Position numbers and translations under genes: made by a program. A DNA stretch of 64,000 nucleotides, from positions 310,001 through 374,000 of the forward strand of contig OZ251230.1 of assembly GCA_965240325.2 (NCBI GenBank), written 5' to 3'. Shown here in pieces: positions 1 through 64,000 of the stretch. This DNA is from Rebecca billardiae RCC1528. Taxonomy: Eukaryota; Protista; Haptophyta. The stretch's first letter is position 1. Every line of letters starts with the position of its first letter. A model generated the notes under the pieces. That model did no database searches. It saw only the letters and a list, made by a program, of their open reading frames with translations, and had not been told where the DNA came from.

Positions 1-717
1 TTGGTCATCTGCTTGAAGGCAAAGATGGGTGCGCACACGAGGACGGACATGAGCACCGCGGATATTTGGACCTCGCCAGCACCGAAAGGCGGGCGCACCG
101 TCGCTAGTACCGGGCCCTGAACGAAGGCAAGCAGGTACAGGCTCCTGTGCAACGGGGCGCCGGGGTTGTCGGGCACGGGCGCAGCGTGAGGCGGCGGCCG
201 CGGCGGCAGCGTGGGCATCATGCATGCTGCCGGCGCCGGCGGGCGCGTTGCGCGCGGCGCACATGTAGAAGAGCTCGTTGCCCGCGCACACGAAGAAGAG
301 CACGGGCTTGTGGTAGTACAGCCGCACGATCCAGTTGGAGGAGGACTTGTGTGTGCTCGCCAGCTGCAGCACCGACGCGTACACGTGCGACCAGTGGCTG
401 AAGATGTCGAGCGTGATCAGTGCGCTGAAGTGGACGAGATAGGCAGGGTACAGGTGGGCGAGCACGACACACAAGCTTGCCGTCGCCGTGCGATCCGTCA
501 CCATGTCAAGCACCGCGCCGAAAAGCGAGGACTGGTTGAGCGCGCGCGCAGCGTACCCATCCGCCGCGTCGAGCAGCGCAGAGACAAAGTAGCAAGCGAG
601 CGAGCCGCGATAGTTCGAGATCGCAAAGTAGAGAGCCACCAGATTGAGCGCGATCCGCACGTAGCCGATGATGTTCGGTACGTAGAGGTACACGGGCCAT
701 GCTGACGTCCGCGCCAT
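1..717 (-). CDS. PIS1: CDP-diacylglycerol--inositol 3-phosphatidyltransferase (phosphatidylinositol synthase); 3' end runs off the window; intron 145..262
   Basis: Manual translation: MARTSAWPVYLYVPNIIGYVR...LLDAADGYAARALNQSSLFGAVLDMVTDR (CDP-alcohol phosphotransferase motif)...CAGNELFY; after a GT-AG intron ...APIFAFKQ. Absent from the ORF track. Confidence 0.92.
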   Translation of the reverse strand, partial: MARTSAWPVYLYVPNIIGYVRIALNLVALYFAISNYRGSLACYFVSALLDAADGYAARALNQSSLFGAVLDMVTDRTATASLCVVLAHLYPAYLVHFSALITLDIFSHWSHVYASVLQLASTHKSSSNWIVRLYYHKPVLFFVCAGNELFYMCAARNAPAGAGSMHDAHAAAAAAASRCARARQPRRPVAQEPVPACLRSGPGTSDGAPAFRCWRGPNIRGAHVRPRVRTHLCLQADDQ

Positions 718-836
718 GCTGCAGTCCAGCGCGCCGGGTGGCACCGCTCAGCCGCGACGACCGGTCTTCAGTTCGCAAGCGCAACGTGATTGGGCGACGA
801 AGCGCAGAATTGCCCACGGACGACAAGCCGGCAGCC

Positions 837-1802
837 ATGCCTGCCATGGCATCCATCCGCCCGGTATGGATGTTGATGTTGATGTGCGCTCGCACGGCCG
901 AGTCGCGCGCGTGCTCGAGCGATGACGTGGCGTTTCCCAAGGTGACAAACACATGGTCGCTGCGCGAGGGGCAATCTGTCGTCAGTGCAGCCATGACGAT
1001 CGACGTCCAAGTCGAGTCGAACGCGTGCCTCGTGACGCGCGCGTTCAAGAGCATCGCGCACAGGCCGGTACAGGCCAAGTCCGTGAGGGTGACCGGCGGC
1101 TTCAGCGGAACCGTCCCTAGAGCTGTTACCCATCGCGTGTACGAGGACAACGGCTGGACGATGCTCGAGGTGCAGTTTGGCCGCTCGCTCTTTGTCGGGG
1201 AGACATTCCACATCCGTGCAGAGTACGAGCTGTCGAGCCCGCTGTGTGCCGTCGAGAGAGGCGTGGTGCGGTTCCATGAGGACTGGACGCACAAGTGGCG
1301 CGTGCCAGGCAATGTTGGCGTCCTCGAGTACACTTTGTGCAGCGCCCACGGGGCACGCTCCCCCACTCTACGCTCCTCTGGGTTTGGGCCTGGCTCGTCA
1401 CAGCGCACCGGGTGCCTCCACTGGCAGAGGAACGCGCCCGTTTCTGGCGCCGAGTTCGAGCTGGTGCTACCCCAAGGGCAGTCGGTGCCGCTAGGGATGC
1501 GCAGCTGCGGCTACGTGCACCCAGAGCTCATCGCCATCATCGTGGCCGCCGTGTCCTTGGTCATCGGCGGCATCGTCGCGGCGGCCTATTATCGGATCCA
1601 CAGCCGGTGCCCGGCTTGCCTTACGCCGTGGCGGCGCAAGGCAACAGCAACGGCACAGCCACCACCGCCGGCGTATGACGAGGCCATGCGGGCACGGGCT
1701 GCCCCGTCGGCGCGAGCGCCTCCGCCGTATGCGCATCCAGGAGCAGCAGTAGGTTACGCCGCCTCTACTTATTCGATCAATCCAAGAATAACTGCTGATT
1801 GA
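837..1802 (+). CDS. Type I membrane protein of unknown function (signal peptide, Cys-containing ectodomain, one TM helix, cytosolic PPxY motifs)
   Basis: Within ORF 699..1802; hydrophobic N-terminus from Met at 837, TM segment LIAIIVAAVSLVIGGIVAAAYY, tail motifs PPAY and PPPY. Confidence 0.7.
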   Translation: MPAMASIRPVWMLMLMCARTAESRACSSDDVAFPKVTNTWSLREGQSVVSAAMTIDVQVESNACLVTRAFKSIAHRPVQAKSVRVTGGFSGTVPRAVTHRVYEDNGWTMLEVQFGRSLFVGETFHIRAEYELSSPLCAVERGVVRFHEDWTHKWRVPGNVGVLEYTLCSAHGARSPTLRSSGFGPGSSQRTGCLHWQRNAPVSGAEFELVLPQGQSVPLGMRSCGYVHPELIAIIVAAVSLVIGGIVAAAYYRIHSRCPACLTPWRRKATATAQPPPPAYDEAMRARAAPSARAPPPYAHPGAAVGYAASTYSINPRITAD

Positions 1803-2114
1803 TTTATTTCAATGAATGATGCGACGCGGGGCCCGGAGTCCGGACGGATCATGCGACGGCACTGAGTCTGATGATGGACTCACTGGACTCACTGAGACTG
1901 GAGGAGTCGGTCGGGCTCGCGAGGATATGAGCCATCATCGCATGCTCGTCAATATAGCATGCTGCTGCTAATTATAAATTAAGGTGCCCCCGGGCCCGGA
2001 TCGTCGGCCTCGTCGGGCCGCCCGGTAGGCTGCATCCGAGATGAGCTTGCCTCTTGTTAGCATGCCAGCCGCAGGCGTGCACGGCGCACGGCGTGCTGGT
2101 CGGCCCAAGCAGCT

Positions 2115-3158
2115 CTAGTCGTCAAGCGTGTACGACGGCGGCCCGCTGCCAGTGAGGTGGCCGTGCACTTTCAGTGCAAGCTCGGTCGAGATTGCTTTGC
2201 GCGCCTCGGCAGTGCTCCCGCCAAGGTGCGGCGTGGTGATGACGCGCTCGTGACTGCACAGGCGCGCAGTCGTGTCGCTAAGCGGAGCGCCTTCTTGCGC
2301 AAACACGTCGAGGCAGGCTGCGCCGATCTCGCCAGCGTCGAGCGCGCCGAGCAGCGCCTCCTCGTCCACGAGCCCGCCACGCGCCGTGTTGACCAGGGTC
2401 GCGTGCTTCTGCATCTGCGCAAGCTCGTGCGCGCCTATGAGACCGCGCGTGCCGGGGGTGAGCGGCACGTGCAGCGAGACGTAGTGCGCGCGGCTGAGCA
2501 GGTTGTCCATCGAGACGAGCTCGTAGCCGCAGGAGGCGGCGGCCTCCTGTCGGAGCGACGACTGCAGCGTGCACACGCGCATGCCGAAAGCGCTCGCCAG
2601 CGCCGCGGTCGCCTCACCGATCGGCCCAAAGCCGATCACGCCGAGGATCTTGCCCTCGAGCGTGTGCCCCTCGAAGAGGGCGCGGTCCCATCGGCCCTCG
2701 CGCAGCGAGGCGTTCGCGAGCGTCACGCGTCGCGCGGCGGCGAGCATCAATGCGAGGGTGAGCTCGGCGACTGACTGCACGCTCGCGAGCGGCGTGTTGA
2801 AGATGCTGATTGATCGCTCCTCGGCGGCGCTGAGGTCAATGTTGTCCACGCCGATGCCAGCCCGGCCGACCACGGTGAGTCGAGGTGACGCGTCCATCAT
2901 GCGGGCGTCGCACTGGTTGGCTGAGCGCAGGATGATCCCTTCGGCCGGCTGGGCGGCGAGGAAGTCAATCACGTCGCTGTTGGACATGTCCGACCGAGCA
3001 GCGACGTCGATGTCGCCCGTGTCCTCGAGCAGCTGTGCGATCTTTGGTGAGTCGAGGCAAAGCACTAGAGGGCGCCCCGACGCGGACATCCTGGGCGCCA
3101 CGGCGGCAGCGCACGCCCGTGGGCCGAGCGCCGCAAGGACGAGCAGCCGAACCATCAT
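2115..3158 (-). CDS. D-isomer 2-hydroxyacid dehydrogenase (D-3-phosphoglycerate dehydrogenase-like), probably plastid-targeted
   Basis: Motifs RAGIGVDNID, GVIGFGPIG, LVNTARGGLVDE, LDVF, TPHLGGST; N-terminal signal peptide. Confidence 0.88.
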   Translation of the reverse strand: MMVRLLVLAALGPRACAAAVAPRMSASGRPLVLCLDSPKIAQLLEDTGDIDVAARSDMSNSDVIDFLAAQPAEGIILRSANQCDARMMDASPRLTVVGRAGIGVDNIDLSAAEERSISIFNTPLASVQSVAELTLALMLAAARRVTLANASLREGRWDRALFEGHTLEGKILGVIGFGPIGEATAALASAFGMRVCTLQSSLRQEAAASCGYELVSMDNLLSRAHYVSLHVPLTPGTRGLIGAHELAQMQKHATLVNTARGGLVDEEALLGALDAGEIGAACLDVFAQEGAPLSDTTARLCSHERVITTPHLGGSTAEARKAISTELALKVHGHLTGSGPPSYTLDD

Positions 3159-3474
3159 TGTCTGACGCGGACGGACGGGCGAAATCCGGTTGGGTTATGG
3201 CCGCCGGAAAAAGGTGTCGTGAATTCTCCATCCGAGAACGACTAGGATACACTACGCTAATAAATAAAATCGCAGCAAGCGGCTGCGCAAGCGCTGCGCC
3301 CGGTCCTCGGTGCCAGCTGGTGGCAGACGCAACCCAGTTGTTCACTGGCCAGTCTTGGGGCTTGGGCTGACTCGGTTCGCGGTCCAACCGGCGTCGACCC
3401 CCTGGCCCTACCCCTGACGCAAGTCGAACTTCGACGTCGTTCCGTCACCCGGGTTTCGCACGTTCCGCCGAGGC

Positions 3475-4251
3475 CTACTCGCGCGGCAGGCAGAACGGAA
3501 TGCCCTGATCAGCCGGCATGCGCTCGAGCACGTATACCTCGCCCGACTTCCCCGTGTGGACTCTGATATCCTCGTCGATGTACGTGATGTCGATGTACGT
3601 CTTGTGCGCGTTGAACCAGCGGAATACACTCGCCGGGCGCTGCGGCGCGTTCACGTCAATGTCCTTGCCCGCGAGCAGCTCGCGGATGGCGGCCTCGCTC
3701 CTGTGGTCGCGCTCAGTGTACTCGCCTGTGGCCGGCACGAGGCCGACCGACTCGAACTGCACGCTGCATCGGCGTGGTGCCTCGTCAAAGTTGCACCACC
3801 CTGTAAGCGCGAGGCCAGCCGTCGGCGTGTCCTCTGCAGCCATCACCTCCGGCATCAGCGTGTACCGCTCCTCCGTCACCCGGTTGAACCAAGTGCCGAT
3901 CATCACCTTCTTTGCAGGCAGCACGCCAAACGACAGCAGCTTGAGCGGCACGGTCTTGGCGGTGCTCAGCTTCAGCGTACTGAAGAGCGTGCGCCAGTCG
4001 CCACGAAGCAGACGCGGCACGTCCACATCCACGCCCGCCTGCGTTGCGCTCAACGCGTCGCACAGTGTCCTCACGCGCTCCGGCGCCTCGCCAGCGTCAA
4101 TGGCTGCAAGCAGCTCCGATTTGAGCGCGGCGGATTGCGTGGTCGAGGTGGTGGCGCACATGACTGGAACGGCCGTGCGGGCTCTTGGCGTTGTGCCCAG
4201 TGGACGCGACGCCACCGCCAGGGCGCCCAAGCACGCCGCGAGCCACATCAT
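3475..4251 (-). CDS. PAP/fibrillin-family plastid lipid-associated protein
   Basis: Signal plus transit-like N-terminus MMWLAACLGALAVAS; LKSELLAAI, LLRGDWRTLFST, C-terminal YIDITYIDEDIRVHTGKSGEVYVLER. Confidence 0.82.
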   Translation of the reverse strand: MMWLAACLGALAVASRPLGTTPRARTAVPVMCATTSTTQSAALKSELLAAIDAGEAPERVRTLCDALSATQAGVDVDVPRLLRGDWRTLFSTLKLSTAKTVPLKLLSFGVLPAKKVMIGTWFNRVTEERYTLMPEVMAAEDTPTAGLALTGWCNFDEAPRRCSVQFESVGLVPATGEYTERDHRSEAAIRELLAGKDIDVNAPQRPASVFRWFNAHKTYIDITYIDEDIRVHTGKSGEVYVLERMPADQGIPFCLPRE

Positions 4252-4447
4252 GTTGGCGCGGTAGACGACGCCGCGCTCCCGCGTCTCGTTTGTAGTCGCC
4301 GATTCACGGCCGCCAGAAATCATGGCCCTATCTACTGCAGCAGGTATTTGCGTTTAGGCGGACGCATCGCAAACCCGGTGATCCGGGCGAGATCGGTGGA
4401 TCTCGCAGCTTCTCGCAATCTCGCCCAAACCCGCAGCCTTACCAATG

Positions 4448-5318
4448 TGACACTGGCCCAGAAGGGGGGGTCCCGAATTGGTCCCACGACCTCGAGCTCG
4501 ATGGCTGCCGCACGTGCGTGCCCAGCGTGCCTCGCGCGTGTACGTGCACGGTAGGGCGTCCCGACAGCGGCGGGGTGGCGTAGATGGTCGCATGGGAGGT
4601 GCATCCGTGTGTCCGAGACGCCTCGGCGCCTCGGTGGCGTGCCCACACCTCTCCTTGTCGCCGCTTGCCTGCTGCGTGCTCGGCCAGCCGTTTGGAGTGC
4701 ACGCCTGCACGTGCACGGCCAGTGTCGGGCGGATCGAGCCGTAGCGAGTGTGCTTGCGGGTACTCCCACCCGATGCGGCTCTCTGCCGCCGTCGCAAGCC
4801 CTCGCGCGTGTCCTGGAACCTGCCGAATCTAGTCGGGCATGCGCCCAACATGCTCGCGAACATTGCCCAGGAATCGCATCAGAAATGCGCTATTTGCAAA
4901 TAAAACTGGACAGCATGTGGTGTACCACCATGACAACACTGAACACGTCGTGGGTTGGAGTGCACGGCTTGGGATTGATGCACGAGAGCTACTACGACGG
5001 CGGCAGAGAGCCGCATCGGGTGGGAGTACCCGCAAGCACACTCGCTACGGCTCGATCCGCCCGACACTGGCCGTGCACGTGCAGGCGTGCACTCCAAACG
5101 GCTGGCCGAGCACGCAGCAGGCAAGCGGCGACAAGGAGAGGTGTGGGCACACCACCGAGGCGCCGAGGCGTCTCGGACACACGGATGCACCTCCCATGCG
5201 ACCATCTACGCCACCCCGCCGCTGTCGGGACGCCCTACCGTGCACGTACACGCGCGAGGCACGCTGGGCACGCACGTGCGGCAGCAATTCGGGACCCCCC
5301 CCTACTGGGCCAGTGTCA
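4448..5318. mobile_element. Non-autonomous foldback/TIR DNA element, 871 bp, arms about 325-345 bp, TG...CA ends, 4-bp TSD AATG
   Basis: 4448..4794 is the near-perfect reverse complement of 4995..5318; AATG at 4444-4447 and 5319-5322. Confidence 0.85.
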
Positions 5319-5361
5319 AATGTCAGTGACCAACTGACCACCCTTGCCAATACCGTACTGG

Positions 5362-5439
5362 CTTCATGGGCGGTGACAGTTGGCGGGCGTCAATCTCGCC
5401 TGCCTGAGCTGTGTGCGTCTCTTATTCTTAGTAAACTGT
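5362..5439 (+). repeat. Dispersed repeat family A (…TCTCGCCTGCCTGAGCTGTGTGCGTCTCTTATTCTTAGTAAACTGT), long copy
   Basis: Matches 7255..7334 (reverse complement), 11283..11338, 18520..18559, 42695..42761 and 61268..61312 (reverse complement). Confidence 0.85.
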
Positions 5440-5477
5440 ACGAAAATAATCATCAACGACAACTCATATCATCAAGG

Positions 5478-6509
5478 ATGGCGGCGGCCGAGGACGAGGC
5501 GGAATTCAAGTATGTGCTCGTGCCCGCTGCAATAGACACGCCGCTCATAGAGCGCGCGTCGGAGGCTGGCTGGGCCGGCGACCAGATTCCTGATTTGGTC
5601 AAGGCAGCATTCGCGTCCGGCAGCGTGAGCGAGGCGGCGGTGCGCGAGCATGCGCATCGCGCATTTGGCGAGCGCGCGAGCGGCCTCGACATGGCCGCCT
5701 TCCAGCGGGCGGTGGCGGAGGGGACAGTAGAGACCGTCCCGCTGGTGCGGCCATGCGCATCGAACGGCTGCAGTGGCGTATACGCCTACATCGACGAGGC
5801 CGGCCTGTTGAAGGGCCTGCCCAAGAACGAGCGCGCATGCTCGCTGGCGAGTGCATGCGGCCTCGATGGCGCCGCCTTCCACGGCGACGCGTTCATCGGA
5901 CGAGTGGTCACCAAGCCGGAGCCCCCGCGCAACAAGAGCTTCACTCTCGCGGATATGGCCTCAGACGCTGCCTGGCTCAGGCGAGCGCCCGCGGACAACG
6001 CCGAGTACCAGCTCGAGATGCAGCGGCTCAGTGCGGCGCTAGACGAGAATGCGCGCAGGCGCGCGGCCGCCGCTGGCAACCAAGGCGCCGACGAGGACGA
6101 GGTCGCCACGGTGGACGGCTCGACATGTGTTGACGAGCGGGAACGAGTCTTCGGGTGGAGCCAGGCCAACGGTGACGTCGAGGTGCACGTTCCGATCGAG
6201 CCTGGCACGCGCGCTCGCGACGTGCGCGTCGCCCTCGGCCCGCGCTCAGTGCGCGTCGAGCGCAAAGCGGCCAGTGCCAGCTCAGATTCTGGTGTCAGCG
6301 CGCCGCCGCCCTATCTGCGCGTGGACGAGCTGTACGCGCCCATCCGCAGCGAGGAGAGCACGTGGGAGGTGGGCATAGGCGAAGGCGGCGCGACGACGCT
6401 AACGCTCACGATGAACAAGGTGGATGGTGCCGTGCACTGGCCACGCCTAACCGCCAAACAGCCCCGCACCGCCGGCAATGGCGGTGCTACGCCCACTATT
6501 GATGAGTAG
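5478..6509 (+). CDS. CS/p23-domain (NudC-like) protein
   Basis: C-terminal FGWSQANGDVEVHVPI...LYAPIRSEESTWE...LTLTMNK...HWPRL fits a CS domain; probable start MAAAEDE at 5478. Confidence 0.78.
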   Translation: MAAAEDEAEFKYVLVPAAIDTPLIERASEAGWAGDQIPDLVKAAFASGSVSEAAVREHAHRAFGERASGLDMAAFQRAVAEGTVETVPLVRPCASNGCSGVYAYIDEAGLLKGLPKNERACSLASACGLDGAAFHGDAFIGRVVTKPEPPRNKSFTLADMASDAAWLRRAPADNAEYQLEMQRLSAALDENARRRAAAAGNQGADEDEVATVDGSTCVDERERVFGWSQANGDVEVHVPIEPGTRARDVRVALGPRSVRVERKAASASSDSGVSAPPPYLRVDELYAPIRSEESTWEVGIGEGGATTLTLTMNKVDGAVHWPRLTAKQPRTAGNGGATPTIDE

Positions 6510-6558
6510 TAGTTTAATTGACCGCGGACCCTATCTGCTAACTATAGTAGCATCATCA

Positions 6559-6635
6559 GTATATATATATATATATATATATCTTGCAATATATAATATA
6601 TATTGTAATATATATTACTATATATATATATTGTA

Positions 6636-6731
<96 letters not shown>
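6559..6731. repeat. (TA)n microsatellite
   Basis: About 170 bp of TA repeats, imperfect in the first half. Confidence 0.97.
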
Positions 6732-6734
<3 letters not shown>

Positions 6735-7009
6735 CGGCTACGCCGATCTTCGGGTAGTGTCTAGTGAACAACGAACGAAGTTGAGGGCGCACGGCCCTAG
6801 CTAGTTCCGCGCGTGGCTGCGTGCGCCAGCTGCGCGCACCCGCTGCGCCCGCGTTGAGCCCGTGCGAGCGCCGCGCCTCGAGCCTCACACGCAGCGGCTC
6901 GACACCGAGCCGCATGGCAGTGTCGCTCGTGCGCCTCGGCCCGTGATCAGTTCAGCTCTGAGGCGCGCGCTCAGGAGGGCTGCGGCCGGGCCGAGCGCGA
7001 TCTGCGCAG

Positions 7010-7245
7010 ACGGTACAGCCCGTGGCGGCTCATGGCAGCCCGAGCCCAATTCCCGCAAAGCCCGGCGCCTCCGCCATCCGCGTCACAGTGGCGCTCCAGC
7101 CTCTTACGCGTGCTGCGCTGCAGCCGTGCTCGGCCGAACGACGCCCGCCGAGCCCGCCGGGCACGCGGCTGATGAGCAGTGGTAGCCAGGCGAAGCCGTC
7201 GTCGCGGGCGAAGCTGCGCTGGGTGATGCGGCTGAGCAGTCGGGT
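7010..7245 (-). pseudogene. Possible non-LTR retrotransposon RT (thumb-region) fragment
   Basis: Minus-strand translation FAWLPLLISRVPGGLGGRRSAEHGCSAARVRGW resembles the LP..GGLG.R.A...AA motif of CRE/RTE-type RTs; bounded by a stop and a family-A insertion. Confidence 0.35.
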
Positions 7246-7254
7246 TTAGTTGCT

Positions 7255-7334
7255 ACAGTTTACTATAAGAATAAGAGACGCACACAGCTCAGGCAGGCGA
7301 GATTGACGCCCGCCAACTGTCACCGCCCATGAAG
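7255..7334 (-). repeat. Dispersed repeat family A, long copy
   Basis: Near-identical reverse complement of 5362..5439. Confidence 0.85.
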
Positions 7335-8199
7335 GTGGTAGCGCCGCCGGAAAAAATCGTTCAGCCGTCCGCCTGCGAGGCCTGGATGAGGGCTGCGGCC
7401 GCCTCGCGGCGCGCCAGCGCCCGTCGTCCTCGCCCCACCGTCGTCCACAAAACGTCGTCGTCCGAACTCGCCGACTGGGCGCCGATGCGATTGCGCGCCG
7501 ACAGGATGCCAGGATGTAGTAGGGAATGTAGATAGAGCCCCACTGTCGGTTGGGGAAGGTGTGTATCAAGCGGCATGACTGGGGTAGCTTATCACACAGA
7601 AGGCCTGGCCCTCAGGTGATATGTGCCCCAGTGTGGCGTGTCGGCCTCAAAGCCGGCGGCAGGGTTCTGTTGCCCGGAGCAGGGTTCGCTGGCGCATCAG
7701 CTGCGTACCGGCGGGCGGCGGCTGGCTCCGACCGACTGTGCCCACTGGGAGGCCGGCAATAATAAGCAAAATATCCGGCGCGCCAGAAAAGCGGCGGCGG
7801 CGCTAGCATGCGCCTACAGTAGCGGCACTGCCCCGGTACAGTCTACGCTCCCCTGGCCAGCCCAGCCGCCGCCGGGGCCATACCAGGCCACCACGGCGAA
7901 GCGCGCGCTCCCGCGGACCACCTCGGCCCACAGACAGGCGGCTCACCCGGCTCGTCAGCCGTCTGACGCGTAGCGCGTCGACAAATGGCTGCTGACGGCG
8001 TAAAATCGGCCTGAGCGGCGGATGAAACGGCTGAAAGGCGAGACCACGACACCACCCAACTGGCGCACGCGCGTGCGGCCGGCGGTGCGGCGCAGCTCGG
8101 TCACTGCCACCGCTCCCGCGGGCTGCTCACGCCGAGCGCTGTGTTTGACCACGAGGCGAGACAGACAGTGGCACCGTCGCCCGCGACGGCAGCTGCAAG

Positions 8200-9150
8200 T
8201 AGCTGATCGTGCGCTCGCCGCTCCCAGACGAGATCGGTCGAGATCGTGGGAGCAGACGAGCGGACCATCGCGCAGCAAGATGCAGCGAGCACGCAGACAC
8301 TCGCGCTGCCCTCTCCTCGTGCGCCTGCGCCAGCCACAGTCTCGAACACAGCTCGGACGGCGGCGCTGAGGTGCAGCAGCGTGAGGACGAGCAGGAGCCA
8401 GTGCCGAACGCTCGCAAGACACTGCTGCACGCGAGCGGCGGCCACGTAGCGCGAGGAGCTGCGCGGGGAATGCGCCGCGTGCATCGACGCGGCGATCACC
8501 GGGCTGCAGGCCTCCGGGCCATCGACGCGTTGCGCACCCTCGCCGCCAGCCGCGACGAGTCCGCCGTCGAGCTGCAGCCGAGCTGCAGCCGAGCTGCGCG
8601 CGCAGATGGGCGGCGTCACAGGCACACAGACACTGACAGACAGGCCGTGCATGCCAGCACGTGCGCGCGGAGGCGCTGTGCGCCGAGCTGGCGAAGCGCG
8701 ACGCCGAGCTCGACGCGCTGCGCGACGCGGCGACGGACGCGCTGGGCGCACGCGGCGCCCTCGTCGCGACGCCACGTGCAGCAGCTCGAGCAGCCAGCTG
8801 TGGAGTAGACGGCCGTCGAGGCGATCGGCGCCGGTTCAGGAGCGCGCACAGGCTCCGAGCCTGCCGCTGGCTGGCCGCCGCCGTCTTCGAGGCCGCCGAC
8901 GCGGCGGAGGAGGCGGCGGGCGAGCACGGCGGCGCGGTGGAGCAGGCGCGCACGCGCGGCGGCAGGCGCGACGCGCCGCTCGCCTCGTTCCACCCCGAGC
9001 TCCGCTCGGTCTCGGTGCGCGGCTGCGCAGCGGCAGGCCGGGGCAGCCGAGTGGCGCGCGCTCTCGCTCTGCCGGCACGAGGCGCGCCGGCTGAGCGACC
9101 AGCGGCCCGTCGTCGAGCGCATGGCGCAGCGCGAGCACCTCAAGCAGGTG
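8200..9150 (+). pseudogene. Degraded coiled-coil protein gene
   Basis: Coding-like pieces in different frames (AEALCAELAKRDAELDALRDAA; WLAAAVFEAADAAEEAAGEH) interrupted by short duplications. Confidence 0.4.
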
Positions 9151-9708
9151 CGCCCGCACGCGCGCACGCGCCGGCCCGCGCCGCGCGGCGCCTCTCGCCC
9201 TGCGCGCGCGCGCCGCCCCAGCGGCCGCTTCCCCGCGCGCGGCCCGCGCGGCAACAGTCCTCGGCCCGCCGGCCCGGTGGGCGGCAACTGAGTTGGTGGT
9301 GGCAGCTCAGGCGAACTGTTACACATGTCAGACTGACAGCCGACGGCCGACGGAGGGTGCACCGCGGTGACCGCGGGCCTCTAACTGCGTTGGTTCTACG
9401 GAAGGACCGCGGAACGCGGTCATAGAAGGGGCATACATATACGTACTGTACAGTACGCATGCCATTCGGGTGAGTGCCAGACAGAGTGGATGCCTCGAGC
9501 GAGCAATAATCCGAGCGCATTGGCTGAGCGCACGACCGGTCGCTGACCGTCGCGGGCACTCGCGGCGCGCGCCGCCTGTAGCTTATTCAGTCAGTCTTTA
9601 TACTTATTATTGCTGATGACTCAGTAGTCAGTATTTGACAGCCATGGTGACGATCCTGACGATGCGATTCGGCCGTCGACGCAGCACCACGGCACGACTC
9701 ACAGACAC

Positions 9709-11277
9709 TCACTCGTCGTCATTGTCATACATCATCATCGCAGTCAAGGGCACGTCGCTCCCTGGTGGACGCCGGGCAAAGAGGGCGTGCTCGTACGCCT
9801 CCTCGCTGCCCAAGGGCGAGCCGTCATCGATGGCATCCAACAGCGCGCGCACGTGCTGTGCGCACCGCTCACGCTGGTTCGACTCCGACGGTAAGACGTG
9901 CAACCGCTGTTTGACTTCGAAGTGGCGAGTGTGGTCAGCCAGCGCCACGTCAAAGGTGAGCAGCAGCCCGCCGAGTGCAGGCGGCGCGATCCCGCGCATC
10001 TTCAACACGTCACTCAGCGCGGCGTGGTACTCGCCGACCCATCTGCGCGCGTCATGCTTCGACCTTCCCACCCATTCCGCGAGCAAGATAGCCAGGTCCT
10101 TTGCAGGCGGCCCTCGACCGATGTCGTCATAGTCGATCAGGCGCGCCGAGGGCAACGTACGCGCCGCTGCAGAGGCGGGACTATCGACGCTGCGAGCGGC
10201 GCGTGTGTCGTTGGGCACGGCGGGGGCGTGCGCGGCCTCCGAAGCACGACGGCCTCGCGCGCTGCCGGCGGGCGTGGGAGGATGAGGGCTGTCGTGGATC
10301 AGCATGTTCCCCCTGTGGGGGTCACCATGGATGAGGCACATCCACGGGCTGGCGTTCAGCCACCTCTCAAGGGCGCGTCCAGCAAGCGCGAGGCGCTGCC
10401 AAAGGCCCCCGTGTGCGTGCTTGCGGCGGAGTTTCGCGATGTCCACCTTGCCGAGGTCATCGTCCAGGTTGTACCAGCCGCCATGCACCTTGAGGCCCTT
10501 GAGCTCTGGCAGCGTGATGCCCCACGTCCAACCATGCAGGCGCGCGAGTGCGTGCAGCGCTGCGCGTTTGTTTGCGTGCGTCGGCTGCCCCGCGAGAGGC
10601 TTCCCCTGGACCACTTCCATGGCGACCAGCAGCCCTTCCGACGGCGTGTCGAGGACGAGCAGCGTGCGCGCTATCGGGACCGATGCCGGAGGCGCGATGA
10701 GCCGCGGCTGATGCCACTTCCACCAGCTGAGCACGATGCGGCCATGCCAGTCGTCAATCGCAACGCCGCCGGTGCCCTCGGCCTGCGAGGTATTCTGTGC
10801 CGTGCTTTGCAGACGGTAGATCTGCTTGACGATGATGCGACTCCCCACGCGATACACGTAGCGCATGTGTATGCCCTGTACGCGCTTGACCAACCGAATG
10901 CGCGGCATGCCGCCAGCTGCTGGCGCAAACCCGCGCCCGTGCTCGCGTTCGATGGCTGCGATCATGGACGCGACCGTCTGCTTGTTGAGCCGTGGTGGTG
11001 GCCTATCGCCCAGCTGCCGTCGCTCCAATCGGCGCTCACCAATGGCTCCGCTCGGCCTCGAGCGAGCTTGTCGGGCGACATCGCACGCGGCGGCGAGCAT
11101 CGCCCACCGCCACTGGCGCTCGCCGCACCGACTCGTGTTGAGGGCAGGAGCGATGGTGAGGCGAGCAGCCTCGATCATGGGCAGCAGAAAAACGCTCGCG
11201 ATCGAACGCGTCGCCACCGCCGCCGCGTGCGGCGGCAGCGCTGCGAGAGCCAGCACGACAGCCGCACGGACCATCAT
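9709..11277 (-). CDS. APH/choline/ecdysteroid-kinase-like phosphotransferase with signal peptide
   Basis: Catalytic loop LIHGDPHRGNMLI and LIDYDDIGRGPPAKDLA; N-terminus MMVRAAVVLALAAL. Confidence 0.72.
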   Translation of the reverse strand: MMVRAAVVLALAALPPHAAAVATRSIASVFLLPMIEAARLTIAPALNTSRCGERQWRWAMLAAACDVARQARSRPSGAIGERRLERRQLGDRPPPRLNKQTVASMIAAIEREHGRGFAPAAGGMPRIRLVKRVQGIHMRYVYRVGSRIIVKQIYRLQSTAQNTSQAEGTGGVAIDDWHGRIVLSWWKWHQPRLIAPPASVPIARTLLVLDTPSEGLLVAMEVVQGKPLAGQPTHANKRAALHALARLHGWTWGITLPELKGLKVHGGWYNLDDDLGKVDIAKLRRKHAHGGLWQRLALAGRALERWLNASPWMCLIHGDPHRGNMLIHDSPHPPTPAGSARGRRASEAAHAPAVPNDTRAARSVDSPASAAARTLPSARLIDYDDIGRGPPAKDLAILLAEWVGRSKHDARRWVGEYHAALSDVLKMRGIAPPALGGLLLTFDVALADHTRHFEVKQRLHVLPSESNQRERCAQHVRALLDAIDDGSPLGSEEAYEHALFARRPPGSDVPLTAMMMYDNDDE

Positions 11278-11282
11278 CACGT

Positions 11283-11338
11283 TCTCGCCTGCCTGAGCTG
11301 TGTGCACTGTGCGTCTCTTATTATTCTTAGTCAACTGT
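11283..11338 (+). repeat. Dispersed repeat family A copy
   Basis: TCTCGCCTGCCTGAGCTGTGTG(CACTGTG)CGTCTCTTATTATTCTTAGTCAACTGT. Confidence 0.8.
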
Positions 11339-11851
11339 ACCGGTAGTCTGTCCGGTTAAGACCCGGACTGCCACTGCCGCGTGCAAGCACTGCGGCCGCA
11401 GGGCGTCCGGCGAGACCCACTGAAGCCCCAGTGCGGCCCGAGGTCCTCGATGGCGGCTTTCGACGGCCGGCCCATCTGACCCACCGTGCGCCCACGGCCG
11501 GTGCCGGACCGTCGGGGGGCGTCACAGCCGCGGCGAGGTTCGTGTGGGCATGCCAACTACTCGGGCAAAGACTCCCCCGCCAGGTGCGTGTGCGTGGTGC
11601 GCGTGTTGTCCCATGCGCTCGTGCGGGCGGGCGCGTCCCATTTCGGCGAGGCGGGCAGATTGAGTGCTTGGTGTTCGCAAATGCGGCGATTTGCGGGCGT
11701 GCGATGGGTGTGGAGGGGAGCTATGTGATGCCCATATGCCAGGCCGCACGCGTCCGGACTGGGATTTTGTGGGATTGTCATGCCGCGTGCGTTTTGGGGC
11801 TCACGCATGCATTCCTGCACCCACGTGTGTGCCGCCCGCATTCGAGCGCGC

Positions 11852-12620
11852 AGGGACGGGCGCGAGGAAGCGGCGCATTGCTGCGCGCACGCCGGGCAAG
11901 GTTCTCACGCCAGCTGTTCCTCGGCCGCGCCTCGAGGGCGAGCTCCCTGACTCGCTCATCGGCAAATACTGGCGTGATGCCCACTTTGCCAACGGGACGG
12001 GCAATGACTACATGCACGGTGGCGCGCGCGCTCTGGCTGCTGCTCCGCTCATTCTGGCGCTCTATGCGCTGATGACGCTCTCGCAGGTCATTGACCTATT
12101 CGGCACGACCGTCGTTCACCCCCTCGTCAATGCCACGCGGCACCAGCGTAAGGAGGCTCGGCACGAGCGCCTGCTGCAAGCGCCTCCCGCGCGCGGAGAT
12201 CGAGTGCCCGAGTGGCGTCGCTACAGGCCCGCGTGGGTGGCGGAGACCGAGGATGAGCCCGACAGCCACGGGCTGTGGCCGATCACGCAGTGCCTACGCG
12301 ACCCCCTCTTCATCGCGGTCTTTGCCAAACACCCCATGGCGAGCGGCAGGCAGTGGCGGGCTAGGCATCAGCAGAATGGCGTCGCACGCGTCCCCGACCC
12401 GCTCAGGCTCAGCTGCCACAGCAGCAGCCTGCAGAGTGCAGGCCTGCAGCAGCATGACGTGGCCACACAAACACCGCCTCGACTTCTGAGGCGGTGTCAG
12501 CCAGGCCGAAGAGCCCTCCAGGTGGCCCATCAGGCATCAGCAGCGGCCGCAGGACCGGATCAGCGATGTGCTCAGCACGCTCGATCAGACCGTGAAGTGC
12601 CGCTAGCCCGTGGCCGCTGA
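11852..12620 (+). pseudogene. Unknown gene inside the TIR element, probably frameshifted
   Basis: Coding-like stretch LEGELPDSLIGKYWRDAHFANG...LWPITQCLRDPLFIAVFAKHP after a probable intron (about 11584..11851); no recognisable domain. Confidence 0.4.
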
Positions 12621-14229
12621 GACTGAGAGGGTCTGCCTCGCGTGGGGGGCCGCTGAAGTTGCCGCCCACGTACAGCATCTGCTCAGGCAGCCTGCGATCG
12701 GAAGCGGCATCCGAGACGTTGATCTTCATCAACTGCCTGATCAGGACCTTCTCGTCGGCAAAGCCTGGGCACCGTAGTCAGAATGAACTGCGGGTACGTC
12801 GCGCGCGTCTGGCCATGGCGGTGCAGTCGTGCGAGCGCCTGCTTGTCCGCAGCTGGGTTCGGGTGTGGGTCGAGGAGGATGAGGCGATTCGCAGCGACCA
12901 GGTTCAGACCAGCGCCACCAGCCTTCGTCGAGATGAAGAGGACGTGCGCCTTCGAGCCAAGGGCACAAAAGTCAGCGATGACCTTGGCCCTATCAGACTG
13001 CCTCACTGCGCCATGCAGCTCGACGATGCGCCAGCCGTCACGCCGCCAGCCGCCAGCGTACTCCTTCTCCAATGCCTTGCGGTAGAGCGACAGCACCTCC
13101 GTGTGCGCAGCGAACACGACGATCTTGTCGTCCGTGTGATCGAGCACCTCCGTCATCAAGCGCAGAAACACTCGCAGCTTGGTGGACGCAGCGTGCAGCT
13201 GGGACGAGTCCAGCCAATTCTGCTCGAGGTGGCGAGAGAGGGACTGGATCTTGGGCTCGAGACTGGTGCCGGCGAGGGCGGGGTGCGACGAGATGCCGAC
13301 CTGGATGCCCGACCGTGCGAGAGTGCGCACATCCCCGGCCGCTGCGATCGCCTCCGATAGCGCGTACTGCAGCTGGCTCGGCACGCAGCTCACAACATAG
13401 TCGTACCATGGCGGCAGCAGCTCTGTGACTGCCCTGCTCAGGATGTAGCGGTCGAGGAAGGTGCTCAGGGTCTCGCGGGCGAGCGGAGCGAGGAGAGCTT
13501 TGGCGCGGTCGCTGTCGGATGGATCTGCCCGCGCGAAGGCGTTGATGGGCCCCGCGACGAACTGCTCCCAGTACTGCTCCAGACAGCGGCGCCGGGGTCA
13601 GCCAGGTTGATGAGTGAGTAGAGGGCCTTCAGGTCGTTGCTGTCAGGCGTGGCCGTGAGCAGCAGCCGCTTAAGCGGCCAGAGCGAGTGCACGTAGGTCA
13701 CCAGCGCAGTATTGTCGTTGCAAAGCTCGTGCGCCTCGTCGAACACCCCGAGGTGGACGCGTGCTTCGCGGTGGGCCACAAAGAAGCCTGCATTCGAGGC
13801 AGAACGGAACTGGCCGTACGAGAGTACAAGCCAGTGCGCGCCCGTCATGAAGGCGGCGATGCTGTCGTCCGCTGACGGGACGACAACGCGCACATCTTGA
13901 TCGGGACAAATCCATCGCATGTCTCCTTCCCACTGCTTCACCAGCGTCGCCTTGGTGACGATGAGCACCCGCTCCGACCCCATCCGGTCGGCAACCATGG
14001 CTCCGACCGCGGTCTTGCCGTACCCCGTACCAGCGGCGACTATGAAGCCGTCGCGCAAGCGGAGGCGCCCAATGACGATGTCTACTACATCCTCCTGGTC
14101 TGCACGTGCCTCGAACGCAGGCCTTGGCGCTACATGAGGCGAGCGCGGCAGGGCGGGGCGGCAGAGCGCAGAGTGAGTAGACGTGGAAACGTAGGCCCCA
14201 CCGCGCGACGAGGAGAGGGTGCACGACAC
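12409..14229 (-). pseudogene. SNF2-family (Rad54-like) helicase/ATPase with frameshifts near 13585 and 12770
   Basis: Motif I GFIVAAGTGYGKT, II VFDEAH, III LLTATP, V STKAGGAGLNLVAANRLILLDP, VI QALARLHRHGQ, then ADEKVLIRQLMK; spread over three ORFs. Confidence 0.85.
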
Positions 14230-14433
14230 GCCCCACGCGCGGGATCACCTTGATAGGGGTTGGGCATCATGTCGAAGCCCTCAACACGGCCGAGTCGGCC
14301 CTCTCGTCGAGGCTCACCTGGGCTGCTGCCTCTCGCCGGACGGACTCGTCCCTCGCCCCATGGGAGAGGGGAGGGAGTCCGGGTCTCAACCGGACAGACC
14401 GGTAGTACGGTAGCTAACTCCTATGATACAAGT

Positions 14434-15689
14434 TCTGGTGAACACAGCTTTAAACAATTTTAATTCGTGAGAAAGCCCTGGGAGACCCAGCTCCGACCCC
14501 CTTTAATTGGTGTGACGTACTGCTGTCCCAAGTAATACCTGAGTAGGAATACGAAGAATGGGCCCTCAAACGTTTTTTGATTAGGCACGCCTCCGGAATC
14601 GAGAACGCACGTCGTTACCTTTTTGAGCGCGCGCCATAGGGATGTCGTTGCGATTCCCACCTATTTGTTGACGCTTTTCTACGACCATCCCGGCTCCCCA
14701 ATGGACCCCAAGTCGAGGAACCGCGACGCACGTGTGCTTTCGCCGCCGCGCCGCGTGCGCTCGGCACACACGATTGAGTATGACGAACGAGCGCGCCGCT
14801 GAAGGAGGCGCAGGCCGCGCGCGACACGCAGAATGGCGCTTAGCCGGCGTGGCTCGACGACGCTGCCGGCACTCGCGCTCGCACACACGTGCGCGACCGA
14901 GGAACAGCTCCGCGGGCCTCGGCCGAACCCAGCGCCGGATGCCATCGTCGGCGTCGAGAGGAACTGCGCCGATCTGGCGGAGATCCAGCGGCACGTGGCG
15001 GCGATCAAGCAGCCGCAACCGCATCAGATGACGTGCACGAGCGGCCTCATGGAGAAGCTCGTACCACAAGCCTACCATAAGCCACCCGCTCGCCGACTTG
15101 CCCGACTGACTACTCGCGGAGTTAACTCCGCCCTGGCTCGTCATCAACGGGCGCGGCCTTCGAGCCGACACCCGCGCCGCCCGCGGCTCGCGGCGCCATC
15201 GCGAAGGTGCGTGCCCGCCGGCGCGAGCTGCACAACACAACATGCACCGCCGACGTGAGCCGCTCGTACCACGTCGTGCCCGACGGGCCGTGCTCAGCGA
15301 CGGCTGCAGGGTCTACTCGCCGTGCAGTCGGTTGTGCCCTGCCGGCCTGCGCCGCTCGCCCCGCGCCTACAGCCGGTGGGCCATCCGCGGTGCGTGCCGT
15401 TGCCGTGCCGTCGTGCCCGAGCGGCCGTGCGCAGCGACGACCGCATCGACGCGCGCCTCGCCGTGCGCCTCGGTGGGCCTTGCAGAAGTGCCGCGCTGCC
15501 GCGCCTGCGGCTTAATCGCACGCGCGACTGCGGCGCGCCACCGGATGATACCGTCAGTCAGCGCTGAACGGCCAACTCGTCCCATAGTCGTCGGGTCTGC
15601 CGGCCCTGGGAAGCTTCCGTCCGTCGCGTCCTAGACGCGCTGTGTTCGACCAGCCCCACCGGGACAAGGCCGCCAGGCCCCCGCTGTTT
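14434..15689 (+). mobile_element. Non-autonomous Helitron2/Helentron-like element, copy 1
   Basis: 5' T-CTGGTGAACACAGC; subterminal inverted copy GCTGTGTTCGACCAG about 40 bp from the 3' end; hairpin GGCC-GCCA-GGCC 7-10 nt from the end; T-flanked, no TSD. Confidence 0.7.
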
Positions 15690-15842
15690 ATTAAAGTATT
15701 CTTCGTCAACAACTGAGGTGCGGCAACGCGCCCCTCACCTGCCTGCAGGCGCCGGTCTGTTTTGTGGCGGTGTCTTTGTGCAGTGTTGGATGGCGTTAAT
15801 CACGCCTTAACCAAGTGTGCACGTTAAATCATAGTAAACTGT
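15690..15842 (+). repeat. 153-bp spacer ending TAGTAAACTGT, duplicated at 17086..17238
   Basis: Identical sequence between Helitron-like copies 1/2 and 2/3. Confidence 0.85.
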
Positions 15843-17085
15843 TCTGGTGAACACAGCTTTAAACAATTTTAATTCGTGACAAAGCCCTGGGACTCAGGGA
15901 GACCCAGCTCCGACCCCCTTTAATTGGGTGTGACGTACTGATGGGGAAAGTAATACCGGAGTAGGAATACGAAGAATGGGCCTCAAACGTTTTTTGATTA
16001 GGCGCGCCTCGGGAATCGAGAACCTATGTCGTTACCTTTTTGAGCGCGCGCCATAGGGATGTCGTTGCGATTCCCACCTATTTGTTGACGCTTTTCTACG
16101 ACCATCCACCTCCCTTGACCATCCGCTCCCAAGTTGAGGAACCGCGACGATTGCTTCGGCACACATCACGATTGAGTATGACGAACGAGCTCAGCGCGCT
16201 GCTGCAGGAGGTGACGGCCACGCGCGACACGCAGAACGGCGCTCAGCCGGCGTGGCTCGACGACGCTTCCGGCACTCGCGCTCGCACTCGCACACAGGCG
16301 TACGCCGTGTGCGACGAGGATCAGCTCCGCGGGCCTCCGCCGAACCCAGCGCCACAGATGCCATCGTCGGCGTCGCGAGGTACTGCCGATCTGGCGGAGA
16401 TCCAGCGGCACGTGGCGGCGATCAAGCAGCCGCAGCCGCATCAGATGACGTGCACGAACGGCCTCATGGAGAAGCTCGTACCACAAGCCTACCATAAGCC
16501 ACCCGCTCGCCGACTTGCCTGACTACTACTCGCGCTGGCTCGTCACCAACGGGCGCGGCCTTCGAGCCGTCACCCGCGCCGCGCGCGGCTCGCGGCGCCA
16601 TTGCGGAGGTGCGTGCCCGCCGGCGCGAGCTGCACAACACAACATGCACACCGACGCGAGCCGCTCGTACCACGTCGTGCCCGACGGGCCGTGCTCAGCG
16701 ACGGCTGCAAGCCTACGCCATGCAGTCGGTTGTGCCCTGCCGGCCTGCGCCGCTCGCCCCGCGCCTACAGCCGGTGGGCCATCCGCGGTGCGTGCCGTTG
16801 CCGTGCCGTCGTGCCCGAGCGGCCGTGCGCAGCGACGACCGCATCGACGCGCGCCTCGCCGTGCGCCTCGGTGGGCCTTGCAGAAGTGCCGCGCTGCCGC
16901 GCCTGCGGCTTAATCGCACGCGCGACTGCGGCGCGCCACCGGATGATACCGTCAGTCAGCGCTGAACGGCCAACTCGTCCCATAGTCGTCGGGTCTGCCG
17001 GCCCTGGGAAGCTTCTCCGTCGCGTCCTAGACGCGCTGTGTTCGACCAGCCCCACCGGGACAAGGCCGCCAGGCCCCCGCTGTTT
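15843..17085 (+). mobile_element. Helitron2-like element, copy 2 (chimera: 5' part matches copy 3, 3' part matches copy 1)
   Basis: Same termini; 1396-bp periodicity with copy 3 (identical ORFs at 16040 and 17436). Confidence 0.7.
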
Positions 17086-17238
17086 ATTAAAGTATTCTTC
17101 GTCAACAACTGAGGTGCGGCAACGCGCCCCTCACCTGCCTGCAGGCGCCGGTCTGTTTTGTGGCGGTGTCTTTGTGCAGTGTTGGATGGCGTTAATCACG
17201 CCTTAACCAAGTGTGCACGTTAAATCATAGTAAACTGT

Positions 17239-18496
17239 TCTGGTGAACACAGCTTTAAACAATTTTAATTCGTGACAAAGCCCTGGGACTCAGGGAGACC
17301 CAGCTCCGACCCCCTTTAATTGGGTGTGACGTACTGATGGGGAAAGTAATACCGGAGTAGGAATACGAAGAATGGGCCTCAAACGTTTTTTGATTAGGCG
17401 CGCCTCGGGAATCGAGAACCTATGTCGTTACCTTTTTGAGCGCGCGCCATAGGGATGTCGTTGCGATTCCCACCTATTTGTTGACGCTTTTCTACGACCA
17501 TCCACCTCCCTTGACCATCCGCTCCCAAGTTGAGGAACCGCGACGATTGCTTCGGCACACATCACGATTGAGTATGACGAACGAGCTCAGCGCGCTGCTG
17601 CAGGAGGTGACGGCCACGCGCGACACGCAGAACGGCGCTCAGCCGGCGTGGCTCGACGACGCTTCCGGCACTCGCGCTCGCACTCGCACACAGGCGTACG
17701 CCGTGTGCGACGAGGATCAGCTCCGCGGGCCTCCGCCGAACCCAGCGCCACAGATGCCATCGTCGGCGTCGCGAGGTACTGCCGATCTGGCGGAGATCCA
17801 GCGGCACGTGGCGGCGATCAAGCAGCCGCAGCCGCATCAGATGACGTGCACGAACGGCCTCATGGAGAAGCTCGTACCACAAGCCTACCATAAGCCACCC
17901 GCTCGCCGACTTGCCTGACTACTACTCGCGCTGGCTCGTCACCAACGGGCGCGGCCTTCGAGCCGTCACCCGCGCCGCGCGCGGCTCGCGGCGCCATTGC
18001 GGAGGTGCGTGCCCGCCGGCGCGAGCTGCACAACACAACATGCACACCGACGCGAGCCGCTCGTACCACGTCGTGCCCGACGGGCCGTGCTCAGCGACGG
18101 CTGCAAGCCTACGCCATGCAGTCGGTTGTGCCCTGCGCCGCTCGCCCCGCACCCGCCTGCAGACCCGAGACCGGTGGGCCATCCGCGGTGCGTGCCGTTG
18201 CCGCGCCGTCGTGCCCGAGCGGCCGTGCGCAGCGACGACTGCATCGACGCGCGCCTCGCCGTGCGCCTCGGTGGGCTGCGACCGCGGTGGCGGTGCGGTA
18301 CCGTGCTGCGGCGCCGCGCGCGCGCGCCTGCGGCGCGCCACCGGATGATACCATTATTATTTATAGTCAGCGCTCAACGGCCAACTCGTCCCATCGTCGT
18401 CGGGTCTGCCGGCCCTAACCAGCTTCTCCGTTGCGTCCTAGACGCGCTGTGTTCGACCAGCCCCACCGGGACAAGGCCGCCAGGCCCCCGCAGTTT
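17239..18496 (+). mobile_element. Helitron2-like element, copy 3
   Basis: Same termini and internal sequence. Confidence 0.7.
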
Positions 18497-18519
18497 AATC
18501 TGTATGAGTAGCTATCACT

Positions 18520-18559
18520 TCTCGCCTGCCTGAGCTGTGCTGTGCGTCTCTTATTCTTA
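18520..18559 (+). repeat. Dispersed repeat family A copy
   Basis: TCTCGCCTGCCTGAGCTGTGCTGTGCGTCTCTTATTCTTA. Confidence 0.8.
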
Positions 18560-18568
18560 ATTATCATG

Positions 18569-18621
18569 GTAAATTGTAGTGGGTGCGGCAGAGCCTCAGG
18601 CTGCTAAATTCCCCTTTATAA
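18569..18621 (-). repeat. Terminal piece of repeat family B
   Basis: GTAAATTGTAGTGGGTGCGGCAGAGCCTCAGGCT(G/A)CTAAATTCCCCTT shared with 26531-26578. Confidence 0.8.
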
Positions 18622-18828
18622 TCAGGGGCCTTCCGGCCGCATCGGTCATACGCCAAATTGAACCGTCTTCCTATTGGAACGGGCTTCGTCCATTTGAAGC
18701 GGGTACATTGAATACGGAAAAAGGCAAAGCCCCCCCAGGGGGGGCTTTGCTTTTCGGGAGCGTGTGGCAGGATCCCGGGAACGCCCTTGACGGGCTCCGA
18801 ATCGCCGCGCGAGTTGCTCACTCGACAA

Positions 18829-20244
18829 ATGGCCCCCTTCATTCTCAACAAGTCCCAGGGGCAACGCCGGGCGCCTCGGCTGTTCGGCAAGCGTGGGGCA
18901 GACGCAGAGCGCGGCAATGGGGAGCCAGCGGAGAGTGCAGACGCCTCGGCTGCGCTGCGGCCGCCGCAGGCCGAGCAACCGACGCCTCCCGGCATCCAGA
19001 AAGGCCGCACGCAGCGCTTCAGGGTGGACGAGTACAGGCACGGCGCGATGATCTATCTTCACTTCAGCCTGTGGGCCGCGATCGTACCGATGGTCTACAT
19101 CTGGACGCTGACGCTGCAGGTTTACTGGAGCCCAGGCCACTACACGCGGTACAACCACGCTCTGCCCGACAGCTTTTCGACGCCTGGCCTGGACCCCGGC
19201 GTGCCTGGCGACCCCAGGTCCATCGGGTACACGCTCTCCTCGTTCATCTCGAACGCACACTCCACTGGGATGATGGCCTTTGCGTTCAAGGGCAACTCGT
19301 TCATCACGTGCGCGCGCGGGTAGCGCTCATGGTTGGCCGGTTGCCGGGGCGCAGCTAGCATGCATCTGACAAGAGTACTCACGCGCGGTGTCCGCGGCGG
19401 CGCGGCCTCCCCGCGTCCCTATCTTCTCCGTCGCGTGCCCCCTGGTGTTCGGCGCGCCGACCGACTGCCCGGGGCGCGCCCATCAGGTGGTCTGAGTACG
19501 GGCTGCGCGCATTCCTCGAGAACGTGGCTGAGGACGACGAGAACGACGATCGCTACATGTACGCATTCATCCTGATCTCCATCCACGAGATCGCCTTCGG
19601 GCTCTTTATGGCCTTCTCCACAGACTACATGCCGATCTCTCACCTCGTCTCCGTGGTCTGCTTCTCTATCTCGTCCGTCGCGGCGTACGTGTACCTGAAC
19701 GCGATTGGCAAGTACTACCGCGCGGTGCATGGTGACTCTAGGCATGGCCTGCATCCCAACTGCATATGGCCCCTCGGCGCTGCAGTAGGCACCTTTTCCA
19801 TCGTGCGCGCTCGCGTCCACGCGTGCCCGCCGGTGTGCGTTGGGCAGGCAGCGCGCTGTGATAAGCGCATCATCCCCCTCCTCTCCCCCGCAGCTGGTCA
19901 TGTTCGTCATCATCCATCAACTCTTTGACACGAACTGGGGCCACTGGTTCTGGGCGTGCGAGTGCACCGGCATCAGCAGTATCATGCTCATCCAGCTCGT
20001 CGATCGATACTCCAAGTTCGTCGAGAATCGCGGGTGGCCACACACGCGTTACGCCCTCACGTTCGGCCTCAACGGCGATCCACACGGCAAGGACTACATG
20101 GTGTCTCATGTTAGTGACGCGGATGGCACAGTGAGGAGGGCATCGCTCTTTGGGGGGGTGGCCCGGAAGGTCAGCATCAACACCGGACCCGCGGCAAGTC
20201 CTCGCCTCAAAGCCGCTACGACTGTGTTGCCCATGTCTGGCTGA
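18829..20244 (+). CDS. Multi-pass membrane protein of unknown function; introns 19308..19486 and 19803..19893
   Basis: Three ORF pieces join in frame through GTGCGC...AG introns; about six hydrophobic helices. Confidence 0.75.
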
Positions 20245-20269
20245 TGCGCGGATGACGGAGCAGTAGCAG

Positions 20270-22517
20270 ATGCTTATGGCGCCCCCCCCCGAAAGCCGGG
20301 GGGGGGGGGGGGGGGCACGTGCTCCGCAAAATCAAACTACTAGACGAGGCGTGCAGGATTTTATGGGGATTTTTGTAGGTGGATGTAGGTGTGAACAAGG
20401 CATTTGAGAAGATATCGCTGCTCATGATTGCGTTCGTACTATCCGATTCCCCTGCTCGTACTAATATCTTTTTTTCAGCATGGATGATACTATATTCTAA
20501 TAATAGGACAATTCCTCGCTGAATAGCCGAACAAATGGCCCGTTCGGGCGCCTTCTTGGCCCAATGCGGGTGGCATTCTGATTCGACACCTCTATCTGCG
20601 AGGATAAACAGCTCTCTGAAAACGAGTGTGTCCTGGACAGCTTGAATAAAGGGGAAATGCAATAATATGATTGACAGGTTGCACGGGAAACTGACCTGGG
20701 TGTTACATTTCGGCCCCTTGGAGCATGGCTGCCCCGTGCCCGCCCACGGTGCCCTCGCGGGTGCGGCCGTTGCTGCCGCGCCATGTACGACTCAATGAGT
20801 CTTGCGCACGGTTTAGGCCGTGACTACTGACGCACATGTAGCAGACCGAGCCCTCCTCCCAAGCTCGCCAAGGGCCCGACCGCGTCATTTGAAGAGCAGC
20901 CGCCACGAGCGTCATCCACTCGACTCGGTCGGCACGATACGTGCGAGAGGTTGTGACGGCGCGCAACTCCTCGTCGTCGTCAGGAGTCAGCCAGCGAGCA
21001 CCCTGCGGCCGCACCTCGGCGACTTAGCACACGCAAGGCAGACTCGACCTTGGGCGAGCCCTGGCGACCTCCGCGTCGAGCTGGATGCCACGCGTAGCAG
21101 CCTGAGTCGACGTCGTGGAAAGGCACACGCACGCATAGAGCATCAGACAGTGCGCCGCATCTGCCTGCCGGAGTGTACCATCACCGCGCCCGCGCGACCG
21201 GGTTGAAGAAGAAGCCGTCAACGAAGAGCGAGCCGGCGTCCAGCGGAACGGGCGGTGCAGCCGGCGCCGCGCTGTGCGAACATGGTGGAAGCCGACCGCT
21301 GCCGCGCGCGACGTGAGCGAGCTGGCGCACGCCAGTCAGCTGCGGATGATGCGGCGAAGAGGCGCGCTACCACCTACTCCACCTCGCGCGACTTAGTCTT
21401 GCTGCCGTGATCACACACGCGCACGATCAATGACATACTCAACGTCGAGCGCCTGAGTGCTGTCTCGAAAAGTGCCTTCCCCCTCGCTCAGGGCGTGCCT
21501 GTCGGCGTGGTCGAGCGCCGCGCCGTCGCCTCGGCCTGCTGAGCGTCAGCGAGGCGCTTGTCAAGGATCGCCTGCTTGCTGCGTCACGGCGCGCGAGCGC
21601 GGCACGCGCACGACCAAATGTGTGCGTTTCCGACACTTCTTGCCGGCGGCAAAGGCAGACTGCCCAGAGTTCGCCTGCTTGTCCGAGGACCCCGCGCCAG
21701 ACGCCTGCACGGCCGGAGCAGCGGCCCGAGCTGCAACAGCAGAGGCCGCGCGCGCCGTAGCAAGCTTCGCCCTCGCGCGCTGCACGCGTTTGGCAAGCAT
21801 CTCCTTCTGCTTCCTTAGCGCACTACGGTTGCCCGCCTTCTTCTACGAAGGCCTCGTGAGGCGAGCTCCACAAGCACTCGCGTGTGTGGTCCAAGCCACC
21901 TGAGCGCGTGCGCACGGTTGCGCGCTCGTGCGTACGGTATGAGCAGTGCAGCAGGAGACCAGCACACGTTCGTGCAAAGGTGCACGCACATACCGCAACC
22001 GGCGCATCCTGCTCGTGCGCGAGAGCAGCCTCCTTGAAGGCTCTATCTACCACCTGTATCCAGGTCCCAGTTGTGCTTCTTCCCGCGATGCGCTTCGGCT
22101 TCGCGCCACTGCCGACGCGGGAGTGAGAGGAACTGGGCACCAGACTGCGGTACCGATTGCGGGCGAACGGGGAGGCGGGCCGTGGCGGCGAAGGTCGGAA
22201 ACCACCGGCATTCGTGTGCTCCGTGGTTTCCAAGCACTCGCGCCACGCGCCGGCCGCCATGGGACGGGCGCGATGTACCGAAAGACGGGTGGACAGGTCG
22301 CGTCCACTGTGAATGTAACATCTGTCAGTCGCGGGCGGTCATTTCTCCGTGCAACCTGTCGATTGCGGTTGTAACCCAAGACTCTCATGCCCATATTAAG
22401 CATGAGTAGTCATAGGACAATTCATCGGTGAACATTCGGAACTCAAGAAGATCAAATTCAAGAAGCCTGCCGCGCGATCTGGGTAAACCTGACAGTTATA
22501 GTGGGGCGGCCCTTTAA
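20270..22517. mobile_element. Decayed transposon-like segment with AT-rich ends and two convergent broken ORFs; boundaries uncertain
   Basis: Inverted repeats 20670-20696/22337-22363 and 20701-20709/22312-22320; direct repeat 20503-20523/22412-22432; internal stops in coding-like sequence. Confidence 0.4.
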
Positions 22518-22549
22518 ATATATGATCGGCGTCGGGCCACTGATGCCGC

Positions 22550-22652
22550 TATATATATATATATATACTACTGCGTTATATTATATATATAATATTATAC
22601 GACTGCTGATGGCTCGGCAATACGCTATATATATATATATATATATATATAT
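22550..22652. repeat. Interrupted (TA)n tracts
   Basis: Seen directly. Confidence 0.85.
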
Positions 22653-23009
22653 ACTGAGTCACTAAATGATGATGTCGCGTGATGACTATCTGACTGACGA
22701 CTGCTGCCGGCTCTGCGGTCATCGGCACCGCGCGGCCTAATGCCTGTACGGTCGGCCACGCCGACACCCTTCCCACCCCCCAGCCCGCCTCCAGCCCCCC
22801 CCCCCCCCTTCCCCCCGGTGAGTCCCCCCCATCGGCAGCATCCGTCGCGTAGCTTGGCATTTACACTCCCCACCGGCGGTGCATCCGGCGCGCCGGACAA
22901 ACCGTCATCAGCCCGTCCGAGCTCGGAGCTGCCGCGCACCGCCTCAGACGGCTGCCCGCGCCGAGACACGCCAATTGGCGCGCTCTTGGACAAGGCGTCT
23001 GTCCCCAGC

Positions 23010-24893
23010 TTACTGGCTGTACTTGTCCGAGGCGATCCGGATCGCCGCCGCCCCCGTCGACGAGCGGCGGCGGCCGTGCTGCTTGGCGCCGGTGCTGAGC
23101 TTGCTCGCCGTCTCGGGTCCGTAGAAGTGGTGGATCAGCTGCATGTTGTAGTTGGTCACGTCGTTCACGGACTCGAAGCACGCGCTCGAGCCGAGCCAGA
23201 AGGTGCGGTTCTCACCCTGCGCCTCGAGCAAGTCCCATGGCAGCCCCTTCTCGAGGCCCTCCTGCGAGAACTGGTAGAAGTAGTCCCACGGCTTCTGCTG
23301 CAGCACGCGCACGCCGCTCACGCCCTGCGCGCGCAGGTCGGCCTCGAGCGCCGAGCGCAGCGCGGCGCCGTCGATCGCGCCGTCGGCCGGCCGGCGATGC
23401 TCGCCGAGCGCGCTGAGCTGGTACCCGACGCACACGTGCGCGCCCGGCGTCGGCCGCACCGCGCCAAGCGCCGGCTCGGCGTTCTCGCACAGGTCTGCGG
23501 CGTGCAGCTCGCGCGTGAAGTTTGCCAGCATGCGCTCGCCGTCGGAGCGGCCCGCGGGCGCGCCCGCCGCCAGAGCCTCGCGGGTGGGTCGGATCGAGCG
23601 CTCGGACCAGCGCTCGCAGTTGATGGCCAGCGGGTTGGCGCGCGGCGTGATCGTCGGGTCCGCGCGGTCGGGCAGGTACGCGATGACGGCCTGGCCGCCG
23701 CTCGGGCGCGGGTCCCGCTCGTACAGCGTGGTCGTCAGGCCCAGCGGCGCGAGGCTCGAGATCACGCGCTTCTCGAGCTCGGTGAGCGCGAGCGCGCGCG
23801 CGATCGGCGCGTACGGGCACGCGATGAAGACGTGCGTGCCGCGCACGGTGAAGGAGCGCCCGCCGCCCCGCGGCCGCCCGCCGCCGGGGTGCGCGCTCTT
23901 GGTGGCGACGCCCTTGACGGTCACGCCGCTCGCCGAGCGGACGATCGACGTGACGCGGTGGCCGAGCCGCACGTCGAGGCGGTCCTGCGCGACCATGCGC
24001 TGCCACAGCTTGGACCAGCCGCCGCGCAGCATGGTGAGCACGGGCTCGGCGTGCGCCTTGTCCGAGGCGTACGCGATGAACGCCTCCATCAGGTCGGCGC
24101 TGAACCACATCAGCCCGTAGAAGGTGGGCACGCTCTCGAGGAAGCCGTACCCCTGCGTCGTCTGGCCGATGATCAGCAGCGGGATGAGCGCCTCGCAGCC
24201 GTGCTCGGCGAGGAACGCGGCGAAGGGCTTGCGCATGCGCGCCCACTGCGCCGCGCTCGGCCGCGGCGGGAGCGCGCCGTAGTAGCTGCCCATGCACTCC
24301 TTGTGCAGCCGCTGGTACTTGCGCGCCGCCTGGACGAACGCGAGCGACACGCCGATGCCCGGCAGGCACTTGGCGCTGCCCGACTTGGCCACGAGGTGCT
24401 CGCGCACGGCGGCGCGGTGCCACGTCGCCAGCGACGTGAACGTCGCGGCGCCGTGGCGGCCGGGCACGTCGTCCCAGAAGAAGTCGCGGTCGCCGGTGAC
24501 GCCCCCGGGCCGGATCAGATCGGCCGCCATGCCGTACTTGGCAAACAGCGCCTTGGGCACGTGGTACTCGGGGTGCGCGTAGCACGTGCCCATCTCGTGC
24601 ACGACGTCGTCCATCACCACGCTGAACGACTTGCCGCCGACGCGGTGCTCCGCCTCGAGGAGCACGGGCGTGACGCCCACCTCCTTGAGCATCGACGCCA
24701 TGTGCACGCCGGCCGGGCCGGCGCCGACAATGATGGCCACGTTCCCCCTCGTCGGAGCGGACTCTGGGCCGCAGCGGAAGCGGTGGCCCGCGCCGCCGTG
24801 CCCGACGTACGAGCCATCCGACTGGCGCGCCGAGGCGCGCGACGGCGCCGACGGATCGACCTCGCGCTGCGAGACGCGCTCGTACTTGCCCAT
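23010..24893 (-). CDS. FAD-dependent oxidoreductase of the amine-oxidase fold, resembling polyunsaturated fatty acid isomerase (PAI)
   Basis: IIVGAGPAG...LEAEHRVGGKS...HEMG; GYGFLESVP; C-terminal WDYF...QGENRTFWLG...FESVNDVTNY. Confidence 0.78.
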   Translation of the reverse strand: MGKYERVSQREVDPSAPSRASARQSDGSYVGHGGAGHRFRCGPESAPTRGNVAIIVGAGPAGVHMASMLKEVGVTPVLLEAEHRVGGKSFSVVMDDVVHEMGTCYAHPEYHVPKALFAKYGMAADLIRPGGVTGDRDFFWDDVPGRHGAATFTSLATWHRAAVREHLVAKSGSAKCLPGIGVSLAFVQAARKYQRLHKECMGSYYGALPPRPSAAQWARMRKPFAAFLAEHGCEALIPLLIIGQTTQGYGFLESVPTFYGLMWFSADLMEAFIAYASDKAHAEPVLTMLRGGWSKLWQRMVAQDRLDVRLGHRVTSIVRSASGVTVKGVATKSAHPGGGRPRGGGRSFTVRGTHVFIACPYAPIARALALTELEKRVISSLAPLGLTTTLYERDPRPSGGQAVIAYLPDRADPTITPRANPLAINCERWSERSIRPTREALAAGAPAGRSDGERMLANFTRELHAADLCENAEPALGAVRPTPGAHVCVGYQLSALGEHRRPADGAIDGAALRSALEADLRAQGVSGVRVLQQKPWDYFYQFSQEGLEKGLPWDLLEAQGENRTFWLGSSACFESVNDVTNYNMQLIHHFYGPETASKLSTGAKQHGRRRSSTGAAAIRIASDKYSQ

Positions 24894-25203
24894 GATGACC
24901 AAGGAGTCTGCTGTCCTTGGCGCCCGCCCAATCAATATCAATGCCGGTACCAGTTTCTAACCAAGACAGTGTAGTGTGCACGTTTCTGCGGTTTTTCGGC
25001 CATCGCGGCCACCGCCGTTGCGCCGGCCAGGGCGGAGAGGGCCACACGTCTCGTCGTCAGCAAAACCGCTCGGATATGTGGCCGCATGCACGCAGCACGC
25101 TTCGAACGGCGGCACACCTGATGTCGCGGATGCGGCGTGGTCGGTTATCGAAACGGCAAGGCGTTCCGCACGGCATAGGATAGCACGAATGGCATATGCG
25201 AGT

Positions 25204-26232
25204 GAGGGTCGTTCTTCCGAGCCCCCGCAAGCTCGCCCAGGCGGGTATCTGTCCTGAAGCATTTGTCTAGGGTGGCTTACAAAAATGTTCGGGCTCAAAA
25301 CGAGGGGCCGCGGGCGTTCTTGCGAGCATTTCCTTTCCGTTTTGGAGTTGCGCCGGTAGCTATTGAGATTGCGGGAGGATCGGCACCTGCTCGTCCAAGG
25401 GAGCCTAGGAGAAGCAGCGAGGGCAGCCCGCGACCCTAGCGTCCCTGTCGTGCACGTGCAGGCCCTTCTCGTGCGCATGATGTCGGCGAGGGGCGGCAGT
25501 CAGAGCGCCAACGCACACTTGATCTGCAAAGAGAAGCTCGTGTGTGCAATGTAGGCAACCAGGTGTCCCACCGACCGACCGCGCAAGCGGGCAGCCGACA
25601 GCCGAGCACGGTGGAGCTGGTCGCGTGTGCGCAGACAGCTAAGCGAGATGATATGAGGAGATGGTGGGCATGCCACGGTCGAGCCCTGCTCGTAAGTGTC
25701 TTCTGGAGACACGCACGACCGTGTGCATCGTGGCTGAGTCGAAATCTTCTACGAATTCAAACGCTCCGGGCGCAAGGCGCGACGAGTGCATTCTGCGCAC
25801 GTCAGATCACACAACGGAGGCTTGCGCCGCACAAGCTGCGCTCAAGCACGCGAGCGCAGCCAGGCGTCACACGTGACTGGCCAGCCTCAACACCACCGCC
25901 GCCGAGCATACGAGCGCGCGCGCGAACGCGCCGGTCGTACTTGTCTCGGCCGACCGCCGCACGCACGCACGGCATGCTCTCGACCCTCTCGTGGGCCGAT
26001 GTTGGAAGTCACAGAAGCTTCCGTCCTGCGATCTTTCGGGACGAGATAGTATGTGACGAAATTTGGCCGGGACCAAGTGTTGTTTGGATTTCCAACAACA
26101 CTTGGTCCCGGCCAAGTTTCGTCATCCTGGGGAGGCCTCCACGCCCCCGCGTTCGCAAAATAGGCCCTCATACAACAATGTTCGGGCTCGGGCTGGGGAA
26201 AAAGCGTGGGGGGGCTCGGAAGAACGACCCTG
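25204..26232. mobile_element. Non-autonomous TIR element, about 1.03 kb, 22-bp TIRs, internal 70-bp palindrome
   Basis: AGGGTCGTTCTTCCGAGCCCCC at 25205-25226 and its reverse complement at 26210-26231; AGT (or GAGT) on both flanks. Confidence 0.7.
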
Positions 26233-26399
26233 AGTACCTCATCACACATTCTTGTAGGTTGTCCTAGGAGGACCGTTTGTATGAAAGTAAACGATTTCGC
26301 ACATACGAAGATTGGACGCCTCGCGCGCGAACAATGTCGTATTTGCAAATAGGGTAGAGGAGTCGGGGGGGGGAGCATCAGGTAAAAGTGTTTTTTTTT

Positions 26400-26732
26400 A
26401 ATTCCCCTTTATAACGGGCTCCGGGTGATCAGGCTGGCGGCCGAAGCCTCCAGCCCTACCCTGGCCAGCCCCCAACCAACCACCACCCTCACCCAACCTC
26501 AAACCACTGACCGAGACACCTAAGTTGTGCGTAAATTGTAGTGGGTGCGGCAGAGCCTCAGGCTACTAAATTCCCCTTATTTATAACGGGCTCCGGGTGA
26601 TCAGGCTGGTGGCCGAAGCCTCCACGCGGGCGGTGCCACGCCCTCCAGCCCTAGTCCCTACCCTGGCCAGCCCCCAACCATGAACCAACCACCACGGTCC
26701 TCACCCAACCTCAAACCACTGACCGAGACACC
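26400..26732 (-). repeat. Repeat family B, two tandem copies (26400..26520 and 26531..26732)
   Basis: AATTCCCCTTTATAACGGGCTCCGGGTGATCAGGCTGGCGGCCGAAGCCTCCAGCCC...CAAACCACTGACCGAGACACC. Confidence 0.85.
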
Positions 26733-26977
26733 TCTTGATCCAAATGATCACCGGCTATCGCGCCGCCGCCGGTCTGTTAAATATCGATCGCCAAATAAGC
26801 GGCTGCAATACGACAAAGACACTACACGGCAGATCGATATACTATATATATGATAACGGCGCTCGGAGCGGCACGCCAAGTGCGCACGTTTATATTCATC
26901 GCGATCATCATCAGCAGCACACCGTGTATATATATATATATATGCATATTTTAAAATAATAATCAAACCGCCCGCGT

Positions 26978-27092
26978 TATTATAATATTGGGCTCCGGGT
27001 GATCAGACCGGCCGGGGCGGCCGAAGCCTCCATCCAGCCCACCCTGGCCAGCCCCCAACCAACCACCCCCACGCAACCTCAACACTGGACCG
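26978..27092 (-). repeat. Repeat family B, diverged copy
   Basis: GGGCTCCGGGTGATCAG...GGCCGAAGCCTCCA...CCCTGGCCAGCCCCCAACCAACCACC. Confidence 0.8.
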
Positions 27093-27275
27093 CCTAGGCC
27101 CCGCAGGTGAGGAGGTCCGCGCAGCCGGCGCCGGCGGGCGGCGCAGCGCGCTGCGCCCGGGGCCCGGCCGGCGCAGCGGGCTGGTCCCGCCCGGGTTCAA
27201 GCAACAACACTCGGGATGTCAACCAATCGACTGATGACTGCTCGAACGGCTAGAGCGTGCTCAGCGTGAGCACGG

Positions 27276-28304
27276 TCAGCGCGAGCGTCGATCAGGCGAC
27301 AGCGCGGTGACGCGCTGCTGGGCCTGCGCCTGGCCCTGGGGGGCGGTGCGGGTCGAGCCGCCGCGCGCCGTGCGTCTGCTCGCCCAGCGCGCGCGGATCT
27401 CGGCCTTCCGCCTGTGCAGCGCCATCTCGTCGTCGTCCATCCCCCCGGCGCGGCTCGCCGCCAGCCGCGCCGCCTCGTCGAAGAGTGGCGAGCTCGTGCC
27501 GACGCACGCGCAGAAGAGGCGCACCTCAAACTCATCTCCCGAGATCTCGATCTGGGCCGTCTGCTGGGCGGGCCGGCGGGGGGAGGAGGGCGCGGCGGAG
27601 GAGGCGGCGCGCTGCTCCGAGCCCGCGCCAATCTGCGGCGCGCCGACGATCAGCCCGTCTCGCCGCGCGGCCAGCGCCGGGCTCGCCTCTGACATGAGCG
27701 CGTCCACGACGGAGGGCGACGGCGCCGGGAACGGCCACGCGTTGCTCACCATCATCTGGCGCAGCGTGAGCGTGAGCACGCTCCGGTTGACGCGGTTGAT
27801 GGAGCGCGTGTCGCACGCGACGAACACCTCGCCGGCACGCCGGAAGAAGTCGCCGTAGTACATCTGCGTCGCCAGCGCGTGCAGCAGCAGCGCGAGTGGC
27901 AGCGCGTCGCCGCCGCCGCCACTCTCGCGCTGGGCATCCGCGGGGAGGAGGAGCTTCGCGCGCGTGCACAGCCGCGCGGCGACGTGGAGCACCTCGAACG
28001 GGAAGTCCGGGCATACTATCCCGAGCAGCTCGTGGAACTGGCTCGGCGCGACCTCCGAGTCCGGCGGCATCTGCGAGATGGCGTCGCGCACCAGCCGCAG
28101 GAAGGAGAGCTGGTTGTGCGGCGTCGCGCGCACGTGCGCGTACTCGCGGTGCAGCACGTGCGAGCCGTCGCGGACGCGCTCGAAGTACTCGGCGACGGCC
28201 TCAACCGGCCGCTCGCGACGATCGTCGAGAAGCATGCGCACCGCTTCCGCGAGGTACGTGTCGATGCGATGCCGTTGCAGGTACAGCCTGCCGGGGTCCG
28301 CCAT
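27276..28304 (-). CDS. CSTPP1: Centriolar satellite-associated tubulin polyglutamylase regulator (C11orf49/CSTPP1-like)
   Basis: YLQRHRIDTYLAEAV...EYFERVRDGSHVLHREYAHVRATPHNQLSFL...LLGIVCPDFP matches the C11orf49 N-terminal signature as recalled. Confidence 0.75.
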   Translation of the reverse strand: MADPGRLYLQRHRIDTYLAEAVRMLLDDRRERPVEAVAEYFERVRDGSHVLHREYAHVRATPHNQLSFLRLVRDAISQMPPDSEVAPSQFHELLGIVCPDFPFEVLHVAARLCTRAKLLLPADAQRESGGGGDALPLALLLHALATQMYYGDFFRRAGEVFVACDTRSINRVNRSVLTLTLRQMMVSNAWPFPAPSPSVVDALMSEASPALAARRDGLIVGAPQIGAGSEQRAASSAAPSSPRRPAQQTAQIEISGDEFEVRLFCACVGTSSPLFDEAARLAASRAGGMDDDEMALHRRKAEIRARWASRRTARGGSTRTAPQGQAQAQQRVTALSPDRRSR

Positions 28305-28374
28305 GCTGTGCCGGGTGCATCAGTGGCAGCATCACCTACTACCAGGATGGCCGGCCGTCGACTCGTCCAGCGCG

Positions 28375-31005
28375 ATGACGTCGTCGTGGGAGTTCCGCCA
28401 CTTCGACGTGGGTGGCGGCGTGGTGGTGGAGGCGGCGTGCCGGCCCTCGAGCGCGGAGCTGCACCGCAACGGCGGCGCGGACGCTGAGTCCGAGTCGGAT
28501 CTGACCGGCCACGTGCCGTGGCTGGCATGCCTGCCGCTGTGCACGCACCTCGCACGCACGCTCGTGCGCGCGTCGCCGCCGCCGGTGGCGCTGCGCGTGG
28601 TCGAGCTCGGTGCCGGCGTGGGCCTGCCCGGGCTGGTCGCCGGCCGCGTCGCATCGGCGCTCGTGCTCACGGACAACTCGCCGCCCGTGCTGGCGCAGCT
28701 CGAGGCGAGCCTGCGGCGAAACGTCGCGAACGGGCGCGCGCCTGCTGGCGCGCGCGTGGCCGCGCTCTCCTGGGGCTCCGGCGCGCTCCCCGCGGGGCTC
28801 GAGCGCGCCGTGGACCTCGTCCTCGCGGCGGACTGCGTGTACTACGCCGGCAGCGCGCGCGCCCTGCTGCGCACCGCCCTCCGCCTGCTCGCGCCCGGCG
28901 GCGTGCTGCTGCTCTCACACACGAGCCGGTGGGAGGAGACGGATCGGGAGCTGTGCGCGGCCGCGCGCGAGCTGGGGCTTGGGATGGCGGTTGCGCCGGG
29001 CGCGGCGCCGCCGACGGCGCACGAGAGCGGGCGCGTCGCGCGCGTGCTCGAGCTGCGGGCCCGACCGCCTCGGAGCCGCCCGGAGCTCGCGCCCAGCCTC
29101 GAGCGCGCGCTCGCACACGCGTCCGCCCTGGGCTGTCGCGTGTGGGCGGCTGAGGCCGAGCCGGCGGCGGCAGGGGCGGAGGAGGGGCGGCGGGGCGGCG
29201 AGAGCGGGCAGCGGGCGCGGGCCGCCTCGCCGCCGCGCAGCGTGGGCGTGCGCGGCGTCGGCCCGCTCGCCCTCACCCCCGACGCCGTGGACGAGCTGCT
29301 GCGCGCGCTGGGCGCGGACGCGCGCGCGCGCGAGGCCGTGCGCGAGCTCAGCCTGAGCGGGCACTGGCTGCACCCGGAGGCGCTGCTCGGCGTGGGCGGG
29401 GACGGGGTGGCGCATGCGCTGGCGAGCTGCGCCGCGCTCACCGCGCTCGACGTCTCCGCGAACGCGCTGGGCTCGGCCGGCGCGGGCGTGCCCTCCGAAG
29501 CCTCCGAAGCGGAGCACCGGTCGGCGCGCGCCAAGCGCGCCGCGCTGTGCGCGGCCGTGCGCGCCTGCAGCGGGCTGCGCGCGCTGCGCGTGGCGGCGTG
29601 CGAGCTGAGCGAGGCGGACGCGCTCGAGCTGGCGCGGGCACTCGCGGACGCTTGCCCGGAGCTGCGCGCCCTGGACGCGAGCGCCAACCCCATCGGCGAC
29701 GGCGGCGCCCTCGCCCTCGCGCGCACGCTCGCGCCGCATCGCGCGCGCGATGGCGAGATGCAATCTCCGCCCGCGGAGATGCAATCTGCACGCACGGCTG
29801 CAGCAGCTGGCGCGACGCCCCCGCCGGCCGAGCTCTTGCTCGCGTATACGCGGCTCAGCGCGGAAGGCACCCCCGCCCTCGCCGCCTCGCTGCCCGCGGG
29901 CCTGCACCGCCTCGACCTGAGCGGCCAGTGGCTGGGGGATGACGGCTGCTCACAGCTCGCGCGCAACTACGTGCGAAGGAGCGGAGCGGCCGATGCGCTC
30001 ACGCACCTCAGGGCGGCGCACGCGACGAGCGGCTGGGGCGCGGCGACGCTCGTCGCGGCGGCGGCCGACGCGCCGTGCGCGCGGCTCGTCGAGCTCGTCC
30101 TGCGCGGCGACCGCATCGGCGACACGGACGGCGCGCGCATCGCCTCCGCGCTCGGCTGCAGCCCTGTGCGCGCCAGCCTGCAGCGGCTCGACCTGCGGGC
30201 AAACCAGCTGGGCTGGGAGGGCGCGGAGGCGCTGGCGGCCGCGCTGGCGAGCTGCGCGGCGCTCGTCGAGCTGAGGCTGGACGACAACCCGCTCGGCGAC
30301 GAGGGCGTCGACGCCCTCGCCGATGCCCTCGCCGGCACGGGCGTGGAGGGCGAGCCGCCGCTCCGGCCGCCCCCGGCGCTGCGCTCGCTCGGGCTGAGCG
30401 GAGTCGGCTGCGGAGACGAGGGCCTGGAGGCGGTGGGCAGGGCGGCCGCCGCGCTCGTGGCGGGCTCGGGCTGCGCCAGCCTGCGCGAGATCGACCTCCG
30501 GCGCAACGCGCTCACCCCGGCTGGGGCGGCGCGCGCGCTCGAGTGCATCGCCGCCGCCGCCATGGCTGCCGCTCCCACGGCCGAGGCGGCGGAGGGATGG
30601 CCGCCGGCCGGCACTTCGGCGCGACCACCGCCGCTCGAGGCGGCGCCGCAGTCGGGGGCAGGGCGCCGCACGAGCCCGCTGCTGCTCGACCTGCGCCGCG
30701 CTGCGGCCGCGATCGCCGATGCCCCTGCCGACGGCGGCGGTGGCAGTGGCAGTACCAGCGCACACGCGCCTGCGGACGGATCGGGAGAGCAGCGCGCTTG
30801 GGAGGCGGCGCGCCCAGCCGCGCTGTGCGCCTGGCGCGCAGGCCGCGTGCGCGCGCTCCTCCCGCACATTGGCGACGTGGGTGCGGACGAGGGTCGAGGG
30901 GCGCATGGCTGGATGGAATGGCGGGATGCGAGTGACGCCACGCCCCACAGTCTCGCAGCAGCGTCGGCGACGACGGCTACTGCGCCAGTACCATTCGGGT
31001 ACTGA
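28375..31005 (+). CDS. Family-16 SAM-dependent methyltransferase fused to RNI-like leucine-rich repeats
   Basis: TGHVPW, VVELGAGVGLPGL, LVLTD, LVLAADCVY; then repeats such as LDASANPIGDGGA, LDLRANQLGWEGA, LRLDDNPLGDEGV. Confidence 0.8.
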   Translation: MTSSWEFRHFDVGGGVVVEAACRPSSAELHRNGGADAESESDLTGHVPWLACLPLCTHLARTLVRASPPPVALRVVELGAGVGLPGLVAGRVASALVLTDNSPPVLAQLEASLRRNVANGRAPAGARVAALSWGSGALPAGLERAVDLVLAADCVYYAGSARALLRTALRLLAPGGVLLLSHTSRWEETDRELCAAARELGLGMAVAPGAAPPTAHESGRVARVLELRARPPRSRPELAPSLERALAHASALGCRVWAAEAEPAAAGAEEGRRGGESGQRARAASPPRSVGVRGVGPLALTPDAVDELLRALGADARAREAVRELSLSGHWLHPEALLGVGGDGVAHALASCAALTALDVSANALGSAGAGVPSEASEAEHRSARAKRAALCAAVRACSGLRALRVAACELSEADALELARALADACPELRALDASANPIGDGGALALARTLAPHRARDGEMQSPPAEMQSARTAAAAGATPPPAELLLAYTRLSAEGTPALAASLPAGLHRLDLSGQWLGDDGCSQLARNYVRRSGAADALTHLRAAHATSGWGAATLVAAAADAPCARLVELVLRGDRIGDTDGARIASALGCSPVRASLQRLDLRANQLGWEGAEALAAALASCAALVELRLDDNPLGDEGVDALADALAGTGVEGEPPLRPPPALRSLGLSGVGCGDEGLEAVGRAAAALVAGSGCASLREIDLRRNALTPAGAARALECIAAAAMAAAPTAEAAEGWPPAGTSARPPPLEAAPQSGAGRRTSPLLLDLRRAAAAIADAPADGGGGSGSTSAHAPADGSGEQRAWEAARPAALCAWRAGRVRALLPHIGDVGADEGRGAHGWMEWRDASDATPHSLAAASATTATAPVPFGY

Positions 31006-31199
31006 TGACTCGACGATGACAGCATGACATGCGCTCGACCGCGACCATCTGTCCATCATCTGTCGAGACGCAAGCGCGGCCGACGAAAAATCGTCGTCGT
31101 CGTCATGAAAATCGCTGCAGCACTCATGAAGTCATGAACCGAGGAAATCGACGCGACAAAATAATCGTCGTCGTCGTCATCAAAGACGAATCCGCCAAG

Positions 31200-31751
31200 A
31201 TGGTTGCTGCACACACGGCCGTGCTCGCTCGCCTCGCGGTGGCGACGCTGATCCCGACGATGGCCATCGCCCTCGGCGTGCCCCGGCTCGTCCGTTGGCT
31301 GAAGTCAAGGGCTGCTCCATCATCGACGGCCATCTCGCCGAACCTCCTCGTCACAGACATGCGCGCCTCGCTCGCATTTTACTGCGACCTGCTCGGCTTC
31401 TCCGTGGCGTTCACGGTCGACGATGCGAAAGGCTTCTCGATGGGCGAGGTGCGTGAGGGCACTGTCTTCGCGAGTCTCAAATGGGAGGGTCACGAGATCA
31501 TGCTGCAGACGGCTGCGAGCCTCGCAGCCGACCTTCCCGAGCACTTCACCTCGACTTCAACCGCGGGCCGCGCGGGTACGCTCTACCTCAGAGGGTACGA
31601 TCCAGCACCGTTGGAGCCCCGCCTGCCCAACGGCGTGCGCGTGAAAGGGCCAGAGCTCGCGTGGTACGGCATGAACGAGATGTACGTGCGCGACCCAGAC
31701 GGCCACCTCCTCTGCCTCGGCGCCCCCTTGGGGGGGCCGCCGGCTGCATGA
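31200..31751 (+). CDS. VOC/glyoxalase/bleomycin-resistance family protein
   Basis: PNLLVTDMRASLAFYCDLLGF...WYGMNEMYVRDPDGHLL. Confidence 0.85.
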   Translation: MVAAHTAVLARLAVATLIPTMAIALGVPRLVRWLKSRAAPSSTAISPNLLVTDMRASLAFYCDLLGFSVAFTVDDAKGFSMGEVREGTVFASLKWEGHEIMLQTAASLAADLPEHFTSTSTAGRAGTLYLRGYDPAPLEPRLPNGVRVKGPELAWYGMNEMYVRDPDGHLLCLGAPLGGPPAA

Positions 31752-32065
31752 GTAGTCAAACCCAGAGGACGAGGTCCCGTCAGTCGTCCGACTGCTAGTT
31801 TTAGTAGAGTAGTACGACTAGCTGCTACTGTTAGTCGGCCGCCACTCCGACGAGAGGCACTCCGCCACGATTCAGGCCGCGGCCCACGTTCAAGAATCGT
31901 CGTGCATCATGATTCATGGCGGTCGTCAGGGTCCGCTGCGAGCGAGAATCGCCTCAGAGAATGCAGCGCGCATATGCAACGGGGCGACGAGTCACAGTCA
32001 AGCGCAGGCACGCGCGGGCTGCACGGCCCCAGTGCAGACCGGTGCCGGAGGGAAGTCATGATGAG

Positions 32066-33569
32066 TCATCGCCTTGACGCGAGAGCGCGCACATCGGCAT
32101 CGGGCGGAGTCGCCCGAGTGGCTGCTGGCGACGAAGCGCCGCCCGACTGCGTGCCCGCAGCGGTCGCCGCGTGCGCGCGCGCCAGCTGCAGCTGTGCCGA
32201 GCGCAGCCGGGCGGCGTGCTTGCGGAGGGAGCGCGGGTTGGTCACGTTCGAGCTGACACGGTAGCCCAGCATCGCGGCGGGCGGTCGGCGCTGCCCGCCC
32301 GCCCCGATGGGGAATCGCCACTTCCACGAGCAGCCGTAGTACGACTCGCCGTCCAGGTCGTGGAAGTGCGCGCGGTCGGGGTCGCGCGCGTACCTGAGCG
32401 CGTACGCGAGCCTCGCGTAGTTGGAGGAGAAGGTGCCGAGGAACCAGCGGCAGCGCACCATCAGCGCGAGCTGCGCGAGCAGGCTGAGGCCCTCGTCGTA
32501 CCGCGCGTACCGCGGCTCCGAGCGGTAGAACTCGAACGCCGCGCGCTCGCTCGCGTTGAGCGCGCGCCCGTTCGGGCGGCCGTCGCCGCGCAGCAGCGCG
32601 GCCACAGGCTTGTACTTGCCGCGCCGCACGGGCGAGATGAACTGCGCGCACGGGCGGGCCGCGGGGCGCGCGCGCGCGCAGCGGGCTCAGCCCCCCCGGC
32701 CCCGCCGGCCGCCTCGCGCGGCGCGTGCGCGCGGCCCGTGGCGCGCGCGGTGCAGCCCGCGCGCATGGGCGTGGCCTGCGCGCGCGCGCACGCGCCTGCT
32801 CCAGGGGCACGTGCAGCAGCCGCGCGACCACGCCCATGCGCGCCAGCTCGGCCGGCAGCTCGCGGAACGCGCCGAGGTCGTCCGAGCCGAGGACGACGGT
32901 GTCGAGGTGCTGCCAGTGGTAGAGGAACGCGAGCTGGCGCGCGTACTCGCCCACCGCGTGCCGCCGCCCCTCGCGCTTGTCCCCGTGCCGGACGTGCACC
33001 GCCGCAGCGTACGCGTACGCGCCGCTCTCGTTCAGACCGAGCCGCGCCTCGAGCGCGGCGACGTGCCGCGCGAGCGGCGCGGCGGGCCGCATGACGTAGC
33101 GCGCGATCTGCGCGCGGAACCACACGCTCGAGTGCGCGCGGCGGAGGCCCGCGCGGCGGCCCAGCGCCTCCGCGTCGAAGCGGTCCTCGAAGCAGGCCGT
33201 GTGCGTCACATTCACGCGCGCCGCCTGGCCGCGCTCGGCGAGCGCACACCCGCTCAGCGGGAGGAAGTAGCACTCGAGGCTCTGGGGCGCGCAGAGGAGC
33301 GGGTTGGCGTAGCGCATGCGAAAGCCCTCCGTGGAGAACACCGCGCCCACCTGCAGCGCGAGCAGCAGCGACTCGACGAGGGAGGCGAGTTGCGAGCCCA
33401 GCCCTGACGGCTTGCCGTCCCAGTGCACAAAGCGCGGCACCCGGTCGCACGCGGGCGGGTGCTGCACGTGGTAGACCCAGCGGCGGAAGGTGAGCGCGTC
33501 GCTCGAGGGCGGCTCCGCGCGCACGAGCGACACGAGCACTGCGGCGAGAGGCCACATCCACCTCGACAT
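32066..33569 (-). CDS. GT23-like alpha-1,6-fucosyltransferase (FUT8/NodZ-like); GC-AG intron 32642..32795
   Basis: Signal peptide; GLGSQL, VHVRHGDK, VLGSDD, FLGTFSSNYARLAYAL; only the GC donor restores the frame. Confidence 0.8.
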
Positions 33570-33896
33570 CCTCCCCTCCCCAGTTCACGTGCAGGCCGCC
33601 ATCGTGCCAGACCGGCGAGGGCGAGCGCCAACGTCGTTCCGCTCCGCTGCGCCGCCGCCGGGCGGCCGTTTGCTCCGTTGCTTTTCGTCCATCCGCACTC
33701 CGCAGCGAAGCGCGCGGTTTTTCGATTCAGAATTCAGATTCCTTTCGCGGCGCGAATCCTCAGCTTGCTATTTTCAAGTCCTCACTGTCTTGGTCGCCAG
33801 CCTTTGATCAAGGGCCACTGGTCAACAGCGGCCCCTCGCGCTCGCTGGAAGCCGCGCGCGCTCGCTCGGAGCTCGGCCGGCCGGCAGGTCGCGAGC

Positions 33897-36800
33897 ATGG
33901 CGATGATTGATGCGGGTGCCACCTCCACCGATGTGATCGACGTCGACGCCGGCGAGCACCATGCTGCAGCATCCGTGCCGCCGCAGGCGGATGGCATGGC
34001 GTGGCTGCGCGCCCACGAGCCGAGCGGCTACGTGCTGGCGCAGCTCATGTTCGAGCACGGCCTCTCGCTCTCGGAGGCCATCGAGGCCATGCGCACCGTG
34101 AGCCCATCGGGCAGCAGCGTGGATGCCGACGAGCGCACGAGGCGCTGCGCGCTCGTGAGCTCTGGGCAAAGCACGGCGCATGCGCGCTCGGCGAGCGCCC
34201 CGGCGCGCGGCGACGCCCAGCGCGCACGGCCCGACGAGCCGAGGGCACCCGATGACGCCGATGGCGGCGTTTCCACCGCGCTCGTGCCATATTCGCGGCA
34301 GCCGCCGGCGGCAGCCGCAGCCGAGCCACCCGCCGCGCGTGCGGGCGGCAGCGATGAGGGCCGTGGCGCCGCCGACGCCGAGGCGGGCGGCGGCGGCGAC
34401 GACTGGGCCGGCGGCGCGGACGAATCCCGCTTAGACGACGCGATGTGGGACGAAGATGATGACGAGCTCATCCTCAGCTACGGCCACTCGGATCCTCCGG
34501 TGGCCGACGACGAGTCCGCGCACAACAGCGACGACGCGTCGCGGGAGGTCGGCGGTGGCGGCGCACTCATTGCCGTCGGCCTGGAGGACGGGGAGGACGA
34601 CAGCGACGGTGACGCGCTCGAGCAGTGCCGGCGCGAGCACGCTCGCGCGCCCAGTGCCGTGCGCGCCATCTTGGACCGCGGCGCTGCTGGCGGCGGCTCC
34701 GCCGCCGGAGGCGGCGCGCAGGGAGGCGGTGGGCGCGGCGGCGGGCGCGGCGGCGGGCGCGGCGGCGGGCGCGGCGGCGGGCGCGGCCGGCCGCGCGCGG
34801 ACTCGGGCGACTCGGATGACGAGCCCGTCAGCCCCGACACCATCCTGTACACGCCGAACGTCGACTCGACGGGCGCCATCCCCGACGCGATGCGCTACGT
34901 GCCCGTGCGCAGTACGGCCGAGCTCGCGCTCGCGCCGCGCCACCCGGCTGCCATCCAGCAGTCGGCCGCGATGCGGATGGCCGAGCCCCCGCCCATCACC
35001 GTCTCCACGGCGATGAGCGAGCAGATGCCCGAGTGGGCGCGCGCCGGGCGGCTCTCGAGCTGCCAGCTCGAGGCGGTGCTCTACGCCCGGCAGGCCAACA
35101 GCGTCACGTACCGCTCGCGCCGCACCAAGTACGAGCAGCGGCGGCTGCTCGGGCCGATCGAGGAGCTGGCGGTCGGTCCGGAGATCGAGTTTCGTCGCGG
35201 CTTCCTGCTGGGCGACTCGGCGGGGATGGGCAAGTCGCGCACGATCGCGGCGTACATCCTCGACGCCGCGCTGCGCGGGCACACGCGCGCGGTGCTCATC
35301 TCGGTCAACGCCGAGCTCGGGCACGACGCGATCGACGAGGGCTTTGCGCCGCTCGGCTGCGTGCGCGACCACGCGCACTTCGACGCGCAGTGGGAGCTCG
35401 AGGTGCGCATGCTCGCGGACTACGAGGCGGGCGCGGACGTGAGCAAGCTGCCGCGCAGCGGCGTGCTCTTCACCACGTACAGCCTCCTCTCCAACCGGCG
35501 GCGCGTCGAGCAGCTCCTCGCGTGGATGCGCGGGTGCGGCGCCGCGCCCGTGCTCGTGTTTGACGAGGGCCACCGCGCCAAGAACCTGTACCCGCCGACC
35601 AAGCAGGGGCGGCGCGGCCCGCCCCAGCCGAGCCAGCAGGGGCTCGCGGTGAAGGAGCTGCAGGACGAGTTCCCCGACGCGCTCGTGCTCTACTCCTCCG
35701 CGACGGGCGCGTCGGAGCCCGCGAACATGGCGTACATGGGGCGGCTCGGGCTGTGGGGGCCGCTGCGGCCGTACGCGGCCTTCTCCTCGTTTGTGAGCAA
35801 GCACGTGGACGACGAGCTGCTCTCGCTCGAGCTGACGTGCATCAGCCTGAAGGAGCAGGGGCTGCTGTGCGCGCGCGAGATCGCGTTCGGCGACGGCGCG
35901 AGCAACCTCTCGTGCAGCTTCGAGTTCGAGCAGATCCGCGTCTCGGCCGCGCACGTGTCGCTGTACGACCGCGCGGTGGGCGCGTGGGCGGACATCTACG
36001 ACACGGCCTTTGGCGACAAGGCGGCCGCGCTGAGCAGCAAGGAGGTGCAGGTGGCCAAGGCGGTGTTCTGGGGCGCGAGCCAGCGCGGCATGCGCGGGCT
36101 GCTCACCTCGTTCAAGGTGCCGCACATCATCCAAGCCGCCGAGGCCGCGCTGCGCGACGGCCTCTCGGTCGTGGTCGGGCTGCAGCTCACCGACGCGGCG
36201 GCCGCGCGCCGAGCCGCCGAGCGCGCGGCCGACGCGGGCGTGGCCGAGCTGGACGAGAACTTGTCGGGCGCGGCGGACGCGATGTGGCACCTCGTCGACT
36301 ACCTCTTCGACCCGAGCAGCGCGCACGCCAAGATGCCCGACGCCGCGCAGCACGCGCGGCTGCAGGCGCTGGTCCGCTCGCTCGCGCTGCCCCCCGGCGC
36401 GCTCGACGCGCTCGTGCACCACTTCGGCGAGGACGGGCTCAGCGAGATCACGGGGCGCACGCGGCGCACGGTGCTCGACGCGGCGGGGCGCGTGGTGAGC
36501 AGGCGGCGCACCAAGAAGGACCGGCGGCGCGACCGCAACGCCTTCATGTCCGGCGCGAAGCGCGTGATCGTCGTCTCGGCCGCCGGCTCGGTCGGGATCT
36601 CCCTGCACGCGTCGCTCGCGCCCGGCTGCCGCAACCGGCAGCAGCGGCTGCACATCTGCGCGGAGCTCGCGTGGTCGGCGGACGCGTTCGTGCAGCAGTG
36701 CGGCCGCTCGCACCGCGCGAACCAGGCGAACGGCCCGCGGTACGCCGTGCTCACCACCGACTTCAAGGCGGAGGAGCGCTTCGTCTCGACGATCGCCGCG

Positions 36801-39122
36801 CGCGTCGCGTCGCTCGGCGCGCTCACAAAGGGCGACCGCGACGCGATGCTCGGCTCGGAGGAGCTCGCGCAGCACGACCTCGAGGGGCGGCTGGGCGTGG
36901 AGGCGGTGGAGGCGACGATGCGCGCGCTGCAGATCGAGAGCGTGCTGCGCAACCGCAAGATCAGCCTCGACGAGCTCACGGCCGAGGCGCGCGCGCTGCC
37001 CGCGCGCCGCGCGTGCGATCGGCTCGGCCTGCGCGGCGCGACACCCAAGCACGCGGTGGTGTGCAAGGCGTTCGTGCGCGCGGTGCTGCCGGGGAAGAAG
37101 GAGGGCCCCCCGCCGGACGACGCGCGCTTCCGCGAGCTGTGCGTCGCGCTCGTGCGCCTCACCTCCGCGGACTCGTCGCTGCTGCTCGACGAGGCGCTGC
37201 ACGAGGGGATCGCGCGCGTCGGGCTGCTCGTGCGCGGGCGCGCGCGCAAGCTGCCGGTGAGCACCTTCCTCAACCGGCTGCTCGTGCTGCCGTACGCCCA
37301 CGCCAACCTGGTGTTCGAGCTCTTCTTCGACGAGCTCGAGGAGCTGCGCGCGACCGAGGAGTCCACGCACATCCAGACCCTCCGCGCCGCGAGCATCGCG
37401 CACAAGGCCGAGGCGGTGCTCTTCGAGGCGGGCGGCACGTCTGGCGTGCGCGTGCTCGCGCACGAGCTCGCGGTCGACGAGGCGGACGAGAGTGTGGAGT
37501 GGGCGGAGGCGAAGGCGCTGCTCGACGGGCCGGTGCCGCGCCGCCTGACCTCGCTCATGCGGCCGTGCGTGCGCGTCACGCAGAACCTGGGCCTCAAGCG
37601 CGTGCGCGTGTGCATCCCGCGCTCGCGTGACCTGTGGAGCTGCCACAAGCCCAACGGCCAGACCGAGATCAAATCTCGAGGCGCGCTCGAGCTGGGCCAC
37701 TGCGGCCAGCCGGTCGACGACCTGGACGCGGCGCGGCAGCTGTGGGAGCTCGAGCTCGCGCACGTGCGCGCCGAGCGCGGCCCGCTGCGCCGCGCCGCGC
37801 CGCTCACGCTGCTCACCGGCTCCGCCTTCTGCGTGCGCGACTCACTGCTGGGCGCGGTCGAGGGCGCGGCGCGCGAGCGCGGGCTGAGCTGCAGCGAGAC
37901 GCCCAAGCGCATCGAGGCGCGCGCGCTCGAGGCGCGGATGGCGGACGGGAGCAGCCGCCGGCTGGTCGGGCTCGTGCTCCCCGAGTACGCGCGCGGCGCG
38001 GTCACGCCGGAGCTCTTCCAGCGCTGGTTCAAGACGCTGGCCACGCAGGATGCGCAGGACGCGGTGCGCGATGGCGCCGGCGCGGACGGCGCGCTTGGCG
38101 CGGGGCCAAGCAGCAGGTTTGCGTTCGCGGCCGGCGGTGTCGTGCGCGGCGACAGCGAGGAGGACGACGACGAGGAGGAGGAGGCGCTGTACGGGCAGCT
38201 CTCCTCGCGGACCGCCGCGGCGTCGCGGCCGCCGCCGCCGCCGCCGCAGCAGCAGCAGCCTCAGCAGCAGCAGCAGCAGCAGCAGCAGCGGCCTCAGCAG
38301 CAGCAGCCGCGGTTCGCGCCAACGCCGTCGGTGCGGCCGCCCTGGCCATCGCAGTGGCAGCAGCAGCACGCGCCGCAGCAGCAGCACCCGCCGCTGTGGC
38401 AGCAGCAAGCGGGGTGGGCGCCGTCGCCTCCGCTGTCGCAGTGGCAGCAGGAGTCGCTGCAGTCGCAGCAGCGGTGGCGGGAGCACGCGGAGCAGCAGCC
38501 GCCGCACGCGCAGGACCAGCCGCGCCACCACGACGGCTCGCACCCCGCACCCTCGCGCCAGCGGGAGTTCGCTCACGAGCCGGAGGTGTGGCCGCCGAGG
38601 GGCATGGCCGGCAGGCTGCTCCCTCCAAGCCAGCGGACGGCGCACGCTCCCGCGTCCACTCACCCCACCCATGGTGCGCGCACGCCCTACCGCCGCACGC
38701 ACACTCGCGCGCGCGCACATGTGGGTGCGAGCGCGCCAAGCTCACCTCACGCCCCTTTCTTCCTTTCCCCCTTGCCTGCTCGCCACCCGCCCAACGCCGC
38801 CACAGTACCAGGCAGCTCGCTGCACACTGACACGTTCCAGCAGCACCAGCCGCTGCGAGACGTGTTGGCTGGGTCCAACTGGGAGATCCCGCGGCCGGGG
38901 TCGCGCAAGCGCCCGGTCTCGGCTGCGGGAGTGGACGCCGAATTTGGCGCGCCACCTCCGCGCGAGCATGCAGTTGGGAGCGGCGCGGCCCACAGGCGCC
39001 TGCGGACGACGATGGAAGGCGAGGCTGAGCGCGCGTCCCCCGATCTGAATCAGCAAGGGGGCGCCGGGGCAGCAGCAGGGGTGCGTGCCTTCAACGATGA
39101 AGACCTTATCGACCTCACGTGA
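33897..39122 (+). CDS. SBNO: Strawberry notch homolog (SF2 helicase-like); probable in-frame intron 38674..38805
   Basis: LSSCQLEAVLYA, GFLLGDSAGMGKSR, VFDEGHRAKNL, YSSATGASEPANMAYMGRLGLWG, AGSVGISLHAS, ELAWSADAFVQQCGRSHRANQ, LGALTKGDR. Confidence 0.92.
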   Translation: MAMIDAGATSTDVIDVDAGEHHAAASVPPQADGMAWLRAHEPSGYVLAQLMFEHGLSLSEAIEAMRTVSPSGSSVDADERTRRCALVSSGQSTAHARSASAPARGDAQRARPDEPRAPDDADGGVSTALVPYSRQPPAAAAAEPPAARAGGSDEGRGAADAEAGGGGDDWAGGADESRLDDAMWDEDDDELILSYGHSDPPVADDESAHNSDDASREVGGGGALIAVGLEDGEDDSDGDALEQCRREHARAPSAVRAILDRGAAGGGSAAGGGAQGGGGRGGGRGGGRGGGRGGGRGRPRADSGDSDDEPVSPDTILYTPNVDSTGAIPDAMRYVPVRSTAELALAPRHPAAIQQSAAMRMAEPPPITVSTAMSEQMPEWARAGRLSSCQLEAVLYARQANSVTYRSRRTKYEQRRLLGPIEELAVGPEIEFRRGFLLGDSAGMGKSRTIAAYILDAALRGHTRAVLISVNAELGHDAIDEGFAPLGCVRDHAHFDAQWELEVRMLADYEAGADVSKLPRSGVLFTTYSLLSNRRRVEQLLAWMRGCGAAPVLVFDEGHRAKNLYPPTKQGRRGPPQPSQQGLAVKELQDEFPDALVLYSSATGASEPANMAYMGRLGLWGPLRPYAAFSSFVSKHVDDELLSLELTCISLKEQGLLCAREIAFGDGASNLSCSFEFEQIRVSAAHVSLYDRAVGAWADIYDTAFGDKAAALSSKEVQVAKAVFWGASQRGMRGLLTSFKVPHIIQAAEAALRDGLSVVVGLQLTDAAAARRAAERAADAGVAELDENLSGAADAMWHLVDYLFDPSSAHAKMPDAAQHARLQALVRSLALPPGALDALVHHFGEDGLSEITGRTRRTVLDAAGRVVSRRRTKKDRRRDRNAFMSGAKRVIVVSAAGSVGISLHASLAPGCRNRQQRLHICAELAWSADAFVQQCGRSHRANQANGPRYAVLTTDFKAEERFVSTIAARVASLGALTKGDRDAMLGSEELAQHDLEGRLGVEAVEATMRALQIESVLRNRKISLDELTAEARALPARRACDRLGLRGATPKHAVVCKAFVRAVLPGKKEGPPPDDARFRELCVALVRLTSADSSLLLDEALHEGIARVGLLVRGRARKLPVSTFLNRLLVLPYAHANLVFELFFDELEELRATEESTHIQTLRAASIAHKAEAVLFEAGGTSGVRVLAHELAVDEADESVEWAEAKALLDGPVPRRLTSLMRPCVRVTQNLGLKRVRVCIPRSRDLWSCHKPNGQTEIKSRGALELGHCGQPVDDLDAARQLWELELAHVRAERGPLRRAAPLTLLTGSAFCVRDSLLGAVEGAARERGLSCSETPKRIEARALEARMADGSSRRLVGLVLPEYARGAVTPELFQRWFKTLATQDAQDAVRDGAGADGALGAGPSSRFAFAAGGVVRGDSEEDDDEEEEALYGQLSSRTAAASRPPPPPPQQQQPQQQQQQQQQRPQQQQPRFAPTPSVRPPWPSQWQQQHAPQQQHPPLWQQQAGWAPSPPLSQWQQESLQSQQRWREHAEQQPPHAQDQPRHHDGSHPAPSRQREFAHEPEVWPPRGMAGRLLPPSQRTAHAPASTHPTHGARTPYRRTHTRARAHVGASAPSSPHAPFFLSPLPARHPPNAATVPGSSLHTDTFQQHQPLRDVLAGSNWEIPRPGSRKRPVSAAGVDAEFGAPPPREHAVGSGAAHRRLRTTMEGEAERASPDLNQQGGAGAAAGVRAFNDEDLIDLT
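38247..38305 (+). repeat. (CAG)n polyglutamine tract in SBNO
   Basis: Seen directly. Confidence 0.9.
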
Positions 39123-39567
39123 TGACCGCTGCCCGGGGGCGCGCTCACTGCTTGACAGTTGAAGATGATGACGACCACTCCGCCCACTTTCAGATCGAAT
39201 GCTTGATGACGATATGATCGAGCCGGGACCGGGTCCCGTACTCGTAGCTAGCTTAGTCCTCGGCGATTCGTCGGCCGGCGACTGTTCGCCCGGGCTCGGC
39301 GGCAGCTTCGAATGCTCCTTTTGAAGGTCACCAATCGAACGGAGCCGGCGCGTCCCGGCGCAACAGGCGCCCGTGTGAGCTGCGACAACGCGGGGCCGCA
39401 CGTACGGCACGGCCCGCGGCCGACCGGCCGCCGCCTGGCGCTTGCTCAGCATCAGCAGCAGGGGGCGCTTCGACGACGACGAGTCCGTGCGTGCATGACG
39501 CAAAACGACGCGCCAAAACTGAAAACGCTTCGACCAGTCCGTGCTGTACCTACTTCAGCGCAGCACG

Positions 39568-40596
39568 ATGGCGGCTCAGCGCTCCAACCCTTTACAGTCT
39601 CGGCACCGGTGCCATACGGTGATGCTGGGGCTGCTGCTGCTCACTCCGGCTGCAATGTGCCTGGCGACACAGACGCGACCGAGGGACCTCCGGGCAGAGA
39701 TGCGGTGCCCGTATCTTCGTGCGCCGTATGTGTGCCCAGACGCTATTGAGCGGGTGGAGCAGAGGATGAGAAAGGTGAGGGCGCGGCTCGACTCCGCGGC
39801 CCTCCAGATCGATCATCACGAGCACATCCTACTGTACGGGCCTTCCTACATGCGGCAGCTATTTTTTGCCCTTGCATGCAACAATGCGCACCCTGTGCGC
39901 ATCGAGCTTCGAGCGTGCATTCCACGCGAACGTGGCCACGAGCTTGAGGTTGTGGACAGGCTGTTCCCACCTGGAGTCAAAGAGCACGCCTGGTTGAATG
40001 CGCTCGGGCCGCCTGTGGAGGTCCCCCTGAACGCAAGTTTGATGGTTGCGTCGCGGTCGGACTTCCTCACGCTTACATTCCCAAGTGGTGGATCTCTGAC
40101 TTCCATTTCAAACTGCCGCATCACGCAGGACATCTCGCGCTTTGATTTGGTGCTGCGTACTGCGCGCGAGCTTCATCGTACTCGGGGCAGCAAGCCGTTC
40201 ACAGACGTTGCGATCATGGTGCCACATCCGCCATGCTGGTTCCGGCGTTTTGACCGACACAGCAATGTGATGTGCGTTGCCAAGGTCCGTGCGCCGTCGC
40301 ACAAAGACCGCATGACATGCGAGCAGGCAGGGCAGTTGGCACAAGCGATAGCACCTGGCGCACCTGCTGTGTCGGTGACATCGTGGACTGAAAAAGAGGC
40401 ATTGCAGTTTGACGTCAACTGCTCCGGCCATGGCATACGCTCGGAGTTGCGCCTGTTTCCCATTCTTGGCGTGAACGGCGAGTACGGATGCTCAGAGCCA
40501 CGTTGCCAAAAGACGACGTTCGGCCATCAGTGCCAGCCAGGGATCGTGGAGATACTGGCACAGTCCTTGCTCAGCACACTGCGACGCTCTCACTGA
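39568..40596 (+). CDS. Secreted or membrane-anchored SGNH/PC-esterase-like protein (putative O-acyltransferase/esterase)
   Basis: ILLYGPSYMRQLF (GDS-like block) and GHQCQPG (HxCxPG-like block); hydrophobic N-terminal segment; start codon uncertain. Confidence 0.55.
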   Translation: MAAQRSNPLQSRHRCHTVMLGLLLLTPAAMCLATQTRPRDLRAEMRCPYLRAPYVCPDAIERVEQRMRKVRARLDSAALQIDHHEHILLYGPSYMRQLFFALACNNAHPVRIELRACIPRERGHELEVVDRLFPPGVKEHAWLNALGPPVEVPLNASLMVASRSDFLTLTFPSGGSLTSISNCRITQDISRFDLVLRTARELHRTRGSKPFTDVAIMVPHPPCWFRRFDRHSNVMCVAKVRAPSHKDRMTCEQAGQLAQAIAPGAPAVSVTSWTEKEALQFDVNCSGHGIRSELRLFPILGVNGEYGCSEPRCQKTTFGHQCQPGIVEILAQSLLSTLRRSH

Positions 40597-41123
40597 CCGT
40601 ACTGCTGCCGTGCAGCCGACCAGCTCGCCCGAGCAGCGATGTGTCACGCCGGGCCATCCTGGTCCTGCTGGACCTGATATCCTTGCCCTTGGCCTTGCGC
40701 CCGCCTTGCCGCCGCGATCCCGGACCCGGCGGGCGCAGCGGGAGCCGCCAGCCCTGGCGCCCTGGCGCCGCCGGCCTGCCGGGCGCTGCCGCCGGCCCTG
40801 CTGCTGGCAGCACTGTCACAGGTATATATACGTATATGTTAGTACGTATAGCGCCGCCATATTATTACTATATATTAGCGTAGCAGGAACGTTATTATTA
40901 GTTAGTCGCGCCATGGACCGTCATGACGGACACCGATCACGTACGCGTCAGCAACATACTGAGCGCCCACGACCGGATTAGGCCGATTAGGATAGCTTAT
41001 GCATTGCCATCGCACGCAGAAGACAGGCGGCTGACCGCCGCGCCTCTTCCAGGCGCTGCTGCGCAGCAGGCCATGCCTGGCTGCCTCGCGGCTGCCTCGC
41101 GGCTGCACGCTGCCGTCGGGCTT

Positions 41124-42586
41124 TCAGACCTCGCCGTCGGCCATTTTGGAGCGCAGCGAGTAGACCACGTCGCGCACAATGTCCACGGGAGCGCGCGCGC
41201 AGAAGCCGCCGCCCAGCTCCGGAGGCAGCAGCTCTGTCTGCTCCAGGTCGCGCAGCGCCTGGAGCTCCGCCGCGGCCCACGCGGGCATGCTCGCCGCCTG
41301 CCACGCCGCGAGCCGCGCCTCCTCCTCGCTTGCGTCCGCGCCGGGCGGCCCCGCCTCCTCGCCGCCCCGCGCGTCGGCGGCGACGAGCGTGCGCGCAGCC
41401 TCGGGCGCGCGCGCGCGTGCCAGTCCGTCGAGCACCGCAAAGAGAAGCCGGTCGCGCAGCGCGCTGCTGCGGGCGCGGGGCTCGGCAGCACCGGGCGCGG
41501 CGGCGCGCGCCGAGCGCTCGGCGACGGCGGCGCGCTCGAGGAGGCGCGCGCGCACGTCGTGCAGCGGCAGCAGCGGCACCTTGCCCTGGGCGCCCAACGT
41601 TTGCTGTGCGCGCGCCGCGCGGGGCGGGTCGAGGGGGCGGGCAGTGCGCCGCATGCGCGCGGCGAGGGGTCGGTCAGAGTGCCGCGCCGCCGGGGGCGCG
41701 CTGCGCCCCGTTGCGCGCACACGCGCAGGCCGCTCCCGGCGCATCGCGGTGGCGCCGCGCGCGGGACGCCCCGCCGCGCTCGCGCGCGCAGGGGCGCGCA
41801 GGGGCCCGGGGCGGCAGGGCGCGCCGGCAGCCATCATGATTCAGGGACCCGCACCTGCAGCAGCCGCAGCTCACAGAGGAGCTGGCCGGAGCAGAGCCGC
41901 TCCGACGAGGCGAGCAGGGGCGGCGGCGTGCGCCTGAGCCACGTGCCGCGCCGGCGCTCGAGGATCTGCTTGCGCCGCGCCGCCGTGCGCGCCACCACCA
42001 CGGCCGGCGGCGCAGCGCGCGCAGTGGGTGCCGGCTCGGCCGCGCGCCTCGCGGGCGACGCGCACACGCCGAGGGCGTTGCGGATGGTGCCCTGGGCGCC
42101 CGCGCCCGCGGAGGAGCGCTCGTCCGCCGCTGGCGCCGGGATGAGGTGCACGAGCACCTCGTGCTCCTCCGACGGCTCGATGCGATACGCGACCCGCCGG
42201 CCGGCCGCGGCGGCGGCGCGCAGGCTGTCGCCCTCGCCCTCGCCCGCCGGCGCGGCCGCGACCGCGAAGATGGGCACGTGCCGCGGGCGGTGGCGCGCGT
42301 ACGAGTCCCGATACGCCGTGATGATCATGCGGTACTGCTCCTCGAGCGGGTGCTCGTACTGCGAGTGCTTCGACTCGGCGTGGTGGAAGAAGATGTGCTC
42401 GCCGTTGTCCACCTCCTCCCACCCGTCGGGCAGGGCGGCGGTGAGCGCCTCCTCGGCGATCTGGACGAGGTGCGGCTCGCGCTCGAGGTCGATGCCAAGG
42501 TAGCGGGCGTACTCCTGCACGTCTTCGCGCGACACCTGCGCCGGCTCGGGCGCAGGCGCCGCGTCGCCATCAACGGCGTCGCTCAT
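41124..42586 (-). CDS. Protein with a CEP164-like N-terminal WW module; intron 41604..41854
   Basis: VQEYARYLGIDLEREPHLVQIAEEALTAALPDGWEE...IFFHH...SQYEHPLEEQYR; exons join in frame (244+160 codons). Confidence 0.75.
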
Positions 42587-42694
42587 AGCCGCTGCCGTGG
42601 CGTTCTAACAAGCGGCGCTCACCTCACCCAAAACCCAAAAATGATGGCGGAGCGGACAATTCCACGCAGTGATTTTCGCATCAATTATTAAGCG

Positions 42695-42761
42695 CAATCT
42701 CGCCTGCCTGCTGAGCTGCTGTAACATGTGCGTCTCGATTATTCTTAGCAGCGTAAACTGT
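42695..42761 (+). repeat. Dispersed repeat family A copy with several micro-insertions
   Basis: CAATCTCGCCTGCCTGCTGAGCTGCTGTAACATGTGCGTCTCGATTATTCTTAGCAGCGTAAACTGT. Confidence 0.75.
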
Positions 42762-43224
42762 TGTGCGTATTTGATGCAGCTCAGCAGATGCGAACGCGCA
42801 GCGAGACAAGACGCGCGTCACCAGTCGTCGGACGGCGGACGCTCGTTGCCATCACATCGTATTGTCATCGTCGTCGATTGTTGCCGGCGATGCGCGGCTC
42901 TGCGCTGCCCATGATCGCTCGCACATCCGCCGCCGCCACTTGCGATGCATGAGGATGCATGCTGATGATGCCGGCCGGCCCGCAGCCGCAGGAGCCGCCT
43001 GGAGCCTGCCGGACTGCTCAGCGTTTGCCAGCTGACAGCACCCAGGCCCAGCGCGCGGGCCGTCGCGGTTCGCCCGCTCCGCCGCAGACCGCTGACCGGG
43101 GCTCCGTCGCTCTCGCCGCCCGCGGCGCTGCGCCCGTGCTCGGCCGCAGCCCACGCCCCGCTCCCCCGCCCCGCGCCCCGCCGCCCCTTCCCCCCTTGCC
43201 CGCCCGCCCGCGCTCGCCTCCGCC

Positions 43225-45781
43225 TCAGATGGCCTTCCTGTCGAGCACGCGGTCGTCGCTGCCCGCGGACACGTCCACCTTGAGCGGGTTGCGCTCCGCG
43301 CCAAACGAGATCAGCTTGTTGAGCGCGGAGACGTACGAGAGCGCGCTGGCCACGATGATGTCGGTGGACGTGCCGTGCCCCGTGTACGTGGGCAGCTTCT
43401 TGTCCTGCTCGGTGCGCATCACGTCCTGCGAGTCCTCCTCCTCGCCGCCCTCGGGCCTGGGCTGGATGTGCACCAGCACCCCGCCCAGCGCGTCCTTGCC
43501 GCCCGTCACCGCCTGCACGTTGTACTGCACCAGGTTGACCGGGCTGCGCACACGCGCGCACACGCGCACACGCGCACACGCGCACACACGCGCGCGGAGA
43601 GAGGCGGGCGCGCGGAAGCGGGCGGTGGTCGGCGGGGCGGCGCGGAGACGGCGGGCTTGGCGCGCGAGGCTCGCCGCGGCCGCGCGCTCGGCGGAGCCGC
43701 ACGCGCGGCGCGCGGCTCCGCCAAGGCACGCAGCGCGGCCGCGGTGCGCGCACATCTTGATGACCCGGTTGATGGCCTTGAACGTGGCCTCGACCGGGCC
43801 AGAGCCGATCGCCGCCTCGACGTGCTCGTTCCCGTCCGCGTCGATCAGCTGCACGGTCGAGGTCGCGCGCACGCGCTCCGCGCCCGGGTCGGTGCCTGCG
43901 GTGAGCTGCAGCGAGTGGAAGCGCCACGCCTCCTCCGCAGCCGGCATCGCCACGCGGTCGACCTGACGGCACGCGGCGCGCGCGCGGCGCGAGGGCGAGG
44001 GCGCCGGGCGCGCGGGGGCGGATGAGTCGCGGCACCCGGAGGGCCGAGGGCGGGGGGCGGAGGGCGCGCACCAGGATCGCCTCCATGTCGGCGTCGGTGA
44101 CCATCTTCTTCTGGTCTGCGATGGTCTTGAACTCGTGCACCAGCGAGCTGAGCTGCTCCTCGTCCGCCGCAATCTCCGCATAGCCCAGCTGCTCGAGCCG
44201 CTGCTTGAAGGCCGCCTTGCCCGAGTGCTTGCCCAGCACGAGCGCCGAGTCGGCGCCCACCGACTGCGGGGTCATGATCTCGTACGTCGCGGCGTGCTTG
44301 AGCACGCCGTGCTGGTGGATGCCCGCCTCGTGCGCGAAGGCGTTCGCGCCGACGATCGCCTTGTTGGGCTGCACGGGGATGCCTGTGCGTGCGCGCGCAC
44401 ACACGCAGAGGGGGGCGGCCGCGCGCGCCTCAGCGTGTCTCAGCGTGCGCGCGCGGGCCGGTGCCGCGGCGGCGCAGGCGCGCGCGCGGCGCCCCGCCTC
44501 CGGCGCCACGCGCTCGGCCGCCCCGCGCGGCGCGAGCGCCCCCTCCCCCGCGCGCCCGCCCACCCCGCGCGCGCCGCGCCCGCTGCCTTGCGCACCGGTG
44601 TAGAGGGCGACCATCTTGGAGGCGCGCACGATCTGCGTCGTGTCAATGTGGACGGTGAACGGGTAGTGCGCGGGGCGCGTGCGCACGGCCATCACGACCT
44701 CCTCGAGCGAGGTGTTGCCCGCGCGCTCGCCGAGCGAGTTGAGCGTCACCTCCACCTGCCGCGCGCCCGCCTGCATCGCCGCGAGCGTGTTGGCGGTCGC
44801 CAGCCCCAGGTCGTTGTGGCAGTGCGTCGACCAGACCACCTGCTTGCCGTACCGGCAGTGCGAGCGCAGGTGCGAGATGAGCGAGGCGTACTCGGAGGGG
44901 ACGGTGTACCCCACCGTGTCCGGGATGTTGAGCGTCGTCGCGCCCGCCTCGGCCACCGCGTCGCACAGCTCCACCAAGAAGTCCGGGTCCGAGCGCCCCG
45001 CGTCCTCGGGCGAGAACTCGATGTTGTCGCACATCGACTTGGCGTGCAACACCGCCGCGACCGCGCGCTCGATGCACTCGGTGCGCGAGATGTGCAGCTT
45101 GTGCTCGAGGTGGATGTCCGACGAGGCGAGGAACGTGTGGATCCGGCTGAGCGGCGCGTGCCGCACCGCGTCGTAGCACCGGTCGATGTCCTTCTTGTTG
45201 GCGCGCGCCAGCCCGGCGATCCGCATCGGCAGCCCGCTCGCGCGGTTCTCCACGATCGGCCCGATCTCCTTCGCGACGGCGGTGACGGCCTCAAAGTCGC
45301 CGTCCGAGGCGATCGGGAAGCCCGCCTCGCACACGTCCACGCCGAGCCGGCTGCGCGCACGCGGCGCCGCCGCGGCGCGCGCGTGAGCCGCTGTGCGAGC
45401 GCGCGCGCGCGCACGCGCTCGCGCATGGAGGCGCGGCGCCGCGCGTGCGCGCACGCGAGCTGTCGGGCGATGAGCAGCTTCTCCTTGAGCGAGAGCGTCG
45501 CTCCGGGCGACTGCTCACCATCGCGGAGCGTCGTGTCTGCGGCGCACGACGCGGCCGCGCGTGGCGCGCGCACACGTCGGCGTCGCGCGCGCCGCGAGCG
45601 CCTCGAGCGCGCGCGCTCGCCGCGCCGCGCGGCGCGGCGGCGCACCAAAGATGGTGATCTTGTCCGGCGCGGGCTCCGTGGAGAAGTGGCGCCGCAGCAT
45701 GGGAGCCGCGGCGGCCGCCGGCACTCCTCTCCTCGTCGCACTCGGCGCGTGACGCCACGCGCGCATGATGACGCGCGACAT
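43225..45781 (-). CDS. leuA: 2-isopropylmalate synthase with mitochondrial-type presequence; introns 45537..45645, 45351..45454, 44383..44595, 43963..44071, 43544..43753
   Basis: Spliced translation gives [53 protein letters not shown] and regulatory-domain [18 protein letters not shown]. Confidence 0.95.
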
Positions 45782-45970
45782 GCCTGCCTGCCTGCTGCCG
45801 CCGCTTGCAGCTGGGCCCGGCCACCGCCACACCCTCTCCCCAACTTGGCTGCTGATGAAAAATGCGATGGCGGCTGCCGCCGGCCGTCAATCAGGCAATT
45901 CGCGCATCAGTCCACGTGGCCGCGGTGCTCCGCAGTCCGGCCGCGAGCGTAGCCACATCGGTCGTGAAGC

Positions 45971-47520
45971 ATGGCGTCGGCGGGCCTGCGCGACGGCTCG
46001 GTCCCGCTCGGCGCGCGGCTCGAGCGGGCGGCGGAGCTTCTGGCGACCGGCGCGCTGCCCAACCGCGAGCGCCTCGTCTTCGACTGGCTCTGCGCCGAGC
46101 TGCGCCACGCGGGCAAGCCGCCCACGCCCACGCCGCGCGCGCCGGGCGGCTTGGCGCATGCGCACCCGGGCGCGTGGCGGCTGCTGAGCTCGCTGCTGGA
46201 CGACCCGCCCGTGCTCTCGCGGCTGCACGGCGCGGTGAGCGGCTCGACGCGGCTGCTCATGCTCGGCGCCAGCCGCGCGCTCGGCGACCCCGCCGCGCCG
46301 CCTCCGCCCGCGCCCGAGCTCATCCTCGCCGCGAACGGCGCGCTGGAGTCGCTGCTGGCGCGCTGCGCCGTCTCCTTCCGCCCGCCGGTCGACGCGCTCG
46401 TGGGGTACGCGGTGCGCGCGCTGGAGCTCGGGCGCGAGGCGCGGCTCGCCGCCGCGCACGCCGCCGCGCGCGCCGCCGAGCGCGCCGCGTGCACCGCGCT
46501 CGGCGCGCTGCTGAGGCTGTGCGCGCAGGCGGCGGCGCAGCGGCCCCTGTTTGTGTCGCTGGTCGGTCGGCTGCTCGCGCCGCTGCTCGGGCTGCTCGGC
46601 GAGGCGGCGGCGGCGGGCGGCGCGTCGGACGAGTGCGCGCTGCCGCCCGCGCTCGAGCGCGCCGTCGTCGCGCCGCGCTCGGCGCGCGCGGCGCCGCTTA
46701 GCGCGGCGCGGCCGCCCGCGCCGCAGCCCGCGCCGCCTGCGGCCGCCTCGCCGGCGCCGCCGCCGAGTCCCGGCGTGGGCGGCGTGGGCGCGGAGCTCGT
46801 GCAGCTGGCGCGCGCGCTGCTCGAGCTAGGGCTGTGCCACGACGACCACGCGCACGCGTACACGCTCGTCCTCGCGCCGGACGCCGCCGGGCCCGCCGCC
46901 GCCGCTCCGGCCGCCGCCGAGGCGTCCGACGCTGCCGCCACTGCCGCCACCGCCACGCCCGCGGCCGAGGGCGAGCGAGCGTCGAAGCGCGCGCGGCGCG
47001 CGGACGGCGCGCGCGGCGGCGCGCACGCGGACGGCGGCGCCGCCGCGCCGGTGTACGAGGCGCAGCTGCCGGACGCGCTGCGACGCGCCGCGGCCGCCGC
47101 GGCGGACAGCGCGCTGCGGCTGCCGAGCGCCGACGCGGCGGGCGCGACGGCTGCGGCCGAGGCGGCGGCGGGAGCGGAGGCGGAGGAGGCGTGGGCGCAG
47201 GGGCAGTTCGAGCGCTGCGCCGCCGCGTGCGCCGCCTCGCCGCTCGGCGGCTGCGCCGACCTCATCGCGTGCTTCACCGCGCTCGACGCGCGCGCGCGCG
47301 CCGCGGCGGCCGCGCGCCGCGCCGCTCGTGACGCGATGGGCGGCGGCGGCGGCGGCGGCGGCGGCGCGGCCGCCGCGCCCAAGCGGCGGCGGGCGGGCGC
47401 GAGCGCGGCGGGCGGGGCGACGGGCGCGGCGGGCGCGGAGCCCGCGCAGTCCTCGGCCGCGCACGGCGCGCTCGCGCTCGCGCTCACGCTGTGCGAGCAC
47501 ACGGCGGCGCGCGCGCTCGA

Positions 47521-47551
<31 letters not shown>

Positions 47552-49396
47552 CGCGGCGACCGCGGCGCGCGCGCCACCAGCCTCGCCGCGCACGCGCTGT
47601 GCGCCAGCGCGCTGCTCGCGGCGGCGCGCGCGCTCGCGTGCGCGCGGCACGGCGCGCGCCGCGCGTGGCACAGCGCGCCCACGCTGCTCGCGCACGGCGC
47701 CGCCGACGTCGTCGTCGCGGCCGGCGGCGGCGAGGGCGGCGCCGCCGCCGCGGCCACGCCGGCCACGCCGCTGCTGCCGCCGTGCGCCGCCTTCGAGCCC
47801 TTCGCGCCGGGCGCGCGCGCGCAGCTCGCGCGGCTCCGCGCGCACGCGCGCGCGATCGCCGCGGTCGCCGACGGCTGGGCGCGCGGCACCGGCGCGCGCG
47901 GCGGCGGCGGGTGCGGCGCGGCTCCGTGGTTGCCGCCGTGCGCGGCGCGCGCGCTCGCTAGCACGCTGTGCGCGCACGCGCACGCGCAGTCGCGGCTGCA
48001 CCCGTCACTGCTCGACGAGCACCTCGGCGCGTACTGCGCGCTGGTGGACGTGGGCGCGGTGTGCACCGCGGCGGGCGGAGCGGGCGGCGAAGCAGCGGGC
48101 GCGGAGCCGGACGTGACGAGTCCTCACGTGAGTACTCACGTGAGTACTGACGAGGGCGGCGAGGCGGTGGGCGGCCGTGCGCCGCGCGCGCCCGCCGCCG
48201 CCGAGCGCCCACCGCCGCGCCCGCCACCGCCCGCGGCGGGCGCGGCGGTGGCGCTCGGCGTCGAGCTGCTGCGCAACTTTGGCGCGCGCCGCCGGCTGCC
48301 GGAGCTCGTGGCCGCGCTGTGCGCCTCCGCGGCGCACAGCGCGGACGGCGCAGACGGCGACGCGGCCGACGCGGCGGCGCCCGGTGCGGCCGGCGGCCTG
48401 CAGGGCGCCGCCGCCGCCGCCGCCGCCGCCGCGGTGGAGAGCGAGCGCCTGTGGCCGTGCGGCTTCGGCTGGCTGCCAGCCGCGCTGACCGACGAGCTGC
48501 GCGCAGCGCCTCGCGCGCAGGTGGGCCCGCTGTGCGCGCACGCCGCGAGCGCGCTGCGTGCGGCGAACGCGCGCGCGGCGCTCGCTCTGGGGGGCGCGGA
48601 CGGCGGCGGGGACGGCGGCGGGGAGGCGCGTGGTGCGGAGGCGCATGCCGCGCTGTGCGCGTGCGCGCGCGTCGGCTTCATCGCCGCCGCGCTCGCCGAC
48701 GCCGCGCCGCTCGACGCGACGAACGCCGCCGCCGTCCGCCGCGCCGCCACCGAGCTGATGACCGCCCAGGCAGCCGCGGTGTGCGCGCTGGCGGGCTGGC
48801 TGCTCGGAGGCGGCGGGGGCGGGGCGGAGGCGGCGGCGGCGGCGGGGCCGGCGGAGGCAGCGGGCGGCTCGCGCCGCAAGCCGCGCCGCGCCGCGCACTC
48901 GCCCGCCGCGCGCGCGCGCGCGCGCTTGGACGCGTGCGCAGCCGCGCTCACGGCCGCGCTGCAGGCGTGGCGCGCGGCTCACGACTTGCGCGCAGCAGCC
49001 GATGCGATGGCGCCGCCGGCTGCGGTGCCGCGCGCAGGCGGCGGCGGCGCGGTGCCGCGCGGGGCGGCGCGCGCCCTCGTGCCGGACGCGGCGCTCGACG
49101 ACGCCCGCGCCGAGCTCTGGCCTGACGGGGCGGCGGTGGCGGCGGTGTGGGCGGCGGTGGCGGCGGACGCACCGCGCGACGGCGCACGCGGCGCGCGCTT
49201 GCATCGGCCGCCGTGCTCGGCTGCGCTGGCCGTCTCGTGCGTGCAGCTCGCCGCGCGGCGCGCGCACGCGGCGGACGTGGGCGCGGCGTGGGCGGCGGAT
49301 GTGGGCGCGCCGCCGCCGGAGGCCCCGCGCGCCGCCGCGCTGCTCGCACGCGCCGTGCTCGCGCCTGCCGCACTCGGGCTGGCGCGCGCGGCGGCG

Positions 49397-49452
<56 letters not shown>

Positions 49453-50644
49453 CTGGGAGTGCCGGCCGGTCGCGTGGCGGCGTGTCGTGCTCAGCATGCC
49501 GGCGGACGGCGGCGGTGGCGGGCCCTCGGCGCTGTCCGCGCTCGCGTGCGCCGACGCCGCGCTGTCGAGCGTGCGGCGCTGGGCGGCGCAGCTGCCGCCA
49601 CCGCCTCCGCCATCGGCCGAGCGCGCCGCGGCCGTTGGCGGCCATCACGACTCGAGTGTGCTGCGGCGCGTTGCGCGCGCGCTGTGCGAGGCCGCGACCG
49701 CCGAGCGCGCGCCGCCCGCCGGCGATGCCGACGAGGACGACGACGCCGCTGCCGCGTGGGCCGCCGCCCACGCCGACGGCGGCGCGCCCGAGCGCCGCGG
49801 CTGCGCGGCCGTGGACGCGCGCGCCGTCGCCCTGCAGGTGCTGGGCTGCGCGCCCAACATGAGGGGCGCACGCGCGGGCGGAGCGGGCGGCGGCGCGGGC
49901 GGTGGCGCGGGCGCGCCGAGCGCGCTCGCGCGAGCGCTGCCGCCCGCGCTGCTCGCGTGCGTCGGCGCGCGCGTCGGCGCCGCGCTCGCGCCCGCCGCCG
50001 ACGGCGGCGCCGCCGCGCGGCAAGCGGCGGGCGCGGGCGCGGCCGCGCTGGCGCGCGCGTACGCGCGCGCGCTCGCGCGCGCCGACGGCTGCGACGGCGG
50101 CGGCGGGGCGGGGGCGCAGCCGGCAGCCGGCGCGCCGCCAGCAGACGCCGCGCGCGCGGCACGCGACGCCCTGCGCGCGCGCGCCGAGCTGCTGCTCGCC
50201 GGGCTCGCGCAGCCCGCCCGTGCGCGCGCCCGCGCCGGGGGCGCCGCGCGGACCGAGGCGGCGGCGGCGCCGGCGCCGGCCACGCGGCGCTCGCGCGCCG
50301 CCGACGCCGACGCCGACGACGCCGATGCCGACGCCGACGGCGGCGGCGGCGGTGCGCTGGGGCGCGCGAGCGCGGCGGCGCTCGCGCGCGCGCTCGGCGG
50401 CGCGCCCGCGCTTGCGGCCGCGCGGCTGCTCGTGCGCGCGTGCGCACAGATTGAGGCGCCGACGCCGACGGCGCGCGGCGCGGCGCGCGCGGCGGCGCGT
50501 GCGGGCGCGTTAGCGGCTGCACCCGACGTCGCGCCCGCACGCGCCGCGGAGCACTCGGCGGGTGCGGCGGATGCGGTGGCGCACTGCGCCGCGCTTGCCG
50601 CGCTCGCGTGCGCCGCCCACGCCGCGCTCGCGCGCACGCCCGCG

Positions 50645-50681
<37 letters not shown>

Positions 50682-53035
50682 GAGCGCGCGCCGCGCGCGT
50701 GTGGACGCGCGCGCTTGCTCAGCTCGCGTGCGCGCTGCCGAGCGCGAGCGCGGCCGCGCTTGGCGAGGCCGCCACGGCGGCGTGGGCGCGCGCGGCGATG
50801 GCGCACGGCTCGCTCGCGACGGATGAGGCAGCGGCCGCTCTCGCCTGGGTGGGCGGGCGCGCGCTCGGCAGCGCAGCCGCCCCCGGCCGCGCGGGCGGCG
50901 CGGGCGGCGCCGCTCCGAGCGCCGCTGGCCGCGCCGAGGCCGACGGCGGCGGCGACGACGACGACGACGCGGGCGCCCAGGCCGGGGCGGCGGAGATCGC
51001 GCGCGGCGCGCTCGGTGGGCTGCGCGCGTGCGCGCCGGGCCAGCCGCGCCGCGCGCGCGCCCTCGCGGTGTGCGCCGCCGTGCTCGATGGCGCAGCGGAC
51101 GGCGTGGCCGCGGCCGCGGCGGCTGGCGACGGCGCGGCCGCGGCCACGGCGCGCGCGCGCTCGAGCTGCGACCTTCTTGCGTCCGAGCTGGCGGCGGCGG
51201 CGCTCGCCGAGGTGGAGGCGGCGGAGCGCGGCGTCGGCGGCAGTGCGGCACCGGCGCAGCGCCGCGCCGCGCTGCTGCACGCTGGCGCGGCCGCGCTGCG
51301 CGCACTCGCCCAGGGCTGGCTGGGCCCACCCGCTGCGGCCGCGCCGCGCGACGCCGCGGCCGCGAGCGACCACGGCGGCGCGGACGGCGGCGCGGACGGC
51401 GCCGAGCGCGCCCTCGCCCGCGCCATCCCCCGGCTGCTGGACGTGGCGCAGGCTGAGCTCGGCGCCGAGCTTGCCACGCTCGCGCCAGCGCCGGGCGCCG
51501 AGCGCGCCGCGGCTGCGGACGGCGCGGCTGCGGCGGGCGGCGCAGACCGGTGCGGCGCGGAAGGTGCGGCGCTCAGCCTCTGGCTCCAGCTGTGCGCTGC
51601 GCTGCCGCACGTGCGGCCGCCGCCGCCGCCGCGCGTGTGCGTGCAGCTGCTGAGCACGCCGCTGCAGCTGCTCGCGCGCACGCACGCGGCCGCCGACGAG
51701 GGCGCCGACGGCGCCGCCGACGCGGCCGGCGGCACGCAAGACGCGCGCGCGCGCGGAGGGCTCGGCGCGCCACCGCCTGCGGAGGCGCGCGGCGCGCTGG
51801 CGGCCGGCCCGGCGCGCTGGTGGGCGCAGCACGCGGCGGCGGGGCCTGGCGACGAGCCCGCCTCGCCGGGCGGCGCTCGCGACGTCCAACACCGCGCCGC
51901 GCACGCGGCGCGCGCGCACGCGCTGCGGCGGGGCGCGCGGCTGTGCGTGCAGGCGCTGCTCGCGCCGCCGCCCGCTGCGCCCGCGGCCGCGGGCGCGCGC
52001 GAGGCCGGCGGCGGCGCCGCCGATGGCGCCGACGACCCTCGGGGCGGGGCGGCGGCCGCCACGCTCGCGGCCGCGCCGCACGCCGCGGGCCTGCCCGGGC
52101 CGCTCTTCGGCGCGTGCGTGCGCGCGCTGCTCGGCGCGTGCGAGACGCTGGCCGCGCGCTGCGCCGACGCGCGCGCCGAGCCGGCCGCGCGCGCCGCGCG
52201 CGCCGACGCCGACGGCGCGGGCGGCGCGTCGGCCTCAGGCGCTCGCGCGCGCGCGGCGTGTGCGGCGGCGGGCAGCGCGGGCTCGGAGGCGGAGGCGTGC
52301 CTCGGCGCGTGCCTCGATGCGCTCGCGCTCTGCGCCGCCGCGCGCTCGCGCTCGCACCTCGACGAGCTCTCCGACGCGCGCGGCGCGGCGTGCGCGGCGC
52401 TGCTGCACGCGTGCGCGGGCGCTCAGAGCGGCCGCGCACTGTGCGCCGCGGCGTGGGCCGCGCACGCGCTCGCGTCGAACGGCGGGCTGGCGCTGAGCAC
52501 AGAGGACGCGACGACGCTCGTGCACGCGCTCGTCGCGTGCATGGAGCGCGCGCTCTCGCGCGCGCGCCCCCTCGCCCCCGCCGCGGCCGCGGCCGCCGTG
52601 CTGAGCGCCGGCCGCGCGGCGGAGGTGCTCGCGCGCGCGAGGGCGCCCGCGCTGCGGCACTGCGGCGCCGCGGTGCTGTCGCTCTGGCAGGCGGCGCTGC
52701 GCCCGCTGCTGCTGCCGCCGCGCCTGCCGCACGGCGCGACGCTCGACGCGGCGCGCTCGCTCGCCCGCCTCTACCAGCTCGCCGCGCGCGAGCGCGCCGC
52801 CTTCCGCCGCCACGGCGCGTACGCGCTCGCCGAGTACGTGAGCGCGCGCGCGCGCGGACTGCTGTGCGCGGGCGTGGAGGAGGAGCTGCTGCCGGGCGTG
52901 CACGCGCTCATCTCGGCGTGCGACGAGCCGCAGCTCAACCACCTGTTCGGCGCGCTCGACGATGCCGGCCGCGACGCGTTCCGCGAGGCGCACGAGGCGT
53001 ACAAGCGCGAGTTCAGGTTTGGCGGCACCGTCTGA
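45971..53035 (+). CDS. URB2: Nucleolar pre-ribosomal protein URB2/Npa2, extremely Ala/Gly-rich
   Basis: N-terminal LPNRERLVFDWL; C-terminal Urb2-type block AFRRHGAYALAEYV...LLPGVHALISACD...LDDAGRDAFREAHEAYKREFRFGG. Confidence 0.8.
49398..49450 (+). repeat. (GGC)n polyglycine tract
   Basis: Seen directly. Confidence 0.9.
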
Positions 53036-53464
53036 TGCCGCGCAGCCCAGACCCCAGCGCAGCTGCTAGGAGGAGAGGAGGAGTCAGGAGGAGCCGGACG
53101 ACTGCGCGCGTGCTCAGCTCGATCTGACAGCTGGCTGCTGCTGCCTGCTGCTGCTGCTGGCGACGACGCGCGGCGATGAGTCTCAGTCTGACCATATATG
53201 TCGTCATATCGTCATATATATATGCATGCGCATATGCTGTATCGTCGTCACGCGAGACCCGCGATGACGACGAGTCATGTCAAGCAGGCTAGATACAGCT
53301 GCCAGTGAACAAGCCAGTGCGCTCCGTGTGATCGTCCGGCCGTGTCCGCCGCCGATGAGCCCAACGACGACGTGAGTGACGCGCGGTGATGGCGGATGGT
53401 GATGCCGGTACTGTGGCGGCGACGGCGGCGCCAGTGCCCCAGCCGCCTGCGCCGCCTTTGGCGC

Positions 53465-54268
53465 TCAGTCGAACTGGAAGCCGCCGTTCATGTCGACAAT
53501 CTCGCCGGTGATGAAGGCGGCGAGCGGTGAGACGAGGAAGCGCACCGTGTGCGCCACCTCCTCGGGCTGGCAGAAGCGGCGGACGGGGATGGCGGCGAGG
53601 CGGTCTCGGCGCTGCTCGTCGCTGAGCTGCTCGGTGACCATCTTGCTCATCACGTACGCCGGCGCGATGCCGTTGCACGTCACCCCGTCCGCGGCGGCTT
53701 CGCGCGCGACCGTGAACGTGAGCCCAACCAGCCCGCCCTTTGAGCTCGAGTACGCGGTGCCGGAGGTCATGCCGCCCGACTTCCACGCGTACGAGATGAT
53801 GTTGACGATGCGGCCCCACTGCTTCCGCCGCATCGCCGGCAGCACCGCCTGCGACAGGTAGAAGGGCCCGTCCAGGTTCACCTGGTGGATGCGCCGCCAC
53901 TCCTCGGCCGACGTGTCGAGCAGCTTGTTGTTCGAGAGGATGCCCGCGACGTTGACGAGGACGTCGACGTCGCCGAGCCGCGCGGAGACGTCGGCGACAC
54001 CGCGCTTGACCGCGTCGGCGTCGCCCACGTTGAGCGCGAGGCCCATGTGCGGGCCGCCCGACAGCGAGCTCGCGAGCGCGCTCGACTTTTCAGGGTCGAG
54101 ATCGACCACGGCGACGCGCAAGCCGTCGTCCGCGAGGAAGCGGCAGATGGCCGTGCCGATCGCGCCGGTGCCACCCGTCACGAACGCCACCTTGCCCTGC
54201 AAGCCCTCGCTCCCCGCGAGGCGCGTGTCGCCGGCAGGTGCGGGCGCGGCAGCGTGCGGCGACGACAT
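53465..54268 (-). CDS. Classical SDR (FabG/PhaB-like 3-oxoacyl reductase)
   Basis: TGGTGAIG, LVNVAGI, YSSSK, ITGEIVDMNGG. Confidence 0.9.
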   Translation of the reverse strand: MSSPHAAAPAPAGDTRLAGSEGLQGKVAFVTGGTGAIGTAICRFLADDGLRVAVVDLDPEKSSALASSLSGGPHMGLALNVGDADAVKRGVADVSARLGDVDVLVNVAGILSNNKLLDTSAEEWRRIHQVNLDGPFYLSQAVLPAMRRKQWGRIVNIISYAWKSGGMTSGTAYSSSKGGLVGLTFTVAREAAADGVTCNGIAPAYVMSKMVTEQLSDEQRRDRLAAIPVRRFCQPEEVAHTVRFLVSPLAAFITGEIVDMNGGFQFD

Positions 54269-54469
54269 CGGCGCGGCGTGCAGCGTAGTAGGATCGACGC
54301 GGGCGTGAGCCGGGCCGCGGCCGCGTCGCCGAGGCCGCAAGACGAACCTACACCGGTCAAGCTCAAAGCGGTCGCTCGGAACCGTCCGTAACCGTTCGAT
54401 CGCTGATTTCAGGCTGCGCGGGCCAGCCCCCGGAAAACCCATCATCACGTCCTGGGTCGAGGGCGAGTC

Positions 54470-54961
54470 TCATCCGCTTGGGTCCGCCTCGGTCTCGTCG
54501 GCGGGGCGCTTGTCGCCCACAGCCGGCTTGGGTGCGGCAATGTAAACCACGACCTTGCCCGTCAGCACCTCGCGCGCCTCTGCGTCACCCCCTGCTGCCG
54601 ACGCACCGGTGTCTGTCGCCGTCACGCGCACGTCCAGCTTGACGACCGGCTTGGACTCGTGCTTCCATGTGATCGTGCCGTGGGCCACCAGCTCGTCACC
54701 CACGCACGCGGGTGCCACGTACTTGAGCTCCTGCTCGAGAAAGACTGCGCCGGCTGCGAGCTTCTCCGCCACGAGCGCGTTCAGCGTGCCGGCAGTGATG
54801 CCGCCGTGCACAATGAGCTTGCCGAATCGAGAGCGGGCGGCGAAGTCCTCGTCGAAGTGGAGGGGGTTGCGATCACCCGTGATGTCCGCGTAGGCACGGA
54901 CATGCTCGGCCGTCACGACGCGGCGCCATTCGAGCTGTGCGCCCACCTCGAGTGACGTCAT
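54470..54961 (-). CDS. MaoC-like hotdog dehydratase ((R)-specific enoyl-CoA hydratase / HTD2-like)
   Basis: Hydratase-2 motif YADITGDRNPLHFDEDFA...IVHG. Confidence 0.9.
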   Translation of the reverse strand: MTSLEVGAQLEWRRVVTAEHVRAYADITGDRNPLHFDEDFAARSRFGKLIVHGGITAGTLNALVAEKLAAGAVFLEQELKYVAPACVGDELVAHGTITWKHESKPVVKLDVRVTATDTGASAAGGDAEAREVLTGKVVVYIAAPKPAVGDKRPADETEADPSG

Positions 54962-55095
54962 CGATTCAGCCTGCGCGACGCCTAGGCCACGAGAGCGCGG
55001 CCGGACTGCCCGCGCGAGGGTGCATGATCAAGAATCGGCATCAAGAATCCATGGCGGCCGTCCCGAAGGCGGACTTGCTCGCGGCTTGAGCGTCC

Positions 55096-55758
55096 ATGGC
55101 GGCCCTCCGCGCGCGCGTGCTGCAAGGCTGTGTCGTGGGTCGCAGCCGCTCCGACGCCATCGTCACGTCGGCGAATCCTCACCTCGCCGGCAACGCAAAT
55201 GGCGCGCACTGGAGATTCGCCGGACGGCGCAACGTGGACGGCGCCGTGCGTGCAGCTGCTGGCCCTGCGCTGGCAGAGGCTGCGGCTGCGCTCGGCGGTA
55301 AGCCCCCCCCTGTGCAGAGCGTCGTGCACACGCCTCCGGGTGCCCTCGACGCGGCACATGTGCTGCACGCCATCGTGCCGGACAGGCTGTACGGCCACGG
55401 TGACGCGCACCCAGAGGAGCTGCAGGCGTGCTACTCCAACGTCTTCCGGCTCAGCAATGAGCTCGGGTGCGCCTCTGTGCGGCTGCCGGCTCTCGGCTGC
55501 GGAGTGCGCGGATGGCCGGCGGCACTCAGCGCAAAGCTGGCATTCGCAGCGCTCGCTGACTTTGCGCGGGCCACGTCGCCAGCCGCAGCTCGGCTGGAGC
55601 GCGTGGACTTTGTTCTCCTCGATGAGGCCGCCTGGCGCGCATGGGCCAAGATGGCGACGATGCGCACGGCACACCCGCGCGTCCTGGACCAGTACGGTCA
55701 TGGCGCGGACAGTGCCACCACGCTGAGCCTGAGCATCGAGATCGTGCATGATGCCTAG
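55096..55758 (+). CDS. Macrodomain protein (MacroD/YmdB-like ADP-ribose hydrolase)
   Basis: DAIVTSANPHL, VDGAVRAAAGPAL, VLHAIVP, LPALGCGVRGWP. Confidence 0.88.
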   Translation: MAALRARVLQGCVVGRSRSDAIVTSANPHLAGNANGAHWRFAGRRNVDGAVRAAAGPALAEAAAALGGKPPPVQSVVHTPPGALDAAHVLHAIVPDRLYGHGDAHPEELQACYSNVFRLSNELGCASVRLPALGCGVRGWPAALSAKLAFAALADFARATSPAAARLERVDFVLLDEAAWRAWAKMATMRTAHPRVLDQYGHGADSATTLSLSIEIVHDA

Positions 55759-55930
55759 CAACGCGACTCGGGGACCTCGAAGTGGCGTCTTCACACAGAG
55801 TTCACTAGCTACTGCCGCCTACTGCGCGACGACCATTCGGTCAGACGAAGTTACGAGTGACGAGTCAGAATCGTCTAGCAGTAGCTTAGCAGCAGAAGTA
55901 GCAGAATAGCTAGTACTATACAATCATTAT

Positions 55931-57157
55931 TCTGGTGAACACAGCTTTAAACAATTTTAATTCGTGAGAAAGCCCTGGGAGACCCAGCTCCGACCCCCTT
56001 TAATTGTGTGTCCAATACTGCTGTAGAAAGTAATACCGGAGTAGGAATACGAACAATGGGGCCTCAAACGTTTTTTGATTAGGCACGCCTCGGGAATCGA
56101 GAACGCATGTCGTTACCTTTTTGAGCGCGCATCATAGGGATGTCGTTGCGATTCCCACCTATTTGTTGACGCTTTTCTACGACCATCCGCTCCCCAGTCG
56201 GCGACGCACAAGTGCTTTCGCCGCCGCGCCGCGTGCGCTCGGCACACACGATTGAGTATGACGAACGAGCGCGCTGCTGCAGGAGGCGAAGGCCGCGCGC
56301 GACACGCAGAATGGCGCTCAGCCGGCGTGGCTCGACTCGCACACACGTGCGCGACCGAGGAACAGCTCCGCGGGCCTCCGCCGCCAACTCCCAGCGCCGG
56401 ATGCCATCGTCGGCGTCGCGAGGAACTGCGCCGATCTGGCGGAGATCCAGCGGCACGTGGCGGCGATCAAGCAGCCGCGACCGCATCAGATGACGTGCAC
56501 GAACGGCCTAATGGAGAAGCTCGTACCACAAGCCTACCATAAGCCACCCGCTCGGCGACTTGCCCGACTACTACTACTCGCCCCGCTGGCTCGTCATCAA
56601 CAGGCACGGCCTTCGAGCCGTCACCCGCGCCGCCCGCGGCTCGCGGCGCCATCGCGGACCGGCGTGCCCGCCGGCGCGAGCTGCACAACACAACATGCAC
56701 ACCGACGCGAGCCGCTCGTACCACGTCGTGCCCGACGGGCCGTGCTCAGCGACGGCTTAGCAGGAGTCTACGCCGTGCAGTCGCGCCGGTTGTGCCCTGC
56801 CGGCCTGCACCGCTCGCCCCGCACCTACAGCCAGTGGGCCATCCGCGGTGCGTGCCGTTGCCGTGACGTCGTGCCCGAGCGGCTGTGCGCAGCGACGACC
56901 GCATCGACGCGCGCCTCGCCGTGCGCCTCGGTGGGCCTTGCAGAAGTGCCGCGCTGCCGCGCCTGGCTTAATCGCACGCGCGACAATGCGTTATGCGGCG
57001 CGCCACCAGATGATAGCTACCATCAGTCAGCGCTGAACGGCCAACTCGTCCCATCGTCGTCGGGTCTGCTGGCCCTGGGAAGCTTCTCCGTCGCGTCCTA
57101 CACGCGCTGTGTTCGACCAGCCCCACCGGGACAAGGCCGCAAGGCCCCCGCTGTTTT
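55931..57157 (+). mobile_element. Helitron2-like element, copy 4 (solo)
   Basis: Same 5' TCTGGTGAACACAGC, 3' GCTGTGTTCGACCAG and hairpin GGCC-GCAA-GGCC; its different flanks define the element ends. Confidence 0.72.
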
Positions 57158-57634
57158 ACGGTATTGGCCGGCGGAGGCCGTCGTCGAACCGAGAATAATC
57201 GATCATCATCGAGGACGCCGAGATACGATCCGAGATGCGGTCCGCGAGACCGAGGGCGATGCCGCCGCGGCCGACTCGGACGAAGTCGGATGGGACTGAG
57301 GCTGCGGAGGGTCCGACTCAGCCCATCGGCATCGCGTCAGCATCAACTTGCTTCATCCGTCACATCAACGCCAATGGCAGCAGACTATTACTCTAGTCAG
57401 ATGTCTCATGCAGCTATCGATGAATATAACGACTCATCAATCATATACGTCTGACGATCATATGATGTGAATCGAAGCCCCAGACGGCCCAGACCCAGCA
57501 GTCCGGTCCGATCAGTACTGCTAGCTAGCAGCAACAGCTGCTAACAAGTCCTACTCTATATCGCATCACTCAGCCATACCCGCATACCGTCGACGACGGA
57601 TTCGGATGATGACGACTCTGCTGACTAATATAAT

Positions 57635-57838
57635 AAATTCCGCCCCTTATTTATAACGGGCTCCGGGTGATCAGACTGGGCGACTGGCGGCCGAGCCCGA
57701 GGCCGAATAAGCCTCCACTTCCAGCCCTACCGGCTACGCGGGGCCCCCTGGCCGCAGCCCCCAACGGGCTCCGAACCAACCGCACCACCCCCATCCAACC
57801 TCAAACCACTGACCGAGACACCCAGTGCCCTGACACCT
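57635..57838 (-). repeat. Repeat family B copy with many micro-insertions
   Basis: Collinear with 26400..26520 and 63760..63901. Confidence 0.8.
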
Positions 57839-57969
57839 CGTCGGATGATATATTGACAATCAAGTCCGTAGTTGTCATTTTCGTAGTCCGTCAGTCGTCA
57901 CTGACCGTCGGTCGGAGGCGGCGGGCCGCGCGGCGCCGCGCAATCGATCCGATCCTTGATGGCGTAAAG

Positions 57970-58050
57970 CAGCGGTCACGTTCAGACAGGGCCAGCCCGC
58001 TATGAGAGTGCGGATTCCCAGCTCTGCCGTCATATCGCCGTGCAGTGCGC
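57970..58050 (-). promoter_or_regulatory. SECIS element (type II) in the 3' UTR of the selenoprotein U gene
   Basis: Minus strand: CACG..ATGAC-GGCAGAGCTGG-GAA-TCCGC-loop-GCGGG-CTGGCCCTGTC-TGAA-CGTG, giving the UGA/GA core, 11-bp helix II, unpaired AA and an apical minihelix. Confidence 0.88.
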
Positions 58051-58096
58051 CCAGCAGCTTCGATCGCCGTCGCCGTTTCCAATGTGTTGAGGAAGC

Positions 58097-58854
58097 CTAC
58101 TGCTCGCACGCGGGTGCGGCCGTGCTCGCGCGCGTGGCTGCGGCTATCACCTCCTCGAGCGGCGCGTGGTCGCCTGGGCGCAGCCGGGGACAGGGCGCGC
58201 TGGTGGGTGAGCGCGGCGGCCGGGGCACGGGCGTTCAAGACACGCGCGTGCGCGCGCGCGCGCACCGATGGCCTGCTCGTGGAAGCCCCAGACGAGCTCG
58301 CCGCCCTGGCGCATCACGAGCAGCCCGCCGGTGATCAGCCCCTCGCCCTTGAGGTTGCCGTCGTACCCCTTGCCCGCCTTCATGTTGGCGTTGGTGCGGG
58401 TGAGCGGGTTGAGCGCGCCGAGGATGAAGCCCGCGAGCGACTTCTTGTCACGCTTGCCCCCGCCCACCGCGTCGAAGAAGCCCATCGCCTCGTCGAGGTA
58501 CACCTCGCCTCCGGGCCACACCGCCTTTTCGAACTCGCCCACCTCGTCGTTCAGGTTCTCCTTGACGACGCAGACGAGCCGGGCACGACCGAGCTCCGAC
58601 CGGCGCTTGTACAGCTGGTCGGCCTCGGCCCTGCACAGGGGTCAGCCCGGGCGGCGCAGCACGAGCACGACCACGGGCGCCGCCGCCCAAAGGTCGCTTG
58701 CGCTGATGGTCGCGCCGTGCTCGGGCATCAGCTGCACGAGCTTCGTCATGGGCGACGGTGCGACCGGCACGCGCGCGGCCTCGGCAATGGCGAGCAGGCC
58801 GAGCCCGCGGGTGAGAAACCGCGCTGGGCCGTACATCAGCCAGTCGAGGAGCAT
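58097..58854 (-). CDS. SELENOU: Selenoprotein U / peroxiredoxin-like 2A; Sec TGA at 58642-58644; intron 58174..58265
   Basis: VLRRPG-(TGA)-PLCRAEA gives UxxC; the frame continues to GNLKGEGLITGGLLV and spliced GDHAPLEEVIAAA; SECIS downstream. Confidence 0.9.
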
Positions 58855-59137
58855 GCCCGGCTGCCGCCCGCGCTCCCTGCCGAGAGGGCGGCGCAGCAAA
58901 GGCCGCGGACGGAACCTGTTGGCCCGGCGAGCCAGGATTCGGGCCGCGCGTGCGCAACTGCGCATCATGATTTCTCAGCGTCGACCTCGGCCCGGCCCGC
59001 CCGGCCGGCCGGGCCGGGGGGGCCGGCGCCGCCCGGCGAGTCTGAGAAAAGCCGAGCCAAGTCAACGTCTGTCCGTGTTTCGGTCACGTCCAGGCGCACT
59101 GGCCTTGTCTTTGGCGCGATCCTGCGTTGACGCGGGC

Positions 59138-61186
59138 ATGGCTGGCACCACGAGCGACCTGGCGCGCGTGCGGGAGCGCTTCAGCCGCATCGCCGGCCGC
59201 GCACCGCACGCGACGATGTCTTATGAGGCCTTCATCGCCGACCTCGTCCAGCGCGACGTGCCGCTGCCGGCGGCACGCGCCGCGCACACGACCGTGGCGG
59301 GCGCGGGTGGCGCCGTGTCCTTCGACGCGTACGCGTTCGTCGTCGGCGCGCTGGAGCGCCCGCACGGCGCACCCGCGAGCGCCGTCGAGCTGAACGCGCT
59401 CGCACACCGCCTGCGCGGCCACCACTCCGTCGGCGACGTCATCCGCGAGCTGGCGCCCTCGAGCGCGCACGTCGCGTGGTGCGCGCATGCGATCGGCGGC
59501 GCGGAGGCGTCGGACTCGCCCGCGCGGGCGCCAGCAACAGAGCTGCTCGGCGAGCAGAGCGCGCCGCTCGCGCGCATGCGCGCGCTCGGCCTCGAGCCGG
59601 GCGACCTACTCCGCGCCCACGCGCGCGAGCGCCGGCGCGTCGTGCTCGACGGCCGCTCGGCGCGCGCGACGCTCGGCCCCCGGCGCAACGGCCATGACGC
59701 AGGGCACGGCGGCGGCAGCTGGGGCGAGGGCTGCGCGGCAGCGTCGAGCGCGAGCGCGCACGCGGCCGCGCCCACGCTGGGCCGCCCGTCGGCGCACAAG
59801 GTGGTGCACGACTCCGTCTGCATGCCGCTGCTGCCTGCCGAGCCGCAGCTGCCCTCGCCGCGCGTCGGCGAGCGCGCGCCGCAGCCTCCGCCCGCCACGC
59901 ACATCGCGTCCGAGCGCGTGGTGGCGGAGCACATGAGCAGCGGGCTGGTGGTGGATCCGGAGATGCTCACCGCCAGCCGGTGGCGCGGCCCGCTCGCCCC
60001 CGCGCGCGGCTCGCTCCCCTTCGAGCTCTCGCGCAGCCTCGTGGGCCGCGCGCAGGCGATGGCAGCAGACGTGGTCGCGGGCCGACCGCTCGCGCCGAGC
60101 GGCGCGGGCTCGGGCGCGACAGCGGGCGCGGGCGCGGCTGCGGCCGCGGGCAGCGGCGGCATCTCGCCCGTGCTCGCGCGGCTGCTGGGCACGGCTGACC
60201 CCGCCGCGGCCGTCTCCGCGCTCGAGGAGCTCCTCCGCGCGTGCGCCGCCATCCTCGCCGCGCAGCCCGCGCTCGTGCGCGCGCGCGCCCCGTGCAAGGT
60301 GGTCGGTGACGTGCACGGCCAGCTGGCAGACTTGCTGGCGCTGCTGCACCTCTTCGGCTTCCCGAGCTCGCACGGGCCGGGCGGCGACGTGGAGGTGGTG
60401 TCGTACGTGTTCAACGGCGACTTTGTCGACCGCGGGGAGCACCAGCTCGAGACGGCCGCGCTGCTCTGCGCCGCCAAGGTCGCCTTCCCCACGCGCGTGC
60501 TGCTCGTGCGCGGCAACCACGAGATGCGCGAGATGAACAGGGAGCAGGGCGACGGCGCGCTCGGCTTTGAGCGCGCGTGCGCGCTCGCGCTGGGCGATGG
60601 CGCGCTGGGGGCGCGCGCGTTCGACGCGTGCCACGCGGCCTTCGACTGGCTGCCCATCGGCTGCCTCGTCGCGTCCACCGCGCTCGTCGTGCACGGCGGC
60701 CTGGGCGACGGCTCGTGGGGCGTGCGCCAGCTCGAGGCGGAGGCGGAGGCGTGCCGCCCGCTGCGCGACCTCTCGCGCGCGCCCGACTCGGTGGTGCAGG
60801 CGCTGTGGTCTGACCCGGTGGACGAGTCGGCGCCGGCCGGGCAGCCCGCGCACGCGCGCGACCCGACCGGCCGGATCAAGCTCACGCGCGCCGCGGACAC
60901 CGCCGCCTTCTGCGCGAGAGAGGGGCTCTCGCTGGTCGTGCGCTCGCACCAGTGCGTGAGCGGCGGCTTCCGCGTGGCGCACGGCGGGCGCATGGTCACC
61001 GTCTTCTCCGCGCGCGACTACCACAACGGCGCGCACACGAACGACGGCGCGCTGCTCCTGCTCGCCGAGGACGACGAGGGCCACATGCGGCTGCGCACCA
61101 AGGTGCTCGCCTCGCGCGCTCGCGGCGACGACAGCGACGAGGGGCACGCGCTCGTGAGCCCGCTCGTGGACAACGCTGTGAGTTGA
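59138..61186 (+). CDS. PPP-family Ser/Thr protein phosphatase with long N-terminal extension
   Basis: GDVHG, GDFVDRG, RGNHE, VHGG, LWSDP, RSHQ, TVFSARDY. Confidence 0.9.
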   Translation: MAGTTSDLARVRERFSRIAGRAPHATMSYEAFIADLVQRDVPLPAARAAHTTVAGAGGAVSFDAYAFVVGALERPHGAPASAVELNALAHRLRGHHSVGDVIRELAPSSAHVAWCAHAIGGAEASDSPARAPATELLGEQSAPLARMRALGLEPGDLLRAHARERRRVVLDGRSARATLGPRRNGHDAGHGGGSWGEGCAAASSASAHAAAPTLGRPSAHKVVHDSVCMPLLPAEPQLPSPRVGERAPQPPPATHIASERVVAEHMSSGLVVDPEMLTASRWRGPLAPARGSLPFELSRSLVGRAQAMAADVVAGRPLAPSGAGSGATAGAGAAAAAGSGGISPVLARLLGTADPAAAVSALEELLRACAAILAAQPALVRARAPCKVVGDVHGQLADLLALLHLFGFPSSHGPGGDVEVVSYVFNGDFVDRGEHQLETAALLCAAKVAFPTRVLLVRGNHEMREMNREQGDGALGFERACALALGDGALGARAFDACHAAFDWLPIGCLVASTALVVHGGLGDGSWGVRQLEAEAEACRPLRDLSRAPDSVVQALWSDPVDESAPAGQPAHARDPTGRIKLTRAADTAAFCAREGLSLVVRSHQCVSGGFRVAHGGRMVTVFSARDYHNGAHTNDGALLLLAEDDEGHMRLRTKVLASRARGDDSDEGHALVSPLVDNAVS

Positions 61187-61267
61187 CAGAGGCGCCGCCC
61201 GCCAGCGCGCGACAGCCTGCCGTCTCCGACGGTCGTGCGCGCCACAGCGCCCCAGTGCAGAGCAGCT

Positions 61268-61312
61268 ACAGTTGACAAAGACTGATGATGAGAGACGCGC
61301 ACAGCTCAGGCA
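61268..61312 (-). repeat. Dispersed repeat family A, diverged copy
   Basis: Reverse complement TGCCTGAGCTGTGCGCGTCTCTC...GTCAACTGT. Confidence 0.6.
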
Positions 61313-61461
61313 CCCTTCAATCCGCCTTGCATCGCATGACCGTCCGCCATCGTGGCGGTGAGCGACGAAGCACGAGCGAGCGCTGCAGCGCGCGGGTAGC
61401 AAGCGCCGCGAAGTCCTCCCCGGCGCGGCTGTTGGCCTCGACGCGCGTGGCTGCGAGCAGC

Positions 61462-63241
61462 ATGTCGAAGACGGCAGAGAAGAAGATGGAGAACCCGATG
61501 GAGAAGCTGCTGCCGCAGGTGGTCGTGACGCCCAAGCAGTTCTTCGAGGAGCTCAACGCCCGCCTCGACATGCTGCCCACAGACCACGTGATCGCCAAGA
61601 TGATCCTCAGGCTGAGCGAGGAGGACGAGAGCTTCGTCTCGCTGGACGACGGCTCGACGGCGGGCACGCTGAAGGCGGTGGGCGCGCGCTTCGAGTCCTG
61701 CTGGCCGCAGGGCACGCCGCTCAGCTCCCCGCCCGCCATCGCCCTCATCGGCGCGGCGCGCGCGCGAGACCCTCGGCTGCAGAAGATGGGCGACAGGCTC
61801 GTGCCCAAGCGCGCGAGCGAGCGCGACTTCTGGCGGCACTACTTCTCGCGCGTGCACGCGTACCTCTCCTCGGCGTTTCCGAGCTCGGGCGACAAGGTGG
61901 CGTGCCACCTCGACTCGCTGCCCAAGCCCAGGCCGGCCGAGCAGCGTCGGTTCGCGCCGGCCGAGCAGCTGCAGTCTGACGGCAAGGTGGAGCGCAAGGC
62001 GCTCAAGACGTTCATCACCACGGCGGCGAAGATGATGTCGTCGGAGGAGACGATGCTGATGGCGTCGAAGGCGGCCGCCGACGAGGACGCGAACATCGGC
62101 GCGATCCTCCTCGAGCAGCAGCTCGAGCTGATGGAGTCGATGGGCATCGAGCGCAAGTTTGGCTGCACCGTCATGTCGCCCGACGCGGTCCGCGCGATCT
62201 ACCCCGACGACGAGGAGCTGCTGGGGCTGATCAACCAGTTCATGCAGACGTGCAACACGGCGGGGAAGCTCGCGTCGCAGCAGGCCATGTCGCGCGCCAA
62301 GGCCGACCTCTCCCTCCGCCGCCTCCAGCCCGCCGCCACCCTCGTCTCGAGGGGCGACGTCCCGATCGCCCGGCTGGTCGAGGTGATGGAGCAGATCACC
62401 ACGCACGTCGCGAGGAGCGAGGAGGTGAAGGCGGCGCTGATGGACGAGGTGAGGGCGGGCACGCCGGCGCAGGTGACGCTCGGCCGGTGGCAGCGCGAGT
62501 TCCTCGAGCACTCCGGGCTGCAGCAGGACTTTGGCATGTCGCTGCTCAAGTCGGTGCCCGCGGCCGCGCAGAAGGCGAGCGCCGAGGGCAAGGGGCCGGA
62601 CGGTGCGGAGGCGAAGGCGCTCAAGGCGCTCATCGCGATGAACGAGGCGATCACCGAGCTGGCGCGCGACGCGAGCATCGAGGCGCGCAAGCCGACCCTC
62701 GCCGACATCGAGCGCCGCCGCTTCCGCCCGGCCAACGCCGACGGCGGCCCCGAGCTCCTCTCCGAGGGCGAGGTGCCGCGCGAGCTGCTGCTGCGCTTCT
62801 GCTCCGAGGTGTACAAGGTGCTCATCTCGGACGAGTCCATCTCGCTGCTCGCCGACGCGAGCCCGGACAAGATGGGCGAGCTCTCGATCACGTGGCAGCG
62901 CGAGTACCTCGAGCACGTGGGCATCGAGCAGGTGCGCGCGCGCGCGCGCGCGCGCGCGCGCTCGCCCGCGCGCCCGAGAGGCAGCGGCTGACTGTGAGCC
63001 GGCGCGCCGCCTCCTCGCGCCACCGCTGCGCGTCCGACAGGACCACGGCTGCCGCCAGCTCTCCGAAATCCCCAAGCACTACCAGAACGACCGCGATGTG
63101 ATGAAGGCCTTCCAGGCGTTCCAGACCGCCTGCATGATCGCCATGAAGAAGGCGATGATGGTGCGCGCCGAGCGCGAGCAGAAGAAGAAGGAGCAGGCGG
63201 CCGAGATGGCCGAGGAGACGAGCAAGGCCCCTGCCGCCTGA
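61462..63241 (+). CDS. BSD-domain protein with three internal helical repeats; intron 62932..63040
   Basis: DPRLQKMGDRLVPKRASERDFWRHYFSRV (BSD); repeats QQLELMESMGIERKFG, WQREFLEHSGLQQDFG, WQREYLEHVGIEQDHG. Confidence 0.78.
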
Positions 63242-63759
63242 CCGCACGCGTCACACGCCTTGCGTTTGTAGCGAGGGCGGTCCGCTGCGCCTGGCGGCAC
63301 TGCATGCTACATAGATATTTCACAGCGGCACACAGCGCGGCTGGCGCGCGACACTGATCATGGCGGCATCACGGAGCCGGAGCTGTTGGCCGCAGGCGCC
63401 GCTGCCGGGCGCGGGGCGGGCGGGTGCGGCACTGCGGCAGCGCCATCGGAGCGCTGCAGTGCCTGCACTTGTGCCGTGTGCGGCCCGTGGGCGTGAGCCC
63501 GTCGGGTCGGGCCTGCTGGCCTGGCATGTACAGCTCGTCATTCGATATCTCTAGCCGATCAAGTGGCATATCAAAATGCTCTGCCTTCTGTCTACTTCTG
63601 CCGCTAAATGGCTAATAAGCTTGACTATGACAAGGATAGCTGCTCACTCTGATAGCTGTGACGGTTGCCCCGCTCAGTCTGAGCTGTCGTTGGGCTTGTA
63701 TGCTGTCGGCAATGGCATACCCCCGCCCCCTCTGGAGGCGGGCTGTCCACAGCGGAGTG

Positions 63760-63901
63760 GCGGTGTCAAGGCACTTGGTGTATCGGTCAGTGGTTTGAGG
63801 TTGGGTGAGGGTGGTGGTTGGTTGGGGGCTGGCCAGGGTAGGGCTGGAGGCTTCGGCCGCCAGTCTGATCACCCGGAGCCCGTTATTATAAAGGGGAATT
63901 T
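63760..63901 (+). repeat. Repeat family B copy, G-rich strand on +
   Basis: GGTCAGTGGTTTGAGGTTGGG...GGCTGGAGGCTTCGGCCGCCAG...ATAAAGGGGAATTT. Confidence 0.85.
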
Positions 63902-64000
63902 TAAATGTCTCAGTCGATCCGGATTGATCGATGATGGCGGTGTGATCGCACGGCCAACCGGCATTCCGGCAACCTGTAATGATGGCGGCGCAGGAATGAG

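What the first reader, a model, noticed from the sequence alone, without database searches (positions are those of the whole stretch)
11341..14404. TIR/TSD-bounded element carrying a Rad54-like SNF2 helicase: candidate undescribed transposon type
Seen: 24-bp TIRs (23/24) and a 5-bp direct duplication CGGTA enclose an SNF2 ATPase (motifs I-VI, two frameshifts) and a convergent gene with no recognisable domain. An alternative parse gives a TAGTCTG left end with CCGG flanks, like Academ termini. Known: helicase-encoding TIR elements (AcademH, KolobokH) carry RecQ-type helicases; I do not recall a TIR superfamily defined by an SNF2 gene. Inference: this is a decayed member of a family that carries its own chromatin remodeller, and the unknown ORF may be a divergent transposase or accessory protein. 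No DDE triad is visible here.
Basis: partly seen in the sequence, partly recalled or inferred. Interest (0 to 1): 0.8.

Follow-up and report, generated by a model that had tools for sequence, protein, structure and literature searches.

The report
Decayed transposon carrying own SNF2 motor
This is a real but broken 3-kb cut-and-paste jumping gene of a very GC-rich alga; intact relatives from environmental DNA show that its family regularly carries its own Rad54-like SNF2 motor protein beside a large, unclassified putative transposase, a rarely reported arrangement.

Summary
The element is real, but its ends were misread. It spans window 11348-14397 (3,050 bp), has 25-nt inverted ends starting CTGTCCGGTT, and duplicates 9 bp of target (ACCGGTAGT), not 5 bp.

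The 72-Mb genome holds a 100% identical copy, two deleted copies (about 95% identical in the shared blocks), four ~105-bp miniature copies, one solo end and three old fragments. All eight complete copies have a different 9-bp duplication (one may be 10 bp).

The minus strand carries a full-length (~606 codon) Rad54-like SNF2 gene broken by two 1-bp frameshifts. The sister lineage has different lesions, so their ancestor was intact. It is not a captured host gene: the nearest host gene (RAD54) is only 43-44% identical.

Metagenome contigs hold relatives with the same end sequence. One is a 7,733-bp element, identical in two contexts. It has an intact 610-aa SNF2 gene convergent with about 1,600 codons of ORFs, including a DUF6589-like protein, the probable transposase. 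These SNF2s form a clade apart from RAD54.

The plus-strand ORF is unconstrained, perhaps a stub of the transposase gene. No autonomous copy was found in this genome, and the superfamily is unresolved.

First readers of this scan had already flagged the two deleted sister copies on other contigs.

The parts
11339..11347 (.). left copy of the 9-bp target-site duplication (ACCGGTAGT)
   Evidence: it is identical to 14398-14406. All eight complete copies have their own duplication of 9 bp (one may be 10 bp).
11348..11372 (+). left terminal inverted repeat, starting CTGTCCGGTT
   Evidence: The first 10 nt are identical at the ends of metagenome elements L079 and L080/L081.
11398..11410 (+). subterminal motif GCAGGGCGTCCGG about 50 nt inside the end; possible second transposase-binding site (inferred)
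   Evidence: the core GCGTCCGG lies at the same distance from the end in L079, at both ends of L080 and in the C15 solo end. The window's own right end has a one-base variant.
11664..12620 (+). 318-codon ORF without homologues. Only about 11900-12360 has coding-like codon composition. Residues 125-222 (12036-12329) weakly resemble the N-terminus of the first large ORF of the full-length relative. Probably a 5' stub of the lost transposase gene.
   Evidence: no family and no homologue; dN/dS about 1.3 between lineages. GC by codon position; 27% identity over 101 aligned positions to residues 13-105 of L080:670-3264, E 0.004.
13585..14229 (-). SNF2 pseudogene, piece 1: N-terminal lobe (motifs I, Ia, II DEAH, III TATP); start codon 168 bp inside the right end
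   Evidence: SNF2-rel_dom 4.8e-12; 43% identity to the L080 SNF2, E 1e-32; 40% to P0002.
13579..13585 (-). frameshift 1: one base missing relative to the sister lineage (C19/C18b)
   Evidence: in C19/C18b the frame runs through this point. The site is not a homopolymer, so an assembly error is unlikely.
12776..13579 (-). SNF2 pseudogene, piece 2: inter-lobe region and C-terminal lobe (motifs IV-VI)
   Evidence: Helicase_C 1e-16; best solved structure is zebrafish Rad54 (1z3i), 4e-18; 33% identity to P0002 and to the L080 SNF2, E 6e-34 and 1e-32.
12766..12775 (-). frameshift 2, between motif VI and the conserved C-terminal tail
   Evidence: the tail continues in another frame, colinear with the L079 and L080 SNF2 proteins.
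12409..12765 (-). SNF2 pseudogene, piece 3: C-terminal tail and stop codon (12409-12411)
   Evidence: tblastn of L080 SNF2 residues 491-586 to 12765-12478, E 0.007; shared tail motifs.
14332..14343 (-). right-end counterpart of the subterminal motif (CGTCCGGCGAGA)
   Evidence: the two ends printed side by side.
14373..14397 (-). right terminal inverted repeat
14398..14406 (.). right copy of the 9-bp target-site duplication

Best explanation
Window 11348-14397 is a non-autonomous internal-deletion derivative of a cut-and-paste TIR transposon family. Full-length members carry, between ~25-nt ends that start CTGTCCGGTT, a large putative transposase region (about 1,600 codons in three ORFs, the last DUF6589-like with a C-terminal Cys/His finger). 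Convergent with it, and starting about 150 bp inside the other end, is a dedicated ~600-aa Rad54-like SNF2 ATPase.

Shown. The ends and the 9-bp target duplications. Recent mobility: two 100% identical copies at different sites. The colinear but twice-frameshifted SNF2. Independent decay in two lineages. Relatives with the same end sequence and gene order. A separate SNF2 clade.

Inferred. The transposase binds the terminal repeat and the subterminal GCGTCCGG motif, and cuts the target with a 9-bp stagger. This copy kept both ends, a short 5' stub of the transposase gene and the SNF2 gene, and is moved in trans. In intact elements the SNF2 motor helps transposition, most plausibly in one of two ways: it promotes Rad51/Rad54-type homologous repair of the excision gap, which restores the donor copy, or it opens chromatin at donor or target sites. 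In this genome the SNF2 gene is dead in every copy and is not needed for movement.
For: Ends and duplications. Eight complete copies each have their own 9-bp duplication. C13 and C16 are 100% identical over exactly 3,050 bp and their flanks are unrelated.

Decay. C13/C16 have two 1-bp frameshifts. C19/C18b have other lesions: a 208-bp deletion, a 27-bp deletion, small insertions, and the 3' end including motif VI replaced.

No host parent. The best non-element match in the genome is RAD54 on contig 34, at 43-44% identity.

No close relative in databases. Among 1.84 billion representative proteins no hit reached E 1e-30.

Relatives. P0002 matches at 40% and 33% identity (E 2e-24 and 6e-34) and the L080 SNF2 at 43% and 33%. 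The window's three pieces tile both proteins colinearly.

Same ends and gene order. L079 has the same 10-nt terminus upstream of its SNF2 gene and a convergent ORF of at least 536 aa. L080 and L081 are identical over exactly 7,733 bp bounded by inverted CTGTCCGGTT / CTGTCCGATT ends, with unrelated flanks. L085 has an SNF2 gene plus a convergent ORF homologous to the P0160 C-terminal part (hhalign 94%).

Transposase candidate. Pfam gives DUF6589 at 24-26 bits against a cut-off of 27. In a language-model search, 20 of 30 hits were DUF6589 clusters.

Tree. The element SNF2s form a clade (SH-aLRT 97) apart from host RAD54.
Against: No transposase homologue and no full-length partner were found in this genome, although transposition was very recent.

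Neither full-length metagenome contig shows a matching duplication. Assembly across several copies could explain this.

The catalytic nature of the ORF864/ORF172/P0160 region is not shown. It matches no transposase family in Pfam, no solved structure by sequence, and both AlphaFold models failed.

The SNF2 role is pure inference. Elements with a dead SNF2 gene still moved.

dN/dS on the SNF2 gene between the two lineages is about 0.8, from only 13 substitutions, so recent constraint is not shown. The tree is a quick search on compositionally biased sequences.
Confidence: 0.78

Rival explanations
1. Pack-MULE-type capture. A non-autonomous Mutator-like element (9-bp duplication) picked up a host SNF2 gene as passive cargo, and the gene has nothing to do with the family's biology.
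For: The 9-bp duplication is typical of Mutator-like elements (own knowledge). The genome holds MULE transposases, and other readers of this scan reported giant MULEs. Copies with a dead SNF2 gene still transposed. dN/dS is not distinguishable from 1.
Against: No host parent exists in this genome; the nearest gene is 43-44% identical. The whole gene is carried, not a fragment. SNF2 proteins 33-48% identical to each other sit at the same position, in the same orientation, beside the same partner gene and inside the same terminal sequence in at least three other lineages, and they form their own clade. The full-length relative has no MULE domain.
Confidence: 0.1
2. The full-length relatives are not transposase-bearing transposons. 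They would be another kind of mobile or viral island, with the SNF2 protein and the DUF6589-like protein serving replication or defence, and an unrelated transposase moving everything in trans.
For: No catalytic DDE triad or transposase family was demonstrated in ORF864, ORF172 or P0160. Both structure predictions were uninformative. This genome moves the 3-kb element without any detectable homologue of those ORFs.
Against: Short TIRs, fixed-length target duplications and miniature derivatives are the signature of DDE cut-and-paste elements. DUF6589-like proteins occur as multi-member clusters of hypothetical proteins across cnidarians, chordates, molluscs and fungi, as expected of transposon proteins. 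No relative was found in the viral collection.
Confidence: 0.1
3. The element is an artefact: a segmental duplication or assembly repeat rather than a transposon.
For: None beyond the presence of identical copies.
Against: Identity between copies stops exactly at the inverted ends. Each copy has a different 9-bp direct duplication. Four ~105-bp derivatives consist of the two ends alone.
Confidence: 0.01

Closest known systems
Mutator-like elements (MULEs), including Pack-MULEs
   Same: 9-bp target duplication. Non-autonomous derivatives that carry a gene between the ends. Miniature derivatives. A large multi-domain putative transposase in full-length relatives.
   Different: No MULE or Transposase_mut domain in the full-length relative. 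TIRs are only about 25 nt. The carried gene is a complete, family-conserved SNF2 gene, not a captured host fragment.
Fungal Intons and Entons (IS3EU- and EnSpm-derived complex transposons said to encode an SNF2 helicase; PMC3627910 citing the meeting report PMC3520738)
   Same: TIR DNA transposons that carry an SNF2 helicase as a conserved non-transposase gene alongside several other ORFs.
   Different: They are fungal and derive from superfamilies that give 6-bp and 3-bp duplications (own knowledge), whereas this family gives 9 bp. No integrase-like or EnSpm-type domain was detected here.
AcademH / KolobokH
   Same: A TIR transposon with its own superfamily-2 helicase as accessory gene.
   Different: Here the gene is an SNF2/Rad54-like ATPase and the duplication is 9 bp. 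The proposed Academ-like end parse fails.
Eukaryotic RAD54 (Rad54-like SNF2 subfamily)
   Same: It is the best solved-structure match (1z3i, 4e-18) and the best named database hits are RAD54-like. Helicase motifs I-VI are present.
   Different: Identity is only about 30-44%. The protein is a minimal core of about 600 aa without the Rad54 N-terminal domain. It has its own conserved tail. It lies in a separate clade from the host RAD54 of the same genome.
KDZ (Kyakuja-Dileera-Zisupton) giant transposons
   Same: Large TIR elements with several ORFs and a Cys-rich finger in the transposase (PMC11343200).
   Different: KDZ elements give 8-bp duplications and carry PF18758 plus CxC domains (PMC11343200). 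None of these was detected here.

Membership tests
Cut-and-paste TIR DNA transposon (class II, subclass 1) | Terminal inverted repeats at both ends | tested here: met
   25-27 nt, 93% complementary, 0 expected by chance. The same ends are found in all copies.
Cut-and-paste TIR DNA transposon (class II, subclass 1) | Target-site duplication of fixed length, different at each insertion | tested here: met
   9 bp in 8 of 8 complete copies, one readable as 10 bp.
Cut-and-paste TIR DNA transposon (class II, subclass 1) | Encodes a DDE-type transposase (autonomous members) | tested here: inconclusive
   The window copy has none. Full-length relatives have about 1,600 codons of ORFs with only a sub-threshold DUF6589 match. 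Structure prediction failed.
Mutator / MULE superfamily | 9-11-bp target duplication | tested here: met
Mutator / MULE superfamily | MULE/MuDR-type transposase domain (PF10551 or PF00872) | tested here: not met
   No match in ORF864, ORF172 or P0160, including E thresholds of 0.1 to 10. In this genome PF10551 matches only two unrelated places.
Pack-MULE | Cargo is a fragment captured from an identifiable host gene | tested here: not met
   The gene is full length. There is no host parent above 44% identity. The gene is conserved at the same position in distant relatives.
   The duplication is 9 bp, and the bases outside 11348 and 14397 differ in every copy.
Inton / Enton (SNF2-carrying fungal transposons) | IS3EU- or EnSpm-type transposase and 6-bp or 3-bp duplication | tested here: not met
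   The duplication is 9 bp and Pfam finds no integrase-like or EnSpm-type domain.
SNF2 family ATPase, Rad54-like | SNF2 N-lobe and helicase C-lobe with motifs I-VI | tested here: met
   PF00176 4.8e-12 and PF00271 1e-16. Motifs are visible in alignment A2. In this copy the gene is broken by two frameshifts.
SNF2 family ATPase, Rad54-like | Groups with canonical RAD54 in a tree | tested here: not met
   It falls in a separate clade of element-borne SNF2s (SH-aLRT 97). Host RAD54 sits among canonical RAD54-like proteins.

The most novel reading that the evidence does not exclude
The CTGTCCGGTT elements represent an undescribed lineage, possibly a new superfamily, of eukaryotic cut-and-paste transposons. 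Their transposase would be of the unstudied DUF6589 type. Their autonomous members would always encode a dedicated Rad54-like SNF2 motor that takes part in transposition, for example by steering repair of the excision gap or by opening chromatin.
Probability: 0.3. Interest if true: 0.8.

Novelty: new variant of a known kind. Interest (0 to 1): 0.6.

Why it matters
Cut-and-paste transposons normally encode one or two proteins. Conserved accessory motors are rare, and their roles are untested.

This family offers a clean case. It has sharply defined ends and a fixed 9-bp duplication. A 7.7-kb intact copy lies in two contexts in environmental DNA. A compact SNF2/Rad54-like ATPase has been kept at the same place across lineages whose proteins are only 33-48% identical.

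It makes two questions testable. Does a transposon-encoded remodeller or recombination motor raise transposition or donor-site restoration? And is DUF6589, a domain of unknown function spread over animals and fungi, part of a transposase?

For this genome's annotation the practical result is simpler. The SNF2 and the plus-strand ORF at 11.3-14.4 kb are transposon pseudogenes, not host genes.

Tried and rejected
**Rejected readings**
- A 5-bp duplication and Academ-like ends are rejected by comparison of copies.
- A recent capture of a host gene is rejected.

**Searches that found nothing**
- Word search of the SNF2 C-lobe piece and of the plus-strand ORF.
- Both JGI metagenome scans, one with the transposase-like alignment and one with the SNF2 alignment. 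They gave nothing, or only 28%-identical unrelated SNF2s.
- Viral collection: no relative.
- Search of this genome for a partner, using the L079 ORF, Pfam DUF6589, the A1 profile, ORF864 and a relaxed end pattern. PF10551 gave two unrelated places.

**Structure and sequence-to-structure searches**
- AlphaFold on ORF864 alone and on P0160 with three sequences gave pLDDT 36 and 38. Both were unusable, so no fold search was run.
- PDB sequence searches of ORF864 and of the P0160 profile gave no meaningful hit.
- The first language-model search, on the L079 ORF, was uninformative.

**Steps I could not take**
I could therefore not read the ends of the giant MULEs or the MULE loci.
All searches, alignments and folds used the pieces separately, by reference.

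**Literature**
- Searches for SNF2 with IS3EU, with haptophyte transposons, and for DUF6589 gave only the Inton/Enton mention and nothing on this family. The KDZ paper was read and found not relevant beyond the 8-bp duplication.
Full report
**1. The observation**

The region holds an inverted repeat at 11346-11372 and 14373-14399 (27 nt, 93% complementary). Its 24-mer occurs nowhere else in the window, and none is expected in 100 shuffles. On the minus strand, Pfam finds an SNF2-related domain (13465-14229, 4.8e-12) and a helicase C domain (12683-13393, 1e-16). The plus-strand ORF 11664-12620 matches nothing.

The window is contig 13, 310001-374000, of a 72-Mb, 41-contig genome with 60-86% G+C. 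Other agents of this scan call it a haptophyte alga. I did not verify that.

**2. True ends and target duplication**

A pattern search and a DNA search of the whole genome found the following family members:
- a second copy on contig 16, 100% identical over 3,050 bp;
- two deleted copies, on contig 19 (2,645 bp) and contig 18 (3,534 bp);
- four miniature copies of 102-113 bp made of the two ends only (contigs 10, 12, 17, 18);
- one solo end (contig 15);
- three old fragments at 69-86% identity (contigs 7, 14, 32).

Printing the junctions shows that similarity between copies begins at window 11348 (CTGTCC...) and stops at 14397 (...GGACAG). Every complete copy is flanked by its own direct duplication of 9 bp. 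In the window this is ACCGGTAGT. One copy can be read as 10 bp, and one has a 4-bp insertion in its end. The Academ-like parse fails because the bases outside 11348 and 14397 differ in every copy.

Identity between the contig 13 and contig 16 copies ends exactly at the repeats. They are therefore products of very recent transposition, not of segmental duplication.

**3. The SNF2 gene**

Three minus-strand pieces tile the full length of intact relatives colinearly (alignment A2; tblastn):
- 14229-13585, N-terminal lobe;
- 13579-12776, inter-lobe region and C-terminal lobe;
- 12765-12412, tail, followed by the stop codon at 12409-12411.

This is a complete gene of about 606 codons, broken only by two 1-bp frameshifts. 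The first is a missing base relative to the sister lineage, in which the frame runs through. Neither site is a homopolymer, so they are probably real mutations.

The contig 19 and contig 18 copies have different lesions: a 208-bp deletion inside the gene, a 27-bp deletion, small insertions, and replacement of the 3' end, including motif VI, by 313 bp of unrelated DNA. The lesions are independent, so the common ancestor carried an intact gene. Both lineages also moved after the gene had died. The SNF2 protein is therefore not needed in cis.

Between the lineages dN/dS is about 0.8 for the SNF2 gene, from only 13 substitutions. That is uninformative, though it fits pseudogenes.

**4. Not a host capture**

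In the whole genome the only matches above 60% identity are the family's own copies and fragments. The best other match is the intron-containing host RAD54 gene on contig 34, at 43-44% identity. The best solved structure is zebrafish Rad54 (4e-18 for the C lobe, only 1e-4 for the N lobe).

The word search found nothing in the allowed length range. I therefore ran the exhaustive search with the 304-codon open stretch 12686-13597. None of 1.84 billion representatives reached 1e-30. The best was 8e-25, and the best hits that carry a name are RAD54-like proteins of animals and metagenomes.

**5. Relatives with the same ends**

One hit, P0002 (538 aa, metagenome), is a true relative in both lobes (40% identity, 2e-24; 33%, 6e-34). 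Its contig L079 (4.2 kb, about 69% G+C) has three matching features:
- the sequence CTGTCCGGTT, followed by a similar repeat, 300 bp upstream of an intact 554-aa SNF2 gene;
- the motif GCGTCCGG about 50 nt further in, as in the window;
- a convergent ORF of at least 536 aa downstream.

That ORF has one database relative, P0160 (45% identity). P0160 lies on 8.1-kb contigs L080 and L081. These two contigs are 100% identical over exactly 7,733 bp and unrelated outside it. The shared block begins CTGTCCGGTT and ends with the inverted CTGTCCGATT (22 of 25 TIR positions match).

Inside the block lie ORFs of 864, 172 and 590 aa on one strand. The last is P0160. On the other strand is an intact 610-aa SNF2 gene whose start is 144 bp from the end. 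In the window the corresponding distance is 168 bp. This SNF2 is 43% (N lobe) and 33% (C lobe) identical to the window's.

Neither contig shows a matching duplication. With identical copies in several contexts, a metagenome assembler may have joined flanks of different copies, but this remains unexplained.

A further relative, L085, has an SNF2 gene (P0102) convergent with an ORF homologous to the C-terminal part of P0160 (hhalign 94%, 1e-7). L084 (P0025) is cut just after the SNF2 gene.

In a quick maximum-likelihood tree of 103 C-lobe regions, the window, L079, L080, P0006, P0025 and P0102 form one clade (SH-aLRT 97). The host RAD54 sits among canonical RAD54-like proteins. Caveats are the quick search, the LG+G4 model and the biased composition of these rows.

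**6. The putative transposase**

P0160 and its L079 homologue give sub-threshold matches to Pfam DUF6589 (24-26 bits against a cut-off of 27). In a language-model search, 20 of 30 nearest clusters are DUF6589 families of cnidarians, chordates, molluscs and fungi. That is the kind of multi-member family of hypothetical proteins expected of transposon genes.

No Pfam transposase family matches ORF864, ORF172 or P0160. There is no PDB sequence match. Both AlphaFold models were unusable.

Candidate acidic motifs can be seen by eye in ORF864 and P0160, but that is inference only. The superfamily is unresolved. The 9-bp duplication is Mutator-like, but the defining MULE domain was tested and not found.

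**7. The plus-strand ORF**

It has no homologue. Its dN/dS between lineages is about 1.3. Only 11900-12360 has coding-like codon composition.

Residues 125-222 align weakly (27%, E 0.004, pairwise only) with residues 13-105 of ORF864. That is the position expected if the 3-kb element arose by an internal deletion from just inside the transposase gene to just beyond the SNF2 stop codon. I regard it as a probable 5' stub of the transposase gene, not as a functional protein.

**8. No partner in this genome**

I searched with the L079 ORF, DUF6589, the P0160 profile, ORF864 and a relaxed end pattern. None found a full-length element or a transposase homologue. What moved the contig 13 and contig 16 copies is unknown. 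The source may be unassembled, lost or too diverged.

**9. Known precedents and novelty**

Bao and Jurka (PMC3627910) state that the fungal Inton and Enton transposons carry an SNF2 helicase. They cite a talk summarised in PMC3520738, which describes these as derived from IS3EU and En/Spm ancestors with five to six proteins. So an SNF2 gene in a TIR transposon is not unprecedented.

I found nothing on such elements in algae, on a 9-bp duplication family with this gene, or on DUF6589 as a transposase. First readers of this scan had flagged the contig 19 and contig 18 copies, and I confirmed their 9-bp duplications. I rate the family a new variant of a known kind. The window copy itself is a dead, non-autonomous member.

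**10. Limits**

Noticed in passing
G000 contig 18, 1780321-1781205 (held in L031/L021); inside the sister copy of this element: The 3,534-bp sister copy carries a nested 885-bp insertion. The insertion has its own ~20-nt imperfect inverted ends (CTTGTCCCCTACACCCCTGG...), an 8-bp duplication (GCCGCAGG) and a poly-G tract. It is another non-coding TIR element, hAT-like by duplication length.
   Followed up: partly
window 46000-53000: A 7-kb stretch has 82-86% G+C. It contains (GCG)n, (GCGCGC)n and 12-69-nt GC-only tandem arrays.
   Followed up: partly
window 9709-11334 (minus strand): A 541-codon ORF with an APH/phosphotransferase domain (5.4e-8) starts 14 bp from the transposon's left end. The element therefore sits in the short AT-richer spacer directly upstream of this gene and could affect its promoter.
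   Followed up: no
G000, many places, e.g. contig 1 2272783 and 2276734, contig 7 257884 and 262101: The 18-mer CTTTCCGCTTGGTACCCG recurs as same-strand pairs about 4 kb apart on several contigs. This looks like the two long terminal repeats of an LTR element family.
   Followed up: no
window element 11348-12357 versus 12838-14397, compared with the contig 19 copy: The left kilobase differs from the sister lineage by about 4.5% substitutions, many of them G-to-A or C-to-T. The SNF2 part differs by only about 1.3%. This fourfold difference is unexplained. Recombination between copies or local deamination are possibilities.
   Followed up: partly
L080 7806-7845 (right flank of the metagenome element): Directly outside the right end lies a short hairpin (CTCTGT ... 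ACAGAG). Neither L080 nor L081 shows a target duplication, although the element is identical in both.
   Followed up: partly
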